Virus record (IMG/VR): IMGVR_UViG_3300027741_000028 | Length of the DNA stretch: 64,000 nucleotides | DNA from: an uncultured virus (IMG/VR IMGVR_UViG_3300027741_000028) | Lineage: Duplodnaviria; Heunggongvirae; Uroviricota; Caudoviricetes | Strand: one strand, 5' to 3' | Part shown: positions 1 to 64,000 of the stretch, one piece after another | Layout: each line of letters starts with the position of its first letter | Position numbering within the stretch: position 1 is the first letter of the stretch | Notes under the pieces: generated by a model | What the model was told of the DNA's origin: nothing | The model's input: only the letters and a program-made list of their open reading frames with translations | Databases searched by the model: none | Made by a program: the position numbers and the translations under genes

Positions 1-336
1 GAGCATACTAAGCCAATTTGTTTCAGATAAATTATCAACTAATCCCTCCGCTGTATCTTCAATGAAGTTAAGAAAACATGAAATAGGAAGGCCACGCTTA
101 GACCTCCCAAAACTAAGAATTGGAGTACTATAGCTGAGCCAATGATTAGAGGCGTAATCGTAAAGGCGCTGAGCGTGTTCAGTATTACTTCCAAAACTTT
201 TGGATACAAAGGCGAATCGGTGTTGTGGTGATTGTTCATCTTCTTTCATGTAACTTTCTTTAAGTCGTTTGATACCCAACTCATCGAACAGTTTGTCCTT
301 CTCTAAATCTATTTTAATACCTAGATACTCTTCCAT
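1..336 (-). CDS. nrdA: Ribonucleotide reductase class I alpha subunit, N-terminal 112 codons (continues past window edge)
   Basis: Manual translation from ATG at 336: MEEYLGIKIDLEKDKLFDELGIKRLKESY...QRLYDYASNHWLSYSTPILSFGRSKRGLPISCFLNFIEDTAEGLVDNLSETNWLSML; has STP..S and PISCF RNR motifs; open to position 1; not in ORF track. Confidence 0.92.
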   Translation of the reverse strand, partial: MEEYLGIKIDLEKDKLFDELGIKRLKESYMKEDEQSPQHRFAFVSKSFGSNTEHAQRLYDYASNHWLSYSTPILSFGRSKRGLPISCFLNFIEDTAEGLVDNLSETNWLSML

Positions 337-351
337 ATTTTTACCTTATTA

Positions 352-999
352 TTATTTTGTTATAAATTCTTTAATCATCGGAAATATTGGTTCAATTGCA
401 TCAGCACAAGCCAATGCAACATCTTGATGTTCTTTCTGTGTACCATTCGCTGACCTGAGTTGTATATAGTGAACCCAAGAACGAAGTGTTCCATTCATAT
501 ACAAACGTGAACCAGTCATACCTTCTGGTAATACTGCTCTCGCCTGTTCTTTAGCAATACCATTTTTTAATGCCCATTCATATGCTTCTGTTATATGGTA
601 AAGTGCTACATCCTGCATTAATGCCCATTTTTGTTGTAATGCCTCATTATCAGTTTCAATACTATTCTGACGATTCTTTGTATCCTGTAATCGACAGTCC
701 CTCAATTCAAATCCTAACTGGGACGCATCAGCATACCGCTGACTAAATTCCTGAAAGGAAAATGAACGATGCCTTAAAATTTGTCTTGCTATATCCCGTG
801 TGGTGTCTATCTCTAAGCAAATGCTCACCATTTCTAATGGTGACCAATGTTGGTTTTTGATAAGATAACGAACCAACTTTTCAGATGTTTCGCTATTATT
901 TTGATTGGCAGGATTTGAGACTCTGGCTGCAAAAGCAACCTGTTCTAATAAATTCTTACCGTCTGTATCCTGTGTGTATGATATCAATTTTACATTCAT
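352..999 (-). CDS. thyX: Flavin-dependent thymidylate synthase
   Basis: RHRSFSFQEFSQRY ThyX motif; start taken at MNVKL (999). Confidence 0.96.
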   Translation of the reverse strand: MNVKLISYTQDTDGKNLLEQVAFAARVSNPANQNNSETSEKLVRYLIKNQHWSPLEMVSICLEIDTTRDIARQILRHRSFSFQEFSQRYADASQLGFELRDCRLQDTKNRQNSIETDNEALQQKWALMQDVALYHITEAYEWALKNGIAKEQARAVLPEGMTGSRLYMNGTLRSWVHYIQLRSANGTQKEHQDVALACADAIEPIFPMIKEFITK

Positions 1000-1001
1000 A
1001 A

Positions 1002-2012
1002 TTAAACCTTTTTCCAATTAATAAATTCCATCTTAGCTCTGAGATTCACAAAGGTATTCTTACTTATGATATCTTGGATTTCATCAGGTAAGAAACCATT
1101 CAATACCATGTCATTAATATCTTTTTCTTCAATATATTCAGGCCAAATAACAACATTATAATGTTCTTCAATGCATTTGTCAATCTGTTTACATATATCT
1201 TTGTTCCGTGGTTCATTATCATATACAAGAACTACTTTAGTTTTGTCAAATAACTTACTGATTGATGACAAATTAGAATCCGCAGTGGCCACAGCGTTCT
1301 CCAAGAACATGGAGTCAATAGGACCTTCCACTACGTAGATAGTCTCTTCCTGATTGATTCGGTCAAGACCAAAGACCTTATTGTTGTCATCAGATAGCTT
1401 GACAGTTATATATCTTAGTTTGGATTCACCGAGAGCCCTACCTTGAAACGCAATCAAGTTTTTATCGGCATCATAGAATGGAATTACAAGTCTCGGATCA
1501 TTCTCTTTGAGACCTTCTTTTTCAATCTGCAAGGATTCCACGAAACCTTTGAAATCTTCTGCAAAGTATAACTCCGAATGAAATCCCTCGGGTATCTTGC
1601 GTGACTCAACATACACTTTAGCATAATGTTCTTTTGGTAAAGACTTGATTGATGGGATGCCCAAAGACCTCTTAAACTTTGGTAATTCAGTTTTAAATTC
1701 CTCAAAGGTCGGTTTGACGTAGTTGTTCGCACTGGCAGAATCCTTATAACGTTCTAATGAATATTCTTTTGACAAGTTTGGATCAACTTTGTCAAGTAGA
1801 TTAAAGAAAGTGGTAGAAACACCACAGTTATGACACATATAGAAATAGTCATTCTTCTTGCGGTAAACATAACCACGGGATTTGGATTTATTTTTTTGTG
1901 AATCGCCACAGAGAGGACACCTGAAGTTGTACAGGTCTTCCTTCTTCTGTGTGAATTTGTTCAGCTTTGGAGAAAGCCTCAGCAAAAAAGTTCTATCAAT
2001 ATAAACGGACAT
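1002..2012 (-). CDS. gp61: DNA primase (T4 gp61-like)
   Basis: CPLCGDS/CHNC zinc ribbon, VEGPIDSMF and DNE/KDIND TOPRIM motifs. Confidence 0.96.
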   Translation of the reverse strand: MSVYIDRTFLLRLSPKLNKFTQKKEDLYNFRCPLCGDSQKNKSKSRGYVYRKKNDYFYMCHNCGVSTTFFNLLDKVDPNLSKEYSLERYKDSASANNYVKPTFEEFKTELPKFKRSLGIPSIKSLPKEHYAKVYVESRKIPEGFHSELYFAEDFKGFVESLQIEKEGLKENDPRLVIPFYDADKNLIAFQGRALGESKLRYITVKLSDDNNKVFGLDRINQEETIYVVEGPIDSMFLENAVATADSNLSSISKLFDKTKVVLVYDNEPRNKDICKQIDKCIEEHYNVVIWPEYIEEKDINDMVLNGFLPDEIQDIISKNTFVNLRAKMEFINWKKV

Positions 2013-2040
2013 AACGAAACCATGTGATTAAAGTTCCGTG

Positions 2041-2069
2041 ATTGTAACAGAACCTTAATATTTTGTCAA
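2041..2069 (-). promoter_or_regulatory. Sigma70-type promoter upstream of primase
   Basis: TTGACA-N17-TACAAT on minus strand. Confidence 0.7.
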
Positions 2070-2076
2070 GTAGAGA

Positions 2077-2382
2077 TTAGGTAAATAATGCCAATATCTT
2101 GTCGGCATGGCCGGCAAAGAAACCTCCAGCGCCAACAACTCCGGCAAATGTCCAAATCAATTTATCTCTTTGAGATTTGATGGCAGATATTTCCTTGGAC
2201 AAGGAGGCATGTTGGGTGCATGATGCATCATACATTTCCTTTAGTTGGTCTTTAATTTCATCACGGGTCTTATCCAGACAATCGTGCATATCTTTGACAT
2301 CAACTTTAAGTTCATCCATCTTTTCGTTGAGATTTTCTACCTTTGTCTCAACGATACCTATTCTCTCTACTGTAGTTGCCAT
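2077..2382 (-). CDS. Coiled-coil protein with C-terminal TM helix (XhlA/holin-like)
   Basis: Heptad-rich N-terminus, hydrophobic C-terminal LIWTFAGVVGAGGFF; in lysis region. Confidence 0.5.
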   Translation of the reverse strand: MATTVERIGIVETKVENLNEKMDELKVDVKDMHDCLDKTRDEIKDQLKEMYDASCTQHASLSKEISAIKSQRDKLIWTFAGVVGAGGFFAGHADKILALFT

Positions 2383-2601
2383 TTATTTCTTCACAGGTAC
2401 TTCTGTGCCTTCTAGTTTTTTGTGGATTTTAATTGTTTTACAATCTTGCTTTGGTTTGCCATCTTTACCCATAACTGGCTTACCGGCTTTGTCAACTTTG
2501 TCATGGCAAACTTGTTTTGTTTCAGAAGCAAATACATGGTTGTTATATGCTGGAAACCAAAGACCTAAAATTAAACAGAAAGACCAAAATGTATTCTTCA
2601 T
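2383..2601 (-). CDS. Small secreted/periplasmic protein
   Basis: Signal-peptide-like N-terminus, two mature Cys, GGAG SD upstream. Confidence 0.55.
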   Translation of the reverse strand: MKNTFWSFCLILGLWFPAYNNHVFASETKQVCHDKVDKAGKPVMGKDGKPKQDCKTIKIHKKLEGTEVPVKK

Positions 2602-2610
2602 AATAACTCC

Positions 2611-3051
2611 TTAAATTTCTGGTTGAGGTGCAGGTGCAGGTGCAGGTTTACCACCGAAGCCTGTTACTACTTGTGACGTTACTGTTGGTTGTACATCGCC
2701 AATAGGTGATGATATACTGCGTGTTGGTGCCGGTGCAGGAGGTGGTGCTGGTGGTGCAGTATATGGACGATTTGCTGATTCTAGAGCTTTTGCTCTTAAA
2801 TCTTTGTCGTTACCAGCCAACATAATACCAGACAATGTACCTGTTAAGAATGTTGCAATAGGAATAATCAACTCAAAGAATTTTGAATCAATTGGACTGA
2901 TAGCATTTAATGGTTGGGTAACAAAGATGATGGAGAATAACACAACAAATACAATACCTGTTAGTGTCAATGCTAAACAGATACCGATAAAAAATTTCAA
3001 ACGAGCCATCAACTGCTCTTCTGTGTACATGAAAGTATTATTATTTTCCAC
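2611..3051 (-). CDS. Two-TM membrane protein with Pro-rich tail (holin candidate)
   Basis: Two hydrophobic helices, PAPPPAPAP tail, downstream of endolysin. Confidence 0.55.
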   Translation of the reverse strand: MENNNTFMYTEEQLMARLKFFIGICLALTLTGIVFVVLFSIIFVTQPLNAISPIDSKFFELIIPIATFLTGTLSGIMLAGNDKDLRAKALESANRPYTAPPAPPPAPAPTRSISSPIGDVQPTVTSQVVTGFGGKPAPAPAPQPEI

Positions 3052-3328
3052 AATTTACTCCTTGTTGGCAAGATATTGATTTTGTTTTTTGTTCTTCTAA
3101 AACATTTTGCGCTTCTTTTGGTGGACCTAATCTTGGGTCTCTCTGACCTTTAAAAATATGTTCTGGACAAGTTCTTGTTACATCACATATTGGAAATTTA
3201 CAAAAGTCTTTATCCCAGTTTGCTGGGTCTTGGCACGGATAACGGAATCTATCTCCAGCACAAAATGCTAATGTTAATGGTAAAACAATTATTGCAAGCG
3301 CTATATACAAAAGTTTTTTGTCCGACAT
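3041..3328 (-). CDS. Cys-rich membrane-anchored small protein
   Basis: N-terminal TM then RYPCQDPANW..C..PIC..TC. Confidence 0.55.
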   Translation of the reverse strand: MSDKKLLYIALAIIVLPLTLAFCAGDRFRYPCQDPANWDKDFCKFPICDVTRTCPEHIFKGQRDPRLGPPKEAQNVLEEQKTKSISCQQGVNCGK

Positions 3329-3330
3329 GA

Positions 3331-3954
3331 TTAAGCTCCCAAAACATCTAATGCGTGTTCATAATGTTTGATTCTATCTTCAAGTCCAATTGTACCACCA
3401 TTGATACGCTTAGTCATGTTTAAAATATCACCTTTGTCTGCCAAAGCATTCAAGTTATTTGTTTCCCAAAACCAGCAAGCTGATTGGGCTGCGCCTTCAA
3501 AAGTAGCAAGATATTCTGATGCTTCTTCTGGAGTAATTTCTAAAGAATCGGCAAATGCAACATAGTTAGATTTACCTGTCAATTGAATCAGTCCACGGCC
3601 ACAATATTTATAGCCATCACCAGATGATTCATCACCATTACCCATACGGCTTGCATAGACACGATTGGCGATAGCTTCTTGTTTATTTGGTTTTGAACAA
3701 TATTCTTCTGCTAGTGCATCTGTTGGGAAATACTTGCCAAACAATTTGCGTAGAGTTGCAGGTTTGTAATTTAGATTTTCCTTGAGTGCTGTAAAGCCAC
3801 CAGATTCATGAGCACATTGAGCTATGAATGCTGCTATTCTTTTTGGTGTATTGATTTCATAATCCGGTAACAATATTGACAAAGCGTGATGCCAATGGTC
3901 AATATATGGATTTTTTGGAAGCAATTCTTTTAGTTGTTGTTTTGTTAGTTCCAT
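3331..3954 (-). CDS. Endolysin, glycoside hydrolase family 19
   Basis: AQCAHESGGF, ENLNY, GRGLIQLTGKSNY, TKRINGG motifs. Confidence 0.93.
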   Translation of the reverse strand: MELTKQQLKELLPKNPYIDHWHHALSILLPDYEINTPKRIAAFIAQCAHESGGFTALKENLNYKPATLRKLFGKYFPTDALAEEYCSKPNKQEAIANRVYASRMGNGDESSGDGYKYCGRGLIQLTGKSNYVAFADSLEITPEEASEYLATFEGAAQSACWFWETNNLNALADKGDILNMTKRINGGTIGLEDRIKHYEHALDVLGA

Positions 3955-4211
3955 TATTTTACACTTTCAAAAATTTGTTTTTGTTTTTGATACCATTCAA
4001 TCCATGCATCATTTTTCACAGCACATTCATAGTATGTACCATAATTATTTGTTATTGTTTTAGTAATATCACTTAACTTAGTGTCATCTTGAACTTTTTG
4101 TAATTGTGGGCAAGGCATCATTACAACAGTACCTGGTGCTTCAGGAAATTTCATTGTAACCGGAACAGTAGTGGAACAACCAACCATTAATAAAAGTGCA
4201 ATATATTTCAT
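3954..4211 (-). CDS. Outer-membrane spanin (Rz1-like lipoprotein)
   Basis: Lipobox LMVG-C, Pro-rich segment, overlaps i-spanin stop. Confidence 0.8.
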   Translation of the reverse strand: MKYIALLLMVGCSTTVPVTMKFPEAPGTVVMMPCPQLQKVQDDTKLSDITKTITNNYGTYYECAVKNDAWIEWYQKQKQIFESVK

Positions 4212-4663
4212 TTTGGTGCCTCAGCTGCATCATTAATTGCTTTGATAAACTCTTTTGGTATTTCACATTCACCACCAGGAGCAAACTTTGTGTCATACTT
4301 AACAATTTCACGGTCAACATATTTAATAATATCTTCACCACGGGTCTTAATCACTTGTGTTTTTGTTACTACCTTTTCTACAATCTTTATATTTTCTTCT
4401 TTTGATTGTACTTCAGCAGCAGCAACTTTATCTTGCATTTCTTTTACTCTTGCTTGCCATGCATTATTATCATATATTGCACCAGACATAAAAGTGCCTA
4501 TTGCAATTGCAATAATTGAAACAAGTTGTATAGGAGTTTTGTAGACATAGACAAATGGAATAAATGACAAAAATCTTACAAAATATGATACGACCAAGCC
4601 GACAACGCCGGCAATTAAGACGGCGTAGAAAATCCAATTAGGTAACCAATGTAATAACCACAT
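4208..4663 (-). CDS. Inner-membrane spanin (Rz-like)
   Basis: N-terminal TM helices, coiled coil, C-terminal C.IP..F motif; next to o-spanin and endolysin. Confidence 0.78.
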   Translation of the reverse strand: MWLLHWLPNWIFYAVLIAGVVGLVVSYFVRFLSFIPFVYVYKTPIQLVSIIAIAIGTFMSGAIYDNNAWQARVKEMQDKVAAAEVQSKEENIKIVEKVVTKTQVIKTRGEDIIKYVDREIVKYDTKFAPGGECEIPKEFIKAINDAAEAPK

Positions 4664-4667
4664 AATT

Positions 4668-5021
4668 TTACATCTTTGGTGGTTTGCGTCTGTAGAATGA
4701 CATTAGTGGGTTTCTTTTCTTAGAGACACCAGGTTCTCCGCCTTTACCACCAGTACCAGCAATATTTCCGCCACCAACATTGTTAACAGGTGCAACACCA
4801 CCAGCACCCATACCATCTTCTTTGACAACTTCTTCTGATGTTGATTTCCAACCACCACCCATTGCTTTATATTTCTTAGAAGCCCAACCATTTGCATATG
4901 CAGATGGATATACAGCAAATTTAGATTTTGCAGCTGATTTTGCTCTAGCCCATTTTTCAGGACTTGTTGGAACATTTTTTTCTTCTAAGTGTTCTTCTCT
5001 AAATTCTTTGAATGATTTCAT
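4668..5021 (-). CDS. Basic protein, probable internal head protein
   Basis: MKSFKEFREE N-terminus; YPSAYANGW..K.YK..GG.W motif. Confidence 0.6.
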   Translation of the reverse strand: MKSFKEFREEHLEEKNVPTSPEKWARAKSAAKSKFAVYPSAYANGWASKKYKAMGGGWKSTSEEVVKEDGMGAGGVAPVNNVGGGNIAGTGGKGGEPGVSKKRNPLMSFYRRKPPKM

Positions 5022-5500
5022 TACTTTGTTCTAACATTAATTGGTGCACCACGGCGTTCTGGATTTGGATCTTCTCTACGTTTTCTTCTAGCAGCTGTAG
5101 CACGACCTTCTTTACCCAGAGATTGTGCTTTTGCTTGTGGAAGACATTTAGGTTTGCCTTCACCAGGATCACGAGCACAATGACCTTTAATATTTCCTTT
5201 GGTATCCATACGAACCCATTTTTGAGCAAACCATTTTCTTAAATCTTCAGCAAGTTCTTTTCTTCTTTGCTCGTTTGATTTAATATTAGGACTGTCTGGG
5301 TTTTTATATTTTGTTTTACGGAATCCTTTTGAATCGTAATTTCCGGATTTCTTTTTAGCTATTGCTGTTGCAGCGGCTATGGCGGCTGCAGCTGATTCTT
5401 TTACACAACTACCTGGAGAATAAGGTTTTTTACCTGGTACAGGTTTGTGACCTGGCCAGCATCTTCCTTGTTCGTCCATAAATTGTTTAAAAGTTTTCAT
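5021..5500 (-). CDS. Basic protein, probable internal head protein
   Basis: MKTFKQFMDE N-terminus; CWPG and LRKWF..KWV motifs. Confidence 0.6.
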   Translation of the reverse strand: MKTFKQFMDEQGRCWPGHKPVPGKKPYSPGSCVKESAAAAIAAATAIAKKKSGNYDSKGFRKTKYKNPDSPNIKSNEQRRKELAEDLRKWFAQKWVRMDTKGNIKGHCARDPGEGKPKCLPQAKAQSLGKEGRATAARRKRREDPNPERRGAPINVRTK

Positions 5501-5883
5501 ATCTTTGCTAATATCTCTGCGACATTTATATCTAAAGGAATTTCCGTTACTAATATATTTTTACCATTTATACCATATACCACTTCTGGCGCAAGGTTCA
5601 AATAAGATAAAAACGTTTTCAGTATATCATAATCACGCTCATCTGTTTTATAGAACAATATTCTTGCAGTTGCTTCCGTCCCAAAAACATTGTTCAATAA
5701 AATGATATGATTTAAGATAAGTCTTTCTTTGATTATTTTGGTGACTTTATATCTACGAAATAACCTTTTCAGGTATTTGGTTCTTTTAATGTCCCCTTCA
5801 AATTCAGACAAAATGCAATGAGGTGATGTATAACACTTAACCGCATACATTAAAAAATTATCTTCATTCAAATCATCAAACAT
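5497..5883 (-). CDS. Conserved T4-like phage hypothetical protein
   Basis: NFLMYA...EF..D.KR.KYLKRL...RLILNHII.L.NVFG pattern typical of T4-like myoviruses. Confidence 0.7.
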   Translation of the reverse strand: MFDDLNEDNFLMYAVKCYTSPHCILSEFEGDIKRTKYLKRLFRRYKVTKIIKERLILNHIILLNNVFGTEATARILFYKTDERDYDILKTFLSYLNLAPEVVYGINGKNILVTEIPLDINVAEILAKI

Positions 5884-5888
5884 ATTAT

Positions 5889-5912
5889 AAAAATGGGCAC
5901 ACTAAGTGCCCA
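5889..5912 (-). terminator. Intrinsic terminator
   Basis: GGGCAC-TTAGT-GTGCCC then ATTTT on minus strand. Confidence 0.55.
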
Positions 5913-5918
5913 CCTGTT

Positions 5919-6554
5919 TTATAGACTGTTATAGTATGTTGCAACGTTACTTGTGTTAGCAGAATAAGCAATTGTAGCACTTGCGTTAGCCAATGCAATC
6001 AACACTTCGGTCTGAACACGGCCTTGACGACCACCAGTACCAGTTACAACGTTTACCCAACCTGTATGTGCTGCAGCTGAACCAGAATTTGCTAGTGCTG
6101 ATGATGAATAAACAGTACTATTTGCAAAAACGGCATTAGCTAAACGAGTTGTAGTAACTAAAACTGTATCTTGATTGTATGTATTTGAACGTTCACTAGA
6201 CTGATATGAAATTGCTTGGTCAAATTGAATTGTTGATCCAGTTAATTGTCCGTTTGCAACAGCACCATAAAAATTGTTAGCAAAGCGAACTTGACCACCA
6301 GCAACGAGATTTACTACGTTGTTAGAGATTAAAAATCCTGCTTCACCACTAATACCAACGTTAGCTGTTGGCGAGTAGAAACTACCAGCAACAATTCCAG
6401 CAGCTGTAACATCAGTTGGATTAAAATATAATGAATTACTGGATGAAGTCTGTGCATTAACTGTCACCATAGATGAAGTTTTCATATGCACTTGTCTTGT
6501 CTTAGACCAGTGTGGTTTGTCGTAAATTGAATCGGTATTACCCCATGATGGCAT
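5919..6554 (-). CDS. Probable virion structural protein
   Basis: MPSWGNTD start, A/N/S/T-rich, HTGWV..TGGR.GRVQTEVL C-terminal motif; CATAAATA late-like promoter upstream. Confidence 0.6.
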   Translation of the reverse strand: MPSWGNTDSIYDKPHWSKTRQVHMKTSSMVTVNAQTSSSNSLYFNPTDVTAAGIVAGSFYSPTANVGISGEAGFLISNNVVNLVAGGQVRFANNFYGAVANGQLTGSTIQFDQAISYQSSERSNTYNQDTVLVTTTRLANAVFANSTVYSSSALANSGSAAAHTGWVNVVTGTGGRQGRVQTEVLIALANASATIAYSANTSNVATYYNSL

Positions 6555-6590
6555 GTTATTCTCCTTTTAACCTTGGGTTATATGTTGTAT

Positions 6591-8036
6591 TTATGTCTCT
6601 TTGTTTTTACCTTTTGGATCAGACCCTGGACGTTTTCTCATCATTGGGTCAATCTCTACTGTATCTCTTTTCTGACCTGTTAAAGTAGTACCGCCTTTTA
6701 GAACGGCTGCAGCATCAGGTCCGTTATCACCAAAACTTGCTTTTGGATCATTTGTTACAACTTTTGGTTTTTTACCATATGTAGCAACTGATTTATCTTC
6801 TTTTTCGTGGTCATAAATTTCTTCTTTTACACCTTGCTTTTTGTAAATGGATTTTATGATTCTTGCAGATTTAGACATTTGAATCAATTTCTTGTTCTTG
6901 TCTTGTGCTGGTAAATCATCACAAGAACAGTCTGCTTCTTGTACTGGTTTTGGAGTCAAAGCACGCTTGACATTCTCTGCGTTTCTTCTTTCTTCTTCTT
7001 CACGCTTCTTCTTGGCAGCTTCTAATGCTTTCTGGAAACGGACCGCAGCAGATTGTGCTTCTACCAATGATTCATCATGTTCAACAGAATCACCCATGTA
7101 ACGACCTTGACCATAACCACGGCGTTCTGCTTCAGTAGGTTCTTTTCCAACTGGTTGTCTCTGAGGACCAGAATTAGCTTTCTTCATTTCTGCTGATGTT
7201 CTATCACTAAGTCTTTTTAAACCAGCATTACGAGCATTCAACTTTGTTCTTGCTGCTTTGTCCTGACCCATACTAGACATTACTTTAACAGCAGCATCTT
7301 GTCTACTCTTTACGGCAGCTGCATGATATCCAGTAGTTGTTATTTCATCAATAGATTCAACCTCTTCATTTTTACTCATCAAATAAGAACCAACAGTATT
7401 GATATAATCAGCAGCCAAAGTTACTTTGGATTGTACCCATGCTGGTAATTGTTTTTCATAATCTTTACCAATATAATCACGGATCATTTTTGAACAACGG
7501 TCAATATCATCCAATTGATTTAGAATCATACTACCTTCATCATCCAACATTTTACCCATAGCAATAGCAATATGATTCTCTGATATTAGAGGCATAACTT
7601 CTTCATGGATTTTAGAAATGTAATTATAGTCTTTCATTGTCAACATACCTTTATTACGGATGTTAATCAATTTCTCTACAACACGGTGTAAATCCATATC
7701 TGTTTTAATATCCTCACGAGCCAATTCTAAAACACGAATCAACAATGGAATATCTAATGTGACAGTATCTTTTTTGTCAACTTTTTCTTGCAATGTATCT
7801 TCCATCATTCTGCTTTTTTTCCAAAGAATGAAAGCACCTGTTTTAGAATGAGCAACTTTTTGGTCTTTTGTAGCGTGTTGAGGATTAATTCCTCTGGACA
7901 AAAGATATTTGTCTAACGCAGCATCCTCAGACATATTGGTTTTTGCAGACCAAGGGTCACTTGGATTTGTGCCATATGTTGCCTGAGGTGCAGTACCTTT
8001 GACTATTGATTTTAGTTTCTGTGCTCTTGCTGTCAT
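6591..8036 (-). CDS. Charged multi-module protein, probable internal head protein
   Basis: K/E-rich; DIPLLIRVLE and LPAWVQSKVTLA modules separated by (I/L/V)xE sites. Confidence 0.6.
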   Translation of the reverse strand: MTARAQKLKSIVKGTAPQATYGTNPSDPWSAKTNMSEDAALDKYLLSRGINPQHATKDQKVAHSKTGAFILWKKSRMMEDTLQEKVDKKDTVTLDIPLLIRVLELAREDIKTDMDLHRVVEKLINIRNKGMLTMKDYNYISKIHEEVMPLISENHIAIAMGKMLDDEGSMILNQLDDIDRCSKMIRDYIGKDYEKQLPAWVQSKVTLAADYINTVGSYLMSKNEEVESIDEITTTGYHAAAVKSRQDAAVKVMSSMGQDKAARTKLNARNAGLKRLSDRTSAEMKKANSGPQRQPVGKEPTEAERRGYGQGRYMGDSVEHDESLVEAQSAAVRFQKALEAAKKKREEEERRNAENVKRALTPKPVQEADCSCDDLPAQDKNKKLIQMSKSARIIKSIYKKQGVKEEIYDHEKEDKSVATYGKKPKVVTNDPKASFGDNGPDAAAVLKGGTTLTGQKRDTVEIDPMMRKRPGSDPKGKNKET

Positions 8037-8045
8037 GGTTTTACC

Positions 8046-9701
8046 TTATTCGGATGTGCCTGTTTTTCCAAGCATTTCATTCTTCATTCTTTTCATGGTC
8101 TTTGCAGCAAGTTCTTTTGCATTGTTCAAAGGTTTATTTTCACCATCAGTAATGAATGGTTCATCCATTTGACTTGTTGGACCTTTAGATTCTGATACAA
8201 CACTTTCATTGGCCTTCATATTCTTCAATCCCATAACATGTAATTTGCTGCCTTGCAATCCGCCTGCAGTCTTTTGAGTGTAGGTTTTACCAGAGTGTCC
8301 AGTTACTGATGCATGAGTTGTAACCTTGAATGCACCAGATTTTCTTGCTGATTTTACTTCTTTGGCCAATTGGTCACGAGACTTTTGATTGACTTCACGG
8401 TACGGAGCAGAATGTTTGCTGTGCAATGGACCACGGTCTCTGTCGGCATCTTGACGATACACATGAACAACTTCATCGACTTGTTCTTCTTCTTTGACTG
8501 GTTTCTGACCAGTTTGTGGTACACCCATCTTGCGTTGTAGGTCTTTGCGTTGGTCCTCATCAGAACCACCTGTCAATGCCTTGAATGCTTTCTTAGCAGC
8601 ATTTTTTAACATACCTTCTTCAACATATTCTTCATTTTTCTTTGCATAGTAAGCAGCAAGAGCTTGTTTCTTGCGTTCAGCCTTAGATTTACCAGCAAAC
8701 TTAGGATTATCTGAATGAACAAAATCGTGAATGTAATCATAAGCAGATGCATCTTTAGAAAGAACTTCATTAATCATTTCATTAAGGATAGGTTCTTCGT
8801 AATTTTCTCTCATCTTTTTAAGTGTCATAGGACCTGGATGATATTTAACTTTAGTACTTCTACCATCTGAACCTGGTCCAACATCGTCTTTTTGTTTGGT
8901 CTTTACACGACCAGCAGGAGTATCTTCTGTTCTATCAGAAGGATCAATTTCTTCTGGTAGATTTGGTTTAGAATGAGTACCTTGAGCAGATTTTAATCTA
9001 TTCTTCAAAATATTTTGTGAAGTTGAGTTAAGAGGTTTATTAGCAAAACGAGGATGGTCAGTAGTTATCTTTAGACGGCGCATCGGATCATTGCTCTTAT
9101 GTGTAGTTTGGTTAAGCATATTTTGTGTGCCACCAAACTTCTCGTCAACATATTCTTCATTCTTTTCTTTTGGTTCTTCTTGTTCTGGTTTTTCTTTTTG
9201 TTTAGAACCACCGTAACGAGTACCTTTCTTTACACCTGAACCACCATTAGGTTCTGGTTGACGAGGACTCTTATAGTCAAAAGCATTTTCTTCAACTGAT
9301 TCAACTTCTTCATTGGCTGCTCTGCGTGCTTGATTTTTAGCATGACCTGCAGTTCCAGGAGTTAAATAAGCTTTTGCTTTATTCATACCAGCGATACGCT
9401 TCTTATCACGCTCATTAGCATTAACTCTTTGTGCAGTATCAGGAGCTGATTTATTAACTTTGTTATGTTCTCTGTCTTTTCTTGCGGCATCTATATAGTT
9501 GCCTAAAGTCTTATCACTAATCTCATCAATCTGTTCAACATCCTCAGTTGCCTTCTTTTGACCTCTTAACATTTTAAAGTCTTGGCTATCAAGTTTACCA
9601 TTATGGTTCTTGTCCAATTTCTTTTGATTACCAACTAATTCTTTTTCCATAATGCCTCTAACTGCATCAGCAATCGCATCGTTTTTCTTTAAGTTTATCA
9701 T
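8046..9701 (-). CDS. Charged low-complexity protein, probable internal head protein
   Basis: LDKNHNGKLD..DF, IDEISDKTLGNY and HDFVHSDNPKFAGKS modules; many VxE/IxE sites. Confidence 0.6.
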   Translation of the reverse strand: MINLKKNDAIADAVRGIMEKELVGNQKKLDKNHNGKLDSQDFKMLRGQKKATEDVEQIDEISDKTLGNYIDAARKDREHNKVNKSAPDTAQRVNANERDKKRIAGMNKAKAYLTPGTAGHAKNQARRAANEEVESVEENAFDYKSPRQPEPNGGSGVKKGTRYGGSKQKEKPEQEEPKEKNEEYVDEKFGGTQNMLNQTTHKSNDPMRRLKITTDHPRFANKPLNSTSQNILKNRLKSAQGTHSKPNLPEEIDPSDRTEDTPAGRVKTKQKDDVGPGSDGRSTKVKYHPGPMTLKKMRENYEEPILNEMINEVLSKDASAYDYIHDFVHSDNPKFAGKSKAERKKQALAAYYAKKNEEYVEEGMLKNAAKKAFKALTGGSDEDQRKDLQRKMGVPQTGQKPVKEEEQVDEVVHVYRQDADRDRGPLHSKHSAPYREVNQKSRDQLAKEVKSARKSGAFKVTTHASVTGHSGKTYTQKTAGGLQGSKLHVMGLKNMKANESVVSESKGPTSQMDEPFITDGENKPLNNAKELAAKTMKRMKNEMLGKTGTSE

Positions 9702-9715
9702 TGTTGTTCTCCGTT

Positions 9716-10201
9716 TTAACAATTCCATTTACGCAAAGATTTATTGATTCTAGAATCAGGATCATGTGCGGTCTTAGCAGACGTTAATCTCTTTTTCATA
9801 CCAGACATTCTGGCACAAAATGATTTTCTTCTATTTGCAGCTTTACTTCCTGCTTTTAACTTAGATGGCTTTGTTGTAACAGCCATTGAAAGTTTAGAAC
9901 CTGGATGTTCACTACGATATGAAGCAATACCTTTTCTATTTAAGCCACCTTTTGGATCTTTTCCAGCAGAACGTTGCCATGCTGGTGTAGATTCTTTAAT
10001 GTTTTTTGCAGCTAATTCAAAACCTTTTCCTTTAGCATCTGCTGCACCACCAAAACTACCAACGGATTTTTCTCTATCTGCCTGGTCTTGGTATTCTTTA
10101 GCTTTATCTTTTAAATGCTTTTTCTGACGCTTAATTTCTTCAGCATCTTGGCGCATAGTATGTACATCAACTTCATTTAAATATTGTTTGAAAGATTTCA
10201 T
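9716..10201 (-). CDS. Basic protein, probable internal head protein
   Basis: MKSFKQYLNE N-terminus; GGLNRKG...RRKSFCARM...SLRKWNC motif. Confidence 0.65.
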   Translation of the reverse strand: MKSFKQYLNEVDVHTMRQDAEEIKRQKKHLKDKAKEYQDQADREKSVGSFGGAADAKGKGFELAAKNIKESTPAWQRSAGKDPKGGLNRKGIASYRSEHPGSKLSMAVTTKPSKLKAGSKAANRRKSFCARMSGMKKRLTSAKTAHDPDSRINKSLRKWNC

Positions 10202-11994
10202 TTCTTTTTCTTCTTAATATTTGTGTAATTTCTATCTTGGTCCTTATATGACTGCATTGGTTCTTTATTGGTTGCACCACCTAAAGTTCCACCAACACCC
10301 ATGTCATTTGCACCTGGATCGTCTATTGCTTCTTTAACTCTATTTCTAAAGTTTTTAAATTCTATCTGTTCTCTGTATGTTACATCGCCTAGACCAGACA
10401 TAGGGTATACTGTTCCCTGTTGGCGTGTATCGTATTCTGGTCCAATACCCGTCACATTTCTCATTCTTTGATTCGCTGACGGGGCATTGGAAAATCTATT
10501 TTTACTTACTTTGTCTTTGTCTTTGGAGAAGTTACTTTCTTTTGGCTTTGGGAAGATTTGGAGGTGCGGGGTGCTCTTTTCTTCGGTGTAGGTTTTGAAG
10601 TTGTAACTACCTCTTCCTTTACCTCTGTTCCACTTGATATCACCGGCGTTGGCGTCACTGGCTCTGTTGTCGGGACTGATATCGTCTGGTCCATCGGCTT
10701 TGGGGCCTCCTGCACTGGTGATTCTTGGACCTTTGGCTTTACCTTCAACCAATCTAGTACTTTCTTTAGCATGATAATTTTCCTTAAAATAATTAAATGA
10801 TTCATTGGCACTCAATCTATCATGATTTTCCAACCATGAATAAGAAATATCGCCATAATTTTTACTTTCTATAAATGTATTTATTTTTTTATAGGTCTCA
10901 GTAATATCTTCTTCAATAGATTCAATTTCGGAACTATTGTCAAAGTATATAAAATTTTCAAAATTCTGTTTGTAAGATTCCTGACACGATTGAGCCAGTT
11001 CCCATTTTTCACGGCGAATTGATTCAGCAACCATTTTTGTCAATCGTTGATTTCTTTCCTGACTTGCTTCATTGGTTGTATTTACGAATACCATAATTGT
11101 TTCGTAACCAAGTTCTTCCAGTTCTTCTTTGATTGTAATCATACGAGAATGGTCATCAGCAGGTCCATTAATGATTAATGGTCCACGATTTCTAACTGCT
11201 TCTCTACGGAAGTCATTAGATTTTTCACATAATCTTTGTTTGTCCATCAGATAATCAAAAGCTTGTACTGAATTCAATTCTACTGCCTTTGATTCGGCGA
11301 TTGCTTCACGGATAATAATATCTTTACCAGAACCTGGTCCACCTGTTACAAAGATGGCCTTAAACATACCACGATTGTAAGATTCGTGTAATCCCATGCC
11401 TTTTCTTGTGTCGTGCATCAACTCTTTTGCATGAGCACCAGAAACATGACTAGGAACACCATGTTTGAATTTAGCAAGGTCTTTATTTTTGGCGTGTTCA
11501 CGCATTTTGGTGCCAGACATACCTTCTGTTCCTTCTGCATCCGGATCACGATGGCCAGCAGAATGTACAGTTATTTTTTTGAAATTATACAATGCACCAT
11601 GGTGTGTACCATTATATTGGTGTAAAGTTTCTTTCATTTTATGAACACGGTCAGAACCAACCACCATATGCAGATGCGTTACACCTTGTTTATGCAGTTG
11701 AGCTGCATGATGAAAGTATGTTGGATGTTCTTTTGATGATGAATGAAAATTAGTTCCAGGAGAATATCTCTTTAAATGCTTTACTTTCTGTGCAGCAGAT
11801 AAAGGATTCTTCTTTGCGTCTTGTGAATGGGATGTGACAACTGTATGGCCAGCATTATGTTTTGCAGCAACTTCTTTAACTTTGTCAATTAACTTTAAAT
11901 GACCAGTAGTTGGCGGATTCATTCTACCAAAAGTAAAGACATGGTGTTTTTCACCACTCTTTTCTTCTCTTAGAATATCTAAAAATGATTTCAT
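10198..11994 (-). CDS. HIGH-family nucleotidyltransferase fused to a P-loop kinase-like domain and disordered tail
   Basis: FGRMNPPTTGH, KNPL, VVGSDR, MSGTKMR (HIGH/KMSKS-like); AIFVTGGPGSGKD Walker A. Confidence 0.85.
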   Translation of the reverse strand: MKSFLDILREEKSGEKHHVFTFGRMNPPTTGHLKLIDKVKEVAAKHNAGHTVVTSHSQDAKKNPLSAAQKVKHLKRYSPGTNFHSSSKEHPTYFHHAAQLHKQGVTHLHMVVGSDRVHKMKETLHQYNGTHHGALYNFKKITVHSAGHRDPDAEGTEGMSGTKMREHAKNKDLAKFKHGVPSHVSGAHAKELMHDTRKGMGLHESYNRGMFKAIFVTGGPGSGKDIIIREAIAESKAVELNSVQAFDYLMDKQRLCEKSNDFRREAVRNRGPLIINGPADDHSRMITIKEELEELGYETIMVFVNTTNEASQERNQRLTKMVAESIRREKWELAQSCQESYKQNFENFIYFDNSSEIESIEEDITETYKKINTFIESKNYGDISYSWLENHDRLSANESFNYFKENYHAKESTRLVEGKAKGPRITSAGGPKADGPDDISPDNRASDANAGDIKWNRGKGRGSYNFKTYTEEKSTPHLQIFPKPKESNFSKDKDKVSKNRFSNAPSANQRMRNVTGIGPEYDTRQQGTVYPMSGLGDVTYREQIEFKNFRNRVKEAIDDPGANDMGVGGTLGGATNKEPMQSYKDQDRNYTNIKKKKK

Positions 11995-13181
11995 TTACGG
12001 ACTTTTAAAAGATTTTGTTTTGCAAATTCGGCACGATTAACTAATTTAGTTGGTTCATTATTGTGATGGACAACGAAACCTTCTGGCTTAGATTTCTTGC
12101 CTTGAATGTGATGTTGATAACGTCCTTCATGTGTTTCTAAAGAACTTACCAGTGCATTTTTGGCTTGATGTAAGTGGTGGTGCATTGCAAATAGATTACC
12201 ATAATGTGACTTGTTCTTTTCAACGTGAGAAATTTGAGTTTTGCCTTCGCCAGTTTTTTCCGATTTAGACTTTTCAGTTTTAACTTTTGCTGCTTGTTTT
12301 TCATGTACATCATGTAGGTGTTCTTTGAAACCTTTAACGGATGGAACTTCATCGTGTTTAACTGTTTTATTGATGTATGTAGCTAAATGACCTGATTCAC
12401 CACTGTGTTTTGGATGAACAGAATCATACATTTTGTGACCATGTGTGTCATGGATTTCTTTTGCAGCTGCCATATGAGATTGAAACTTCTTCTCATTTTC
12501 TGGAGAATGTTTGACTTTACTTGTGTCATGTTCTGCACCATGAATATGAACATCTGGATGTTCTTTGAAGTTTTCATGGTCGACATGAGGAGAAGCACTT
12601 TTCATGTCGTGGCTATATTTTTGATGAACAACAATACCTACTTTAGATTTTTTAATCTTTTTTGCTTCATCACCGTGAGCAGTATAGGTAATTGTATTTG
12701 GTGTAAAAGATACTTTACTGTCTTTTGCTTCTACAATAAAACTTTCATGTAGATGTTTAGTTTCTGCATGATGCATCAAATCACCTTGATAAACACCAGT
12801 CTTAGGTGTTACTTTTGGTAGGTGTTTGAGTGCGTGTTTAAGTGTTCTTGCAAGACCAGGTGCGTGGCCGTGGTTTTTGTCAATATCTTTTTCTGTATGA
12901 TTAATCTTTGGATTCTTATTGAAAGCAGACTTAGTTGCAACAAAAAATTTACCATTTGACGGATGGTGGCCAAAAACAAGTGATGGAGAACCATCATATT
13001 TCATTGTTAAGTTGGTGCTTTTTGCACCAGAAGTCATGTGAGCATGAGCTTTTGTTAGTGCTTCGTGTGCGTGTTCAAAACCAGCATGACCATGAAACAA
13101 AGGACGATCCTCGGCATGATGGATATGCTTAAGTTCCGATCCTTCGGATTCTTCTTTTAAGAACGATTGAAAAGTTAACAT
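11991..13181 (-). CDS. His-rich ATP-dependent ligase-superfamily protein (DUF6267-like)
   Basis: KYDG (motif I), YQGDL (III), PEGFVV (IV), TKLV (V). Confidence 0.7.
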   Translation of the reverse strand: MLTFQSFLKEESEGSELKHIHHAEDRPLFHGHAGFEHAHEALTKAHAHMTSGAKSTNLTMKYDGSPSLVFGHHPSNGKFFVATKSAFNKNPKINHTEKDIDKNHGHAPGLARTLKHALKHLPKVTPKTGVYQGDLMHHAETKHLHESFIVEAKDSKVSFTPNTITYTAHGDEAKKIKKSKVGIVVHQKYSHDMKSASPHVDHENFKEHPDVHIHGAEHDTSKVKHSPENEKKFQSHMAAAKEIHDTHGHKMYDSVHPKHSGESGHLATYINKTVKHDEVPSVKGFKEHLHDVHEKQAAKVKTEKSKSEKTGEGKTQISHVEKNKSHYGNLFAMHHHLHQAKNALVSSLETHEGRYQHHIQGKKSKPEGFVVHHNNEPTKLVNRAEFAKQNLLKVRK

Positions 13182-13228
13182 TGATTATACCCCATAGAAA
13201 TGCAACACACTTTGGTTGCCGATGGGCT

Positions 13229-13236
13229 TATTTATA
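13229..13236 (-). promoter_or_regulatory. T4-type late promoter
   Basis: TATAAATA upstream of the 13181 gene block; gp55 present in window. Confidence 0.7.
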
Positions 13237-13299
13237 CATTTTTTTAACCAATACATTCAAACTTTTGAAATATTGGGTTAGATACATACTGACCGGAAA

Positions 13300-13992
13300 T
13301 CAGTCTAACATATAGTCTCCGGTCCTTGCAATCGTTGTTCCGACATTCAACATATCAAATTCTAGTAGTTTTTCTTTGGGAACATTAATAAAGTGGCAAT
13401 GTTCAGTATCTAAACCCTTGTTCATCAACTCAAAATTCTTATAGATTATTTGTTCGTATTCATCCACCAAAGATAGACACCATGAATACATTCTCGTTTC
13501 CAAGATATGAGTAGAACCAAATTGATTTTGAACTTCTATAGGCATCCAACTGTTTAGTCTTTTCTTAAAAATAAATTTACCTTCAGTATTGTCATAATCT
13601 CTCATGTTGAAATTATCTTGTAATTTAGACCGACCACCAAGTTTGAACATACGACCCTGCATAGTTCCGAAGTCAAATTTACCTTTTAGAAAAGTTATAC
13701 TTCTCAGTAACAGAAAATTCTCACCAAAACTTTTTAATTGTTCATGTGTATTAAATTGTTGAGCCTGTTGGTCTTTACTCAAATCTATATACATATCAAC
13801 TTTAGATTTTATGTTATCTATTTTATGTTGTTCAATAGGAATAACTGAACTATCCGTAAAGACAATAAGTGAATCTTCTGTTTTGCTTCTAATACTTTCA
13901 AATGTTTCCAATGTCTGTTTGTATCGGTCTTCCAGATTGATGACACCAAAAGTTGGTTGCATACAAGATGTAACTAAAAATATATTTTTCAT
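13300..13992 (-). CDS. Hypothetical protein of glycosylation cluster
   Basis: 230-aa ORF, FLVTS..R..QTLET..SIR and FKLGGR motifs; coupled to GT genes. Confidence 0.55.
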   Translation of the reverse strand: MKNIFLVTSCMQPTFGVINLEDRYKQTLETFESIRSKTEDSLIVFTDSSVIPIEQHKIDNIKSKVDMYIDLSKDQQAQQFNTHEQLKSFGENFLLLRSITFLKGKFDFGTMQGRMFKLGGRSKLQDNFNMRDYDNTEGKFIFKKRLNSWMPIEVQNQFGSTHILETRMYSWCLSLVDEYEQIIYKNFELMNKGLDTEHCHFINVPKEKLLEFDMLNVGTTIARTGDYMLD

Positions 13993-14798
13993 TTCTGTAA
14001 CACTCCTTCATAACACATTCTTGGCCAAGTATTTTGTACCAAAGTACCAACTGGCGGCATAATAGGATGACTTACGATATTAAAGAAGTCATTATTGTAT
14101 TTTGTACCTATCCACATTTCTGGTTTATTACGGTTAGAATCAAATGTGTTTAGTGGTGTCGTTCTTCTCATTTCATTCCACCAGTCATTTTCTGTAATGT
14201 CTGGAAGTTTATTGACATACTCTGATTTAGACCACCAGAACCCACCAGAATAGTGTGGAACAGGCCAAGTGCCAAAGTTGACACCAGATACTGAATGGTC
14301 TTCCAGTTTATCCGTACAGAGTTTCCAATTCTCAATACAACCCCATTGTAGGAACTTTCTCCAAAAATAATAATTCACAAATGGCTGATAGATTTTTTCT
14401 TCTCTCATTCGCCATGGAACTGTAATACCTTTTGCATGGAAATACATGAAATGTGCATCTTCACGTTTGGCATGTTCTTGCAAATATTTCATTGTCAAAG
14501 TTTCATCGTGTATATTCTTCTTTTGATAATCAATCTTTGAAACGTGTTGTAATGATAAATTTTCTTCCATATCATCATCTAAGATTATCTTTTCAAGTAT
14601 TTCAATCTTACCAAATGTATTACAAATACCAGTAAACATTTCAACTTCTTCTTTTTTGCCTATACAAACAACATACATTTTTTCTATATGTTCATATAAA
14701 CCAGAATCAATCGTTGCAACCACCTGTTCCAGAAAATGATTGTACCAACAACCTGTTTCTTCCGTCAAGTATATATGATAATATAGGTATTTTTTCAT
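13989..14798 (-). CDS. Putative glycosyltransferase-like protein
   Basis: YYHIY, YFHAKG, HYSGGFWW..SEY motifs. Confidence 0.55.
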   Translation of the reverse strand: MKKYLYYHIYLTEETGCWYNHFLEQVVATIDSGLYEHIEKMYVVCIGKKEEVEMFTGICNTFGKIEILEKIILDDDMEENLSLQHVSKIDYQKKNIHDETLTMKYLQEHAKREDAHFMYFHAKGITVPWRMREEKIYQPFVNYYFWRKFLQWGCIENWKLCTDKLEDHSVSGVNFGTWPVPHYSGGFWWSKSEYVNKLPDITENDWWNEMRRTTPLNTFDSNRNKPEMWIGTKYNNDFFNIVSHPIMPPVGTLVQNTWPRMCYEGVLQK

Positions 14799-15526
14799 GC
14801 GTTTACTTTGAATTTTCTCAGTGTATCTTGTCTATCAACAAAATTAGATTGACGACCATAATGTTCTTTTAGAATCTCTGGATATCTTTTGTACAAATAG
14901 TAGTTCATTTCATCCATAGCTCTTTGTTTATCATAATAACTATCTCTGAATGGTTGATGAATCATACCTGTATGTACGACATTTGCTGGACACTGAAATA
15001 AGTCATAGAATGTTTTATCAATACCCCATGCAATTTCTAAGTCCCAATGACTGGTGAATTCCATTAAGAATCTGAATTTCTCATCAGTGAAGAAACAAGA
15101 ACCCATTTCAATAAAATTGGTTTCACTAAAATCACAAGTTGGATCATTAAACAGTGGTTTATAAATCAAGCTTGAATCATGTGGCATTGATAATTGCCAA
15201 TATTCAAATTTAAATTTCTCAGCCAATTCAAGACCTTTGTTGAAATCTTGATAACCAGTAATCAGGTCATCATCAACACAACCAATATAGTTGTATTTAC
15301 CTAAAGGAATATCTTTGGCCACTTCTTTCATAAGTTGCCATTTATGACCCTTGATACGAACCATATGGTCGTAAGAACCAGGTTCTGGAACAAAATCATT
15401 GTAAACAACCAAAAGAGTTTCATAGTTTCGTTCATTGTTTGTCCATCGCCAATGGTCCTCTTTCTTCCAACGTGGATCATGTGGCATCTCCATGCCAACA
15501 GGACATATAATTAAATTTGCCATCAT
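14795..15526 (-). CDS. DUF707-like putative glycosyltransferase
   Basis: G.KWQ, YIGCVDDD (DxD), TNFIEM, WGID motifs. Confidence 0.65.
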   Translation of the reverse strand: MMANLIICPVGMEMPHDPRWKKEDHWRWTNNERNYETLLVVYNDFVPEPGSYDHMVRIKGHKWQLMKEVAKDIPLGKYNYIGCVDDDLITGYQDFNKGLELAEKFKFEYWQLSMPHDSSLIYKPLFNDPTCDFSETNFIEMGSCFFTDEKFRFLMEFTSHWDLEIAWGIDKTFYDLFQCPANVVHTGMIHQPFRDSYYDKQRAMDEMNYYLYKRYPEILKEHYGRQSNFVDRQDTLRKFKVNA

Positions 15527-16731
15527 TCAACCTTAAACTCTGGAAAGTAACGTACAAAAATATCATTCTTGTTTGGTCGGATATTTTTTGTTCTCATTTT
15601 AATTTCGTTGTAGAAATTCCATGCAAGAGGAATGATACAAAGTTTATCCACATCACCAAATTGTGATTTCAAATATTCAGTACCAAAGATAGGCACAGAA
15701 CTTCCTGGTGTGAACATTCCTTGTTTCAAAGGATTGTCATCAATAATAAAGTCTGGACCTTCTTGTGCAAAATTCATTAGTGTGTTACCTTTTGCAGGTG
15801 CACCATAACCAACCACAGGAACACCTGTACTTCTCATGTCTCTAATGATAGATGCAAATTGTTTTACATTATCCAAACAATTAGCTGCATAGTCATCATA
15901 TGTCTTTTCAGTGTAAAGTCCTTTTTGTGCTTCAAGGTCAATTAGATTTGAGATATGTGCAGGCGCAGACTTAGACTTTGATATGATAAAAATGTAACTT
16001 GTTCCATGTACTGGACTCTTAACAACATCAACCAAGTTTAAATTAGCTCTCTTACATAGAGCATCAATTGATTTGATATTATAGAAAGAAAGATGTTCAT
16101 GATAAATTGTATCAAACTCACCATTCAAAATCATATCAGATTGTGATGTGGTTGCAAACAATAAACTATCATCATGCATCACATTTCTAACATTCTCCAA
16201 CAATTCTAGTTGATTGAAGTTATGTGCGAATGCATTTTGACAGGTAATAACATCAAATTTTTTATTACCAAATTCTTTACCTGTGAAATAATCACAAACA
16301 ACAGTATGATTCTTTGATGATGTTGCATATAGATTTTCAGCTGGATCAACACCAAAAGTATATGCACCATATTTTTTGAAATAATCTAATTGACTTCCAT
16401 CATTACAACCAACGTCTAAAGCAGAAACTGGTTTTGATCCATACTTCTCTGCTGCAAATTGGGCAAACCAATCAAAATAATCCAATTGTGTTTTTGTAGT
16501 TCCAGAAACATACAAGTAATCTTTGAACATCAAATCAGGATTAACACGATGCGTCAACTGCACATGGAAACAATGTGTGCAACGATTAATTGCCAATGGA
16601 TAATGAACCTCATGTTCATCTTTTGTTTTCTTGTAAGAGTTTGCTAGTGGTTGCGAACCTAAATCCAAAACAGGAACAAGTTCTGTACTACCACAAGCAA
16701 TACATTCATTAATTACTTCACAATCATTCAT
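15523..16731 (-). CDS. SAM-dependent NDP-sugar C-methyltransferase
   Basis: CIACG/CTHC zinc site, LDLG.QPLAN, DVGCNDG, FDTIYHEHLSF, GYGAPAKGNTL, AWNF. Confidence 0.9.
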   Translation of the reverse strand: MNDCEVINECIACGSTELVPVLDLGSQPLANSYKKTKDEHEVHYPLAINRCTHCFHVQLTHRVNPDLMFKDYLYVSGTTKTQLDYFDWFAQFAAEKYGSKPVSALDVGCNDGSQLDYFKKYGAYTFGVDPAENLYATSSKNHTVVCDYFTGKEFGNKKFDVITCQNAFAHNFNQLELLENVRNVMHDDSLLFATTSQSDMILNGEFDTIYHEHLSFYNIKSIDALCKRANLNLVDVVKSPVHGTSYIFIISKSKSAPAHISNLIDLEAQKGLYTEKTYDDYAANCLDNVKQFASIIRDMRSTGVPVVGYGAPAKGNTLMNFAQEGPDFIIDDNPLKQGMFTPGSSVPIFGTEYLKSQFGDVDKLCIIPLAWNFYNEIKMRTKNIRPNKNDIFVRYFPEFKVE

Positions 16732-17774
16732 AGTTCTAACCACCTTGTATTCTGTAAGTACCAATCACTTACTTGTTTAATTCTTTCACTAAATGCAATC
16801 GTTGGTTCCCAACCTAACGACCTCATTAGACTACCATCCAGTGCATAACGTAAATCATGTCCTGGTCTTGAATTATGGAAATCAATCATTTCATAAATCA
16901 ATTCTTTACCTTGTGCTTGTGCAACAAGTTTAGCAAGAGTCAAATTATCAACTTCTTCCTTACCAACAATATTAAATTTGGCACATTTAGCATGGCCATA
17001 GTCAGATGGTGATTCTGGTTTCTTTGTAATCAAGAATAGCAATGCTTCAGCAACATCAGCTGCATGAATATAGAAACGACTACCTGCTTCTGTACGGTCA
17101 GCATTTGAGTGAATGTAAATCTTTTCATTTTTACGAACACGGTCAACACACAAAGGAATAAACTTCTCTGGGGTCTGACGTTCACCAAACACGTTCATTG
17201 TGTGGGTAATCATCATAGGCATCTTGTATGTGTTTTCATATGCAACACAGAATTCTTCGGCGGCTGCCTTGGATGCAGAATAAGGATTGGTGGAGTTGTA
17301 TCTTGCTCTTTCTCCGTATGCAACACCTGGAGGTGCAGAGCCAAAGATTTCATCAGTACTGAAATACAAGAATGTTTCCAGACTATCTAATCTACGAGCA
17401 AACTCAAGTAAGTGAGCAGTACCAATGGTATTATCTTGAATGAATTCCATCGGATGTGTGATTGAACGGTCAACGTGTGACGAAGCCGCAAGATGAAGAA
17501 TAGTATCAATCTTACCATTCTTGTGAATGAAGTTACCGACCAAAGGATTAATTTCAGCCTTCAAGTCATGGAAAACAATATTAACACGTTTTCTGGTCTG
17601 TGCATCATATTTTTCCAACACTTCACTCAAACGATTCAAATTACCAGAATAATCTAAACGGTCAAGTGTAGTAATATTCCAATCAGTTTTCTGAATCAAT
17701 AAATCAATAACGTGGTGTGCAATAAATCCACAACCACCAGTAATCAAAACATTTTTACTCATATCAAACTCCAA
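16728..17774 (-). CDS. rmlB: dTDP-glucose 4,6-dehydratase
   Basis: TGGCGFI, HLAASSHVDRSI, STDE, YSASK, RPGHDLRYA motifs. Confidence 0.92.
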   Translation of the reverse strand: MEFDMSKNVLITGGCGFIAHHVIDLLIQKTDWNITTLDRLDYSGNLNRLSEVLEKYDAQTRKRVNIVFHDLKAEINPLVGNFIHKNGKIDTILHLAASSHVDRSITHPMEFIQDNTIGTAHLLEFARRLDSLETFLYFSTDEIFGSAPPGVAYGERARYNSTNPYSASKAAAEEFCVAYENTYKMPMMITHTMNVFGERQTPEKFIPLCVDRVRKNEKIYIHSNADRTEAGSRFYIHAADVAEALLFLITKKPESPSDYGHAKCAKFNIVGKEEVDNLTLAKLVAQAQGKELIYEMIDFHNSRPGHDLRYALDGSLMRSLGWEPTIAFSERIKQVSDWYLQNTRWLEL

Positions 17775-17777
17775 TAA

Positions 17778-18338
17778 TTATTTTATCCAATACCAAACAT
17801 CTTTTTCAGTTAAAAGAATTTCTTTGCCAACTTGTGCTGCAAACTCTTTGGCTGCACGATTAACACCTTCAATTGCAGTAAAATCATGTCCTGCAAAAAT
17901 ACCACCTGGTTTTAACTTAGAATAGTAATTTGCACAGTCTTTAGTTAGTTGTTCGTATGTATGTAGGCCATCAATAAAGATGATATCAAACTGTTCATCT
18001 ACAAACAATTCAACTGCATCATCTGATGTTCTACGAACCAATTCAAAACGATTGGAATAACCATCCAAACGTTTCAATACATTATAATACATTTCTTCAC
18101 GGCCGGCAAGATTATTTCCGTTCCAATCAACATAATTTTCATATGGATCAACTGATGTTAATTCAAGTGTCGGATTTGAGTCAAGTAGAAAATTACTTGT
18201 ATCACCAATATCACAACCGATTTCTAAACCAACTGGATTAACCATGTCTTTAATCATGGCACCAAGACCATAACCTGAACATAAATTTTGTGTACCAAAG
18301 GCCTGTGTTTCTGTATTAAATCTAATAACGTCACTCAT
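17778..18338 (-). CDS. Class I SAM methyltransferase (Methyltransf_24-like)
   Basis: LEIGCDIG, FIDGLHTYE, LKPGG..AGHD. Confidence 0.85.
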   Translation of the reverse strand: MSDVIRFNTETQAFGTQNLCSGYGLGAMIKDMVNPVGLEIGCDIGDTSNFLLDSNPTLELTSVDPYENYVDWNGNNLAGREEMYYNVLKRLDGYSNRFELVRRTSDDAVELFVDEQFDIIFIDGLHTYEQLTKDCANYYSKLKPGGIFAGHDFTAIEGVNRAAKEFAAQVGKEILLTEKDVWYWIK

Positions 18339-19195
18339 TATACTGTCCTATATGTAAAGAAATTGTTAAGGTCTTCCTGACCGAACTTGTCCATCACCAA
18401 CTTTTTCCAAACTGGTACACGGTCATATTGATGTACGATGCAATGTAACATATGATCCGTTGTTGTGATAATTTTATTTTCATAATCAAAAATAGGTTCT
18501 GGTTCAGTTAAGAATGGTCTGAATTGATTTATCTTTGATGGGTCACCAGTAGTACCAAGTTGTACTGCCCATCCATCTTCTTGGTCGGTAAACAAGACAC
18601 TATCTTTATATGGTTGTGTGTTCAGTAACACATTATAGACCGCCTGGTCAACGATAGGAATTGGCCTGTTGATTGCATTAGTGAATATGTTGAAACACAT
18701 ATCTCTAACATAATGAGATTTACCACCAATGGTTCCTACGTTGAAAATGGTGTTGCCTTTGAACCTATCATACACTTCTTGTCCGTAAGTTTGAAGTAAG
18801 TTTTCATTACCCCATGGTTCATCTTGATAACGAATAGATTCCGAACCAGCCACCAAAGATTTATCACCCATGTTATCATTAATCCATTTACATGGGTCTC
18901 TTTGGAAATATACATCTTTAACATCGGTGGTTACAACGATATCATATATTGGAGTCCGATGTAGATAATCATATATTGACCAGAATCTTGCAACATGAAT
19001 TGGTGCATTGATTTTTGGCATCGCAATTAATTCAAAACCATGATGTATGAGGTGAGCACAAGTATCATCTGATGCATCACCAACAATCATTACTTTATGT
19101 CCTTTGAAACCACAAGTTTCAATAGACTCAACCCAAGGTTTCAATTGATTGTAATTGTATCCTGTAAAAGCACCTATGATTAAATTTTTCGCCAT
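18338..19195 (-). CDS. Putative glycosyltransferase (GT-A)
   Basis: TDVKDVYFQRDP, DQAVYN, IVHQYDR motifs. Confidence 0.7.
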   Translation of the reverse strand: MAKNLIIGAFTGYNYNQLKPWVESIETCGFKGHKVMIVGDASDDTCAHLIHHGFELIAMPKINAPIHVARFWSIYDYLHRTPIYDIVVTTDVKDVYFQRDPCKWINDNMGDKSLVAGSESIRYQDEPWGNENLLQTYGQEVYDRFKGNTIFNVGTIGGKSHYVRDMCFNIFTNAINRPIPIVDQAVYNVLLNTQPYKDSVLFTDQEDGWAVQLGTTGDPSKINQFRPFLTEPEPIFDYENKIITTTDHMLHCIVHQYDRVPVWKKLVMDKFGQEDLNNFFTYRTV

Positions 19196-19896
19196 GGGAA
19201 AACTCCATTATATCTGTCATTCATTATTTTATTACCATTATGGAAAAAGTCTGCATTAACAGAACCTGGATTTCCATCTACTCTATAGTTTACTGTATAC
19301 TTACCAGTGCAGTCGAAGTTAGGAAAGTATTGTGACAGAGCCGATAACCAAACTCTATCTTGTCCCCAACCTCCATGCCAAACTTGTGCTAATTTTATCG
19401 CAACTTCTGTTTTAAGGCAATAGCAATTAGTGTCAATATGATTAACACCATGATAAGTTTGCCATTTACCAAGAGATTCACAATCATCATTGGTGATGAA
19501 GTTACCATCTTTGTCACAAATTCTTCTGAGTGAATACGTCCAATCAAGTTTCTTTTCTTTGATTGTGTTGATACACGTTTCTACGTGTTCTGGTTCCATC
19601 CAACAATCTTGGTCCAGATACAGAACATATTCAGTATCAATCAGGTGTGTAAATGCAGCATAGACTCGGTGGCCATAGAATCCGTTGGCACCGACATTGA
19701 TGGGTAGATAACATCTTTCCAAATTTTTTCTAGAAAGAAAATCATCTGTAATGATTCTTGTTTTTGAGTGGTGTTTAATACCATCAGCAACAACATAACA
19801 TTTCGTTTCATAGGTTTGTTCAAGTACAGATTGAACAGCACCTTTCAACTCCGGTTCACCCGTAGTTGGTATAATCACAGTCGCAGTCATAATCAA
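19180..19896 (-). CDS. Glycosyltransferase family 2
   Basis: VIIPT, SVLEQT, VVADG, LDQD. Confidence 0.88.
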   Translation of the reverse strand: MIMTATVIIPTTGEPELKGAVQSVLEQTYETKCYVVADGIKHHSKTRIITDDFLSRKNLERCYLPINVGANGFYGHRVYAAFTHLIDTEYVLYLDQDCWMEPEHVETCINTIKEKKLDWTYSLRRICDKDGNFITNDDCESLGKWQTYHGVNHIDTNCYCLKTEVAIKLAQVWHGGWGQDRVWLSALSQYFPNFDCTGKYTVNYRVDGNPGSVNADFFHNGNKIMNDRYNGVFPWRKI

Positions 19897-20174
19897 CCTC
19901 TAGTCAGTTTTAATATCTTCTCTATTTGTTTTTCAATTGCAGGTTTACGGTTAGGCCAGTAGATATATTCCTTATCACCTGTACTATGTAGTTTCTTTAG
20001 GAAAGGGATGACCATCTTCTCCACTTCCGCTAATCGTGTTTTATAATCATCAGCAGTTTCGGCTGTCTTGTTGATTACTGAATTGTATTCTGCTTCTGAT
20101 ACAGCAGAGAATCCAAAATCATCTTCCAGATCCTGGTATTCTTTCATAATTTTATCAAAGTCAGTTAGTGGCAT
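19893..20174 (-). CDS. Conserved hypothetical protein
   Basis: DFGFSAV and KEYIYWPNR motifs; AGGA SD. Confidence 0.65.
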   Translation of the reverse strand: MPLTDFDKIMKEYQDLEDDFGFSAVSEAEYNSVINKTAETADDYKTRLAEVEKMVIPFLKKLHSTGDKEYIYWPNRKPAIEKQIEKILKLTRG

Positions 20175-20184
20175 TATTTATCCT

Positions 20185-21780
20185 TTATAAATCTAATCCC
20201 AAAGCATCACCATCTTTTTTACGTAATCCAATCCACATTTTATCCCAATTGACCATTGTTTCATACTTGAATAAAATTTTTGTTTTTACGGTTGTGCCAC
20301 TTTTTATTCTTTCTGAATCTGTAATAGCATAACAAATAGCTCTATCTTCTAAAACTTTTTTATGAAACATTTCGTGGAAATTATACAACTTAACAGGACT
20401 TGATTCCTTTGAAGCCCATTCTAATATTTTTTCACAATATTTACCTAAATTAATAAGGTCTGGTGTTGCTGGACTTCCTGCTACCATATTATTTGAGATA
20501 ATTAAGTTTTCAGTAACGCTTTTCATTTTAGATTCACTCTTTTTTGTAAATAAAGAATCCAATTGAGATTTTATTTCATGTCTTGAAATGTTTCTAGCAA
20601 CTTGTCTACAAACAATTCCAAACATTTTGATTTCACTTTCAGTTGGTTTTCTAAATTTGAGTGTAGAATTATCCCAAATTTTACTTCTTTGTAAAATAAC
20701 ATTATTCAATTTTAATGATTGTATTTGTAAAATATGTCCTACAGCATCAATTGGAAATCCAGTTTTAACTTTACCTGAATACTTAGGTTTAGGAGCTCCT
20801 TTTTTAGTAACTGCACCTGGAGCTCTTTTGCTTTGTGTCGAAAATCTTAAATGTGCATAAGCAACTTGAGCTTGTGCAAAATTTTGCCTTTTCACAGATC
20901 CTGTTAAACTCCTAAACCATCGACCAACGTCACCAACATTATCAAATATTTGGTCAAGTTTTAATGTATTAGTTGAATCACTTTTAACTTTTGATTTCAC
21001 ACTAACTTTAAGAGTTTCTTTATAATTGTTAGGCAAAAAAGAAATTTCATAGTCTGTTAAAGGATAATTTGAAGCTTTTGGTATATTGATTTTTAAAGGT
21101 GATGTTTTCGAAAATTTATAATCTATATTTTTTGATTTATTTGTAAAATTTAATACTTCTTTTAAATCAGAATCATTATTTCTAAGTAGTACAGCCATCT
21201 TTATGGCTGTTAAAATTTCAAAAAATTCAGCAGGCACTAAAACTGAACTAACTTCTCCATCAATTATGAAAGATTTTTCATTATTTAAACTATAATCCAG
21301 TAATGTGTTTACTTGGTCTATTAATGGTTTTGGTGCATTGGATTTATTAATATAAGTTCGAACATTGTTTGCCATAACTTCTGGTGTAATCCAATCACTT
21401 ACGATTGATGGAACAATATTAGCTGGTTTTAATTTTATATTTGTATCTATTTGTGAAGATGATTCAAAATATTTACAAACAATTGCCGGCGCATTTGATG
21501 AACCTATAAATCCAATTTTACCAACGCTTGATTTTGGTGATGTGCTTTTCTTTTCATCATAAAAAGAAGAAAAACCAATTTTCTTTTGATTCAATTCACT
21601 TGATAATTTTTCTAAAAATTTTCTTCGGGTATCGGTTGAACCCGATTCTTTTGGAATATAAAAATAAAAATGTTTTCCTTCCATGCCAAAAAAAGGATTT
21701 TTTGTGGATACTTTATCACTATATCCCAATGTTTTAAAAGCAGAAGAAATATTTTGTGCAGTAACTGTTAGTGCCATCAT
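20185..21780 (-). CDS. Large K/S-rich protein, possible PD-(D/E)xK-like nuclease
   Basis: 531-aa ORF; EFFE...NYPLTD...KVSVKS resembles the E..PD..SxK nuclease variant. Confidence 0.45.
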   Translation of the reverse strand: MMALTVTAQNISSAFKTLGYSDKVSTKNPFFGMEGKHFYFYIPKESGSTDTRRKFLEKLSSELNQKKIGFSSFYDEKKSTSPKSSVGKIGFIGSSNAPAIVCKYFESSSQIDTNIKLKPANIVPSIVSDWITPEVMANNVRTYINKSNAPKPLIDQVNTLLDYSLNNEKSFIIDGEVSSVLVPAEFFEILTAIKMAVLLRNNDSDLKEVLNFTNKSKNIDYKFSKTSPLKINIPKASNYPLTDYEISFLPNNYKETLKVSVKSKVKSDSTNTLKLDQIFDNVGDVGRWFRSLTGSVKRQNFAQAQVAYAHLRFSTQSKRAPGAVTKKGAPKPKYSGKVKTGFPIDAVGHILQIQSLKLNNVILQRSKIWDNSTLKFRKPTESEIKMFGIVCRQVARNISRHEIKSQLDSLFTKKSESKMKSVTENLIISNNMVAGSPATPDLINLGKYCEKILEWASKESSPVKLYNFHEMFHKKVLEDRAICYAITDSERIKSGTTVKTKILFKYETMVNWDKMWIGLRKKDGDALGLDL

Positions 21781-21781
21781 T

Positions 21782-22885
21782 TCACCTAATAATTTGTATG
21801 TCTTTACCTGAGGTCCAGATTTCCAATTCAGACCTCAATCTACCCTCAGAATTAAGAGTTTCGTATCTATTTATGGACTTGTTTCTCCACCATTCAATCA
21901 AGTTTACCAGTTTGTGTTTTTCATAGTTTTCACCAGGAATAAGCACGTCCGTCTTACAGTTTACATAATCAACCATGTTATTAAAACCATAGTCACTGAT
22001 GTAATATCTTTTCTGTTCTGTCAACCCTTTAGCCTTCTCAATCGTTGCTTGGAATGTCCCGCCTTCAGATGTACCTTTAAGTGCTGCTTTGGTAAGTGAT
22101 ATAATCTTCATAGATGTTTTTAGCTTCTTGCTAGAAATGTCATCGTCTACAAGTTTACCAACTTTACTTTCCACAAAATCACGTAAATCAGAATATGGTT
22201 TGCCGTGCATCATAGGTAAAAAATCAGAATCAGTAAGACCTTTATATCTGATATATGGTTTCATACCATCATATTGTGAAACAGTCTTGGTGCTTCCATA
22301 GAGACTTGTTGTTTCAAACAAACACAGATTCATATTATACTTCTTATTCACAATCTCACGTACTTCATGTGATGTACAGATTGCAGCCAGAAGTTTACCA
22401 CCAAGGTAATTAAAACCAAATGGTTGTGCAGGTACGATAACAAAACCCATCATAGAAGAATCATTGAATCGTTTACCCCATTCAGGTTGTTGTGTAAACA
22501 CTTGTTCAAGCATTTCATTACGAGGTTTCATATTGATTACGGGTGAACCAAGTCGAATGAATCCTACGTATTTTCCTGTATTCTTCTCACGCACTGCCAA
22601 TCTAATCTGACGACCGACTGGTGAAATATTAATGTGTGAAGAAGTTATATTCAATAATGTTTCCCATGTTTCTGATGGTATTTCCAATACTTCAAAATCC
22701 ATATCTTTTGGATGCATAGTGAAATCTTGGAACAATTCATCATCCATCGAAAACAAAGGTGTTGGCATTTCTGCCAAAGAATTCAATTTCTGGTCACGCA
22801 TATATTCATCAATGCGGTCAAAGTTACCAAAGTAATCTTCAAACACTTTGGCACAATGGACTGCATCATCAAATTCTAACTTCAT
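21782..22885 (-). CDS. DUF4338/DruA-like protein (copy 1)
   Basis: GRQIRLAV..GKYVGFIRLGSP..PR, IVPAQPFGFNYLGGKLLA, ETTSLYG..SQYDG. Confidence 0.75.
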   Translation of the reverse strand: MKLEFDDAVHCAKVFEDYFGNFDRIDEYMRDQKLNSLAEMPTPLFSMDDELFQDFTMHPKDMDFEVLEIPSETWETLLNITSSHINISPVGRQIRLAVREKNTGKYVGFIRLGSPVINMKPRNEMLEQVFTQQPEWGKRFNDSSMMGFVIVPAQPFGFNYLGGKLLAAICTSHEVREIVNKKYNMNLCLFETTSLYGSTKTVSQYDGMKPYIRYKGLTDSDFLPMMHGKPYSDLRDFVESKVGKLVDDDISSKKLKTSMKIISLTKAALKGTSEGGTFQATIEKAKGLTEQKRYYISDYGFNNMVDYVNCKTDVLIPGENYEKHKLVNLIEWWRNKSINRYETLNSEGRLRSELEIWTSGKDIQIIR

Positions 22886-23076
22886 AATTTAAATTTCTTT
22901 AACAATTCGTTTGCTTCATCTAAGCTGGTAATTTTTGGTTCAACATCAATTGAAACAATAGATACACTAAATCCCATTTTAGATTTAGGATCATACTTTA
23001 ACAATATATTATGTTTCTGAGGATCCCAACTTTTACTAAAATTGATTTTTACTTCTTTAATTTCTCTTGTGTTCAT
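22882..23076 (-). CDS. Hypothetical protein
   Basis: 64-aa ORF with ATGA overlaps to both neighbours. Confidence 0.55.
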   Translation of the reverse strand: MNTREIKEVKINFSKSWDPQKHNILLKYDPKSKMGFSVSIVSIDVEPKITSLDEANELLKKFKL

Positions 23077-24470
23077 ACCTTAAATCCAGTAAATTGTTTT
23101 TTCTGTGGACGTTCACGGTCACCAAATGTGTTCAATGGTTTATCTGTATGACCTGCATCAGCCAAACCTTGTTGTGCTGATTGTTCTACATCATACAATC
23201 TCATCTTTGCACGGTCAATACCCAAAGTAAATCTCTTATGAAATGTTGGATCGGCATAACGATTCTTCAATTGTTTTACCATAATCTGGCCAAGTTCTTC
23301 CAGTTCTTCAGAAGAAATCAAGGCAAACATCATGTCTGCGGTTGCCGGCAAACCAAAAGACTCACTTGTGTCTTCCAGTCCGGGATCGGAAGAAGTAAAT
23401 CCACTTCTAGTTGTTTGTGTCGCAGAAACAATAGGTACTCCGAACTCAACGGCAAGACCTCGCAACTCCTCGGCGATGGATTTAACGTAGGAATATGAAT
23501 TGACGTTGGCTCCTGCCTTAATTCTTGAACTACAACATATATTGAGATAATCAATAAAAATAATATCAGGAACGAAAGACTTTTTAAGATTAAGTTCATT
23601 AAGTAAGGAACGAAAATGTATGCTGCTTGCAGACGCTGTTGGATATTCTTTAATGATAAGTTTACCAACAGTTTTTTCACGTAGTTTAGAAATCTTTTTA
23701 TCATACATATCTTTCGGTAAACTCATAAGGTCGTCAATAGTCACATTCAACATATTAGCATCAATACGTTCAGCAATCTTTTCTTCAGCCATTTCCATGG
23801 TAATATACAAGACGTTCTTGCCTTGTACCATGGCACCAGCAGCAACGTGACACATGAATAATGATTTACCAACACCAGTTCCTGCAAGAGCAATGTTCAG
23901 TGTTTTCTTAGGTAAACCACCTTTGGTTATCTGATTAAAGATATCAAGGTCAAATGGAATTCTTTCTTCTTTTCTGTGATAGAATTCATATCGTTCATCG
24001 GAGTTTTCAAGGTAATCGTGACCAACGGATGTATCAAAGGTTACCGCCAAGGCGTCCGATAATATTTTGGGAATCGAACCTTTGTCGTTGGTTTTGTCTT
24101 TTCCATCAAGAATAGAAATAGACCCCAATACTGCATTGTATATGGCCTTCTCTTGGCAGAACTGTTCGGTTTTGTCAACAAGCCATTGAATCTTGGATTC
24201 TGTGTCTTTAGTTTGTTCAATCTCTTGTAGATAAGTTTCGTACTTCTCCACTTCATCATCTGTAAGATTTCGCCTTTCTTTGACGGCCAATGTAAGTGCT
24301 TCAATCGTTGGCGGAGAATTGTAAGATTCTGTGAATGATGTAATTTCATTAAAAAGTGTCCTGTCAGTTCTATCAGTAAAGTATTCAGGCTTTATGAATG
24401 GTAATACTTTGCGTAGGTAATCATCATTATAGATTAGGTTCTTTAATATCGTCTGTTCCAGCTTCATCAA
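23073..24470 (-). CDS. gp41: Replicative DNA helicase (T4 gp41-like)
   Basis: LAGTGVGKS Walker A, IFIDYL, SATQTTR, KQLKNRY. Confidence 0.97.
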   Translation of the reverse strand: MMKLEQTILKNLIYNDDYLRKVLPFIKPEYFTDRTDRTLFNEITSFTESYNSPPTIEALTLAVKERRNLTDDEVEKYETYLQEIEQTKDTESKIQWLVDKTEQFCQEKAIYNAVLGSISILDGKDKTNDKGSIPKILSDALAVTFDTSVGHDYLENSDERYEFYHRKEERIPFDLDIFNQITKGGLPKKTLNIALAGTGVGKSLFMCHVAAGAMVQGKNVLYITMEMAEEKIAERIDANMLNVTIDDLMSLPKDMYDKKISKLREKTVGKLIIKEYPTASASSIHFRSLLNELNLKKSFVPDIIFIDYLNICCSSRIKAGANVNSYSYVKSIAEELRGLAVEFGVPIVSATQTTRSGFTSSDPGLEDTSESFGLPATADMMFALISSEELEELGQIMVKQLKNRYADPTFHKRFTLGIDRAKMRLYDVEQSAQQGLADAGHTDKPLNTFGDRERPQKKQFTGFKV

Positions 24471-24747
24471 TTACTTCCTGTTCAATGTTAGATGACATAA
24501 TTTCTACCAATAAGTCACCAATATAATTTTTAAATGTGTCGTTTTTTTCCAGTTTTGCTGGCTTCATCACTGGCGATTCTAACACATCGTAAGCAAAAAG
24601 TAAATAGACCTGTTCATTTTCTTCCTTGAATTTTACCTTACCATACTTGAAGATGGTATCTTTGTATGGTCCTTCCAAAAACTTAATGTTAACGGCAGCT
24701 TTATCATCCTTTGGATAAATGTAACAGTAATCTATTCCCTCAATCAT
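24427..24747 (-). CDS. Head vertex assembly chaperone-like protein (gp40 position)
   Basis: Between uvsX and gp41; YGKV.F..L.F.YDV pattern. Confidence 0.55.
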   Translation of the reverse strand: MIEGIDYCYIYPKDDKAAVNIKFLEGPYKDTIFKYGKVKFKEENEQVYLLFAYDVLESPVMKPAKLEKNDTFKNYIGDLLVEIMSSNIEQEVIDEAGTDDIKEPNL

Positions 24748-25817
24748 GCTTCTGTTCCATTCATAGTTTCAACATCAAATGTTTCATCAATGTTACTGGT
24801 CATAATTTCTCCTGATGCCACACGGTACTTGTTCTCAATAAAATCACGGAATGATTTCTGTTTAAGAATAGGCATCCAGAAGTCTTTGGTATCAGTGTCT
24901 TTCTCACGGTAATTCTTTTCTTCGATAACACCATCAGCATCAACACGTTGATACCAACCATTCTTTGGTTTGACTACGTGTTTAGATTCAAGAGCAAGGT
25001 CAAGTAAGCCAGACCAAGTGCTGATGCCGCCATCAAAAGATACGCTGACAGGTATTTTAGATTTTTCTTTAACATATCGACTTTTCTCTACGTTGATAAT
25101 AAAATTGTAACCGGTAACTTCTGTACCATCTTTTTCTTGTTGACGACCAATAATAAAGATATTATCGGCAGAGTAATATGAACCTGTACCACCACCAACG
25201 ATATCTTTAGGGAACATACCAATCTCTTTATATGTGTGATTCACTACAATCATTGGAATATCTTTGAGTGACAAGTGAGGTGTTACCATACGGAACAAAC
25301 TCTTAACTTGTTTGGCACGGGACATATCTGCCACAGATTTCTCCGCCAAGGCATCTTCAACTTCTTTTTTTGATGCCAAGTTACCAATTGAATCAATGAC
25401 GATAATCAATTTATCACCACGTTCTAATTGTGTCAACTGTGCCATAACATCAAACTTCAATTGTTCAATGTCAGTAAGTGGAGTATGTAATACACGTTCA
25501 GTATCAATACCAAAAGAATCAAAGTATGATTGTGGAGTACCAAACTCTGAATCATAAAACAAAAGTGCTGCTTCTGGATATTTGTCTAGATAAGATTTGG
25601 CCATCAATAATGAAAATGCTGTCTTAAAGTGTTTGGATGGACCTGCCCACATTGTAAGACCTGGTGTTAGACCGCCATCTAACTTACCAGAAAGTGCCAC
25701 GTTAATAATTGGCACTGCTGTTGGAATCATATCTTTATCATTAAAGAATTTTGATTTGGCCAAAATAGCAGAATCTTTGATACTGCTGTTCTTTTTAATT
25801 TTATCTAATATACTCAT
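24744..25817 (-). CDS. uvsX: RecA-like recombinase
   Basis: AGPSKHFKT, YDSEFG, IDSIGNLASKKE, VGGGTG. Confidence 0.97.
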   Translation of the reverse strand: MSILDKIKKNSSIKDSAILAKSKFFNDKDMIPTAVPIINVALSGKLDGGLTPGLTMWAGPSKHFKTAFSLLMAKSYLDKYPEAALLFYDSEFGTPQSYFDSFGIDTERVLHTPLTDIEQLKFDVMAQLTQLERGDKLIIVIDSIGNLASKKEVEDALAEKSVADMSRAKQVKSLFRMVTPHLSLKDIPMIVVNHTYKEIGMFPKDIVGGGTGSYYSADNIFIIGRQQEKDGTEVTGYNFIINVEKSRYVKEKSKIPVSVSFDGGISTWSGLLDLALESKHVVKPKNGWYQRVDADGVIEEKNYREKDTDTKDFWMPILKQKSFRDFIENKYRVASGEIMTSNIDETFDVETMNGTEA

Positions 25818-26779
25818 TTGTTTTCCTTAAACGAAAATGGTTCACTGTAATCATACTTAGGTTCAAGTTTTTTTGTTCCACTGATTGGTGGAATACTTTC
25901 ACCTGTCACTTCATCTATAACAATATTTGCCAAGTTATCTTTCTCAACGTGTATTGAATCATCTTTTGGAACAAAAACTGGAATGTCCATTTCTTCCTGC
26001 ATCTCTGTTTCTTTAACAGCCGGTTTTGGTGATTCTGGTTTTCTCATCGACATATTGGCAGCAATCAATAACAACACAGCCAATGGATCAAACACCACAA
26101 TAATCAACAGAATTACTAATCGTACCGCCTTGTCAAGGATGTCAGCATTAACCGTTTCACTGTAGAGTAAGGCGGCAATATATTTGATTGGCCCAACATC
26201 CGCTTCTGTTTTCTTAAGCTCATTAGATAGAGGCGCACGTTCCTCCGAGTATACGGCAATGGTGGTTTGCGACTGGTTAATTTCTTGTAATATTCTACTA
26301 CGGTCTTTCTGTTGGGTGCGGCGTATTGCTTGCGCTTTGTCCGTACCTTTTTCATCTGTTGTGCGACCCATCGTCTGGTCCACAATCTCATCATACTGTT
26401 TGAGTATCTTGCGGTTTGCATCCACATTTTCTTTCTCCGTTTTTATCTTTTCATCCAGAATTGCAATCTTGTTTAGAAGTGGTGCATTATCGGATGAATG
26501 TTCAAGATGTGCCTTTGATAAGAAACCAAAAATACCCATGGATGTAATAAGCATCAGAATGGTTACTGCCATACACAGGTATGTTTTAATTAATAGAGGA
26601 CATTGTTTCCAGTTATTATACAACCACGATACTGTTACAAGTTTGGATGTTTCTAACACTGAACCCATAATCATTACAGGCAAATATGAACCTGGAAATA
26701 TTGAGGCAAGGCCAACAATAGAATAATAGCCAGCCACGCCTGATAGGGCTATGGCTGTTAGAAAGGTCAAAAAAATCAT
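25814..26779 (-). CDS. Multi-TM coiled-coil membrane protein
   Basis: Three N-terminal TMs, ITSMGIFGFLSKAH, EADVGPIKYIA, VFDPLAV. Confidence 0.7.
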   Translation of the reverse strand: MIFLTFLTAIALSGVAGYYSIVGLASIFPGSYLPVMIMGSVLETSKLVTVSWLYNNWKQCPLLIKTYLCMAVTILMLITSMGIFGFLSKAHLEHSSDNAPLLNKIAILDEKIKTEKENVDANRKILKQYDEIVDQTMGRTTDEKGTDKAQAIRRTQQKDRSRILQEINQSQTTIAVYSEERAPLSNELKKTEADVGPIKYIAALLYSETVNADILDKAVRLVILLIIVVFDPLAVLLLIAANMSMRKPESPKPAVKETEMQEEMDIPVFVPKDDSIHVEKDNLANIVIDEVTGESIPPISGTKKLEPKYDYSEPFSFKENK

Positions 26780-29310
26780 GAAAAGAAGTCCTCTAAAGAA
26801 TTACCTTTCTCAGTTTTCCATCCGATGCAGTCCAAAATACCACGAATCGGGTCCAAGAAAGTTTTGTCGAATTGTAAATCATAATCGACATACTTGTCAA
26901 GCTCGAATTCTTTCGGCAATCTGGATGGATATGAGATAACGGTTTCTTTAAATGGATTTGGCATCTTCAAATATGTGTATTTGATTTTCTCACCCTCTTT
27001 AATCAACTCATATTTCTTGGTTAAACCAAGTTCTTTCAAGTGATGATTATATAGAATGGCACCTTTCACATGAATTGGTGTACCTTTTTTATACATTGAT
27101 ACCGCATCAGTATAGGTTTTCAAACCATTCATACCACGGGGAGTAGAGATTTCTTCTGGTGGCATCTTTCTGAATTCTTCTCTAAAGTCAGCAATGAATT
27201 TATGGATATCATCTTCTGTACCATTGATAATCAACTTGATAGATTCTTTCATCTTGACACGAATGGCGGCAGGTGTAGATGATTTAACCATCTCAAGACC
27301 CATGACTTTCATCTTAGGTTCTGCATACTGAACACCTTCGTTATTATAGATGTTTAGAATGTAACGCTTCTTGGCAATCCAGATACCTTTGTTGGCAAGA
27401 CCTTCTCGTTTCATTTGCATCTTTTGGTCATACGCATGGACATACGTAGCAAGCTCCTGATAACTCTTGTCGATGTACGGTTGAATCTTATTTTCACAGA
27501 CACGGTCCATGAAGGAGATAAGCTGATTAACATCCGTCTTTTTAGAATACACTTTATCAACAAGCGGACCAAGCTTGAGATATATAGAGTCTGTGTCTGA
27601 GGCGATAACGTAATCAATTTCATCTGTAGATAATAGTTTGTTCATGTAACCGTTGATTTTATTTTCAATCCAACGGATACTTAATTGACCAGCAGTGGTT
27701 ACACCCAAGGCCATACGTAAGTCATAAAACCTGAAATATTGAGAACCAAGAGCACCGTAAGCAGAGTTAAGTGATACCTTTTTTGCCAGTTGTAGATTGT
27801 CATATCTGGCGATTCGTTTTTCAATTTCATACTTTTTAGATTCATCTTTTTCATTTTCATATTCTTGTTTAGCCTGAAGCATTAACTTCTTAAACTTCTT
27901 TCTATCTTCATACATTTCTTCCATCATCTTAGGCAAGAAACCTTGAATGTCGGTTCTAAAGAATTGGCCATTAGGTGTCAATGTCACACCTTCAAGTTCG
28001 GATGTATCAACAGATTTATTCAACAATTTATCAACAGTAACACCAGAAGAAATAACTTTACGCATTGCTTCTGTATAGTTTTCTGGTTCAACCAAAGTTT
28101 CTGGACTGATATTATATTGCATCATCAAATGTGGATACAAACTGTTCAAGTCAAAACTGGCCACAAAATCATGTAGACCAACTTGTACTTCTTTAACATA
28201 TGCACCTTCAAATGCCGTATCTTTTTCTTGTATGACTTTTGGTGGTACAATAATATTTTGTTTCAACAGATAGGAATATGTCAAAGAATCCCACATACGT
28301 GTTTGTGCAAATACATCTTCGTAGTTTGATTTGGTATCATATGCCAAAGTCAAAGCCAACTCAATCAACTTCAACTTATCTTCTAAACGGAGAATCAAGT
28401 CAACGTCTTTAATGTTGTATTCAATAAACTTTTGGTAATTCTGTTTGTAAAGTTGATGTAGGTTTTCAAACTCATCATAAGAAATTTTACCATCACCAAG
28501 TTCTACTTGTGCAATGTTATCCAAACGATAGGACTCTTGTGACTTTCCGCCAGGAGCATACCATTTATATAGTTCGATGTAATCAAGTGAAGCAACACCA
28601 ACAATTTCATATGCAATCAGTTGACGCCCGTTGATGTTAGTTGTACGATTTTTAATGAAGTTCCACGGAGATAATTTCTTTGTATCATCTTCACCGAGAA
28701 TCTTATTGAATCGGTTAATCAAATATGGAATATCAAAGAACTTGGTGTTCCAACCAGTGATAACGTCTGGACATTTACGAGTCCAGATTTCAATAAACTT
28801 TTTACAGAGAGTCCATTCATCACGGCATTTGATATATGTTTCATCACCTTGTACCACATAGTCGCCACATCCAAGAACGATTGGTGGATGACCGATATAG
28901 GTGATAGCAATGGCTGTGATAGGTTCATTCGCATCATAGGGGTCAGGGAAACCATTCTCCGAACCCACCTCAATGTCAACGACAGCTACAAGAATCTTAT
29001 CTTGGTCCCACTCAACCATGTCAGGATGGTGTTCGGCAATATAGGCATATTCCCAACGTGTGTTACCAAATATTCTGGCATTAGAAACATCTTTGAATTT
29101 ATCCAAATAGTCTTTGGCTTCATAGATATTACCAAACAACTTGCGTTGCAATACCTCGCCATCTAATGAACGATATTCAGTTTTCTTGTTGGATTGGATG
29201 TATAGGGATGGTGAGTATTCAATTTTTTGTTTTACTCTTTTACCATCCAGAACACCACGATAGAGGATATGTCCAGCAATAGTCTGGACATTTGTGTAGA
29301 AGCTTGACAT
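26776..29310 (-). CDS. gp43: Family B DNA polymerase (T4 gp43-like)
   Basis: DIEV exonuclease I, SFDLNSLYPH, KVSLNSAYG, ASDTDS. Confidence 0.98.
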   Translation of the reverse strand: MSSFYTNVQTIAGHILYRGVLDGKRVKQKIEYSPSLYIQSNKKTEYRSLDGEVLQRKLFGNIYEAKDYLDKFKDVSNARIFGNTRWEYAYIAEHHPDMVEWDQDKILVAVVDIEVGSENGFPDPYDANEPITAIAITYIGHPPIVLGCGDYVVQGDETYIKCRDEWTLCKKFIEIWTRKCPDVITGWNTKFFDIPYLINRFNKILGEDDTKKLSPWNFIKNRTTNINGRQLIAYEIVGVASLDYIELYKWYAPGGKSQESYRLDNIAQVELGDGKISYDEFENLHQLYKQNYQKFIEYNIKDVDLILRLEDKLKLIELALTLAYDTKSNYEDVFAQTRMWDSLTYSYLLKQNIIVPPKVIQEKDTAFEGAYVKEVQVGLHDFVASFDLNSLYPHLMMQYNISPETLVEPENYTEAMRKVISSGVTVDKLLNKSVDTSELEGVTLTPNGQFFRTDIQGFLPKMMEEMYEDRKKFKKLMLQAKQEYENEKDESKKYEIEKRIARYDNLQLAKKVSLNSAYGALGSQYFRFYDLRMALGVTTAGQLSIRWIENKINGYMNKLLSTDEIDYVIASDTDSIYLKLGPLVDKVYSKKTDVNQLISFMDRVCENKIQPYIDKSYQELATYVHAYDQKMQMKREGLANKGIWIAKKRYILNIYNNEGVQYAEPKMKVMGLEMVKSSTPAAIRVKMKESIKLIINGTEDDIHKFIADFREEFRKMPPEEISTPRGMNGLKTYTDAVSMYKKGTPIHVKGAILYNHHLKELGLTKKYELIKEGEKIKYTYLKMPNPFKETVISYPSRLPKEFELDKYVDYDLQFDKTFLDPIRGILDCIGWKTEKGNSLEDFFS

Positions 29311-29621
29311 TAACCTGTAATAATTTGTTGTTGACCTGGAAGAATGATACCTGTACCAAAGATTTGGTCATAATTCTTAATAAAATCTTCGGCAGGCACA
29401 TAAGAGTATACTACGTTTTTCTTACTGATGGCAAGCGTAGAACCAGTTTTTTGTTCGGCATGAATGGGAAATGGTGCAAACCCTACATTTGGTTGACCAT
29501 CTTTACCACGAACAATTGCAATACCCAATGGATTGCATAACAAAAATTCAGTTTCGGTTTCCGATTCAACTTCGGAAATAAGTTCTTCGTTGGTGATTAG
29601 TTTAAAGGCAAGTATTTTCAT
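29310..29621 (-). CDS. Small Sm-like-fold hypothetical protein
   Basis: FKLITNEELISEV...NP..I...F.PF pattern; directly upstream of gp43. Confidence 0.55.
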   Translation of the reverse strand: MKILAFKLITNEELISEVESETETEFLLCNPLGIAIVRGKDGQPNVGFAPFPIHAEQKTGSTLAISKKNVVYSYVPAEDFIKNYDQIFGTGIILPGQQQIITG

Positions 29622-29685
29622 AATATCTTTCAGTTGTTAATAGATTGGACCACATAAATAATTATATAGTTTGAGTTGAATGAAC

Positions 29686-29714
29686 ATTATATCAGTTTTT
29701 CATTATGCTGTCAA
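29686..29714 (-). promoter_or_regulatory. Sigma70-type promoter for polymerase operon
   Basis: TTGACA-N17-TATAAT exact consensus. Confidence 0.8.
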
Positions 29715-29732
29715 TAGAAAAAATGGTACAAA

Positions 29733-30563
29733 ATGGATCCGTTCACACTCTTTGCCTTGGCCAACGGTGCAGTTGCCGCTGTCAAAAAAGGTTGTCAGTT
29801 ATACAAAGATATAAAAAGTGCCGCTGGGGATGTTAAAGCAGTCCTCAAGGATTTGGACGACCAGTTCCACAACGCACATCCACCAGGAAAACCAGCATCA
29901 CCAGAAGCCAAGAAACAATTTGTAGAAGAAAAGGCTCGTGTAGTTGAATTGAATAAAAAGAGCAACGATACAACTAACATCTATGCAGAAATTGGTGACT
30001 ATCTTGGTCAATACTATGATAACTATTTTAAGTGTATAGCAGTTTTAGAAGAAGAAGAACGCCGTAGTAAAACAGAAGTTTATACGGGTGGTGCCAGTTT
30101 AGCTAAACGTGCCTTGCAACGTGTTCTAATGAAAAAACAATTGGAACAAATGGGTACAGAACTCCGTGAATTGATGATATATCAATCACCACCAGAACTT
30201 GGTGCATTGTTTACTGAAGTTGAAGAAATGACCAAAGAGTTAGGTGCTCAACAAAAAGTTCTTATTGCTAAACAAATGAAAGAGGAAGAAGTTAAAGCTA
30301 AAAAAAGAGCTGAAAGAATAGAAAAATATAAATTAGAATTTGGTTTGTTTGTAGCATTTATTGTGTTGTGTTTAGTTATGGCAGGATTTTGGACCTGGTT
30401 ATCTTATAATAAAGATGAAAGATGGCCAGAACTAAAAAACAAAACATACCGAGAAGAATTAGAAAAGCAAAAAAGATATGAAGCTGAGAAGATTAAAAAG
30501 GCTATTCAATATTTGGATGAACAGAACCTTGAAAAAAATAAAGAACTTATAACACCAAAATGA
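29733..30563 (+). CDS. Helical/coiled-coil membrane protein, opposite strand
   Basis: 276-aa ORF, amphipathic MDPFTLFALANGAVAAVKKG start, single TM near C-terminus. Confidence 0.75.
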   Translation: MDPFTLFALANGAVAAVKKGCQLYKDIKSAAGDVKAVLKDLDDQFHNAHPPGKPASPEAKKQFVEEKARVVELNKKSNDTTNIYAEIGDYLGQYYDNYFKCIAVLEEEERRSKTEVYTGGASLAKRALQRVLMKKQLEQMGTELRELMIYQSPPELGALFTEVEEMTKELGAQQKVLIAKQMKEEEVKAKKRAERIEKYKLEFGLFVAFIVLCLVMAGFWTWLSYNKDERWPELKNKTYREELEKQKRYEAEKIKKAIQYLDEQNLEKNKELITPK

Positions 30564-30700
30564 AAAAACAACAATACACATTTTTGGAATGGGTATTTGA
30601 CGTAGTAGGCCTACTGAAGTTTTTTCTATATTATTTGGCTTTTGGAATAATTGTTTCCATTATGATATTATCGTTTGTGTGGTGGTACACAAAACATTAA
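30560..30700 (+). CDS. Small membrane protein (46 aa)
   Basis: MKKQQYTFLEWVFDVVGLLKFFLYYLAFGIIVSIMILSFVWWYTKH; ATGA overlap with upstream gene; below ORF-track cutoff. Confidence 0.6.
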   Translation: MKKQQYTFLEWVFDVVGLLKFFLYYLAFGIIVSIMILSFVWWYTKH

Positions 30701-30701
30701 T

Positions 30702-30774
30702 TGGTAGCGGACCTCGGAGTCGAACCGGAACTGAGGATTATGAGCCCACTGTGATACCATTTCACCAATCCGCA
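30702..30774 (-). tRNA. tRNA-Met(CAT), probably initiator
   Basis: Cloverleaf, CTCATAA loop, 1:72 mismatch, GGG in anticodon stem, encoded CCA. Confidence 0.85.
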
Positions 30775-30777
30775 CTA

Positions 30778-30957
30778 TTATTTTTTATCTCTTAAACGAT
30801 TTTGTTCTAAAATCCTATCAAATTCTTCTTGTTCAGCCTTAGCATCTTCTACTTCTTTAGGTGAAAGTTTACGAAAGATTGCATCATAGTTTTTCGCAAA
30901 CTCTTCCTTAGAAACACTAAAAGGTCTTGGACTTGAACCTTTGCCACCGTCAGACAT
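30778..30957 (-). CDS. Small conserved phage protein (59 aa)
   Basis: MSDGGKGSSPRPFSVSKEEFAKNYDAIFRK...; GGAG SD. Confidence 0.65.
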   Translation of the reverse strand: MSDGGKGSSPRPFSVSKEEFAKNYDAIFRKLSPKEVEDAKAEQEEFDRILEQNRLRDKK

Positions 30958-30958
30958 T

Positions 30959-31204
30959 TTATTCTCCGTAAATGAATACTACATGGTCAATAGTGATAAC
31001 ATAATAATCACCTGACTTCACTGCTGCATTCCAATTCACTAGAACAACATCATCAACTTCTACTTCATCAACCTTAGGACCAATAGATATAACTTTTGCT
31101 TTATCTGGTTCATCAGAACTTTTTAAAATAATTCCTGAATCTGTTTTCTTAGAACCCTCAATACGTTCAATAACGATTCTATTTCCTAATGGTGTAATAT
31201 TCAT
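30959..31204 (-). CDS. groES: Co-chaperonin GroES
   Basis: ITPLGNRIVI..TDSGIIL..KVISIG. Confidence 0.88.
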   Translation of the reverse strand: MNITPLGNRIVIERIEGSKKTDSGIILKSSDEPDKAKVISIGPKVDEVEVDDVVLVNWNAAVKSGDYYVITIDHVVFIYGE

Positions 31205-31220
31205 AATGACCTCAAAAAAA

Positions 31221-31289
31221 TGGAGCGGTTGTCTGCTTTGCTCAGATAATATAAAGGTGGTACCTCAATATCGTACTATTACAAACCGC
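31221..31289 (-). ncRNA. Atypical tRNA-Gly-like RNA
   Basis: GCGGTT/AACCGC acceptor, U discriminator and CCA as in adjacent Gly tRNAs; ACC-centred loop; no GG D-loop or TTC T-loop. Confidence 0.6.
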
Positions 31290-31295
31290 ATATAA

Positions 31296-31369
31296 TGGAG
31301 CGGGATATCAGAATCGAACTGATGACCGAAGATTGGAAATCTGCTGTTTTACCATTAAACTAATCCCGC
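31296..31369 (-). tRNA. tRNA-Gly(TCC)
   Basis: Cloverleaf, TTTCCAA loop, TCCA end. Confidence 0.93.
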
Positions 31370-31389
31370 ATAAATTTGTTGTAGTTACT

Positions 31390-31464
31390 TGGAGCGGGTA
31401 GTGAGAATCGAACTCACAACTAAACCTTGGCAAGGTCTTGTGTTACCACTAGCACCATACCCGC
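31390..31464 (-). tRNA. tRNA-Gly(GCC)
   Basis: Cloverleaf, TTGCCAA loop, TCCA end. Confidence 0.93.
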
Positions 31465-31475
31465 ATCATGCGTAT

Positions 31476-31504
31476 ATTATATAGGCTTCTTTATAAGAAG
31501 TCAA
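31476..31504 (-). promoter_or_regulatory. Sigma70-type promoter directly upstream of the Gly tRNAs
   Basis: TTGACT-N17-TATAAT. Confidence 0.75.
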
Positions 31505-31515
31505 GCATTATTTTT

Positions 31516-31599
31516 TGGTACGAGTAGCCGGAGTCGAACCGGCACACCATAAGCGGCAGATTTTAAGTCTGCTGGGTCTACCAATTCCCCCATACTCGC
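31516..31599 (-). tRNA. tRNA-Leu(TAA)
   Basis: Cloverleaf with variable arm, CTTAAAA loop. Confidence 0.93.
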
Positions 31600-31600
31600 A

Positions 31601-32182
31601 TCACATGGCAGGTCCGTTTCCATTTTTGAAACCAACCTCACCACCTTCTTCTTTGATTCGTTTAATAACATCTTCAAAAAGAATCGGTCTGAAATCTGTT
31701 TGTTCAACACAAACACAATGGTATCTGTTATCAATACCCATTGGTTTCTTATTAAACCCACGAACCTGAACACGATTGGCGTGAAGGTGTCCATGAATGT
31801 TAACACCAAAACGACCAAGACTTTCCTCATGAATGGGAATATGAGACAGAATCATTCCGTTCATTACATGATAAGCACGTAGCTCACGAAAGTGTTGCCT
31901 ATATTCATCATCACGGAAGATATCATGGTTACCACGAATCAGAACTTTATCACCGTTAAGTCTATGCATAATGCTAAGTGCTTTGCGGTTGATAACAACA
32001 TCACCAAGATGATATACTTTATCATTTGGCCTGACTGTTTCGTTCCATCGCTTTACCATTTCTTCATCCATATCATCAGGATTGTCCCATGGCCTAAGCT
32101 TCGTCACACCGTCATCACGGAGAAATCTACACACACCAGCGTGACCAAAATGTGTGTCACTTGTAAGAAATACTGATGGCAT
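31601..32182 (-). CDS. Calcineurin-like metallophosphoesterase
   Basis: SDTHFGH, LGD, RGNHD, SHIP, HGHLH. Confidence 0.92.
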   Translation of the reverse strand: MPSVFLTSDTHFGHAGVCRFLRDDGVTKLRPWDNPDDMDEEMVKRWNETVRPNDKVYHLGDVVINRKALSIMHRLNGDKVLIRGNHDIFRDDEYRQHFRELRAYHVMNGMILSHIPIHEESLGRFGVNIHGHLHANRVQVRGFNKKPMGIDNRYHCVCVEQTDFRPILFEDVIKRIKEEGGEVGFKNGNGPAM

Positions 32183-32200
32183 AATAAACTCCTAAAAAAA

Positions 32201-32275
32201 TGGTCCGGCGTGCAGGAATCGAACCCACATTAAAAGGGTAGAAGCCTTCTGTATTATCCATTATACTAACGCCAG
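32201..32275 (-). tRNA. tRNA-Arg(TCT)
   Basis: Cloverleaf, CTTCTAC loop, CCA. Confidence 0.92.
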
Positions 32276-32281
32276 AATGTT

Positions 32282-32358
32282 TGGTGCCCCAGAGGAGACT
32301 CGAACTCCTAAAATTTTGCTTCTAAGGCAAACACGTATACCAATTCCGTCACCGGGGC
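32282..32358 (-). tRNA. tRNA-Leu(TAG), short variable loop
   Basis: Cloverleaf, CTTAGAA loop, CCA. Confidence 0.9.
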
Positions 32359-32436
32359 AAATAAATACTTATATGACAATACCTTACTCACAACAATCTA
32401 CAGTTGATATTTTATATCGTTTATTCTCAAATGAGG

Positions 32437-32465
32437 AGTATAAAACACGTTCTTCTTATTGTCAA
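32437..32465 (-). promoter_or_regulatory. Sigma70-type promoter inside tRNA array
   Basis: TTGACA-N17-TATACT. Confidence 0.7.
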
Positions 32466-32539
32466 CCAGCCGAGTTTGTTTTATCTGATATTCCTAAAAC
32501 AAATCCACCTAAAAAAGATGAATTTGTTTTAACAACATA

Positions 32540-32615
32540 TGGTGCCAATAGTAAGAGTTGAACTTACGACACATAGATTTTCAGTCTACTGCTCTACCAC
32601 CTGAGCTATATCGGC
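32540..32615 (-). tRNA. tRNA-Phe(GAA)
   Basis: Cloverleaf, CTGAAAA loop. Confidence 0.93.
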
Positions 32616-32619
32616 ATAA

Positions 32620-32694
32620 TGGTACCTTGTGACAGGATCGAACTGCCGACCTTCGCTGTGTAAAAGCGCTACTCTACCGCTGAGTTAACAAGGC
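32620..32694 (-). tRNA. tRNA-Val(TAC)
   Basis: Cloverleaf, TTTACAC loop. Confidence 0.93.
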
Positions 32695-32700
32695 ATAAAT

Positions 32701-32775
32701 TGGGGAGAAATACCAGGATCGAACTGGTGATAACGGAATCACAACCCGTGGTTTTACCACTAAACTAATTTCTCC
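32701..32775 (-). tRNA. tRNA-His(GTG)
   Basis: Cloverleaf, TTGTGAT loop, G-1:C73 pair. Confidence 0.93.
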
Positions 32776-32780
32776 ATAGA

Positions 32781-33164
32781 TTAAGCAATTAATCTTTTTT
32801 TCTTGGCTTCTTCTGCCACAGATTCAAACAAAGAAATATCAGCACGAACTTTTTGTGCATCAACTTCTACATCTGGATTATAATCTTTGAAATTGTCACC
32901 GTGACCAATTTTAATGTGACATTCTTTTTCTTCATCCATACAAAGTGTAATTAGATTATTCATATCTAATTCATGTTCAGGAAAAAGATGAAATGGTTTT
33001 TTGTGATGTACATTTAGATTCTTTGAAGAACCACATGATTCACAAACGGGATGAAATTTTAAATGTAATTTCTGTACACCTGGCCACTTTGGACTTCTTT
33101 CTATACCGTGACCAACTGCTACATCTCTGTTAGCAGTTTTTGCTAAATTAGGTTTTCTTGCCAT
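32781..33164 (-). CDS. HNH endonuclease-family protein
   Basis: CESCG, NVHHKKP, NLITLC..CH...GH. Confidence 0.85.
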   Translation of the reverse strand: MARKPNLAKTANRDVAVGHGIERSPKWPGVQKLHLKFHPVCESCGSSKNLNVHHKKPFHLFPEHELDMNNLITLCMDEEKECHIKIGHGDNFKDYNPDVEVDAQKVRADISLFESVAEEAKKKRLIA

Positions 33165-33200
33165 TGTAATCTCCTAGGGGTTAAACCCCTATGTAGGAGA

Positions 33201-33683
33201 TTATACGGCTTCTTGTTCTGCCAGAATTCTTTTCAATCTGTCAGCACAGAAACTTGCAGCAGGTGCATCTGGTTTAACCATTGGTGTCATGTTACAGGTA
33301 CCTTTGATATAACCAATTGCTTGCTGTACAACACAAGAACTTCCGAATTCATCTGATTTGTTTAAGTCCAAATGAACTTCAACATGAAAATCTTCTAATA
33401 CATCGGCCAATTCTTGGAACAAATCTGATACCTTGTAAACTTCGGTCATCAGTCTCATAGCAGGTTTACTTTTCTTGTGGTCATAATCTAATTCACGGTC
33501 AACGAAACCGAAAATTTTACAACCGTGACGGCCATCAATATGAACTACGACAGCCAATGCATAATCAGCATACCAAACACCATTAATTCTGATTCTTTCA
33601 GAATCGGCACCAAGGTACACTTTGGTTTCTGGTCCTTGACTTGCAAGGAATTCTTTTACTTCCTGTATGTCGAACTTTTTCAT
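33201..33683 (-). CDS. RNase H-like YkuK-family protein
   Basis: VYLGADS, RLMTEV, EVHLDLN, AASFCAD; start at MKKFD (longer ORF overlaps tRNA-Trp). Confidence 0.8.
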   Translation of the reverse strand: MKKFDIQEVKEFLASQGPETKVYLGADSERIRINGVWYADYALAVVVHIDGRHGCKIFGFVDRELDYDHKKSKPAMRLMTEVYKVSDLFQELADVLEDFHVEVHLDLNKSDEFGSSCVVQQAIGYIKGTCNMTPMVKPDAPAASFCADRLKRILAEQEAV

Positions 33684-33704
33684 ATTAATCACCTTATATA
33701 AAAT

Positions 33705-33778
33705 TGGCATCCCGATAGGGACTTGAACCCCAACCAACAGTTTTGGAGACTGCTATGCTGCCATTACACCATCGAGAT
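33705..33778 (-). tRNA. tRNA-Trp(CCA)
   Basis: Cloverleaf, CTCCAAA loop. Confidence 0.92.
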
Positions 33779-33781
33779 ATT

Positions 33782-33856
33782 TGGTCCTCTCGAAAGGAAT
33801 CGAACCTTACGTCTACCGCTTATCAAGCGGGTGCTCTACCATTGAGCTACAAGAGG
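33782..33856 (-). tRNA. tRNA-Ile(GAT)
   Basis: Cloverleaf, TTGATAA loop. Confidence 0.92.
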
Positions 33857-33862
33857 TATTTA

Positions 33863-33938
33863 TGGAGGGTCTTGAGGGATTCAAACCCCCGACCTCTTGG
33901 TTCGTAGCCAAGAGCTCTGTTCACTGAGCTAAAGACCC
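33863..33938 (-). tRNA. tRNA-Arg(ACG)
   Basis: Cloverleaf, CTACGAA loop. Confidence 0.92.
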
Positions 33939-33942
33939 ATAT

Positions 33943-34018
33943 TGGTGGTGATGGAGGGAACCGAGCCCCCAACCTTCTCCGTATGAAGGAGTTGCTCTGC
34001 CGGTTGAGCTACATCACC
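33943..34018 (-). tRNA. tRNA-Met(CAT), probably elongator
   Basis: Cloverleaf, TTCATAC loop, fully paired acceptor. Confidence 0.85.
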
Positions 34019-34091
34019 ATATAGAAACACACTAGACGAGGCGACCTCGTGGCCACAAGTTCCTGCTTATCTCTAATGTGTTTTTATATGG
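34017..34091 (-). ncRNA. Stem-enclosed structured spacer RNA A
   Basis: CCATATAAAAACACATTAGA / TCTAGTGTGTTTCTATATGG closing stem enclosing two small hairpins. Confidence 0.55.
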
Positions 34092-34163
34092 TAGAGGCAC
34101 AGAGAATCGAACTCTGATTAATAGGTTAAAAGCCTACTACTTTAGCCGTTAAGTTATACCCCC
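34089..34163 (-). tRNA. tRNA-Lys(TTT) copy 1
   Basis: Cloverleaf, CTTTTAA loop. Confidence 0.92.
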
Positions 34164-34285
34164 AAAGGTATTTGATTTTGTGCTTTACGCAAGGCCTTAT
34201 TAGTCTTACGATGAACACCTGCTTTTCTAAACAATGCCAAGCGAACGAAACAGTTACGTTCCTTGACGGTTATCTTTCGCTTCAT
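34154..34285 (-). CDS. Very basic 43-aa peptide with stop codon inside tRNA-Lys
   Basis: AGGAG SD; MKRKITVKERNCFVRLALFRKAGVHRKTNKALRKAQNQIPLGV*; not in ORF track. Confidence 0.7.
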   Translation of the reverse strand: MKRKITVKERNCFVRLALFRKAGVHRKTNKALRKAQNQIPLGV

Positions 34286-34303
34286 ATACTACTCCTAAAA
34301 AAA

Positions 34304-34377
34304 TGGTGGACCGTGGGAGAATCGAACTCCCAATCTCGACTTGCAAAACCGATGTTATCCCATTTAACTAACAGCCC
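34304..34377 (-). tRNA. tRNA-Ala(TGC)
   Basis: Cloverleaf, TTTGCAA loop, G3:U70. Confidence 0.92.
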
Positions 34378-34387
34378 CAAAAAAAAC

Positions 34388-34461
34388 TGGTCTCGGTGGA
34401 GGGAATCGAACCCCCGCCACATGGCCCCAAACCACGAATGATACCATTTCACCACACCGAG
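34388..34461 (-). tRNA. tRNA-Pro(TGG)
   Basis: Cloverleaf, TTTGGGG loop. Confidence 0.92.
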
Positions 34462-34466
34462 AAAAT

Positions 34467-34540
34467 TGGTGCCCCACGACAGAATCGAACTGCCATCAGA
34501 GGATTACAAAACCACTGTAATGCCATTATACTAGTAGGGC
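34467..34540 (-). tRNA. tRNA-Thr(TGT)
   Basis: Cloverleaf, TTTGTAA loop. Confidence 0.92.
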
Positions 34541-34548
34541 TAAATAAA

Positions 34549-34759
34549 ATGCTCTGCGTCCTGCGGCGGTAATTATATCGCATCAATCATCGGACTAGAC
34601 GAATAATCCACGACAACATCACGCACGACCTCCACCCGCTTCCCGACCAGGACCGTTCTCGCACTGCCAGCGGCCTTTCGGTTTAAAGACTACCACCCGT
34701 GAGAGTCACCTCACTTCTATCCTGCGGGTCACAGTATCCGCTAACAAAGCGGAACGGCT
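34549..34759 (-). ncRNA. ~210-nt GC-rich structured RNA of unknown class
   Basis: No ORF-track entry; several helices (CCGCT/AGCGG, GTGAG/CTCAC, GGTGGTAGT/ATTACCGCC, CCGAAAGG) between tRNA-Asn and tRNA-Thr. Confidence 0.65.
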
Positions 34760-34760
34760 T

Positions 34761-34835
34761 TGGCTCCAGAGGCAGGGATCGAACCTACGACCAATTGATT
34801 AACAGTCAACTGCACTACCGCTGTGCTACTCTGGA
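34761..34835 (-). tRNA. tRNA-Asn(GTT)
   Basis: Cloverleaf, CTGTTAA loop. Confidence 0.93.
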
Positions 34836-34842
34836 ATATTCT

Positions 34843-35199
34843 TTATACTAACTCATATTCTAAATCTACTGATTCAGAATAGTAACCGTTTGATTCTCCC
34901 AACCAACGAACATCAACATAACCTTTGCGTGTAGCAAATTTGTAAAATGTCCATGTGCGAGATTCAATGTATTCATTTTCTTTAGGTTCTGGTATTTCAC
35001 CTGATACTTCTTCAGCAATCAAAAGTGGTTCACCTTCTAAATCTGATAAATCGCCTACAACGCTTTCAATGTAAACTGATTCGCAACAATTTTGATAATG
35101 ATAGAATCTGAATAATTCAGTATCATTCTTAAACACCATTTCATAACCATCTTGTGTCACCGATGTGAACACTTTTCCAACCATATCATTTATATTCAT
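34843..35199 (-). CDS. Conserved phage hypothetical protein
   Basis: H.Q.CCESV, WTFYKFAT.KGYVDVRW.GESNGYYSESV; start MNIND with AAGGA SD. Confidence 0.75.
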   Translation of the reverse strand: MNINDMVGKVFTSVTQDGYEMVFKNDTELFRFYHYQNCCESVYIESVVGDLSDLEGEPLLIAEEVSGEIPEPKENEYIESRTWTFYKFATRKGYVDVRWLGESNGYYSESVDLEYELV

Positions 35200-35224
35200 T
35201 TTCTTTTCCTTTACAACAATTACT

Positions 35225-35299
35225 TGGCGGTCCCAAGGGGTAACGATCCCCTTCTTTATGCGTGACAGGCATACGTGCGTCCGTGAACACTTTGAGACC
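35225..35299 (-). tRNA. tRNA-Asp(GTC)
   Basis: Cloverleaf, CTGTCAC loop; atypical T-loop ATCGTTA. Confidence 0.88.
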
Positions 35300-35304
35300 A
35301 AATT

Positions 35305-35390
35305 TGGTGGATGCGGTTGGACTTGAACCAACAATGCGCTGAGGCGGAAGATTTACAGTCTCCTGGGGTTACCAATTTTCCTACACATCC
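35305..35390 (-). tRNA. tRNA-Tyr(GTA)
   Basis: Cloverleaf with variable arm, CTGTAAA loop. Confidence 0.92.
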
Positions 35391-35398
35391 ATATTCTT

Positions 35399-35473
35399 TG
35401 GTAGAGGCACAGAGAATCGAACTCTGATTAATAGGTTAAAAGCCTACTACTTTAGCCGTTAAGTTATACCTCC
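35399..35473 (-). tRNA. tRNA-Lys(TTT) copy 2
   Basis: Differs from copy 1 at one base in the acceptor stem. Confidence 0.92.
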
Positions 35474-35477
35474 AAAT

Positions 35478-35723
35478 TACCATACTAAAAGACATTAGGA
35501 TGTTTAACAGAAATAACAGTTTTGATCCTGCCCTACCGTGCCGTCCACGGACTTGTCTGTTAACCACATTACTTGCCAAGTTGTTCCAGCGTGACCACCG
35601 TATCCACTGCATCAAAACAGTTTCGTTTCCATCTTTCATGTAACTTAGTCATTCCAACTCCGTCAGTTGGGGGTGAACTAAATTACCTACTGGCTTGGTA
35701 ACCTAATATGCTTTAGTATGGTA
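35478..35723 (-). ncRNA. Stem-enclosed ~245-nt structured RNA C
   Basis: TACCATACTAAAGCATATTAGG / CCTAATGTCTTTTAGTATGGTA closing stem; internal CCAACT/AGTTGG and AACTGTTTTGAT/ATCAAAACTGTT helices. Confidence 0.6.
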
Positions 35724-35793
35724 CACCGTACCAGAATCGAACTGGTCTTTCCGCCTTGAAAGGGCAGCGTCCTAACCGATAGACGAACGGTGC
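35719..35793 (-). tRNA. tRNA-Glu(TTC)
   Basis: Cloverleaf, CTTTCAA loop. Confidence 0.93.
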
Positions 35794-35798
35794 AAATA

Positions 35799-35822
35799 AC
35801 TACAACAAATTTTTAAAGAACA
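35799..35822 (-). promoter_or_regulatory. boxA-like antitermination element (copy 1)
   Basis: TGTTCTTTAAAAATTTGTTGTAGT resembles rrn boxA TGCTCTTTAACAATTT; repeated at 36422-36445. Confidence 0.75.
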
Positions 35823-35929
35823 GTGGCTGAGGCACAGCCTCATTTAATGTTTCCTGCTTAACTTTTTGCTATTGCTAGCGTGTCTCGCTTTTTGAAACAA
35901 CCTCAATTGATTTCTCAACCGATGAAAGA

Positions 35930-35981
35930 AGTATAACACAACCACATCTTTTGTCAACCATCATGTTGTATTTCAACAACT
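35930..35981 (-). promoter_or_regulatory. Sigma70 promoter with upstream palindrome
   Basis: TTGACA-N16-TATACT; GTTGT-N6-ACAAC palindrome starting 6 bp upstream of -35. Confidence 0.75.
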
Positions 35982-35996
35982 AATACTTTCGTATTA

Positions 35997-36072
35997 TGGA
36001 GTAGGTGGCAGGAGTCGAACCTGCATAAAACGGGGTTGCAATCCGTTCCCTAACCATTCGGGTCACACCTAC
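35997..36072 (-). tRNA. tRNA-Cys(GCA)
   Basis: Cloverleaf, TTGCAAC loop, U73. Confidence 0.92.
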
Positions 36073-36077
36073 ACATT

Positions 36078-36166
36078 TGGCGGAGACTGTGGGAATCGAA
36101 CCCACTCACCGTATCACTACGATGACAGATTAGCAATCTGCTGCATTACCATCCTGCCCAATCTCC
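36078..36166 (-). tRNA. tRNA-Ser(GCT)
   Basis: Long variable arm, TTGCTAA loop, G73. Confidence 0.92.
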
Positions 36167-36171
36167 AAATT

Positions 36172-36263
36172 TGGCGGAAGACGGAGGAGTCGAACCCCAT
36201 CCCATTTCTGAGAACCCAGTTTTCAAGGCTGGTCGCAGTACCAACACCGCTGCATCATCTTCC
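36172..36263 (-). tRNA. tRNA-Ser(TGA), possible 8/4 fold
   Basis: CTTGAAA loop, long variable arm, GGAAGATG/CGTCTTCC 8-bp acceptor. Confidence 0.85.
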
Positions 36264-36346
36264 ATATAGAAACACACTAGGCACCCTTACTAAGTGCTGT
36301 TAGCTATCTCTAAGAATAACTGAACCTAAAGTGTGCTTTTATATGG
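36262..36346 (-). ncRNA. Stem-enclosed structured spacer RNA B
   Basis: CCATATAAAAGCACACTTTAGG / CCTAGTGTGTTTCTATATGG closing stem, homologous to element A, two internal hairpins. Confidence 0.55.
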
Positions 36347-36417
36347 CTGGGGTACCTTGAATCGAACAAGGACCTACGGATTCAAAGTCCGCAGCACTAC
36401 CACTATGCTATACCCCA
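36344..36417 (-). tRNA. tRNA-Gln(TTG)
   Basis: Cloverleaf, CTTTGAA loop. Confidence 0.93.
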
Positions 36418-36421
36418 ATAA

Positions 36422-36445
36422 ACTACAACAAATTTTTAAAGAACA
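36422..36445 (-). promoter_or_regulatory. boxA-like antitermination element (copy 2)
   Basis: TGTTCTTTAAAAATTTGTTGTAGT just downstream of promoter, before first tRNA. Confidence 0.75.
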
Positions 36446-36451
36446 AACAAG

Positions 36452-36504
36452 AGTATAGAATAAATCTACCATCTTGTCAAGTTGGTTGTTGTGAAATGAC
36501 AACA
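36452..36504 (-). promoter_or_regulatory. Sigma70 promoter with upstream palindrome
   Basis: TTGACA-N17-TATACT; TGTTGT-N6-ACAACA 6 bp upstream of -35. Confidence 0.78.
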
Positions 36505-36506
36505 CC

Positions 36507-36545
36507 AAAACAAAAAACCCCTAGATTTTTAGGCCTAGGGGTTTT
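36507..36545 (-). terminator. Intrinsic terminator (attenuator candidate)
   Basis: AAAACCCCTAGG-CCTAAAAA-TCTAGGGGTTTTTTGTTTT. Confidence 0.85.
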
Positions 36546-36569
36546 GTGTTTGTAGTATTTTCTATTACG

Positions 36570-36677
36570 TTATACAAATCCCCTGTCCACCGCCCATGGC
36601 ATATCGGCGCAATTAGGTGTACTAATTGAGCGATACTCTTGCTGAGATTTAAAGGAGTTAAGGTTTAATTTGTTCAT
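36570..36677 (-). CDS. Putative leaderless leader peptide (35 aa)
   Basis: MNKLNLNSFKSQQEYRSISTPNCADMPWAVDRGFV*; ATG 6 nt after TATAAT; last codons complementary to terminator 5' arm. Confidence 0.65.
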   Translation of the reverse strand: MNKLNLNSFKSQQEYRSISTPNCADMPWAVDRGFV

Positions 36678-36683
36678 AGTGTT

Positions 36684-36712
36684 ATTATATAGGAGCTTTT
36701 TGTTTTTGGCAA
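36684..36712 (-). promoter_or_regulatory. Sigma70-type promoter of leader peptide
   Basis: TTGCCA-N17-TATAAT. Confidence 0.75.
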
Positions 36713-36721
36713 GCGGTCATT

Positions 36722-37231
36722 TTAAATATTTTTCCAATATATTGGAACATTTTCTATTGGTGCTGATGGGTCTCTGAATCCTTCAAAGACTTCCCATAGA
36801 TTTTCTTTGATTGCAAAATTGGTTAAAAGTCCTTGTTCTCTGCCCAATGCATCCAATTCCCATGGTTGTAACCAATAATCTATATCATCAGAGTTGACTT
36901 TCTTACCACGCCAACTCGTCATACTATCATTTAATTCTCCGTCCACATATTGTTTTACGTGAACCATTTCATGTGCTAATGTTTCAAATATATTTCGTAC
37001 ACCAATACCTGGATGTATTTCTATTTTAAATTCTCTGGCTTTTTTTAATGTATTATAAGCAACTATTTCAGCAGAACCAAACTCAGTAATCTTATCATTA
37101 AAAATAATTACTGTATAACAGTTGTTACGGATTCTTTTATTTGGTATCAGTTCTTCAGAAAAATATTTTGCGGCACGTTCAATAAATGGTTTAAAATCTT
37201 TGTCAGGACAGTTTACTATTTTTATATTCAT
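36722..37231 (-). CDS. HExxH metallopeptidase-like protein
   Basis: TLAHEMVHVKQY, Y..QPWE.DA. Confidence 0.8.
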   Translation of the reverse strand: MNIKIVNCPDKDFKPFIERAAKYFSEELIPNKRIRNNCYTVIIFNDKITEFGSAEIVAYNTLKKAREFKIEIHPGIGVRNIFETLAHEMVHVKQYVDGELNDSMTSWRGKKVNSDDIDYWLQPWELDALGREQGLLTNFAIKENLWEVFEGFRDPSAPIENVPIYWKNI

Positions 37232-37260
37232 GTAAGTCTCCTGTAAGTTAAATTAAAACA

Positions 37261-37716
37261 TTAGAACTCCTGATTATTTAGTTTTTCCACAGAGACACCA
37301 GCCTTGGCCAGAAAATTGATACCATCATCAGACTTATAAGAGTTCCGATATAAAACACAGTTAATACCACTTTGGTAGATAAGTTTGGCACAGTCCATAC
37401 ATGGAGCATGGGTAACAAACATAGTAGCACCGTCACCAGATTCTGTAGATTTAGCCAACTTGGCAATCGCATTTGTTTCAGCATGAAGTACCTCAGGTCT
37501 AGTTTTTAATTGATAATGTTCATCATTGAATTTATAATCATAAATTTCTTCATATTCACAATTATTGTCCCAACCTGAAGGCATACCATTGTAACCAATA
37601 GATATGATTCTATCTTCTTTGACTACAATGGCACCAACATGAAGTCTACGAGCCGAGGACAATTCTGCAAATGTCTCGGCCACTTTCATATAAGCATCAC
37701 GAAATTTTTGTTTCAT
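37261..37716 (-). CDS. dCMP deaminase
   Basis: VGAIVVK, GYNG, HAETNAI, PCMDC; start MKQKF. Confidence 0.93.
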   Translation of the reverse strand: MKQKFRDAYMKVAETFAELSSARRLHVGAIVVKEDRIISIGYNGMPSGWDNNCEYEEIYDYKFNDEHYQLKTRPEVLHAETNAIAKLAKSTESGDGATMFVTHAPCMDCAKLIYQSGINCVLYRNSYKSDDGINFLAKAGVSVEKLNNQEF

Positions 37717-37722
37717 ATTATT

Positions 37723-37797
37723 TGGTGCCCACAGAGAGAATTGAACTCCCACTCAAGCGATTATGAGTCGCCTGCTTTACCATTAAGCTATATGGGC
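37723..37797 (-). tRNA. tRNA-Ile2(CAT, lysidine type) likely
   Basis: GCAGGCGACTCATAATCGCTTG anticodon arm as in bacterial tRNA-Ile2. Confidence 0.82.
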
Positions 37798-37800
37798 AAA

Positions 37801-37983
37801 TTATTTGACATACTCCAAAGAATCTTTACGCATTAATTTTGGCGTATCACGAATACCAATGTTCTTGATTACATAAACAAATTGCACACCATCAATTTCT
37901 TTGGTTTCTGGTCCGCAAACGAAATAAGTTTCATGTGTGGTTTTCACACGGACTTTTTTGATAAATGGTTTTTCTGTTTTCAT
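37801..37983 (-). CDS. Small hypothetical protein, probably leaderless
   Basis: MKTEKPF...EIDGVQF...LMRKDSLEYVK; ATG 7 nt after TATAAT. Confidence 0.65.
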   Translation of the reverse strand: MKTEKPFIKKVRVKTTHETYFVCGPETKEIDGVQFVYVIKNIGIRDTPKLMRKDSLEYVK

Positions 37984-37990
37984 AGTGAGT

Positions 37991-38030
37991 ATTATATAGG
38001 CAAAAAAAGGGGTTGTCAAGCAACCCCTTT
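37991..38030 (-). promoter_or_regulatory. Consensus sigma70 promoter overlapping an intrinsic terminator
   Basis: TTGACA-N17-TATAAT; -35 lies in AAAGGGGTTG-CTTGA-CAACCCCTTTTTTT hairpin. Confidence 0.8.
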
Positions 38031-38034
38031 CGTT

Positions 38035-38193
38035 TTAATAATAACGGTTTTGTAATAACCTGGTATTATATTCAAGCGTCAGTCTTTCAACATCGCCTTC
38101 GTTCTTGGGGTCCCTAGAGGTAATATATGATTCCAAATCATTTCCGTAATTACCACTTATTCGCTTAAAGAAGTTGTTAATTAGTTGAATCAT
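38035..38193 (-). CDS. Small hypothetical protein (52 aa)
   Basis: MIQLINNFFKRISGNYGNDLESYITSRDPKNEGDVERLTLEY...; ATGA-coupled to hsp20. Confidence 0.6.
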   Translation of the reverse strand: MIQLINNFFKRISGNYGNDLESYITSRDPKNEGDVERLTLEYNTRLLQNRYY

Positions 38194-38645
38194 TTGTCAT
38201 CACTCTCCTTGATGGAGATTTTCTTAATGGCGTCTTGTGCTTTGACCATATTTTCTAGCCAAATTTTAAGCATACCATTCATCATCTCTGCATCCTTGAT
38301 TTCTACTTTATCTGCAAGAGTAAAGGTGCGTTCAAACCCACGGTTTGCAATACCTTTGTACAGATAATCTTCAGAATCATCATCTTTAGATGCGGCTTTA
38401 ATTACGAGTTTATTTCCTTCCAAAGTCATCTCAATATCAGACTTAGCAAAACCAGCAACTGCCATCTCAATGACGTACTTGTTTTCTTTTACTTGTTTGA
38501 TATTGTATGGAGGATAGGATGCGGCCTTAGTTGCAGCTGCTGCAGCTTCACGCATAAGTGTTAATGTATCATCAAAACCTACGGTGAACGGTTGGATTTT
38601 GCTCCAACCAAAGTCATTACCAAATACATCTTTAATGTAAGTCAT
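38190..38645 (-). CDS. hsp20: Small heat-shock protein Hsp20 (IbpA-like)
   Basis: SYPPYNI, IEMAVAGF, YLYKGIANRGFERTFTLA, NGMLKI. Confidence 0.95.
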   Translation of the reverse strand: MTYIKDVFGNDFGWSKIQPFTVGFDDTLTLMREAAAAATKAASYPPYNIKQVKENKYVIEMAVAGFAKSDIEMTLEGNKLVIKAASKDDDSEDYLYKGIANRGFERTFTLADKVEIKDAEMMNGMLKIWLENMVKAQDAIKKISIKESDDK

Positions 38646-38844
38646 GTGTTTCTCCTAAAAGCGAGATTAAAAATTGATACCCCGAAGGCGTATCGGTTAA
38701 GGTACTGGTTACGTTCTCCAGCGACAATATCGTTTGCCCGTTTTACTAACGCTCCTAAGGTAGGTGGAGCACCTTTTTTCCTGGAGTATTGAGTCTCGGT
38801 AGGACCAGGTTCCACCTTTGACTTTCCCATCCCAAGGGACTGAG

Positions 38845-38873
38845 ATTATATCAGTATTTATACTGAGTGTCAA
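38845..38873 (-). promoter_or_regulatory. Composite sigma70 and late promoter upstream of hsp20
   Basis: TTGACA-N17-TATAAT with TATAAATA embedded in the spacer. Confidence 0.75.
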
Positions 38874-39277
38874 CCATTATTCGGTTTTTTACCAATATTG
38901 TATTTTGGTATCAATTGCCAATCATCTTTTTCTTTATGAGAAATTATTTTGATTTGTGATAAGAAAATAGGTTCTGGTACTTCCGTCTGTTTAGGATTTA
39001 CCAGTTTAACCAATCCCCAATCTTCCAATAGGTTTGCAATGGCATTCCTACGTGCTAAATCACTCTCTGAAATGTCTGTTGGTTTTCCATCCAAGGCAAA
39101 TAGTTCTTTGAAATGCACCACATAATATTGTCCACGTTTGTGGAGTATGTGGCATGATTGATATAAAATTTGGTCTTTTTTAGAAGCTACACCAATACGT
39201 GTTAACGTTTCACGTACTTTTAAAAAATCGTCTTTTTCATTTAATGTTACTTCAATTAGGTCATTAAGATTTACCAT
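38870..39277 (-). CDS. regA: Translational repressor RegA
   Basis: DDFLKVRETLTRIGVAS, LYQSCHILHKRG.YYVVHFKELFALDG. Confidence 0.97.
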   Translation of the reverse strand: MVNLNDLIEVTLNEKDDFLKVRETLTRIGVASKKDQILYQSCHILHKRGQYYVVHFKELFALDGKPTDISESDLARRNAIANLLEDWGLVKLVNPKQTEVPEPIFLSQIKIISHKEKDDWQLIPKYNIGKKPNNG

Positions 39278-39653
39278 TATTCTTCACTCCGCCCGTATCT
39301 GTTTTTGTTTTTATTACAGCGATTTGTTCATCGGAGAGAATACGTAGGGCCTCTTTGGCCTTGGCGTTAGAATAACCAAAATAGGCTTTCACACACTCAA
39401 TATTCTCGTCAGTTTTAGACTTTTGCCAAGGTTGAAAACCCCGTTTCATCGGTCTAATACTATTTAGAAAATACTGGTATTGCATATCCTTGTCTAGACC
39501 TGGATGCAAGTTCATGTCATTTGCATAAAGAATACAATCCAGGTGATAAGACAAAGACCTATTTACAATAAACGGTGCATAGTCTTTAAAGTCCAGTTCT
39601 TCATCGGGCTTTTTCTTACGAAAAATAAAATCAACATAATCAAACGGACTCAT
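39264..39653 (-). CDS. gp62: Clamp loader small subunit
   Basis: Y.PFIVNRSLS, YFGYSN.KA; between gp44 and regA. Confidence 0.93.
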   Translation of the reverse strand: MSPFDYVDFIFRKKKPDEELDFKDYAPFIVNRSLSYHLDCILYANDMNLHPGLDKDMQYQYFLNSIRPMKRGFQPWQKSKTDENIECVKAYFGYSNAKAKEALRILSDEQIAVIKTKTDTGGVKNNGKS

Positions 39654-39654
39654 A

Positions 39655-40128
39655 TCAATACCCCGTTGTGCTGTACTTCATTAGTTCCGTAATGTCCGCA
39701 TCATCAATTTTGTAGACTTGAATGACTGCTGGTTGATTAATAGGAATAAGAATACGTGAGATACCTTTTTTATCTACCCAAGTTTGGTACTTAAATTCAG
39801 AAGGTACGACACGATACACACATCCATCAGAATGATGTTTCCATGTAGGATGTGGAACCGATACGATATACAATACATCAACCGATTGGCACTTTCTAAG
39901 TTGATTTGGTCTGAATGTAAAAGCATTTTTCATAATGAAAGGTGATTGTGTTTTGACTTCAACCTTCTTGTCATCAACTAACATATCTTTTTCACTATCA
40001 TATTTGTTGGTTGAAAAAACAATCCGTAATTCAGGATGAAGTTTGTTCAACATATTGACTACAATCTTCTCACCAACAAGACCAAGTTCTGAAATTTTAT
40101 CAACGTTACTCATATTATTCATAATCAT
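39655..40128 (-). CDS. Putative PD-(D/E)xK nuclease-like protein
   Basis: G..GE..V, KDM..VEVKTQ motif. Confidence 0.5.
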   Translation of the reverse strand: MIMNNMSNVDKISELGLVGEKIVVNMLNKLHPELRIVFSTNKYDSEKDMLVDDKKVEVKTQSPFIMKNAFTFRPNQLRKCQSVDVLYIVSVPHPTWKHHSDGCVYRVVPSEFKYQTWVDKKGISRILIPINQPAVIQVYKIDDADITELMKYSTTGY

Positions 40129-40129
40129 C

Positions 40130-41062
40130 TCACTTAAAAGAACATTCTACCATAATTTCTGTCAAACAGGCAATAAGATTAATCTCATGGTCTGCAACGA
40201 AAGCTGCCTGATATTGATACTTAGCAAGTATCAGAACCATCTGAGGAACAGAATTAGGTTCCAACACCTCATACAATGTATCATACAGTTTACGGAATAT
40301 AGTTGTTGGATCACTATCTAAGTTTGATGTGACCCATTTACGACAGGACGCAAAGTCCTTGTTCTTTAATGACTTGACAAGGTCTGATAAGTTAATATCA
40401 GCAACAGAAGCAAGAATGCCTTTGTCAATATTTCCAGACACAGAATATCTTTGTAACTCATTTAGAACACGGCGATTATCTGGAAAATGTTTGGTGATGA
40501 TGGCAGCTACAACTTCTTTGTCGTAGGTGACATTTTCTTCTTTGAGAATCCATTCTACACGTTTAAAAAACTGTGTAGCCATCTTGGCTTTACTACCATT
40601 GATTTTAAAATCAATAACAGTACAACGAGAATGAATTGCATCCATGATTTTACTTTTGAAGTTACAAGTAAAAATAAAGGAACAATTTGCAGCAACTTCT
40701 TCGATAATGCCACGCAAGGCCTTTTGAGCATCTGTTGTTAAGTTATCGGCCTCATCAAGGATAACAACTTTACGGCCACCAGAAAGACTCATTGCTGTTG
40801 CATAGTTCATCACTTGGTTTTGCATGGTGCCGATACCACGTTCAGAAGAACCATTGATGACAATGTAATCACAACCAACTTCTTCACACAAGGCTTTTGC
40901 GATGGTTGTTTTACCAACACCAGCAGTACCTGATAGAAGAAGATTTGGAATCTCTTTACGGTTTACATACTCTTGAAAAGTTGCCTTTGTTGCCTCAGGC
41001 AAAATACATTCTTCAACGGTTTTAGGGCGATACTTCTCCACCCAAAGCATATGCTCGTTCAT
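40130..41062 (-). CDS. gp44: Clamp loader large subunit
   Basis: LWVEKYRP, GTAGVGKTT, LDEAD, HSRC. Confidence 0.97.
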   Translation of the reverse strand: MNEHMLWVEKYRPKTVEECILPEATKATFQEYVNRKEIPNLLLSGTAGVGKTTIAKALCEEVGCDYIVINGSSERGIGTMQNQVMNYATAMSLSGGRKVVILDEADNLTTDAQKALRGIIEEVAANCSFIFTCNFKSKIMDAIHSRCTVIDFKINGSKAKMATQFFKRVEWILKEENVTYDKEVVAAIITKHFPDNRRVLNELQRYSVSGNIDKGILASVADINLSDLVKSLKNKDFASCRKWVTSNLDSDPTTIFRKLYDTLYEVLEPNSVPQMVLILAKYQYQAAFVADHEINLIACLTEIMVECSFK

Positions 41063-41091
41063 TCAAATACTCCATAATATAATAAATCAAT

Positions 41092-41283
41092 TTAGGCCGG
41101 GAAAGGCCAAGTCATTTCGACTTCAAGTTCTTTGACACGTTCTTCTAATACAGAGATTGCTGTATTGAAATGGCCAGTGCCTTCTACATCAGGATTATAA
41201 CGAGTTTTTAAAACTTGAATTTCTTTTCTCAATACAGCAATGTATTGAGTCTTATCGGTCCACATTCTAATTTCACCCATCAT
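41092..41283 (-). CDS. Hypothetical protein
   Basis: 63 aa, GTGHFNTAISVLEER motif. Confidence 0.6.
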   Translation of the reverse strand: MMGEIRMWTDKTQYIAVLRKEIQVLKTRYNPDVEGTGHFNTAISVLEERVKELEVEMTWPFPA

Positions 41284-41555
41284 TTCACCTCATTCATACT
41301 TTCAAACAGAGCTTCAAACTCCTTTGATTCGGCAACCTCAGTTTGGAATGAATTTTTAAATTGTGTCTTTGCCATACGTTTGACAATCTTCTTAGGAATT
41401 TTCAATTCATCATGTGCAAAGTCCACAATATCTTTAATTGCATCGTTGTTGCCTTGGTTCTTACTCATGTGATGAACCATTTCATCAATATAACCTTTGA
41501 GTTTCTTTAGTTGTTCTTCATCAAAAGAACCAAATAATGTATTTACTTTAGTCAT
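41280..41555 (-). CDS. T4 DsbA-like dsDNA-binding protein
   Basis: Helical IKDI...KIVKRMAK....F...E..EFEALFE pattern. Confidence 0.6.
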   Translation of the reverse strand: MTKVNTLFGSFDEEQLKKLKGYIDEMVHHMSKNQGNNDAIKDIVDFAHDELKIPKKIVKRMAKTQFKNSFQTEVAESKEFEALFESMNEVK

Positions 41556-41752
41556 ACTGCGGTCATCCTTCCAACAACATCATATTCAGTTTCTTCAACA
41601 ATGATACTACCAGTAGTTAAGTTGATTGCAGTTTTACCAACAAGTTCATTTTGTTTTTCATCTGTTGATTCAGGTACTTGAAATACAGCCACGATGTAAA
41701 GTGGGTTTATTGCAACTTTATGTTTATTAACGGCATCTGTTAACCAAATCAT
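41552..41752 (-). CDS. Small hypothetical protein
   Basis: VAINP..IVAVF...IIVEE; GGAG SD before MIWLT. Confidence 0.55.
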   Translation of the reverse strand: MIWLTDAVNKHKVAINPLYIVAVFQVPESTDEKQNELVGKTAINLTTGSIIVEETEYDVVGRMTAV

Positions 41753-41753
41753 A

Positions 41754-42425
41754 TTACTCTCCGAATTTAGAATGTTTAGCTTCAATGGCGATCCAGTATT
41801 GAATATCGCCTTTGGTGTTTTTGAAGGACGCCAAACCTTTTGATGAAATTTCCACGTTGTAAGAATCAGGCATCATCTTTAGATTCTCTGTTAAGAAAAC
41901 TGCCTTGAACACAGAACCATTACCATCGGTAATTTCTGTAGAGTTAACGTGTGCTGCATCATCATTAGCATCAAATGATGTAACATAAATCTTATCACCA
42001 TCAGACATGATGGCAACGTTAGGTGATTGCAACACAGCAGATGATTTCATAATGTTAGCCAAGTCATCAGCAGTCAAAGAGAATGATGCATCAACCGATG
42101 GAAGATTCAATTCTTTTTCTGGTACTGTAACGATAACATTACGTGATGTGGTACGATAGTTAAGTTTCTTACGACCAGATTTAAATATAACGTGCTTGTC
42201 ATCAAAATCAATCTCACCATCTTTATACAGAGACTGTACAGACAAGAACTGGTTCAGGTCATGAATACAAAAGTCTTGCGGGAAAGTATCTGTAACCGTG
42301 GCTTTTGCCAGTACAGTTTTTGTGGGAGAAATTGTTGCAATCTTGTTTCCTTTTTTGAATTCAATACTTGCATTGATACCAACAAAGTTCTTTAGAACCG
42401 TCAGTGTCTCATTAGAAATTTTCAT
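41754..42425 (-). CDS. gp45: Sliding clamp
   Basis: MKIS.ETL.VLKNF.GIN, DF.I.DLNQFL, QYWIA.E. Confidence 0.95.
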   Translation of the reverse strand: MKISNETLTVLKNFVGINASIEFKKGNKIATISPTKTVLAKATVTDTFPQDFCIHDLNQFLSVQSLYKDGEIDFDDKHVIFKSGRKKLNYRTTSRNVIVTVPEKELNLPSVDASFSLTADDLANIMKSSAVLQSPNVAIMSDGDKIYVTSFDANDDAAHVNSTEITDGNGSVFKAVFLTENLKMMPDSYNVEISSKGLASFKNTKGDIQYWIAIEAKHSKFGE

Positions 42426-42446
42426 TTGTGTTCCTCATTATAAAAT

Positions 42447-42770
42447 TTAACATGAATAGAGTATATCATGTTCATACAAAAACATCAAGCAGCACATCGC
42501 ATGAGCCAGGTGGTGTTTGCCAGATTCTGGATCAAGGATTTCACCTTTCTTCCATGCCCATAGATGCCGTTGAAGTGCATCATAATACCTGCGTTTAGAA
42601 TCAGGTACGTGTTTCCAATTATCTCTCTCATACTTTTGAGCACCAAATGTTAGTACATCAACAGTGGCTTCAAGAGCAAGAGGTGGCAACAAACCATATT
42701 CTAGTTTGTCACCGTCAAACTTACGACCACCGGTGGCCGTTTGTGATGCTTTGACAACATCATCAGTCAT
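42447..42770 (-). CDS. dATP/dGTP diphosphohydrolase-domain protein (DUF5664-like)
   Basis: KFDGDK, VLTFGAQKY..DNW, ALQRH, DPESG.HHLAHA. Confidence 0.85.
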   Translation of the reverse strand: MTDDVVKASQTATGGRKFDGDKLEYGLLPPLALEATVDVLTFGAQKYERDNWKHVPDSKRRYYDALQRHLWAWKKGEILDPESGKHHLAHAMCCLMFLYEHDILYSC

Positions 42771-43588
42771 TACATTTCTCCAACGAAATTGGCGACTGCT
42801 GGCATATCACCTTTGAAGTGATAGGTACCAATGTGGTCTGTTCGCATCCAAGGACACAACCAAATTTGTCCACCCATTTTACGCCAGAGTTGACAGAACA
42901 TATAATCTTCACTCAAGTAACGGTCTGTACCGCCACCCGTTGCAGAATCAACTGTATCAATGATTGTATCAAAATAGGCATGAATGTAACGTGAACCATC
43001 AAAGTGTGCTTGGCCAACGTGGTCAGGTTTGTAACGAAGTTGTGGATATTGTTCCGCAAATTTAGGAAACACTTCACGTTTTACCATCATAAAACCAGTA
43101 CCAATTTCCAAAACTTCTAGTGGTTCGGAAACATTAAACTGTGCAGTACCTTTAACTGGATTGAAAACATAATCACCAGTAACTTTTTCCAATACACCTA
43201 AATCAATGTTTGGATTTCTTTCCATGGCCCTTTTAACAGAACGCCACTTGATGGCTTTCTTAGGATAAGGTCCACCAACAACATCTTTATCTAATGCCAA
43301 AAGAGCAATAACGTCTTGTGGATTAAAGTGAATGTCAGCATCTAAGAACAATAGGTGTGTACAATCAGAACGGTTTACGAACTCATCGACTAGATAGTTT
43401 CTTGCCCGTGTGATTAAAGATTCATTGAAAAGAAATGAAAATTTAACTGCGATTCCATATTGCATACAGATTGCCTGTAAGTCTAAACAAGCCTTGGCAT
43501 ATAAGCCATGATTCATACCACCATACATTGGTGTTGCAACAAATATACTTTTCTTTTGAAGCTCTTCTTTTTTAATTGAAATTTCCAT
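42770..43588 (-). CDS. GT-A-fold protein
   Basis: ATPMYGG, NESLITRARN, LFLDADI, GTGFM, YLSEDY.FC. Confidence 0.7.
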   Translation of the reverse strand: MEISIKKEELQKKSIFVATPMYGGMNHGLYAKACLDLQAICMQYGIAVKFSFLFNESLITRARNYLVDEFVNRSDCTHLLFLDADIHFNPQDVIALLALDKDVVGGPYPKKAIKWRSVKRAMERNPNIDLGVLEKVTGDYVFNPVKGTAQFNVSEPLEVLEIGTGFMMVKREVFPKFAEQYPQLRYKPDHVGQAHFDGSRYIHAYFDTIIDTVDSATGGGTDRYLSEDYMFCQLWRKMGGQIWLCPWMRTDHIGTYHFKGDMPAVANFVGEM

Positions 43589-43650
43589 TATCTCTCCAAA
43601 AATATAAAAAAGGGGAGACCACCAAAGTGGTACTCCCCATCATTCACTGA

Positions 43651-43923
43651 TTAAGCGCCGAAACGGTAACCTGCAGCGATAGCGTGACGTACAATTTCAC
43701 GGCTTGGTTTTCCCAAACGGTAGATAGAAATTTTTCTGCCGTCAGCAAGAGTTTTCTTGTTAGTGTAGATGCAATGACCTTCTTTACGAAGTTCTTCTAC
43801 ACGAGCAGAAACGTTTTGGATTTTGAAACGAGCACGAGCCTGTGCGACTGTCAAGGTGTTGTAACCTTCTGTTTTGCTCAAAAATTTAAGGATCTTTTCC
43901 TTAGCAGATAGTTTTGTAGTCAT
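43651..43923 (-). CDS. Winged-helix DNA-binding protein
   Basis: LT..QARARF.IQNVSARVEELRKEG..IYTN. Confidence 0.75.
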   Translation of the reverse strand: MTTKLSAKEKILKFLSKTEGYNTLTVAQARARFKIQNVSARVEELRKEGHCIYTNKKTLADGRKISIYRLGKPSREIVRHAIAAGYRFGA

Positions 43924-43979
43924 AATAAATCTCCAAATGACAAAGTTAATAAAATAATCTTGTTCTCACAAGTATTCAC

Positions 43980-44008
43980 ATCATAACACTATTTAGTGTG
44001 TGTGTCAA
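43980..44008 (-). promoter_or_regulatory. Sigma70-type promoter
   Basis: TTGACA-N17-TATGAT. Confidence 0.65.
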
Positions 44009-44029
44009 GTATCCTTGCGGTATACTTTT

Positions 44030-45301
44030 TTATCTGCCAACTTGCGGCAGATATTTAGCCTTGGTTTCTTCCCAAGACATGAATATCAAATCATCGTAGA
44101 ATAGGTTTTCATAAGAAACTGTATTCTTCTTTTTCAACATTGATATTCGTCCTTTAGCATATTTGGTTTTCCAAATGTTTGCCAAAGCTTCTTCACTGGT
44201 GTCAAAAGACTTTACCAGTTGTTCATCACCAATCTCTTTGCGGAGATATTCATTGGTGTTATTATACAACGGAGAAAAATAAATTCCACGTTGATGTTCG
44301 GTACGAATAAGATGTTTTGGAATATCCAACTTACCATACGCAAAGTTTAATGTACGATTCTTGTGGTCACGTTTCAAAGGAAGACCTTTTGGATTCTTGG
44401 CTTCCCACCATTCAAAGTAACGGCGTGTATGATTCTCTTTTACCCAATCGTATACCATTCTCATGGTCTTTTTCGTAGGTTCAAAAGCAACTGAACCACT
44501 AGAGAAACCCATTTTGTTCCAGTGTTCAAGGCCATCATACTGAGATAGACCACCGGACTTAGTATTTCCATAAAGAGAAGTAGTTGTAACTCCAACAAGA
44601 ACATCACCATATTGTCTTTTCCAATCATTCTGTACTGTATCAGCAAGACATAACAATGCCAATAACTTACCGCCCATATAATTAAAACCTAGTGGTTGTA
44701 GGGGAACGATTGTAGAACCGATGGCAGTGTGATTAATCATGCCTTGTTGTGTCTTAACATCTCTGGCCCAACCAATTTCTTTATCTCTTGGAGTCAAATC
44801 CAAGAAGTCGGATGATATACAAATAACGCCTAGATATTTACCTGTTACTTCATCTACGATTGTGTAGTAAAGGTTACGACCAATATTAGAATTGTTTTTC
44901 ATTGTTGATGAAAAGGTGCGAATCGTATTCCACGTTTCTGCCAAATCACCATTGGATAATACTAATTTTGGTTTTAATTTTTCATAATCATCTGGACCCT
45001 CTGGCATCCAGAAATTTGTTTTGACTTTATCGACCAATGTTTTTTGACCAACATCAATCAACTGGTGGTCATCACCAAATAATGTAGTAATAGTTCTTGT
45101 GGGATACTTCTCATGCACTTCACACCATTTCTGGTACAAAGTATACTCACGCACATCCATTTGTGATGCGTAAGTTAAATCTTTGATGAGAGTTTCTTTA
45201 AGTGTATCGGTATCAATATGTTCAAATCGGTCTGAAGTGAATTCTTCAGACCATGTACGCCATTGTTCTTCTACATCAGGTATGTGCTTTTTGGTTGCCA
45301 T
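44030..45301 (-). CDS. DUF4338/DruA-like protein (copy 2)
   Basis: GRNL...GKYLGVICISSD..PRD..IGW, IVPLQPLGFNYMGGKLLA, TTTSLYG..SQYDG. Confidence 0.78.
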   Translation of the reverse strand: MATKKHIPDVEEQWRTWSEEFTSDRFEHIDTDTLKETLIKDLTYASQMDVREYTLYQKWCEVHEKYPTRTITTLFGDDHQLIDVGQKTLVDKVKTNFWMPEGPDDYEKLKPKLVLSNGDLAETWNTIRTFSSTMKNNSNIGRNLYYTIVDEVTGKYLGVICISSDFLDLTPRDKEIGWARDVKTQQGMINHTAIGSTIVPLQPLGFNYMGGKLLALLCLADTVQNDWKRQYGDVLVGVTTTSLYGNTKSGGLSQYDGLEHWNKMGFSSGSVAFEPTKKTMRMVYDWVKENHTRRYFEWWEAKNPKGLPLKRDHKNRTLNFAYGKLDIPKHLIRTEHQRGIYFSPLYNNTNEYLRKEIGDEQLVKSFDTSEEALANIWKTKYAKGRISMLKKKNTVSYENLFYDDLIFMSWEETKAKYLPQVGR

Positions 45302-45887
45302 TAGTTAATTGTTTCATCATCTTAGGGTTAAAGTATTTGCGTCTAATCTTTTCCAGTTTTTTAAGTCCAAACTGTAACGCAAGAGGTTTTACCCTTGAAG
45401 TATACATGATTCCGTTCATATGGTCAAGCTCATGGAGGAAACATCTTGCAGATATGCCATCAAAGATTGCCTCTTTTTTCACACCTGTGAAATCCTGGTA
45501 TTCTACCCAAACTTTTTTAGGTCTGGTAATTCTCAAGGTTAATAATGGCCACGATAAACATCCTTCTTCCATGTGTGATTCACCCTCAGTTTTAATGACT
45601 TTAGGATTAAAGAATGCCACATAATCATCATCGGTACCCATAACAAATACACGATATGGATAACCACATTGATTGGCAGATAAACCAAAACCATTATGTT
45701 TCTTGCAAGTCTCTACCAATGTAGATGCAAATTGATTTGGATCGACTGGTGGTTTACTGAAATCAAATTCTTCTATTGGTTTGTAGAGAATAGGCCAATC
45801 AGCAGGAACTAAGTCAAACGTTTTTATATCGACTTTAACTTTGGCTTCTTCTTCGGTGTCATATAGGACAATATCCTCATTACTCAT
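45276..45887 (-). CDS. def: Peptide deformylase
   Basis: GLSANQCG, EGCLS, HELDH. Confidence 0.95.
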   Translation of the reverse strand: MSNEDIVLYDTEEEAKVKVDIKTFDLVPADWPILYKPIEEFDFSKPPVDPNQFASTLVETCKKHNGFGLSANQCGYPYRVFVMGTDDDYVAFFNPKVIKTEGESHMEEGCLSWPLLTLRITRPKKVWVEYQDFTGVKKEAIFDGISARCFLHELDHMNGIMYTSRVKPLALQFGLKKLEKIRRKYFNPKMMKQLTNGNQKAHT

Positions 45888-45899
45888 TTTAAATCCTTT

Positions 45900-46715
45900 T
45901 TAACCAATAATAACAGGAGAGTCTATAGAATTTTCATCTATATCATTAGGTTCTCTAGAACAACATAATAAAACATTTAGACCATTAATATCTCTCATGT
46001 GTGTTTTAAAATCCAAACCAAATTTATTGTGTTCTCTGATATGTTCTAATGTTTTAGTAATATACCATAAACGATTATTGATATGACATAGAAATGCTTT
46101 ATTTGAACCTATTGCAAACATAACCCAATCTTTGTTCTCATATAAAAACCGTAACGTAGCACTGTTAATACCTGGATATTCTGGATCAGAATAGTCATCG
46201 ACAACAATCACACCATCTTTAGACATTTTGGTACTAAAGTTTTTTAGGTCATTATATACAGCCATATCTTCATGACAACCATCAATATGTAACAAACGTA
46301 ATGGTTTATTAAATTCAATTGTATCTGTTGTCAATTTAGTTGTATCTTGTAATCTCCATTCAATATTCTCTGATGTGCCATACTCTTTAAGATTACTTTC
46401 AGTCAATCCATTTTCAAAATATATATCATACAAATACAATCTATCAGTAATTGGTCTATAATTAGAAAGAGCAATTGCACTTCTTCCAAAAGCCACACCA
46501 ATTTCACAGATATCACCTTCAATATTTTTTTGGATATCTTTCATAATCATATGAATCAAAGCATGGTCATGTACATATAACCATCCTCTAACTTGTTTCT
46601 CAACAACATTTTGATAATAAACAAGATTATTTACAATGTTCCAACTTGGTTCATATTTTTGAATTTGATGTTGTACAGTATTACTATCTGTATTAAATGT
46701 AATTATTTCACTCAT
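45900..46715 (-). CDS. Class I SAM methyltransferase (Methyltransf_24-like)
   Basis: CEIGVAFGRS, LHIDGCH, GVIVVDDY. Confidence 0.85.
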   Translation of the reverse strand: MSEIITFNTDSNTVQHQIQKYEPSWNIVNNLVYYQNVVEKQVRGWLYVHDHALIHMIMKDIQKNIEGDICEIGVAFGRSAIALSNYRPITDRLYLYDIYFENGLTESNLKEYGTSENIEWRLQDTTKLTTDTIEFNKPLRLLHIDGCHEDMAVYNDLKNFSTKMSKDGVIVVDDYSDPEYPGINSATLRFLYENKDWVMFAIGSNKAFLCHINNRLWYITKTLEHIREHNKFGLDFKTHMRDINGLNVLLCCSREPNDIDENSIDSPVIIG

Positions 46716-48430
46716 TTTGCAATCCTTGAAAAATTGTTTTTCTTTTCAAACTTAATAATAGACCTAAACTTGTCAAAGAGTTGGTCACCTTTGTGGGAAA
46801 TAACAAACACATTTGTATCTGTACCCATTTCATTAATCAACTTTAGAAATTCTTCCGTACCAACGGTATCTAAACTTGAATCAAACACTTCATCCAATAT
46901 CAATAGGTTCGTATTGGTAGAATTCTTTAACTTAGCAATCTGTCTCCATGTAAACAACAGAGCCAAGTCAATACGCATCTTCTCACCTTCAGAAAAATTG
47001 GCATAAGAGAATTCATCACGGTGTCTACTCTTAATTGTTTCTTCAAAGTTTTCGTTGATGTTGAAGTTGACAAAGAAGTCCATGGCAGTCAGATACTTAT
47101 TAATCAACTTGTTCATAATCGGCAGATACTGTTTAATGATTCTGGTTTTAATACCACCATCTTTCAATAACGTACCTGCAAATTCATGGTAATGTTTCTC
47201 GGATAACTGTTCTTTGTATAATTGATTATAAGTTTCAAGTTCTTGTTTAAGTTCAGTTAACTTTTGGTCAGCACCCTCTGTATCAACACCTTTTTTGGTC
47301 AACTCATCTATCTCATCATTTAATTTGGTAATATAACTACTGATGGCAGATATGGTAGAATTGTGTTTGATGACTTCACCATTGTGTTCATTGATATGAG
47401 TAAGAATATTGGTGATTGATGTTACTTCATCAGTTACCTTTTTTAGTTCTTCTTCAATCTCCTGGAGGCCAGTTCTCTGTGTAGTAATTTTCTCTGTCTT
47501 TTCTTTAACTTGAGAATCTTTCCATTCAGGTGTAATTGATTGTTTACAGGTAGGACAGTCGTGATTGCTTTCATAAAACTGAATCTCCTTTTCATTTCTA
47601 TCAATATTGGTTTGAACCTTACCTTTGATTTGAAATAAACCCTTGGCTTTCTTGTCAAGTTTTTCTTTCTTGTCACCAACTTTGCTTTGCAATATTGAAA
47701 CGTGTCTGTTTATCTTTTCAACATCATTTTGTAATGCACTCATTTGCCTTTTTGATTCACCAATCTGTGCCAGTTTTCGGCCAATCTCTGCATCATTGTT
47801 CTTTTTATTTTCTTCAATGTTCTGCATCTGTAGATTGATTTTTTCTTCTACAAGTTTGATATCATATTTTGATTTGGTGATACCATCTTTTAGTGCCGAC
47901 ATTTTTTCTTTGACAATGGCATTCATTGACGAGAATATTTGTATGTCTAATAAATCTTCAATGATGGTTCTACGGTCAGCGGCAGATAGTTGCATGAACG
48001 GTACAAAGGATGCTGAACCAAGAATGACAACTTGCGTGAAGGATTTATAATTTAACTTGAGAATATTCTTCTCTAAAACCTCTTGGTAATCCTTTGAAGC
48101 TGCATCTTGATTCAGCAATACATCGTTCAGGTATATTTCAAACACATTCGGTTTAATACCACGAATAACTTTATATTTCTTTTGACCAATATGAAACTCA
48201 ACCTCAACCACAGCATCTTTGCCATTGATAGAATTTAATAGTTGTGGTTTGTTAATCTTACGAAATGGTTTACCAAATAAACCGAAACACAAAGCATCCA
48301 GAATAGTGGATTTACCTGCACCATTCTGGCCAATAATTAATGTGTTGGTGGATTTAGTGAAATTAATTTCTGTAAATGCCGCACCTGTGGAAAGAAAATT
48401 CTTCCATCTAATCTTTTGAAATAATATCAT
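46712..48430 (-). CDS. gp46: Recombination endonuclease ATPase subunit (SbcC/Rad50-like)
   Basis: GQNGAGKS, CPTC hook, FSEGEK, LDEVFD. Confidence 0.97.
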   Translation of the reverse strand: MILFQKIRWKNFLSTGAAFTEINFTKSTNTLIIGQNGAGKSTILDALCFGLFGKPFRKINKPQLLNSINGKDAVVEVEFHIGQKKYKVIRGIKPNVFEIYLNDVLLNQDAASKDYQEVLEKNILKLNYKSFTQVVILGSASFVPFMQLSAADRRTIIEDLLDIQIFSSMNAIVKEKMSALKDGITKSKYDIKLVEEKINLQMQNIEENKKNNDAEIGRKLAQIGESKRQMSALQNDVEKINRHVSILQSKVGDKKEKLDKKAKGLFQIKGKVQTNIDRNEKEIQFYESNHDCPTCKQSITPEWKDSQVKEKTEKITTQRTGLQEIEEELKKVTDEVTSITNILTHINEHNGEVIKHNSTISAISSYITKLNDEIDELTKKGVDTEGADQKLTELKQELETYNQLYKEQLSEKHYHEFAGTLLKDGGIKTRIIKQYLPIMNKLINKYLTAMDFFVNFNINENFEETIKSRHRDEFSYANFSEGEKMRIDLALLFTWRQIAKLKNSTNTNLLILDEVFDSSLDTVGTEEFLKLINEMGTDTNVFVISHKGDQLFDKFRSIIKFEKKNNFSRIAK

Positions 48431-49509
48431 GCTTGTTCAGTATTCAATGCCTCTACGTAGAGTTCTTTCAATAATGTTTTCAATTTATCGTTGTTGATGC
48501 CATCATCTTTAATTGTTTCCACATACTTGTTCAGTGTGGTCAATGTATCTTCAGCTTGGTCTAACATATCATCATCAACACCTTCCATAAGGTCAGTGAA
48601 ATCTTCTGCTATGGTGACATCTACAGGATTGACATTATAAAGGTTACTCATCATTTTGTCAAACAAATATGGGTTGGTCTTGTTAATTACTACCACCTTA
48701 ACATACTTGCCAGTATATTGAGATAAATCTATATTGTTAATTTCTGTGATGGTATCTTTCTTGTCATCATATGTAATACGATGGAACATTTTATTTGGAT
48801 TCTTTATGAATTCAAGTGTACGCCCATCCAAATCAAATATGTGAAAACCCCTATCGTCATTATAATCTTGCCAAGTAAGTTCATACGGGTTTCCCAAATA
48901 AAATATACCATCATTGTTGGACCTATGATGATAATGGCCAGAAAAAGTATATTCAAACTTCCTGAATAGAGCACGGTCTAGTCCTTCATGTGATGGCATA
49001 CCACGATACATGGCAAACCCAGCAACTTCTAAATGACCCATACATATTGTGGCTGAGGTGTTCTTAACTTCTTCCATGGAACGTTCATAGTTATCGGCAC
49101 ATATCCATGGCAACATACAAACATCATATGTTGTATCTTCATACTTCAAATGTATGGTCTGTGGAGAATCAATCACGGTAATGTTATCATACTCACGTAA
49201 CAATAAATCAACCGAATTCACATCATTGGTATTTTTAAAGTAAGTATCATGATTACCAGCCAACATATGAACCTCAATGCCCATTTGATGTAATGGATCA
49301 AAGAACATTTGTTTTGTTTTCTTTAGTGTAAAGAAGTTTACATATTTGCGTCTATCAAAAGTATCACCAAGAATAAGAACAGTGCGAATTCCGGCAGCCT
49401 GTATATTAGGAAAGAATACTTCGTCATAAAATTTTTCATAGAAATCCAAAAAGTGTGTGGAATCATTCCTTGCACCGAAATGAGTATCGGTAATTATTGC
49501 TACTTTCAT
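48427..49509 (-). CDS. gp47: Recombination endonuclease nuclease subunit (SbcD/Mre11-like)
   Basis: TDTHFG, LGDTFD, GNHD, SGHYH. Confidence 0.97.
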   Translation of the reverse strand: MKVAIITDTHFGARNDSTHFLDFYEKFYDEVFFPNIQAAGIRTVLILGDTFDRRKYVNFFTLKKTKQMFFDPLHQMGIEVHMLAGNHDTYFKNTNDVNSVDLLLREYDNITVIDSPQTIHLKYEDTTYDVCMLPWICADNYERSMEEVKNTSATICMGHLEVAGFAMYRGMPSHEGLDRALFRKFEYTFSGHYHHRSNNDGIFYLGNPYELTWQDYNDDRGFHIFDLDGRTLEFIKNPNKMFHRITYDDKKDTITEINNIDLSQYTGKYVKVVVINKTNPYLFDKMMSNLYNVNPVDVTIAEDFTDLMEGVDDDMLDQAEDTLTTLNKYVETIKDDGINNDKLKTLLKELYVEALNTEQA

Positions 49510-49922
49510 TTTGCCTTTTCAATATCTAAAACACGTTGACGTAATTCAGTAGTACTAAAACTATGTTGTCTACTATTGAAATATACAGATATAGGTAAAT
49601 TATACCCAGTGAATTGTTTATCTCTATATTCTTCACCAACGATTCTAACATCAATTGGATAAGAAGTCAATATGTCCATCAATTCTTTTTCAGTGGCATA
49701 TGGTATAATTTCATCAACAAACTTACAAGCCTGTACCTGTATAAATCTTTCCAATACTGTTTGTACAGGTTTGTTTTTAACACCAGGTCTATCAATCGTA
49801 GGATCAATCTGTAAACCTACAATTAAATGGTCACATTGAGTCTTTGCCTCTTTTAACATCATCACATGACCTGCATGGAACAAATCAAATGTGGAACAAG
49901 TAAATCCAACTTTCATAATCAC
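49506..49922 (-). CDS. tagD: Glycerol-3-phosphate cytidylyltransferase-like
   Basis: FDLFHAGH, LIVGL, R.HSFSTTELR. Confidence 0.85.
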   Translation of the reverse strand: MIMKVGFTCSTFDLFHAGHVMMLKEAKTQCDHLIVGLQIDPTIDRPGVKNKPVQTVLERFIQVQACKFVDEIIPYATEKELMDILTSYPIDVRIVGEEYRDKQFTGYNLPISVYFNSRQHSFSTTELRQRVLDIEKAK

Positions 49923-50464
49923 TCCTCAATAAATTTTTCAAGGCCTTTTGATTTCTTCAAGGCGTCCTTCTCTGCCTTTTTTGCTGTTCTGGCATCTTCA
50001 TATGTTTCTATAAACTCGGCAATATTGTCATAGAGTTCAAATTGCCTTGTAGAACCATCTTCAGATTCCATCATTTCAAATTCATCCAGAATACCATACA
50101 TCTCTGTGGCTTTATACTTGACGTATAGTTGTTTCTTTTCTTTTTGTATTCGGCGTAGGAATGCAAAGTAAATTATCTGTGTGAAGTATGCAAATGGGTT
50201 GGAAGATTTTGTTTCATCAAAGTTTTCAAAGTACATGAGACAGTTCTCAATACCATCCGAAATCATTTCATCTCGGTAACTGTAGTTGATAAAGTTTGGT
50301 TTGTGAGATAAACCTTCCGCAATCTTCATCCAGCATTCACCGATGTAGTTTGGTATCTTAGGTTTTGGTGTATTTTCTTTTTCGGCAATTGCACAAGATG
50401 CCTTGTAATCCGTTAAGGCCTTTAGAAAATCTTGATTATTAATATAATGTTTAGGTTTACTCAT
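49919..50464 (-). CDS. gp55: Late-transcription sigma factor
   Basis: HYINN..FL, KPNFINYSYRDEMISDGIENC, NPFAYFTQI. Confidence 0.97.
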   Translation of the reverse strand: MSKPKHYINNQDFLKALTDYKASCAIAEKENTPKPKIPNYIGECWMKIAEGLSHKPNFINYSYRDEMISDGIENCLMYFENFDETKSSNPFAYFTQIIYFAFLRRIQKEKKQLYVKYKATEMYGILDEFEMMESEDGSTRQFELYDNIAEFIETYEDARTAKKAEKDALKKSKGLEKFIEE

Positions 50465-50537
50465 TCAAATGTACCATAAAAAGTTGTTGACAAAGGGCTT
50501 GACAAATGTTATATTTCGTATGTAGCCCCCATGATGT

Positions 50538-50912
50538 TTAGTGTAATTTTAAGTTCTTTGTATTATCCATTTCATCCAAAGCACTTAAAACCTCCAGCAT
50601 ATATTCCTTTTCTTCATCAGTAGAAGCATTCTTCTTTTTCTCAAGTGAGCCATTTACTTTCTCCACGGTAGTGTGAAAATACTCTTTAAAGTCATCACTT
50701 GGTTCCATAATACAAAGAATATCTTCCCACTTAACAGAAGCACGATTCTCTTTAATCATGGCAATTGGAAGCCATTGTTGCATTACCAGATTCATGTTTC
50801 TTACTTCAAACATCATAGGTTCTTTGACCTCGACTACCTCATTATTCTGGCTATCAAAATAACAAATAACATCAAGCCCATCTTTGAATCTAACAATCTT
50901 TACTTCATCCAT
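50538..50912 (-). CDS. Sm-like-fold hypothetical protein
   Basis: KIVRFKDG.DVIC, EPM, QWLP; between uvsW and gp55. Confidence 0.6.
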   Translation of the reverse strand: MDEVKIVRFKDGLDVICYFDSQNNEVVEVKEPMMFEVRNMNLVMQQWLPIAMIKENRASVKWEDILCIMEPSDDFKEYFHTTVEKVNGSLEKKKNASTDEEKEYMLEVLSALDEMDNTKNLKLH

Positions 50913-52398
50913 TTTTAAGTCCTATGTTGTAAATCTTAAAAGAAAAATTTTCTTCATTATAAATTTTCACCCTCTCAACAAAATGTTTTAACGTGAAGTT
51001 CATATGTTTTTTATATCTCATATCATCTGCAATATCATACAAAGTAGCCATTTCTTTGCCTTCACTTTGTCTTAGTCCTCGTCCAATAGACTGGAGGTTT
51101 CGTACTCTACTTTTGCTAGGCGAAGCAAAAATAACGTTGTGCAAGTTCCGAATATTAATACCGGTACTGAAAGTACCAAAAGAAGCAACAACAATAGCAT
51201 CATTTTCTATCTCCATAATTCTACGGACTTCCTCTCGGTCATCCGTGTCTACTTTACCATGTATAAAAAAGACCTTACGGCCGTTAGCTTTTTCTAATAT
51301 ATCATTATAAAGGATTTGACCATGTTTTTCAACCATTTGATATAATATAAGTGTATTCGTACCTAAACTAATTGCAAGATTTCTAATAAACCTATTTCTA
51401 TTTTGATTTGAAATTAAATATTCTATTTCTTCTTGGTACGTTGCATCTTTCATTCTTTCTACCACATCATCTGGATGCCTTAATACCAGACATTTAATTT
51501 GAAAGTCAGACAATTGTTTGTTGTCAATCAATTCTTTTGTGGTGATAACTTTTTCTACTGCACCAAATAGACCTTCAAGTACCAGTTTATGTGTTTTGGT
51601 GCCGTCTAAAGTACCAGTTAATCCAATTCTATATTTAGTTTTATTGGCTGAAGTCATTATGGTTGTAAGAGACTGTGCTTTGAACAGATGTGCTTCGTCA
51701 CCAATTACATAATCAAATTGTTCAAAGTAACTGGCTGGCATCGTATATAATGACTGCCATGTGGAAATAATTAATGGTTTATCAGATACTTTATCTTTGC
51801 CTTGATAAATTCTATGCACTGCATCTTCAACCAGAAAACCATTGTGTGATGAATAGTCTGCAAAGTCAGAATACAGTTGTTCCACCAAGGAAGTCGTAGG
51901 AACGATTATAAGGCCTTTGAGATTCTGATAGTCTAGTAGTTGTCTGAACAACAAATAAATGATTAAGGACTTACCTGAGGCGGTTGGAGACAACAATAAT
52001 GCTCTACGATGTTGTATCGCATGAATGAAAGCATTACGTTGATGGTCTCTAACCTGAATTGGTTTGCCTTGTGAGTGTAGATTCAATGACTCCGCAAACT
52101 TGTTGAAGTGATATATGGAGTATTCATCTTGTAATTTGATGTCGCCCCAATCAATAAAGTATTGTCGTTCATCTGCAAACTCTTGTAAGTAACTGGTAAG
52201 TCCAAGATATAACTGTTGTGTCTGTAGATTGAAAAGACGTATCTTGCCGTCCCAAATTTTATTTCTAAATGCTGGAACAAACTGGTGACCAGGAACAAAG
52301 AATGTAAAGTATTCTGATAACTCTCTTGCCACATCTCGTTCACAAGTTATCTTGGCATACACCTCGTCTTTTTTAACAATAACAATATCACTGTCCAT
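50905..52398 (-). CDS. uvsW: DNA helicase UvsW
   Basis: WDGKIRLF, SPTASGKS, GDEAH, QSIGRGLR. Confidence 0.96.
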   Translation of the reverse strand: MDSDIVIVKKDEVYAKITCERDVARELSEYFTFFVPGHQFVPAFRNKIWDGKIRLFNLQTQQLYLGLTSYLQEFADERQYFIDWGDIKLQDEYSIYHFNKFAESLNLHSQGKPIQVRDHQRNAFIHAIQHRRALLLSPTASGKSLIIYLLFRQLLDYQNLKGLIIVPTTSLVEQLYSDFADYSSHNGFLVEDAVHRIYQGKDKVSDKPLIISTWQSLYTMPASYFEQFDYVIGDEAHLFKAQSLTTIMTSANKTKYRIGLTGTLDGTKTHKLVLEGLFGAVEKVITTKELIDNKQLSDFQIKCLVLRHPDDVVERMKDATYQEEIEYLISNQNRNRFIRNLAISLGTNTLILYQMVEKHGQILYNDILEKANGRKVFFIHGKVDTDDREEVRRIMEIENDAIVVASFGTFSTGINIRNLHNVIFASPSKSRVRNLQSIGRGLRQSEGKEMATLYDIADDMRYKKHMNFTLKHFVERVKIYNEENFSFKIYNIGLKNG

Positions 52399-52822
52399 TT
52401 ACAAATTTTTCCCATGAAATAAAATCTCTTAACTGCCACGTTCTTTGTTTGAGTTCAGACATAATAGATTCAACAACCGATATGGCTTCTTCGTGGTAGA
52501 CTTTCTTTTCCAACAGTTTGATTAAATCACCGTCAGCTTCTAAGTATGTATTAATGTCAGATTTCAATGCAAACTGAAATGGTTCCCATCCATATTCATC
52601 CAGTTCTTCTTTAGACATTTTACCAGTAAAGTATTCCCATTTAATCTTACGCATACGTAGATAATCAAAGTGAGCCTTTTTTGATGCAATCTTATGTTTG
52701 GTTAGAATGTTTAGATATTTACTGTGCAAGACAGGTATCTTTAGTAGTTCTTTACTGGGTTCTGTTTGATCCATATTTGAATCTGTGTCCCAGTATTTTA
52801 ATATTTGTTCAAGATTTTCCAT
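52388..52822 (-). CDS. uvsY: Recombination mediator UvsY
   Basis: IP.LHSKYL, WEYFTGK, YL.AD.DL, R.WQ...I.W.KF. Confidence 0.92.
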   Translation of the reverse strand: MENLEQILKYWDTDSNMDQTEPSKELLKIPVLHSKYLNILTKHKIASKKAHFDYLRMRKIKWEYFTGKMSKEELDEYGWEPFQFALKSDINTYLEADGDLIKLLEKKVYHEEAISVVESIMSELKQRTWQLRDFISWEKFVNGQ

Positions 52823-52849
52823 AATTATTCAAAGTGGCAATAAAGTTAC

Positions 52850-52878
52850 ATTATAACATATTAATATTAAGCTGTCAA
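52850..52878 (-). promoter_or_regulatory. Sigma70-type promoter for uvsY operon
   Basis: TTGACA-N17-TATAAT with extended TG. Confidence 0.78.
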
Positions 52879-53379
52879 GTAATTATATGATTCGTACCTA
52901 AAAGATGCCGAAACAGTTATAATATTATCGGCAGATGATTTAGTATCAAAATTAATATCACCTAAGGTTATTGGAAATAAATTTCTAAAATTAATTTTAA
53001 TCAAAGGATTATTCAAATTGGATAGAACAGTTAAAGTGGCATCAGAAAAATGTTCACTCCTTTGTAATTCTTCTTTGTAACTTCTTTTTTCAAACCCATC
53101 CGGATCAGCAATTGAAATGAACCAATCATATAAATTTTTCCAAGATTTCATTTCCTCATCAATTACAAATTCAATATCCAATAAACCATAATCCAATTTG
53201 GTACCAGGAGAATACATGTCCAAAAATGGAGTGGCACGTATAACTTCACCCAATTTTATAGATGGTATATTAACAGACTGACAAAAATAAACTACTGTAT
53301 TGATTCGTTTGAATGACAACAGATATTTTGTTGGTTGTAATAGATTTGTATTTTGTGGATTTCTGTTTTTTACTGACAT
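52867..53379 (-). CDS. gp3: Tail completion and sheath stabiliser
   Basis: N.LQPT, FCQSVNIP, SDATL.VL, FP..L; downstream of gp23. Confidence 0.85.
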   Translation of the reverse strand: MSVKNRNPQNTNLLQPTKYLLSFKRINTVVYFCQSVNIPSIKLGEVIRATPFLDMYSPGTKLDYGLLDIEFVIDEEMKSWKNLYDWFISIADPDGFEKRSYKEELQRSEHFSDATLTVLSNLNNPLIKINFRNLFPITLGDINFDTKSSADNIITVSASFRYESYNYLTA

Positions 53380-53407
53380 ATTATCTCCTCTATACTATTT
53401 AGGAGCC

Positions 53408-53433
53408 AAAAAAAAGGACCCCGAAGGGTCCTT
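53408..53433 (-). terminator. Intrinsic terminator after major capsid gene
   Basis: GGACC-CTTCGG-GGTCC-T8 (UUCG loop). Confidence 0.9.
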
Positions 53434-53462
53434 CTTAAGCACCACTCTGCGGTGGCTTCGTA

Positions 53463-54812
53463 TTACATCAAGTTTGTAACTTTGAAAATACGGTAGTAGA
53501 CGTTGCTACGTGCGTTCAATGCACCGTTACCAGTTGTCAAACCAGTTGCGAATGGGTTTGCAACCATTCCGTAACGAGTCTTGAATCCAATTTTTGGTTG
53601 GAATGTGTACTGGTCAACTGCACGAACCATTTGTAGAGGAACGTATGGGCAGTAGAAAATACCTGCGTCATAAGGTGATGAACCTTTGTAACCAATTGTA
53701 ACCAATTCTTGGTTAGCTGTATAACCACCGAAGTATGGGTCAATATAGACCTTGATACGACCGTGTAACAAACCAGCGAATGTGTTGCCTGTATCGTCAA
53801 CTTGCAAGTCAGCTTGTAGAGCAGGTGTATATTGTAGAACACCAGCCATTGCCATAGCGGAAGCAACGTCAGATGATACAATCATCACGTTACCTTTGCC
53901 ACGACGTGTTTGTTTTGCAATAACGTTAGCATCACGTTCAATTTGGAAAATCAAACCTTTGAAACGTTCAACAGACCAACGACCGTTAGAGTCAGTGTCT
54001 AAGTCGAATGTACCAGCAGTTGTAGTACCGTATTGAGCACCGGTAACAGCAGTTGCGTAGATTGTACGAATAACTTCACGGTTGATTTCAGCTAAAATTT
54101 CTGTAGATAGAATGTTTGACAATTCTGTTTCAGCATCCAAACCATGGATTGCTTTCAAGTCTTGTGCTAATTCTAGTGAGTATTCAGCCTTCAAAGCACG
54201 TGATTGAGCAGTTACAGTAACTTTCTCAATTGTGAATGCCATTTGGTTGAATGGGTTAACAGCAGCATCAACACCTAATTGTTCAGCGTTAGCTGTAGTG
54301 ATACCAATACCAGTTGTGATAGAGTTAGCAGTAAAGTCTTGAACTGTGTTAGCGTTAACGTCAGAGTTGCTTAAACTTCCACGGAAACCATACAAGTTAG
54401 TTGATGAGTTAGCACCAGAGAACTGTGTATTTGCTTCGTTGAAGAATGCTTCGTTTGCGTTAGCTGTTGAACCAGATTGGTTGTTGTAACGAGCACGCAT
54501 TGCGAAAATCAAACCTGTTGGACCTGTCATTGGCTGAACGCCGCAAACATCATAAGCAATCAAGTTTGGTAGAGCACGGCGAACCAAGCTAATCAAGATT
54601 GGGTCGTAGTTAGAAACGCCACTAGCAATGTTTGTAGGTGCTGATGTGTATGCAGTTTCATTCAAAGCTTGTGCATCTTGTTGCATAGCTTGTTGTTGGT
54701 TTTCCAAAACAAGAGCAGTAACTGCTTTCTTGTATGGATCTTTAATCGCTTCTAGTTCTGGATGTTCCAGAACTGGTTGCCATTTTTTCTGTAGTTCTTC
54801 TGTTAGATACAT
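53463..54812 (-). CDS. gp23: Major capsid protein
   Basis: KWQPVLEH, LVRR..PNLIAYD.CGVQPM.GPTG, SRALKAEYSLELAQDL, FQPKIGFKTRYG. Confidence 0.98.
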   Translation of the reverse strand: MYLTEELQKKWQPVLEHPELEAIKDPYKKAVTALVLENQQQAMQQDAQALNETAYTSAPTNIASGVSNYDPILISLVRRALPNLIAYDVCGVQPMTGPTGLIFAMRARYNNQSGSTANANEAFFNEANTQFSGANSSTNLYGFRGSLSNSDVNANTVQDFTANSITTGIGITTANAEQLGVDAAVNPFNQMAFTIEKVTVTAQSRALKAEYSLELAQDLKAIHGLDAETELSNILSTEILAEINREVIRTIYATAVTGAQYGTTTAGTFDLDTDSNGRWSVERFKGLIFQIERDANVIAKQTRRGKGNVMIVSSDVASAMAMAGVLQYTPALQADLQVDDTGNTFAGLLHGRIKVYIDPYFGGYTANQELVTIGYKGSSPYDAGIFYCPYVPLQMVRAVDQYTFQPKIGFKTRYGMVANPFATGLTTGNGALNARSNVYYRIFKVTNLM

Positions 54813-54852
54813 GAGTGTCTCCTTGTAAGTATCTTTTATTGGTAAATTTTAT

Positions 54853-56232
54853 TTATTTAACCAATGATTTAGAGATTGATTGTGCGTATTGAGCAATTGC
54901 AGGATCAGTAGAAACGAATTTCTTTTCTTCTTCTTCAACTGTAATTTCTTCATTTAATGCAGAACTATCGGCAGATTTCACTTGGTTCTCAAAATAAGAT
55001 TCTCTTATAGTAACAACTTTGTCTGCAAATTCTTCTTCTGAAGTAAATTCAACACTCTCTGCGAGTTGTTTCATTTTCTCCACTTGGGTCTGCGTTAGGC
55101 CTTCACATACTGCATGTATAGCCTCTGTTTTAATTTTTTCGTTTAATTCTTTTTTAAGTTGAATTGACGCATTGATTTGTTCATTCAAAGATTCTTCTAA
55201 TTCTTCTACACGGGTTGTCAATTCTTCAACAACGTTAACTTTTTCCTCTGGAATATCAATGTAGTGCTCTTCAAACAAACCTTTTAGGCCAGTGATAAAG
55301 TCTTCCACGATTTCTGCACGTAGACCTTTTTCAACTGCCAATTCATTTTCTTTCATCCATTCTTCAGCCATATAGTTCATGTAATCATCAACTTTGGTAG
55401 CCAAATCTTCTTTAACTTCTTCTACAGCTTCTTCAAACTGTTCGTACAATTCTGCTTGAATATCTTCCAAGATTGATTCTGTACGAAAAATAACGGCCGC
55501 TTCAAAAATTGTAGTTGCTTTGGAAACAAATTCTTCTGAAAGATTTTCATCACCTAATAGAGCGTGCATATCTTCTTTCATTTTTTCTTTCATTGTTTCT
55601 TTTTTCATTGTATCGGCTACCTTGGCAACTTCTTTTGACGCAGGCTTCTTTTTCTTGAACGCCGGGTAGCCAGATGTCTGTGTGTAAGCATTAGAGCTAT
55701 GATGCGGTATGTAAGCATTAGAGGCTTCTTGCATTTGTTCATCTTCCTCTTCTTCAAAGAATTCTTCATCATCAGATTCAACTTCTTCAGGAACATAAGG
55801 AGTCATTGCACCAGGATTTGGTTGCATTGTTTGTTTTGCCAACTTAGCTTTGATACGGTCACGAATATTTTCGTAAGATGATTCTGAACCTTGATGTGAA
55901 CCCATATCTTTTCCAGATCCTTCAGCATCACCGGCAGTATCTTGACCAGGCTGGTGTGCTAATTTCATTTTTGGTTGTTGACCAATAGGTGGTGTGGCTC
56001 CAGGTGGTGTTGCAGATGATACACCTTTTGAATATTCGGGTGCATCGTCATTAACATCGTTAGGTGCTGTGCCAATTTGTCCAACATCTTTTGTGCCATA
56101 AGCAACTGCTGGGTTTAGTCTTTGTGGTTTATCTTGGCCACCTCTTTTAGAAGAAACAGAAGAATCTAAATTCTCTTTTGCACCTTCAGTTAGAATTGCT
56201 TTAGCGGCTTCTGACAGATTAAATTTTGCCAT
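54853..56232 (-). CDS. gp22: Prohead core scaffold protein
   Basis: LSEEF..KATTIFEAAV, KVDDY.NY..EEW..EN; start MAKFN with AAGGAG SD. Confidence 0.92.
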   Translation of the reverse strand: MAKFNLSEAAKAILTEGAKENLDSSVSSKRGGQDKPQRLNPAVAYGTKDVGQIGTAPNDVNDDAPEYSKGVSSATPPGATPPIGQQPKMKLAHQPGQDTAGDAEGSGKDMGSHQGSESSYENIRDRIKAKLAKQTMQPNPGAMTPYVPEEVESDDEEFFEEEEDEQMQEASNAYIPHHSSNAYTQTSGYPAFKKKKPASKEVAKVADTMKKETMKEKMKEDMHALLGDENLSEEFVSKATTIFEAAVIFRTESILEDIQAELYEQFEEAVEEVKEDLATKVDDYMNYMAEEWMKENELAVEKGLRAEIVEDFITGLKGLFEEHYIDIPEEKVNVVEELTTRVEELEESLNEQINASIQLKKELNEKIKTEAIHAVCEGLTQTQVEKMKQLAESVEFTSEEEFADKVVTIRESYFENQVKSADSSALNEEITVEEEEKKFVSTDPAIAQYAQSISKSLVK

Positions 56233-56270
56233 TTTGAAAATCTCCTTGATTTTATATTGGATATTTATAA

Positions 56271-56915
56271 TTAAAGTTTTTTGACAAATGATTCCCAAAT
56301 GCGTAGACTTACTTGTTCGATTTCTTTACGTGATGCTTGTTTGATTTCTTGTTTAGCTTCTTCGTACTGATACTCAGTCCATACACCATTGACCATCATC
56401 CATTCTTTGCCTTCCATAATTCCTTGTACAAAAGCACCAGGTGCGGAAGGGTCTGCTACAATATCTGCCGCTGTGGCTAGATGGAAGTCCCCTTGAACAA
56501 CGTTGATTCCGTTTTCCATTTTCAAAGAACCCATACCTCTTGATGACACACCTAGTTGTGCGCCACCTTCAATAAGGTTTTTTGCAATGTTACCCATCGG
56601 CGTTTCAAGAATTTTTGCTTTGCCTATCCAAGCATTTCCCTCTTGACGTAAACCTACAATTAAATGTGATACACGGTCAAGGTTAATAGATGGGGTGTCT
56701 GGGTGTCCCAGTTCACCAAAGGCACGGTTTTTATTAATGTATTCTTCACTGTAACGTTTAACTTCATTACGCATTGTTTCTTCTTTGTACATGCGTTTGT
56801 TTTTGTTAACGGCTTCAGCAACTAAAAAAGGACCCTCAATAAAAAGGGTCTTTTTGCCATCTTTTTCTTCAGTTAAATAACTAACTGATTCGGTAATTTC
56901 TTTAATGAGTTTCAT
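56271..56915 (-). CDS. gp21: Prohead protease
   Basis: GELGHP, INLDRVSH, LGVSSRG.GSL, DIVADPSAP.AFV. Confidence 0.97.
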   Translation of the reverse strand: MKLIKEITESVSYLTEEKDGKKTLFIEGPFLVAEAVNKNKRMYKEETMRNEVKRYSEEYINKNRAFGELGHPDTPSINLDRVSHLIVGLRQEGNAWIGKAKILETPMGNIAKNLIEGGAQLGVSSRGMGSLKMENGINVVQGDFHLATAADIVADPSAPGAFVQGIMEGKEWMMVNGVWTEYQYEEAKQEIKQASRKEIEQVSLRIWESFVKKL

Positions 56916-56924
56916 TATGTTACC

Positions 56925-57452
56925 TTATGGTTTCATGGCGTATGCGCCATAGTTAAATGCAGCAGGATCATTAAACTGGCCACGTTGATAGTGTGCATTA
57001 TCTTTACGTAATTCCATAATAATTGTATATGAGTCATTTGCAACCATACCACGGGTTGTAATACCAATGTCGCCATTACTTCTGGAAGTACCTGCGGTAT
57101 TATTTGAAATTGTAATCCAGTTACCTGCACCGTCATATTCACCGTTTGAATTTAATGAAAAAATAGTTCTAGGTGTTGTTGCATTCCAGTATAATTCAAC
57201 ATCGCCGTTGGCTGAACAATCATACCACACACGATATACACCAAGACCATAGTAATTCAATGCAGTGTTTGATGCGCCGCCTTGACTGTTTGCAACCAAA
57301 TAACCATTTGTTGCTAAAGCACCATACAATGTATTTGCTTGAATACGAACTGTATTAGATTCTTGGCCAGTACCATCAAATTTTGCAGTTAATTTAATAA
57401 CAGCATGTTCTGTGGTATCTTTTAATATTTGTGAATCATATGAATTTGCCAT
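56925..57452 (-). CDS. Probable virion structural protein
   Basis: Within head operon; A/N/G-rich, YTIIMELRK motif. Confidence 0.55.
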   Translation of the reverse strand: MANSYDSQILKDTTEHAVIKLTAKFDGTGQESNTVRIQANTLYGALATNGYLVANSQGGASNTALNYYGLGVYRVWYDCSANGDVELYWNATTPRTIFSLNSNGEYDGAGNWITISNNTAGTSRSNGDIGITTRGMVANDSYTIIMELRKDNAHYQRGQFNDPAAFNYGAYAMKP

Positions 57453-57465
57453 TTTTTATCCTTGA

Positions 57466-57660
57466 TTATTGAGTTTCAGTTTCATCTTCAACTTCATCCT
57501 CAACTTCTTGCTGTGGTGAAATAAGACTCATTGCAACTTCTTGTTTCTTTGCTTCAATATGAGCCATCACTTTATCTTGTAAAGAAGCATACATAGCATC
57601 TCGCATTGCCGTAGCATTGTCTTGTGCTGCATAATCTATAATTGCTCTTGCTTTATCCAT
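57466..57660 (-). CDS. gp67: Prohead core protein (gp67-like)
   Basis: Small acidic helical ORF directly after portal. Confidence 0.7.
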   Translation of the reverse strand: MDKARAIIDYAAQDNATAMRDAMYASLQDKVMAHIEAKKQEVAMSLISPQQEVEDEVEDETETQ

Positions 57661-57682
57661 AATTTTTCTCCTAATAAACTAT

Positions 57683-59383
57683 TTATAATATACGTTTCAA
57701 TTTGGCAAACACTTCTTCTTTTTTAGGTGCCGCTTTGGCTGCCCTCATATCAAGTTCATGTTGATGTTCAGCGTTTGCTTGATCCATATCCATTTGATTC
57801 TGTTGTTGCTGTGCTTGTGCATCTGTCTGTATTGATGCTCCCATTTGTTGAGAAGCAATATCGTTAGTGACACCAACTGGCAATCCTAATCCTTGTTCTT
57901 TTTCTTTATCAATCTGTGCGTTCATTTCAGCAATCTCATCATCTGTCAAACGCAACACATTCTGTTGAATCCATTCTTGTGAGAAATAACGACCAGTATA
58001 TGGATCAATTGATGCCAATAATGTCAAACGATTTGTCATCAGTTCAGCTTCTTTTAATTCAGAGAAGTTGTTATCTTGGATAAAGTTATAATGAATGTTT
58101 TCTTTGAAAGAATCAAATTCTTCTGCGGTACAGATACCTTTAAGTACACACTGTACACGTAATGCTTGATTAAAAATGTCAGAGAACTTGTTACGCAATC
58201 TGTCTACAAACTTAGAGAATTTCAATTCGTCACGGGTAATTTCTGTAGTTCTACCCAATGAGAATGCCTGATTAGGTTCTAAACGTGAGACTGGTACACT
58301 TAATGCACCATATAATTTCTTTTGGAAGTATTTAACATCTTCCAATTCACCAAGGTTTTGACCACCTGGTAGTGTAGTAATCTCTGTACCTTTGCCACCT
58401 TCTCTACGTGGCAACCAGAAGTCTTCCATCATGGACAAGAATTTACGGTCGTCACGGACTTCACCAGTGTTTGCATCATAGACAAGTTTGTTTTTATACT
58501 TGACCATAATGTCACGCAGATATTGTTCTGCTTTTAATTTTGGTAAGTTACCAACGTCAATATAGAAAATACGGCGTTCTGGGGCACGTGAGATACGATA
58601 GATAACTGTTGCATCTTCAATCATACGTAACTGATTCAGAGGCTTAATTGCCTTGTGCAAGTATGATAATACCACTGCACGCCGAGCATCCATCAAACCA
58701 GACACGATTGATACAATAGAGTCTGTAGTGATACGAACACCAACTGGACCATAATTGGAAGAAGAACCTGATACTACCTTGTCATTATAGATGTAGTATT
58801 CATTGATGGTGTTTAGAATCTCAACACCTGTGCGTTCATCTTTTTGTTTTTTTATTTCACGTACCTTACGTAGTTTACGTGGGTCAATGTAACGTAGTTC
58901 TTTGATGCCTTCAATCGGCTTTTCTTTATCAATGATGATGTGGTAATACAATCTACCATCAATGTAATATCTGCGAAAGACATCCTGTGCCATATTTTTG
59001 TAATTAAACAAACGAAGAACAGTATTAAATTCTTCTTTAATGGCTTTCTTAATTTTATCTGGTTGTTTTAAATCATCTAAAACTATGTCGGTAATTCTAC
59101 CATCATCGTCTTGTATAATGGCTTCATTAACAATATCATCTATGGCAGATTCTATTTCAGGTTGCATGGCCATTTCACGGTAACGAGAAATAAGTTCTAT
59201 CTCATTTTTAGCAGTACCGTCAAGATCAACATACGTACCATAATATGCCGCAGATTGTATTGTTAATGCGCCATCATCAGAATTAGGAGGCGTAAAAGAT
59301 TGCTGAACGGATTTCTCCTGTTCAGTCTGGTCACGGGATATAGTGAAGCCAAAAAGTGAAAACTTATTGTTTATATTTGCCAT
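57683..59383 (-). CDS. gp20: Portal protein
   Basis: YIDPRK, SYLHKAIKP.NQLRMIEDA.VIYRISRAPERRIFYIDVG, EDFWLPRREGG. Confidence 0.98.
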   Translation of the reverse strand: MANINNKFSLFGFTISRDQTEQEKSVQQSFTPPNSDDGALTIQSAAYYGTYVDLDGTAKNEIELISRYREMAMQPEIESAIDDIVNEAIIQDDDGRITDIVLDDLKQPDKIKKAIKEEFNTVLRLFNYKNMAQDVFRRYYIDGRLYYHIIIDKEKPIEGIKELRYIDPRKLRKVREIKKQKDERTGVEILNTINEYYIYNDKVVSGSSSNYGPVGVRITTDSIVSIVSGLMDARRAVVLSYLHKAIKPLNQLRMIEDATVIYRISRAPERRIFYIDVGNLPKLKAEQYLRDIMVKYKNKLVYDANTGEVRDDRKFLSMMEDFWLPRREGGKGTEITTLPGGQNLGELEDVKYFQKKLYGALSVPVSRLEPNQAFSLGRTTEITRDELKFSKFVDRLRNKFSDIFNQALRVQCVLKGICTAEEFDSFKENIHYNFIQDNNFSELKEAELMTNRLTLLASIDPYTGRYFSQEWIQQNVLRLTDDEIAEMNAQIDKEKEQGLGLPVGVTNDIASQQMGASIQTDAQAQQQQNQMDMDQANAEHQHELDMRAAKAAPKKEEVFAKLKRIL

Positions 59384-59452
59384 ATTTTTCTCTTAATAAT
59401 AAAATCAAAGTAACATAAAGGAGGGCACTAGGCCCTCCACATAAAAAATCAA

Positions 59453-60022
59453 TTAACCGATGGGTCTATCTCCGCCAGCCAATGAATCAACATTTTCCCA
59501 CCATTGATAAGCAAATGTTACGCTAAATTCTTCAATAGCATCATTTGTACCCCAATCCAATTCAATTGGAGAGATATCTATTGGAAACATACCATAAAAT
59601 TTATAAGATTTTATTTTGTCGCCAGCTTTTCCATATTGATGAACATCAGCATCCACAGAATAACCACCAGCCAAAGGTCCATTTTTAAAAGTAGGACTTC
59701 TTAGGTTTTCTTCGTGACTATTAATTCCAGCCATCCAACGTTCCATCAAATTTCGTATAAGAAAATCTTCATCATTAATAATAGTAATTGTCCAATCTGG
59801 AAATGTTCTATTACCTGGAAATTTTAATTCACGACCAAAATAACTTAATTGCGCCATACCTATTGTTGATCCTGGCAATTGAGCTGCTTTGGCCATATAC
59901 GTTATTTTCTGTATATCTGAACTACCAGCTGAAGGTGTTTTTAAACTGACTTCAAATAGGTTTGCACGAGCGCCGTCTCCAACCATCTGTGACCTAAATG
60001 AACCTACATTAAATCCTGCCAT
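59453..60022 (-). CDS. gp19: Tail tube protein
   Basis: GARANLF, KAAQLPGS, GNRTF.DWTIT..NDEDF, IEEF.VTF.YQWW. Confidence 0.96.
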   Translation of the reverse strand: MAGFNVGSFRSQMVGDGARANLFEVSLKTPSAGSSDIQKITYMAKAAQLPGSTIGMAQLSYFGRELKFPGNRTFPDWTITIINDEDFLIRNLMERWMAGINSHEENLRSPTFKNGPLAGGYSVDADVHQYGKAGDKIKSYKFYGMFPIDISPIELDWGTNDAIEEFSVTFAYQWWENVDSLAGGDRPIG

Positions 60023-60049
60023 TTTTTTCTCCTTGTTTTATTTTATTTA

Positions 60050-61798
60050 TTAGGCTGCACCAACAATTGTTGTAAAGTCAACACCAGTAGCTACAGCAAC
60101 AAAACTCAATTGAATATAATTAATTGAGCGAGAAGGCTTAATGTAAATATCACCAACAAACCTGTTAGAATCAATAACCTGTGGAGTGTTATTTGTTGTA
60201 TCACAAACTACTCTAAAGTCTGTAATACCACGGCGACCTTGTACATCACGTAAGAATGGAGTAATTAAATTTACAAATTGTGACCTTGTTGCTTCATCGT
60301 TAATTTCAAACAATGAAAACTTAGCAGCATTTGCAATTGCTCTTTCAATTGTAATAAACAATCTACGTACATTTATACGGTCAAATGCCGATGGTTTGCT
60401 TTGTAAGGTTTTATCGCCATATAGAGTAACACCTTGACCTGGGAAGGCAACAACTGGATTTACACCAGCTGAATACAATGTATCTCTATCTGCTTTGCCT
60501 GGATTCCATGCCAATTTGATTGCGTTCTTTACTTGACCACGGCTTAAACCTGCTGGAGAGAACCATGGATCTCTTGCAGCATCTGTAGCTACACACAATC
60601 CAGCCATATCACCGTTCAATGGAATCCAACGATAAATGTTATTGTATTTGTCATATTGGTATTTCCAACCAGAATCAGCAAAAACATAAGATGATTGTGA
60701 TAGTGTACCAGCCCAAGCACTAATCAATGATCCTTCTTGACCTGATTTATTAATAACAGCTGAAGATGGAGGTGATACAAATACCACACAATCTCTACGA
60801 GAGTCTGTTAATGGATCAGGGTTGCCAAGTGCGGCAATAACATAATTTTGTAATGTTGCACCTGCATCACCTGTTAATACTAATGAAATATCAACGTAGT
60901 CTTTATTTTTGAATAGGTCATATGCTGATTGTAAGTTACCAACAGTTGGTGCATCATCAGTACCTTTTGACAAAGACAATGACATATTACCACCAGCAAA
61001 TGTGCTTGTGTTAATTCTTGCAAAAGTTGTACTTGGTGCAGTTTGACCCCATGTAGCTGAAGTGTTTACATAATCAAATGGATCACTTATATAAATCCAT
61101 TTTGATTGTTCAAACACTACTTGTTTGTAATAGTTTGTTGCGCCATTTAATGTGGCATCGTATGCTTTAGAAACATATCCAAATGTTTCAAGTACTGTAT
61201 TTGCAACACCTGTAATTTTACCTGTTGCATCAAGTACAACAATGTGAATTTCATCGTTTGCGCCATTTTGAGCAGCAACATATGTTGATGTGGTTGGTGC
61301 AGTTGCAAAATAATTTTTGTATGTCCATGCACTATACAATGTGGTATTAGCAGAGTCAAATATTTCTACTCTTATGTTGTTACCCAAAGAACCTGGGAAT
61401 CTTGCAATAACTGGACCATATGTATTAGCATTGTTCTGTAACAACAAAGATGCTTCATATGTAGAAGAATTCAACACTTGAACGTTAGCTGAACCTGTTG
61501 TTGTATTTGAAGTTGAGTTGTTTGAATTTGCACCAACAGCACGTACTACTTTTAAATTATTTCCATAAGATAAAAAGTTTGCTGCTGTATAAAATGATAT
61601 TGTTGAATTAGCTGTATCTGGACCTACTGGTGCAAATGTTTTAACTAAATCAAGTTCATTACTTAATTGCATTATTAGATTGCCTGGACCCCATGGAAAT
61701 TGTCCAGCGAAAGCACCGGCTGTAGTTTGAACTGATGGTACGACTGTGGTTAAGTCAACTTCAGATATACTTACGCCTGGAGAGATTTGAAACGGCAT
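60050..61798 (-). CDS. gp18: Tail sheath protein
   Basis: SPGV...EVDLT, PWFSPAG..RG, AFDRINVRRLF, IYIKPSRSINYI. Confidence 0.97.
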   Translation of the reverse strand: MPFQISPGVSISEVDLTTVVPSVQTTAGAFAGQFPWGPGNLIMQLSNELDLVKTFAPVGPDTANSTISFYTAANFLSYGNNLKVVRAVGANSNNSTSNTTTGSANVQVLNSSTYEASLLLQNNANTYGPVIARFPGSLGNNIRVEIFDSANTTLYSAWTYKNYFATAPTTSTYVAAQNGANDEIHIVVLDATGKITGVANTVLETFGYVSKAYDATLNGATNYYKQVVFEQSKWIYISDPFDYVNTSATWGQTAPSTTFARINTSTFAGGNMSLSLSKGTDDAPTVGNLQSAYDLFKNKDYVDISLVLTGDAGATLQNYVIAALGNPDPLTDSRRDCVVFVSPPSSAVINKSGQEGSLISAWAGTLSQSSYVFADSGWKYQYDKYNNIYRWIPLNGDMAGLCVATDAARDPWFSPAGLSRGQVKNAIKLAWNPGKADRDTLYSAGVNPVVAFPGQGVTLYGDKTLQSKPSAFDRINVRRLFITIERAIANAAKFSLFEINDEATRSQFVNLITPFLRDVQGRRGITDFRVVCDTTNNTPQVIDSNRFVGDIYIKPSRSINYIQLSFVAVATGVDFTTIVGAA

Positions 61799-61870
61799 TT
61801 TATTCTCCTTGAATTATTATGTGTTCTAGTGGTAAAAAGATACCATAGTGATATTTATAAAACAATAGGT

Positions 61871-63568
61871 TTATAACCTATTCTTTAAGTCTCTTATGAA
61901 TTTTGAATATGTTTCGGAACCATCTGCGACCTCCCACATATCTCCACCCATCATTTCAAATTCATGATCCAGTCCATCTTCTATGATAGGTGCCGGAAGA
62001 ACATCATCATCCATTTGATTCATATTTTCCAATTGGATTTGTTTTCTTATATCGTGATTGACAATTTCTTTGAAATATTGTTGAGTTGTTACCCAAGAAA
62101 ATATAACCAAAGACATTACCATATCGTCATTGGCTCCTTGTTCAGCAGAGAATGAATTTTTTTGCTGAATAAAAGTTGTCAATTCGGAATATGTATCAAA
62201 ATCGTTAATTAGAAGTTTATCACCTTCAATCAAAGTTTTAAGATTCGAACAACCAATCGCTTTGACTTGAGGTGACATCTTCAGTCCCATTTGAATGCCA
62301 CGGGCAAAACCAGCCGATAATTGTTGAGGTTTTTTATTGCCTGTAAAAATCTTCCATAAGTTTTCATACTCAAAGTCGGTGTGCAATGACTCTGCAACTT
62401 GAGGATTGTTATTAATTTCTACCAAAATGTATGCATCATTGTAATATCTGGCAGTATTATAGATGACGGTTGGGAAAAGAATAGGTGTGATTGATGAACT
62501 CTTATATGTTGCTACTTGTTTATATGGTGTCTGTGAGATATCAATAACAGAGAATGCTGAACAGTCCAGATTTTTACCCTCCGAAACGTCTACACAGATA
62601 GTATATAAATGGTCAGATTTGGCCTCATTGACACCTTCTTTGACCGGATGTTCATAGATTTTTAATAAATCGTGTTGGTCTACAGGATCTTTATATACCA
62701 AACTCTGTAATTTGTAACCAGAAATAAGAGTATTAGATGAACCCAAAAACTCAGTTTCAAACTCCTGTGAGAACTGTCGTTGAGAAGTGTTACGAATTGT
62801 TTCTTCTTTCCATTTTTCATCACGACCTGGTACGTGTGACCAATGGATTTCAAAGTTGACATAGTTATTTTTCTTGTTGATTGAATCCATCCATAACTTG
62901 TAGAATAGATTCATACCATTAGGAGTGGAAACAATAATAATCTTTGTCTTTTTACCTGATGAAATTACAGGGTAAACGGAGTTAAAGAATTCTTCAGCAA
63001 TGTTTGTAGGAACGAAAGCGAATTCATCTAAGAATACAATGTTAAAAGAACCACCACGAATGGCGGAACTAGATGTGGACGCTGCGATAATCTTAGACCC
63101 GTTCTCTAGTTCTACATTACCTTTGTTCCAGGTAACCACACCTTGTTGAAGCCACATTGGTAGGTTTTCATATGCCAACTGATACTTGGAAAGAATATCA
63201 CGAGCAAGTGAACCTTTGTTGGCCAGAACGGCACAATTTTGTTGGTCTGTAAAGATGGTTGCCCATAACATATAGGCAACTGTTGTGGTAGTTTTACCGA
63301 CCTGACGAGGACACTTTGTGATAACAAAACGATTGTTCGCAAAGAGCTTTAACATCTGCTCTTGAAACTTCCACATCTTAAAGTTGATTAGACCTTCATC
63401 AACGTTAACAATCTTTATATAATTTTTGGCAAAATAGATTGGGTCTTTGGCACACTTGATGTATTCTTCAACCTGTTCCTGTGTATATTCTACCTTGACA
63501 CCGGCCTTTTTAAGTAACGGGTTGTCACGATAAGCTTCACCGTATTTTAAATCAACATCTTCAATCAT
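61871..63568 (-). CDS. gp17: Terminase large subunit
   Basis: PRQVGKTT, FLDEFAFV, STPNG.N.F, DDMVM. Confidence 0.97.
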   Translation of the reverse strand: MIEDVDLKYGEAYRDNPLLKKAGVKVEYTQEQVEEYIKCAKDPIYFAKNYIKIVNVDEGLINFKMWKFQEQMLKLFANNRFVITKCPRQVGKTTTTVAYMLWATIFTDQQNCAVLANKGSLARDILSKYQLAYENLPMWLQQGVVTWNKGNVELENGSKIIAASTSSSAIRGGSFNIVFLDEFAFVPTNIAEEFFNSVYPVISSGKKTKIIIVSTPNGMNLFYKLWMDSINKKNNYVNFEIHWSHVPGRDEKWKEETIRNTSQRQFSQEFETEFLGSSNTLISGYKLQSLVYKDPVDQHDLLKIYEHPVKEGVNEAKSDHLYTICVDVSEGKNLDCSAFSVIDISQTPYKQVATYKSSSITPILFPTVIYNTARYYNDAYILVEINNNPQVAESLHTDFEYENLWKIFTGNKKPQQLSAGFARGIQMGLKMSPQVKAIGCSNLKTLIEGDKLLINDFDTYSELTTFIQQKNSFSAEQGANDDMVMSLVIFSWVTTQQYFKEIVNHDIRKQIQLENMNQMDDDVLPAPIIEDGLDHEFEMMGGDMWEVADGSETYSKFIRDLKNRL

Positions 63569-63977
63569 TCTTATTGTTCAGAAATTTATTTAATTCTGCC
63601 GTTGATCCTACAAAGATGGCCTTGTCGATCTTGGTATCGCCTTCTTTTTTCTTACCATCCATATCACGCATGGTCTTTTGAATGTTTAGAAGTTCTTTAT
63701 TGGCATCTACCATGTTTTTAAGTAAAGTACCATACACTTCAAAGGCTCTGGGGTGTTGACCTGCTTTGGCAATGTTTAATATTTCTTCCATGGCTTCTTT
63801 ACCCTGGTCAATAATTTCTTGCAGGTTTTCTTTTGACTGTTGGTAGGCATCAGTCAGGTCTTGCTTTACGTCTGGTTCATTATACTTTACTGTAACGATT
63901 TCAGAAGTCTTTTTCTTTTCTTCCTCAACTGGTGTTACATCAAATATCTGTTCCATATTTTTGTCAAATGTATTCAT
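63561..63977 (-). CDS. gp16: Terminase small subunit
   Basis: HPRAFEV, FVGSTAEL motifs; upstream of gp17. Confidence 0.93.
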   Translation of the reverse strand: MNTFDKNMEQIFDVTPVEEEKKKTSEIVTVKYNEPDVKQDLTDAYQQSKENLQEIIDQGKEAMEEILNIAKAGQHPRAFEVYGTLLKNMVDANKELLNIQKTMRDMDGKKKEGDTKIDKAIFVGSTAELNKFLNNKND

Positions 63978-64000
63978 AGTGATTTATTTATTAAAACAGG

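Follow-up and report, generated by a model that had tools for sequence, protein, structure and literature searches.

A small basic protein gene that runs into tRNA-Lys in freshwater phages: a candidate tmRNA-gated, rescue-type factor

We describe a family of small basic proteins, so far undescribed, that freshwater phages share with bacteria, where it is encoded in tRNA arrays and on the chromosomes of one order. Three different RNA elements (the 5' end of a tRNA, an intrinsic terminator and a long hairpin) share one spot in its genes, 3' of the conserved core and before the stop codon. The best explanation of the whole, which we hold tentatively and at just short of an even chance, is that the messages of this family recurrently end before their stop codon and that the product is a tmRNA-gated, rescue-type factor. 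The parts of this explanation differ in strength. For the phage gene from which the study starts, we consider it somewhat probable that the product is a tmRNA-gated protein made from a non-stop mRNA, since genes that recurrently lack a usable stop follow the same plan as arfA and brfA. Rescue proper, in which the product, like ArfA or BrfA, would use its predicted basic helix to bind ribosomes whose mRNA channel is empty, is our best single guess at the function but falls short of probable.

The window, by which we mean the whole stretch of 64,000 nt that was analysed (IMG/VR record IMGVR_UViG_3300027741_000028), belongs to a T4-like myovirus of 36% G+C. Its genes include those for DNA polymerase, UvsX, clamp, clamp loader, RegA and a late sigma factor, together with those for the major head protein, portal, sheath, tube and terminase. 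It also encodes a peptide deformylase and an Hsp20. According to ARAGORN, 26 tRNA genes form one run, all on the minus strand, and enclose the gene studied here, which occupies the 140-nt spacer from tRNA-Ala to tRNA-Lys (Table 1). Given the tRNA-Ala(tgc) directly upstream, the ORF sits within a multi-tRNA precursor, and the run of seven T would be the 5' edge of the peptide message once the 3' end of tRNA-Ala has been processed. As a structured RNA, the 140-nt spacer folds no better than its shuffles (z -1.15). The frame opens with an ATG at 34285-34283 and its 3' end reads CCT TTG GGG GTA TAA; the product in the ORF listing is MKRKITVKERNCFVRLALFRKAGVHRKTNKALRKAQNQIPLGV, with 13 K/R among 43 aa. 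Seven of the 43 codons are Lys, three of them at invariant positions. A sequence-only reading of this DNA had noted an AGGAG (34296-34292) before a K/R-rich ORF and a TAA inside tRNA-Lys. Both observations stand: the ORF is a real gene by its pN/pS, given below, and ARAGORN and Rfam together place the TAA within the tRNA. In metatranscriptomes, 24 runs (19 recorded as RNA) hold small shares of the window, and the contigs of the four runs examined consist for the most part of tRNAs from related phages. Only two short fragments reach the ORF, one of them extending just 16 nt into the tRNA.

Table 1. Features at the locus, in positions of the window
Feature	Position	Strand	Remarks
43-codon ORF with TAA stop	34154..34285	minus	small basic protein, signature RN..G.H.K..K..R; family without a name
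Shine-Dalgarno-like AGGAG	34292..34296	minus	6 nt 5' of the ATG; read directly
Run of 7 T	34297..34303	minus	from the CCA end of tRNA-Ala to AGGAG; read directly
tRNA-Ala(tgc)	34304..34377	minus	directly upstream of the ORF
tRNA-Lys(ttt)	34089..34163	minus	ARAGORN; Rfam tRNA model at 34092-34163, 63 bits
Overlap of ORF and tRNA-Lys, 10 nt	34154..34163	minus	TAA (34156-34154) = tRNA nt 8-10; tRNA nt 1 = 34163

The ORF is a real and conserved gene, beyond chance. Across 62 unique homologous cores of 27 codons, pN/pS is 0.25 in frame but 1.37 and 2.06 when read in the other two frames, and the entropy by codon position in the same cores (15.2/10.1/31.8) places the variation mostly at third positions. 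A word-indexed protein search returned 54 clusters at 63-100% identity, mostly of exactly 43 aa, and among 1.84 billion representatives a profile search returned 539 clusters at E<=1e-3, of which 69 reach E<=1e-10. The amino-acid sequence is kept even between phages and bacteria that differ widely in G+C. Invariant R, G, H and R and a near-invariant N run through phage and bacterial members alike, and the tail of the peptide past residue 38 is without conservation. The source databases label the members only as 'hypothetical protein', and no usable family match was found in Pfam, PHROGs, NCBIfam or a profile search of all PDB chains (none of the latter at E<=10). The best match was phrog_17461 (E 0.036), to which PHROGs assigns no function. 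Searches of cultured phages at the DNA level, for near and for distant matches alike, returned tRNAs only. With the alignment as input, AlphaFold2 predicts a single helix over residues 12-37 (mean pLDDT 74), and this predicted basic helix comes with no obvious second module for release-factor recruitment. Two leads towards known proteins were rejected. DUF7230 (PF23876), an ESM Atlas lead with a score of 0.88, exceeded the cut-off in 0/5 genomes and gave no weak match at the family loci. A likeness by eye to ribosomal protein bL34 (PF00468) was not upheld (hhalign probability 0.1%), and the L34 profile found one other locus in each of 5/5 family-bearing genomes, never the family gene.

In the phages related to the window, the ORF enters the 5' end of a tRNA-Lys(ttt) and has its stop inside the tRNA in 76 of 80 viral loci, 75 of them called by script and one (L074) by eye. 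Of the remaining four, two are cut by contig ends, and in the other two the stop lies within a hairpin 13 nt upstream of a tRNA-Cys. In the 76 loci, the stop begins at tRNA nt 6, 8, 11, 14, 19, 21, 24 or 28. The linker from an invariant Ala codon to tRNA +1 measures 18-31 nt, so that the ORF enters tRNA-Lys in all three frames, and its junctions comprise 57 unique sequences. None of these 57 linkers holds a stop, though CAA and AAA codons within them are one change away from TAA. Since the stop occurs at many positions of the tRNA and never earlier, its position is arbitrary and the lack of an earlier stop constant. The tRNA-Lys partners themselves are of at least seven different sequence kinds. 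In a more distant viral set, 13 of 22 new non-redundant loci run into tRNA-Lys(ttt), six of the 13 spanning the whole tRNA, while five have a hairpin at the 3' end of the ORF and four end otherwise. Among cultured phages the family matches only three: Synechococcus phage BUCT-ZZ01, in which an annotated 48-aa CDS runs into tRNA-Lys and stops at tRNA nt 19, and Acidovorax phage ACP17 and Variovorax phage V45v66, whose copies end in ordinary stops with no tRNA nearer than 1.5 kb. In bacterial tRNA arrays (Rhodoferax, Burkholderia, Thiobacillus and others), tRNA-Lys lies directly 3' of the ORF in 11 of 14 loci (10 ttt and one ctt), and in phages and tRNA arrays alike it begins within 18-31 nt of the coding core. 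The arrays of phages and bacteria hold some 20 kinds of tRNA, and the upstream neighbour of the ORF varies while the tRNA-Lys partner persists.

For comparison, we assembled a set of 40 further ORFs (>=90 aa), drawn from the window and the viral loci, that end from -60 to +75 nt from the 5' end of a tRNA on the same strand. Nine of these overlap the tRNA, and the other 31 stop 2-52 nt before it, mostly 3-9 nt; within the window, the gap is 1 nt from the phosphoesterase gene to tRNA-Leu, 6 nt from the HNH gene to tRNA-His and 7 nt from the phrog_2650 gene to tRNA-Asn. In these phages genes thus lie tightly against tRNAs, and an overlap is now and then tolerated. Set against 9/40 controls, 76/80 family loci with many independent junctions show that the overlap exceeds this background. 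The sequence-only reading had asked whether homologs overlap the 5' end of a tRNA; the viral loci bear this out, but ACP17, V45v66 and most chromosomal copies depart from it with free-standing stops, which that reading had named as counter-evidence.

The chromosomal copies offer a second view of the same gene. Of 301 genomes sampled from one bacterial order, 49 match the family profile, with one match per genome and two in a single genome, and the named matches of a scan of genome contigs were mostly Burkholderiales. Free-standing genes of 47-98 codons with no adjacent tRNA make up 19 of the 20 chromosomal loci examined, and at 11 loci the neighbours are housekeeping or island genes that are not conserved. 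In three species of Polaromonas the family gene lies 3' of an EamA transporter gene, and one chromosomal copy adjoins RtcB and an HNH gene.

For 65 free-standing loci we determined whether an intrinsic terminator precedes or follows the in-frame stop that comes first after the conserved core. A GC-rich hairpin with its T-run lies wholly 5' of the stop at 15 loci (11 with dG <= -14 kcal/mol), and two more have a probable in-ORF terminator with a weaker T-run. At three loci a hairpin spans the stop, nine show the normal order of stop and then terminator, and no terminator was detected at about 36. Six or more unrelated sequences are represented among the in-ORF hairpins. Their T-runs end 10-26 codons past the core and the eventual stop follows 0-30 codons beyond the T-run, a position that looks unselected, while in one subfamily the translated terminator forms a conserved tail, '..GRDDFPPFF..'. 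When the script is run on 181 control ORFs of >=100 aa, 11 score, two of them being the family's own terminators seen through spurious ORFs; without these, the controls number 3-9 of 179, with three real strong ones. The excess of in-ORF terminators over controls gives a Fisher p of 1e-4 for all and 4e-5 for strong terminators. A simple terminator scan of four loci did not list these sites on the gene strand at three and listed that of the fourth on the opposite strand only. Because such a scan extends the stem into flanking A/T runs and so consumes the T tail, the in-ORF call depends on our own criteria and on direct reading, which at two loci reveals a perfect GC hairpin with a T-rich run immediately after it, both within the frame. 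Among the phages, a subfamily marked by 'LYPI' has a 16-bp hairpin at the 3' end of the ORF (-23 kcal/mol, z -4.6), and at some hairpin loci the stop lies in the 3' arm. The copy in the window has the tRNA at this spot and no in-ORF terminator. The idea of a message built without a stop, raised in the sequence-only reading, gains independent support from 15/65 chromosomal relatives. It counts against our explanation that many relatives, including two cultured-phage copies, have ordinary stops, and that most chromosomal copies show no in-ORF terminator.

RNase P cuts pre-tRNA at position +1. In the window, a cut at 34163 would remove the stop together with part of the last three sense codons of the ORF, and the message would then end in ..CCUUU with no stop codon. 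The precursor still contains the stop before processing, which would allow early ribosomes to terminate in the normal way, and the proposed mechanism would have RNase P outrun ribosomes on the phage message. The product of the non-stop message would then be tagged by tmRNA, and its predicted basic helix may bind ribosomes with an empty mRNA channel.

The regulatory logic of such a device is already known; the family and the proposed tRNA-based device are, within the literature searched, undescribed. In arfA, a stem-loop in the ORF leads to termination or RNase III cleavage, and tmRNA keeps ArfA low (PMC8012679). In brfA, the ORF itself contains a rho-independent terminator, which yields a non-stop message and brings the gene under repression by trans-translation (PMC6881298). 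ArfA and BrfA are described as both small and basic, mutually unrelated and repressed by trans-translation (PMC6881298, PMC8012679). The peptide studied here resembles ArfA (55-72 aa) in its small size, its basic tail, its stand-alone gene and a putative loss of its stop through an RNA element in the ORF. It differs in that ArfA is largely unstructured as against one predicted helix here, in that the two share no sequence similarity, and in that the truncating element in the phage family is a tRNA that RNase P would cut, as read from sequence alone. The sequence-only reading could see no homology to ArfA by eye, and profile and alignment methods agree: hmmscan with the ArfA family PF03889 at E<=10 matched 0/4, 0/84 and 0/13 family proteins (none of 101), hhalign gave a probability of 0.04% against E. 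coli ArfA and of 1.5% against four ArfA sequences, and blastp found nothing. As a control, the PF03889 profile recovers E. coli ArfA and the ArfA of 3/301 genomes of the order. A likeness by eye to the 'LFR' stretch of ArfA was not upheld by hhalign.

A Lys-His motif common to ArfA and BrfA is reported to contact 16S U534 (PMC6881298, PMC8012679). It is absent as such from our family, in which the residue before the invariant His is V, A, S, T, E, P, K or R and R or K follows it. BrfA of Bacillus subtilis shares with what are, by our criteria, 15-17 of 65 chromosomal family members the layout of a terminator within the ORF. Compared by description, it differs in its Bacillus lineage and in having two N-terminal helices and a beta-strand that binds RF2, and the window copy differs from it further in using a tRNA rather than a terminator. 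The PDB chains against which the family profile gave no match presumably include the BrfA-ribosome entries. ArfT of Francisella is described as a release-factor-dependent rescue factor with a sequence unrelated to ArfA and BrfA (PMC8012679), and by that description it is close in length, at about 40 aa compared with 43 aa for the window peptide. The tails of SmpB and ArfB are reported to form a helix in the mRNA channel (PMC8012679), a form that the long basic helix predicted for the window peptide resembles. A further parallel comes from a different setting. In mitochondria, tRNA excision sets the 3' ends of mRNAs and may leave incomplete stop codons. Such tRNA punctuation is like the layout here in that excision of a tRNA defines the 3' end of a message, but in mitochondria polyadenylation completes the stop and compaction is what the layout serves, whereas here it concerns one family and one tRNA.

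The near-exclusive partnership with tRNA-Lys(UUU) is not explained by the rescue idea alone, since any tRNA offers an RNase P site and the need for such a site does not account for the preference. The near-constancy of this partner went unnoticed in the sequence-only reading. A serious rival, or complement, to the non-stop reading is that the peptide is a partner dedicated to tRNA-Lys, which would shield the tRNA from host nucleases, inhibit those nucleases or aid the use of the tRNA; the fusion would secure co-production, with the missing stop as a side effect. Host defences are known to cut tRNA-Lys, and phage tRNA-Lys has been described as a counter-measure, as with T5 against PARIS and with PrrC-type nucleases (PMC11464382, PMC10264068). 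The tie of the window peptide to exactly tRNA-Lys(UUU) is of a piece with this, and a Lys(ttt) lies downstream in 76/80, 13/22 and 10/14 loci of the three sets despite some 20 kinds of tRNA to choose from. The link also persists while the tRNA-Lys sequences differ widely, and the chromosomal copy beside RtcB and an HNH gene also counts in favour of this view. On the other side, 19/20 chromosomal loci have no adjoining tRNA and no conserved neighbours, the in-ORF terminators of the chromosomal copies are left unexplained, and Pfam, PHROGs and NCBIfam show no match to a defence or anti-defence family. The family has no match in T5-like phages, and the abstracts of the two cited papers describe no peptide partner of the tRNA (PMC11464382, PMC10264068). 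Taking these points together, we consider a dedicated tRNA-Lys partner unlikely. Whatever the function, the physical linkage through the overlap may help to preserve the pair of peptide and tRNA-Lys.

The two ideas can also be joined. Loss of tRNA-Lys would stall ribosomes, and cleavage of their mRNAs would then flood the cell with non-stop complexes; from such flooding we infer only that a kit of replacement tRNA-Lys and tmRNA-gated rescue factor would make sense. In this fullest form, the family would be a fifth independently evolved tmRNA-gated rescue family, belonging to Burkholderiales-type bacteria and phages, with RNase P as its switch in the phages and with tRNA-Lys as the other half of a two-part kit that replaces nuclease-destroyed tRNA-Lys and clears the resulting non-stop ribosomes. 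We find this picture, taken in all its parts, doubtful.

Another possibility is that the overlap is tolerated compaction: the peptide would have some other role and be made from the unprocessed precursor, and loss of the stop would be neutral in packed tRNA clusters, the C-terminal residues being dispensable and any first stop in the tRNA enough. Genes in these phages do abut tRNAs closely, mostly at gaps of 0-6 nt, with 9/40 control ORFs overlapping one, the tail past residue 38 is unconserved, and the precursor holds a stop. Yet 76/80 is far above the background of 9/40, none of the 57 unique linkers has acquired a stop despite their near-stop CAA and AAA codons, and the chromosomal terminators repeat the missing stop where compaction is no issue. 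We therefore see compaction as quite unlikely to be the explanation.

We find it very unlikely that the purpose of the ORF is translation-coupled control, with the peptide secondary. Here ribosomes on the ORF would tune the maturation of tRNA-Lys, the Lys codons sensing Lys-tRNA, or would tune read-through of the terminator. The leader ORF of pyrBI, which runs through its attenuator, would be a precedent, and it is true that the ORF always invades a structured RNA and that 7/43 of its codons are Lys, three of them invariant. But it is the amino-acid sequence that is conserved (pN/pS 0.25), with invariant residues other than Lys, the distance from motif to stop varies (12 to 16 codons and more), and many copies have an ordinary stop and terminator. 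The genes downstream of the chromosomal copies vary as well, and at 11 loci we found no conserved downstream gene of the kind that a pyrBI-type attenuator leader would have, with the peptide itself under purifying selection.

A last alternative keeps the tmRNA gate of the preferred reading and changes what lies behind it. The protein, made only once non-stop complexes accumulate, could inhibit trans-translation, or it could plug the mRNA channel of the 30S subunit and so shut down or hibernate ribosomes. This shares all of the architectural evidence, and the single basic helix that is predicted, with no obvious release-factor module, would suit it. To our knowledge, however, non-stop gating is confined to rescue factors, and we know of no precedent outside them; a role of this kind strikes us as improbable. 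We set the idea of an arrest peptide aside, as the distance from core to stop varies and free-standing copies exist.

If the non-stop, rescue-type reading is correct, the bacteria concerned have room for such a factor. Among 1000 genomes of Betaproteobacteria, arfA is reported in 37, arfB in 709 and rqcH in none, which leaves about three in ten without a known back-up to tmRNA (PMC11633108). Betaproteobacteria thus offer a niche for another back-up rescue factor. In the order that we sampled, ArfA occurs in 3/301 genomes, none of which has the family, and ArfB in about 177/301; with ArfA in only three genomes, a test of complementary distribution is without power. ArfB is present in 24/49 family-bearing genomes compared with 153/252 others (p = 0.15), and in 5/15 genomes with in-ORF-terminator copies compared with 172/286 of the rest (p = 0.057), both uncorrected for phylogeny and completeness. 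Complementary distribution with ArfB is therefore a non-significant trend. These tallies include two unpublished genomes (G211 and G300), neither of which has the family.

The literature that we searched, which covers few subscription journals, describes neither this family, nor a phage-borne rescue-type factor, nor the use of tRNA processing for a regulatory non-stop message, and it reports no strict pairing of a conserved peptide with tRNA-Lys. The known rescue back-ups ArfA, BrfA and ArfT are small, lineage-specific and mutually unrelated, and it has been proposed that more exist and are hard to find (PMC8012679). Factors of this kind are reported to work poorly across species. If our reading is true, a family found by its layout of no usable stop codon would be a concrete candidate for the gap in Betaproteobacteria, and the layout itself would become a search rule for further rescue factors. 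It would then be the first rescue factor of such a type to be carried by a phage, and its message the first non-stop message to be made by RNase P processing of a tRNA rather than by a terminator or an RNase III site, which would tie phage tRNA clusters to the control of ribosome rescue. The pairing of peptide and tRNA-Lys across distant phages is notable even if the function proves to be a different one, and it is directly testable.

Overlap between genes and tRNAs is not rare in these phages, because across the 80 related viral loci there are 40 other ORFs of at least 90 aa whose end adjoins a tRNA on the same strand, and 9 of them have their stop codon inside it. The second tRNA-Lys(ttt) of the window is preceded by a spacer of 245 nt, from which a 67-codon ORF enters the tRNA and stops within the anticodon loop; this ORF has no visible relation to the peptide family.

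Elsewhere in the window, one tRNA-like minus-strand stretch scored 36.7 bits against the Rfam tRNA-Sec model, under the 47-bit threshold, and ARAGORN called no tRNA there; possibly this stretch is the 27th tRNA gene of the phage and one whose variable arm is long. The 220-nt spacer between tRNA-Thr and tRNA-Asn appears G+C-rich by eye, against 36% for the phage, had no match in Rfam, and folds no better than its shuffles (z −1.36).

Features discussed in this section
Feature	Sequence	Coordinates	Strand
Family homolog, unannotated	Acidovorax phage ACP17 (L001)	1459-1626	
Spacer between tRNA-Thr and tRNA-Asn	window	34541-34760	minus
tRNA-Lys(ttt), second copy	window	35399-35473	minus
67-codon ORF in spacer before second tRNA-Lys(ttt)	window	35436-35639	minus
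tRNA-like stretch (Rfam tRNA-Sec model)	window	36176-36263	minus
Peptide deformylase	window	45279-45887	
Hsp20	window	38193-38645	
RegA-type translation repressor	window	38873-39277	
Family member and tmRNA gene	L100	502-3201	
Family member, HNH endonuclease and RtcB	L103 (Chitinimonas MAG)	3743-5718	

In the ACP17 homolog, similarity to the family starts right after the stop codon of the upstream CDS, about 13 codons before the first ATG, GTG or TTG, and translation may, judging from this arrangement, begin at an unusual start codon or be coupled to the upstream gene. On four bacterial contigs (L094, from a Burkholderia sp. MAG, L092, L085, and L093), the family gene lies directly before tRNA-Lys in dense one-strand tRNA arrays of up to 34 genes in 6 kb, which may be prophages or other tRNA-array elements.

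At locus L100, a family member lies about 2 kb from a tmRNA gene, in surroundings with PIN/MazE and two Fic/Doc genes that look like an island; since islands frequently insert at ssrA, this closeness may be incidental. The chromosomal member of the Chitinimonas MAG adjoins genes for an HNH endonuclease and for RtcB, an RNA ligase of the tRNA-repair type. The phage of the window itself encodes further genes for translation and protein folding, namely a peptide deformylase, an Hsp20, and a RegA-type translation repressor.

What the first reader, a model, noticed from the sequence alone, without database searches (positions are those of the whole stretch)
36507..36712. Candidate pan-codon leader-peptide attenuator in front of the phage tRNA array
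Seen in sequence (minus strand): a TTGCCA-N17-TATAAT promoter has an ATG 6 nt after the -10, so the mRNA would be leaderless. It opens a 35-codon ORF (36677-36570, MNKLNLNSFKSQQEYRSISTPNCADMPWAVDRGFV) that uses 19 of 20 amino acids (all but His) and 30 distinct codons, including GC-rich ones (CGC, AGG, GCG, TGC) in an AT-rich genome. Its last codons AGGGGATTTGT are complementary (10/11) to ACAAAACCCCT, the 5' arm of a strong terminator ~25 nt after the stop, so antiterminator and terminator are mutually exclusive. The tRNA array follows directly. Established: this is the layout of ribosome-dependent attenuators (trp/his type), but those use runs of a single amino acid. Inference: a ribosome that reaches the stop masks the antiterminator and transcription ends. 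A stall at almost any codon (starvation, host anticodon nuclease, toxin), or no translation at all, would allow read-through into the tRNA genes. That would make it a general translation-stress sensor raising the phage's own tRNA supply. Caveat: separate consensus promoters lie downstream (36452, 35930, 32437, 31476), so attenuation may only boost expression.
Basis: partly seen in the sequence, partly recalled or inferred. Interest (0 to 1): 0.92.

Follow-up and report, generated by a model that had tools for sequence, protein, structure and literature searches.

The report
All-amino-acid leader attenuator before phage tRNAs
In front of this T4-like phage's 25-gene tRNA cluster lies a tiny translated test gene that uses almost every amino acid and is wired to a switchable transcription stop, so the phage probably makes more of its own tRNAs when ribosomes read slowly.

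Summary
The minus strand holds promoter TTGCCA-N17-TATAAT, an ATG 6 nt later, a 35-codon ORF (19 amino acids, 30 codons), then a 12-bp terminator, a second promoter and the tRNA array. The ORF's last 11 nt pair 10/11 with the terminator's 5' flank.

On its own the window is weak: duplex shuffle p=0.045, and 7 of 272 small ORFs are as diverse. Relatives decide it. The unit occurs in 52 of 80 related IMG/VR loci.
- The frame stays open in 26/26 subfamilies (other frames 3/26 and 0/26), and pN/pS is 0.38.
- The ORF end co-varies with the terminator flank (cognate -17.6 vs permuted -13.2 kcal/mol, 0/20000).
- Transcripts cut before the 3' arm fold into the antiterminator in 24/26; full ones fold into the terminator in 24/26.
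- 22 of 44 leaders of 30 aa or more hold all 20 amino acids. Short leaders before 4-6-tRNA arrays are enriched in those tRNAs' amino acids.
- In 12 of 48 variants the terminator abuts the first tRNA.

Best reading (about 0.68): a ribosome-mediated attenuator that senses overall decoding speed. Nothing was shown experimentally. I found no paper on it. This scan has noted similar attenuators in other phage genomes.

The parts
36684..36712 (-). Promoter P1, TTGCCA-N17-TATAAT (sigma-70 early type)
   Evidence: 11/12 match. The same promoter is conserved in relatives.
36570..36677 (-). Leader ORF: 35 codons plus TAA, with the ATG 6 nt after the -10 (probably leaderless)
   Evidence: Homologous ORFs occur in 52 of 80 related loci. 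The frame is open in 26/26 representatives against 3/26 and 0/26 for the other frames. pN/pS is 0.38.
36601..36636 (-). Hairpin inside the ORF (codons Tyr-Arg ... Asp). It may be a pause or timing hairpin; its role is unknown.
   Evidence: -11.9 kcal/mol against shuffles -4.6+-1.9, z -3.85. A hairpin at the same place appears in most relatives, but the statistics are only moderate.
36574..36584 (-). Antiterminator 5' strand (AGGGGATTTGT), the last codons of the ORF
   Evidence: In 42 of 48 variants this strand ends within 6 nt of the stop codon.
36537..36547 (-). Shared strand (ACAAAACCCCT). It pairs either with the ORF end (antiterminator) or with the terminator's 3' arm.
36504..36545 (-). 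Intrinsic terminator: 12-bp stem, 8-nt loop, T-run
36452..36480 (-). Promoter P2, TTGACA-N17-TATACT, between the terminator and the first tRNA
   Evidence: Present in 32 of 48 variants. Two metatranscriptome contigs end at 36445, a weak hint of its start site.
36433..36445 (-). boxA-like motif TGTTCTTTAAAAA at the start of the P2 transcript
   Evidence: Present in 25 of 48 variants. The likeness to rrn boxA is recalled, not tested.
30702..36417 (-). Array of 25 tRNA genes covering all 20 amino acids; the presumed regulated genes

Best explanation
This is a ribosome-mediated (leader-peptide) transcription attenuator placed in front of the phage's tRNA array.

RNA polymerase starts at P1 and a ribosome begins on the 5'-terminal AUG. 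The last codons of the 35-codon ORF form the 5' strand of an antiterminator. That strand pairs with the sequence just upstream of, and inside, the terminator's 5' arm.
- If the ribosome keeps up with the polymerase, it sits on or just past this strand near the stop codon when the terminator is transcribed. The terminator then forms and transcription ends.
- If the ribosome lags, because some codon is read slowly or because none has loaded, the free strand captures the terminator's 5' arm first. The polymerase then reads on into the tRNA genes.

The leader contains nearly all 20 amino acids, so its transit time reports the supply of all charged tRNAs. The output is the phage's own full tRNA set.

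Shown here by sequence comparison: the ORF, its translation signature, the two alternative folds, their covariation and the amino-acid completeness.
Inferred: that translation controls read-through, and what stress it answers to.
For: 1. Conservation. The promoter-ORF-terminator unit is in 52 of the 80 loci.

2. Translation signature.
- Frame 0 is open in 26/26 subfamily representatives. Frame +1 is open in 3/26 and frame +2 in 0/26, at a median ORF identity of 0.60.
- Length differences between homologues keep the frame.
- pN/pS is 0.38 over 35 close pairs.
- Starts are leaderless in 20 of 48 variants and preceded by GGAG- or AGAAAG-type SD-like sequences in 20 of 48.

3. Antiterminator.
- The cognate duplex between ORF end and terminator flank averages -17.5 kcal/mol, against -13.1 for non-cognate pairs, in 48 unique variants.
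- With 26 representatives the permutation test gives z -7.8, 0 of 20000.
- The U-run length after the G-run matches the A-run length before the C-run: 2, 3, 4 or 5.
- On a model-fitted alignment 83.2% of cells pair, against 78.2+-0.8 in shuffles (0/500). 7 of 11 pairs change on both sides (11/500). The covariation score is 0.145 against 0.081 (0/500). Slid registers pair 34-67%.

4. Switch. The transcript cut before the 3' arm folds into the antiterminator in 24/26. The full transcript folds into the terminator in 24/26.

5. Geometry. The antiterminator strand ends within 6 nt of the stop in 42/48. The stop-to-stem distance is 22-31 nt in 47/48, median 27.

6. Need for read-through. In 12 of 48 variants the terminator ends 30 nt or less before the first tRNA, with no promoter between.

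7. Amino-acid completeness.
- Of 44 leaders of 30 aa or more, 22 have all 20 amino acids and 13 have 19. The null is P(20)=0.0015 and P(>=19)=0.019 for random 35-mers.
- Column permutation of 23 representatives: observed 19.35 distinct, permuted 17.72+-0.22 (0/5000). His sits in 10 different columns.

8. Match to the array.
- Residues belonging to the array's tRNA set: L062 15/22 (background 0.27, p=7.6e-5), L066 10/21 (p=0.0046), L059 12/25 (p=0.011).
- L066 lacks both the Trp codon and tRNA-Trp.
- Across 11 complete arrays, amino-acid types in the array against distinct amino acids in the leader give Spearman 0.84, p=0.001.
Against: - No experiment supports it. The metatranscriptome contigs do not cover the leader.
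- In 32 of 48 variants, the window included, a consensus promoter follows the terminator. The array there does not depend on read-through.
- The window's own antiterminator is among the weakest. It scores -13.4 against -22.0 kcal/mol for the terminator arms and has a central A/A mismatch; shuffle p=0.045.
- pN/pS of 0.38, the invariant Trp (23/23) and the near-invariant Tyr (21/23) would also fit a peptide with a function of its own.
- Codons close to the antiterminator strand cannot report a stall in a static model. In the window these include Trp, Val and Gly.
- The window's leader lacks His although the array has tRNA-His.
- The leaders of L022 (17/30, p=0.52) and L029 (15/30, p=0.23) are not enriched for their arrays' amino acids.
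- 24 of 76 assessable relatives have tRNAs after the same gene but no leader.
- The statistics are not corrected for shared ancestry beyond my choice of one representative per subfamily.
- The alignment used was fitted to the tested structure.
Confidence: 0.68

Rival explanations
1. It is an ordinary small phage gene with its own promoter and terminator that encodes a 21-43 aa peptide with a function of its own. The terminator merely ends that unit, and the tRNAs are made from the downstream promoters.
For: pN/pS is 0.38. Trp is invariant and Tyr-Arg/His nearly so. The window and 31 other variants of 48 have a consensus promoter after the terminator. T4-type genomes are full of small genes (general knowledge).
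Against: - It does not explain why the ORF's 3' end co-varies with the terminator flank.
- It does not explain why 24/26 truncated transcripts fold into that helix.
- It does not explain why the terminator abuts the first tRNA in 12/48.
- It does not explain why a 31-43 aa peptide should hold all 20 amino acids in half of the cases.
- It does not explain why short leaders match their small arrays.
- No Pfam family matches the peptides, and the only PHROG hit is one weak match at E=0.056.
Confidence: 0.14
2. It is a nascent-peptide arrest leader of the TnaC/SecM/Erm type (recalled). The conserved residues (Tyr-Arg ... Trp ... Gly-Phe-Cys-Val) stall the ribosome in response to a ligand or state. 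The stall, rather than codon supply, decides between terminator and antiterminator.
For: Trp is invariant and the C-terminal part is conserved. There is purifying selection on the peptide. The RNA switch is the same as in the main explanation.
Against: Conserved codons coincide with RNA helices (the in-ORF hairpin and the antiterminator strand), which explains much of the conservation. An arrest motif does not predict amino-acid completeness, its compensation across columns, or the match to small arrays.
Confidence: 0.08
3. It is a structured non-coding RNA: a small RNA of about 170 nt from P1 to the terminator, or a protein- or tRNA-binding leader. On this reading the open frame is a by-product.
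For: Blocks are conserved at every codon position, and there is a conserved hairpin and long-range helix. The unit has its own promoter and terminator.
Against: The frame is open in 26/26, against 3/26 and 0/26 for the other frames. Length differences keep the frame. SD-like sequences appear exactly where the leaderless start is lost. pN/pS is below 1. No Rfam family matches, T-box included, at E up to 1.
Confidence: 0.06

Closest known systems
Multivalent leader-peptide attenuators of enterobacterial amino-acid operons (thr, ilvGMEDA, ilvBN; recalled from textbooks, no paper read here)
   Same: A short translated leader ORF, an intrinsic terminator, an antiterminator that shares the terminator's 5' arm, a ribosome position that chooses between them, and more than one amino acid sensed.
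   Different: Those leaders use runs of 2-3 amino acids and control biosynthetic enzymes. This one has no runs, carries 19-20 different amino acids once or twice each, and sits in front of tRNA genes. There is no sequence likeness to the Rfam leader families. The start is often leaderless.
trp and his leader attenuators (trpL, hisL; recalled)
   Same: The same three-strand logic (antiterminator against terminator), with the stop codon placed so that a finishing ribosome masks the antiterminator strand.
   Different: The classical 1:2 anti-antiterminator is only weakly supported here (z -3.0 over the family, none in the window). Untranslated RNA is therefore predicted to read through rather than to super-attenuate.
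pheST (pheM leader) attenuator of phenylalanyl-tRNA synthetase (recalled)
   Same: A leader-peptide attenuator whose output is a part of the translation apparatus and whose input is charged-tRNA supply.
   Different: It has one amino acid as input and a synthetase as output. Here the input is nearly all amino acids and the output is the tRNAs themselves, a direct feedback loop.
Earlier notes of this scan: codon-matched leader-peptide attenuators in front of tRNA arrays of other phages (AI notes, one marked as checked later)
   Same: The same proposed control: a test ORF written in the amino acids of the downstream tRNAs, followed by a switchable terminator.
   Different: Those are other genomes, with several isotype-sorted blocks each behind its own matched leader. 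Here a single leader carries the whole alphabet before a complete array, in T4-like freshwater phages. It is backed by covariation in 26 subfamilies. No look-alike sequence is in the index.
T-box riboswitches (RF00230)
   Same: A terminator/antiterminator leader that responds to tRNA charging.
   Different: T-boxes bind uncharged tRNA directly and need no ORF. Rfam gives no T-box hit at E up to 1, and this leader is translated.

Membership tests
Leader-peptide (ribosome-mediated) transcription attenuators | A short translated ORF in the 5' leader | tested here: met
   The frame is open in 26/26 representatives, against 3/26 and 0/26. Length differences keep the frame. pN/pS is 0.38. Starts are leaderless or SD-led. 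Translation itself was not observed.
Leader-peptide (ribosome-mediated) transcription attenuators | An intrinsic terminator between the leader ORF and the regulated genes | tested here: met
   Window: 12-bp stem plus T-run. A terminator is present in all 48 unique variants.
Leader-peptide (ribosome-mediated) transcription attenuators | An antiterminator helix that shares a strand with the terminator, so the two folds exclude each other | tested here: met
   0/20000; covariation 0/500; 24/26 and 24/26.
Leader-peptide (ribosome-mediated) transcription attenuators | The stop codon is placed so that a finishing ribosome masks the antiterminator strand but not the terminator | tested here: met
   The strand ends within 6 nt of the stop in 42/48. 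The stop-to-stem distance is 22-31 nt in 47/48. The ribosome footprint size is recalled, not measured.
Leader-peptide (ribosome-mediated) transcription attenuators | Tandem run of codons for the amino acid(s) linked to the operon | tested here: not met
   There are no runs. Instead 19-20 different amino acids occur once or twice each. Small-array relatives are enriched in the array's amino acids.
Leader-peptide (ribosome-mediated) transcription attenuators | An upstream 1:2 (pause / anti-antiterminator) hairpin | tested here: inconclusive
   Pairing of the ORF's 5' part with the antiterminator strand is weak (p=0.002 over the family; window z -0.2). A separate in-ORF hairpin exists, but its role is unknown.
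Leader-peptide (ribosome-mediated) transcription attenuators | Read-through depends on translation of the leader | not testable with these tools
   This needs reporter, in vitro or Ribo-seq/Term-seq data. The RNA contigs gave no cover.
Rfam leader families (Trp, His, Leu, Thr leaders) and T-box | Match to the covariance model | tested here: not met
   cmscan of 30000-38500 at E up to 1 gave no hit in 36500-36720.
Known protein families (Pfam-A, PHROGs) for the peptide | Profile match | tested here: not met
   Five leader peptides had no Pfam hit and only one weak PHROG hit at E=0.056.

The most novel reading that the evidence does not exclude
Phage tRNA arrays are demand-regulated. A pan-amino-acid test ORF times a ribosome against RNA polymerase, and so reads the supply of every charged tRNA at once. 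It opens the complete phage tRNA set when decoding slows, for example through codon-usage mismatch, starvation or host tRNA-cleaving defences. The leader's amino-acid content co-evolves with the tRNA genes it controls: it shrinks to the array's amino acids in 4-6-tRNA arrays, and the Trp codon is lost together with tRNA-Trp.
Probability: 0.45. Interest if true: 0.9.

Novelty: new variant of a known kind. Interest (0 to 1): 0.82.

Why it matters
Why large phages carry tRNA genes, and how these are used, is an open question. Current proposals include codon-usage compensation, replacement of degraded host tRNAs and escape from tRNA-cleaving defences.

A built-in sensor that turns the array up when decoding slows would show that phage tRNAs are supplied on demand. 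It would also give a direct handle for experiments: the leader could serve as a reporter of tRNA sufficiency during infection.

It would extend leader-peptide attenuation, known for amino-acid operons, in two ways. The regulated genes would be the tRNAs themselves, which closes a feedback loop. The leader would survey the whole amino-acid alphabet instead of one or a few residues.

The all-20 design makes a sharp prediction. Omitting any one amino acid or tRNA upstream of the antiterminator strand should raise read-through.

I found no published account in five full-text searches. The library lacks most subscription journals, so older T4 tRNA-operon papers were not seen.

Tried and rejected
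- DNA search of cultured phages found only tRNA look-alikes.
- A protein search with the upstream 169-aa gene found distant homologues in cultured phages. The two I opened, Caulobacter phage Cr30 and Stenotrophomonas phage DLP6, have no annotated tRNA and no array beside that gene. I found no cultured model.
- The window's own assembly is not held. The nearest record, G001, has no match.
- Rfam has no family in the leader.
- RNAalifold on the plain MAFFT alignment predicted no pairs. The helix register shifts with the lengths of the G-run and U-run. I therefore used duplex energies, an anchored count and a covariance-model alignment.
- Public RNA runs are kept only as assembled contigs. Six metatranscriptomes held 6-9% of the words. 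The four that I laid did not cover 36558-36698. That says nothing either way.
- A trp-style 1:2 anti-antiterminator has weak family-level signal and none in the window. I do not claim it.
- The in-ORF hairpin as a polymerase pause signal is my speculation from a recalled pause consensus. It was not tested, and the fold statistics are moderate (z below -2 in 8 of 26 with a crude window).
- Pfam and PHROGs gave nothing for the peptide.
- The scan's earlier notes hold nothing on this genome or on look-alike sequence.
- In the L022 group the variable residues before Tyr-His seem to follow the first tRNAs of the array: TITQ, TTSI or TTPC. There are exceptions, such as Ile without tRNA-Ile in L025 and tRNA-Gln without Gln in L037. 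I treat this as anecdote.

Full report
WHAT IS THERE

On the minus strand a 169-aa gene (37231..36722) ends. It has only a weak, sub-threshold Pfam hit to a metallopeptidase-like family. After it come, in order:
- promoter P1, TTGCCA-N17-TATAAT (36712..36684, 11/12 match);
- an ATG at 36677, six bases after the -10;
- a 35-codon ORF ending in TAA at 36572..36570;
- 24 nt further, a terminator with a 12-bp stem (36545..36514), an 8-nt loop and a T-run;
- a second promoter P2, TTGACA-N17-TATACT (36480..36452);
- tRNA-Gln (36417), which starts an array of 25 tRNA genes covering all 20 amino acids.

The neighbouring ORFs look to me like T4-type genes (my reading of the translations, not tested). 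The DNA recurs in freshwater metagenomes.

The ORF has 19 amino acids (no His) and 30 distinct codons. AGGGGATTTGT (36584..36574) matches the complement of ACAAAACCCCT (36547..36537) in 10 of 11 positions.

THE WINDOW ALONE IS WEAK EVIDENCE

- The duplex scores -13.4 kcal/mol and beats shuffles only at p=0.045.
- 7 of 272 small ORFs of 30-43 aa in the window have 19 or more amino acids. A random 35-mer from the window's proteome has P(>=19)=0.019 and P(20)=0.0015.
- The whole 186-nt leader folds better than shuffles (-52.3 against -37.0+-3.6, z -4.3), but much of that is the terminator.

RELATIVES

Cultured phages gave nothing. IMG/VR gave 582 confirmed relatives of the upstream gene, of which the best 80 were kept.
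- 52 of these 80 carry the same unit between that gene and a tRNA array.
- 4 could not be judged because the contig ends.
- 24 lack it.
- Two further scans with 8-kb flanks added four new variants and complete arrays.

After removing duplicates there are 48 unique variants. I grouped them by eye into 26 subfamilies with one representative each. Median ORF nucleotide identity among the representatives is 0.60, range 0.40-0.80.

THE ORF IS A TRANSLATED FRAME

- It is open in 26/26 representatives. The +1 frame is open in 3/26 and the +2 frame in 0/26, with means of 1.8 and 2.8 stops.
- Homologous leaders are 21-43 codons long and length differences keep the frame.
- Over 35 close pairs pN/pS is 0.38.
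- The start takes two forms. In 19 variants it lies 5-7 nt after a sigma-70 -10. In 1 it lies after a late-type promoter octamer (consensus recalled). In 20 a longer 5' UTR carries a GGAG- or AGAAAG-type SD-like sequence. 8 variants are unclassified, and some of those look like leaderless starts with shorter spacing.
- An SD-like sequence appears where the leaderless start is missing. That is hard to explain unless the frame is translated.

THE RNA SWITCH

The terminator stems differ between subfamilies, and the G-rich/U-rich piece at the end of the ORF follows the sequence of the terminator's 5' flank.
- Duplex energies between the ORF end and its own terminator flank average -17.5 kcal/mol, against -13.1 for other elements' flanks (48 variants).
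- With the 26 representatives no permutation of 20000 reaches the cognate mean (-17.57 against -13.18+-0.56, z -7.8).
- The number of U after the G-run equals the number of A/G before the C-run: 2, 3, 4 or 5.
- This register shift defeated RNAalifold on a plain MAFFT alignment.
- I built a covariance model with the proposed helix and re-aligned 45 matches. The pair count on that alignment gave:
  - 83.2% of cells paired, against 78.2+-0.8 in shuffles (0/500);
  - 7 of 11 pairs with changes on both sides (11/500);
  - 21 such cells (0/500);
  - covariation score 0.145 against 0.081 (0/500);
  - slid registers pairing 34-67%.
  This alignment is fitted to the structure, so it leans towards it. 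The energy tests do not share that bias.
- Folding shows a two-state device. The transcript up to the point where the 3' arm is not yet made folds into the antiterminator in 24/26. The complete transcript folds into the terminator in 24/26.

GEOMETRY

- The antiterminator strand ends within 6 nt of the stop codon in 42/48.
- The distance from stop to terminator stem is 22-31 nt in 47/48, median 27.
- With the usual ribosome footprint (recalled), a ribosome at or near the stop would cover or isolate the antiterminator strand and leave the terminator free.
- In 12 of 48 variants the terminator ends 30 nt or less before the first tRNA, with no room for a promoter. The first tRNAs there can be made only by reading through it.
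- In 32 of 48 variants, the window included, P2 follows the terminator. There the device can only add to a constitutive supply.

THE 'PAN-CODON' IDEA

- Of 44 leaders of 30 aa or more (redundant set), 22 contain all 20 amino acids, 13 contain 19, 4 contain 18, 3 contain 17 and 2 contain 16.
- Among 23 representatives the mean is 19.35 distinct amino acids. For this test I left out the three short leaders L059, L100 and L062. Shuffling residues within alignment columns gives 17.72+-0.22 (0/5000). Eleven representatives have all 20, against 1.36 expected.
- Rare residues move around. His occupies 10 different columns in 22 of 23 sequences. An amino acid lost at one position tends to be present at another. 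That is what selection for completeness predicts.
- Such selection would also produce pN/pS below 1, because most residues are the only copy of their kind.

MATCH TO THE ARRAY

- Relatives with small arrays have short leaders enriched in the amino acids of their tRNAs.

| Locus | tRNAs in the array | Leader residues in that set | Background | p |
|---|---|---|---|---|
| L062 | Leu, Trp, Pro, Thr, Asn, Met | 15 of 22 | 0.27 | 7.6e-5 |
| L066 | Leu, Pro, Thr, Met | 10 of 21 | 0.20 | 0.0046 |
| L059 | Trp, Pro, Asn, Thr, Met, Gly | 12 of 25 | 0.25 | 0.011 |

- L066 has lost the Trp codon by an in-frame deletion and also lacks tRNA-Trp.
- The middle-sized arrays do not all follow: L025 p=0.043, L029 p=0.23, L022 p=0.52.
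- Over 11 arrays not cut by a contig end, the number of amino-acid types in the array correlates with the number in the leader (Spearman 0.84, p=0.001). This covers only about five independent lineages.

MECHANISM I COMMIT TO

I put about 0.68 on a ribosome-mediated attenuator that works as a race between the first ribosome and RNA polymerase.
- Fast decoding puts the ribosome on the antiterminator strand in time, and transcription stops.
- Slow decoding at any codon far enough upstream, or no ribosome at all, lets the strand seize the terminator's 5' arm. P1 transcription then runs into the tRNA genes.
- I find only weak evidence for a trp-style 1:2 helix.
- A conserved hairpin inside the ORF may time the race. 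Its role is open.

What triggers the switch in nature (codon mismatch with the host, starvation or host tRNA nucleases) is inference.

RIVALS

- A plain small gene (0.14).
- A nascent-peptide arrest leader (0.08).
- A non-coding RNA (0.06).
Each leaves several of the observations above unexplained; see the Rival explanations section.

COMPARISON WITH WHAT IS KNOWN

It works like the leader-peptide attenuators of amino-acid operons, most like the multivalent ones.

Features it meets: a translated leader, an intrinsic terminator, a shared-strand antiterminator and the placement of the stop codon.

Features it does not meet:
- It has no codon runs.
- It controls tRNA genes, not enzymes.
- It matches no Rfam leader or T-box model.
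- It is often leaderless.

Five full-text searches found no account of leader-peptide attenuation of tRNA genes (I saw listings and abstracts only, and older subscription papers on the T4 tRNA operon are outside the library).

This scan has already noted 'leader-peptide attenuators gating phage tRNA arrays' in other genomes (read after my own analysis). So the kind is not new to the scan. This family is a distinct case with an all-amino-acid leader, and it rests on broad comparative support.

Noticed in passing
window 36433-36445 and 35810-35822 (minus strand); relatives L003-L145: The 13-nt motif TGTTCTTTAAAAA, followed by a GT-rich stretch, sits right after P2. It also sits right after the internal array promoter (35957-35930), there preceded by a small hairpin. 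It occurs in 25 of 48 relatives between P2 and tRNA-Gln. It resembles the rrn boxA antitermination element as I recall it. That would suggest Nus-type processive antitermination on the phage tRNA array.
   Followed up: partly
window 36176-36263 (minus strand): Rfam gives a sub-threshold tRNA-Sec-like hit (36.7 bits, gathering score 47) between tRNA-Gln and tRNA-Ser that ARAGORN did not call. Relatives have two tRNA-Ser genes at this place, so it is probably a second long-arm tRNA or a decayed one.
   Followed up: no
window 34843-35220 (minus strand): A protein-coding ORF (about 110 aa from its internal ATG, MNINDMVGKVF...) is embedded inside the tRNA array, between tRNA-Asp and tRNA-Asn.
   Followed up: no
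L042, L046-L048, L065, L069, L072-L074, L078, L080 (just after the 169-aa gene): Relatives without the leader have something else there: a roughly 75-nt tRNA-like structured RNA (acceptor-like ends, 3' ...CCGCTCCA), followed by a small very basic protein (MAVSKSKKKNPMLTKNGKP...) directly upstream of tRNA-Thr. In L062 and L066 that basic protein precedes the short leader.
   Followed up: no
L054, L055 (3476-3590): The 169-aa gene is extended to 178 aa. Its own 3' end carries a piece complementary to the flank of the terminator that follows (duplex -9.1 kcal/mol). The antiterminator strand seems to have been absorbed into the upstream gene.
   Followed up: no
L011, L012, L015, L019, L024 (about 210-230 nt upstream of the tRNA-Met that lies upstream of the dCMP deaminase gene): My screen also picked up a second small ORF (for example MKKLFTSILEAIEAIKQHRSGPGLKGR) that ends at a terminator before the isolated tRNA-Met. 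I did not examine it.
   Followed up: no
window 36445 (minus strand): Two metatranscriptome contigs from different studies, with 1 and 0 mismatches over tRNA-Gln and its leader, both end at 36445, 7 nt after P2's -10. This is a weak hint of the P2 transcription start.
   Followed up: partly
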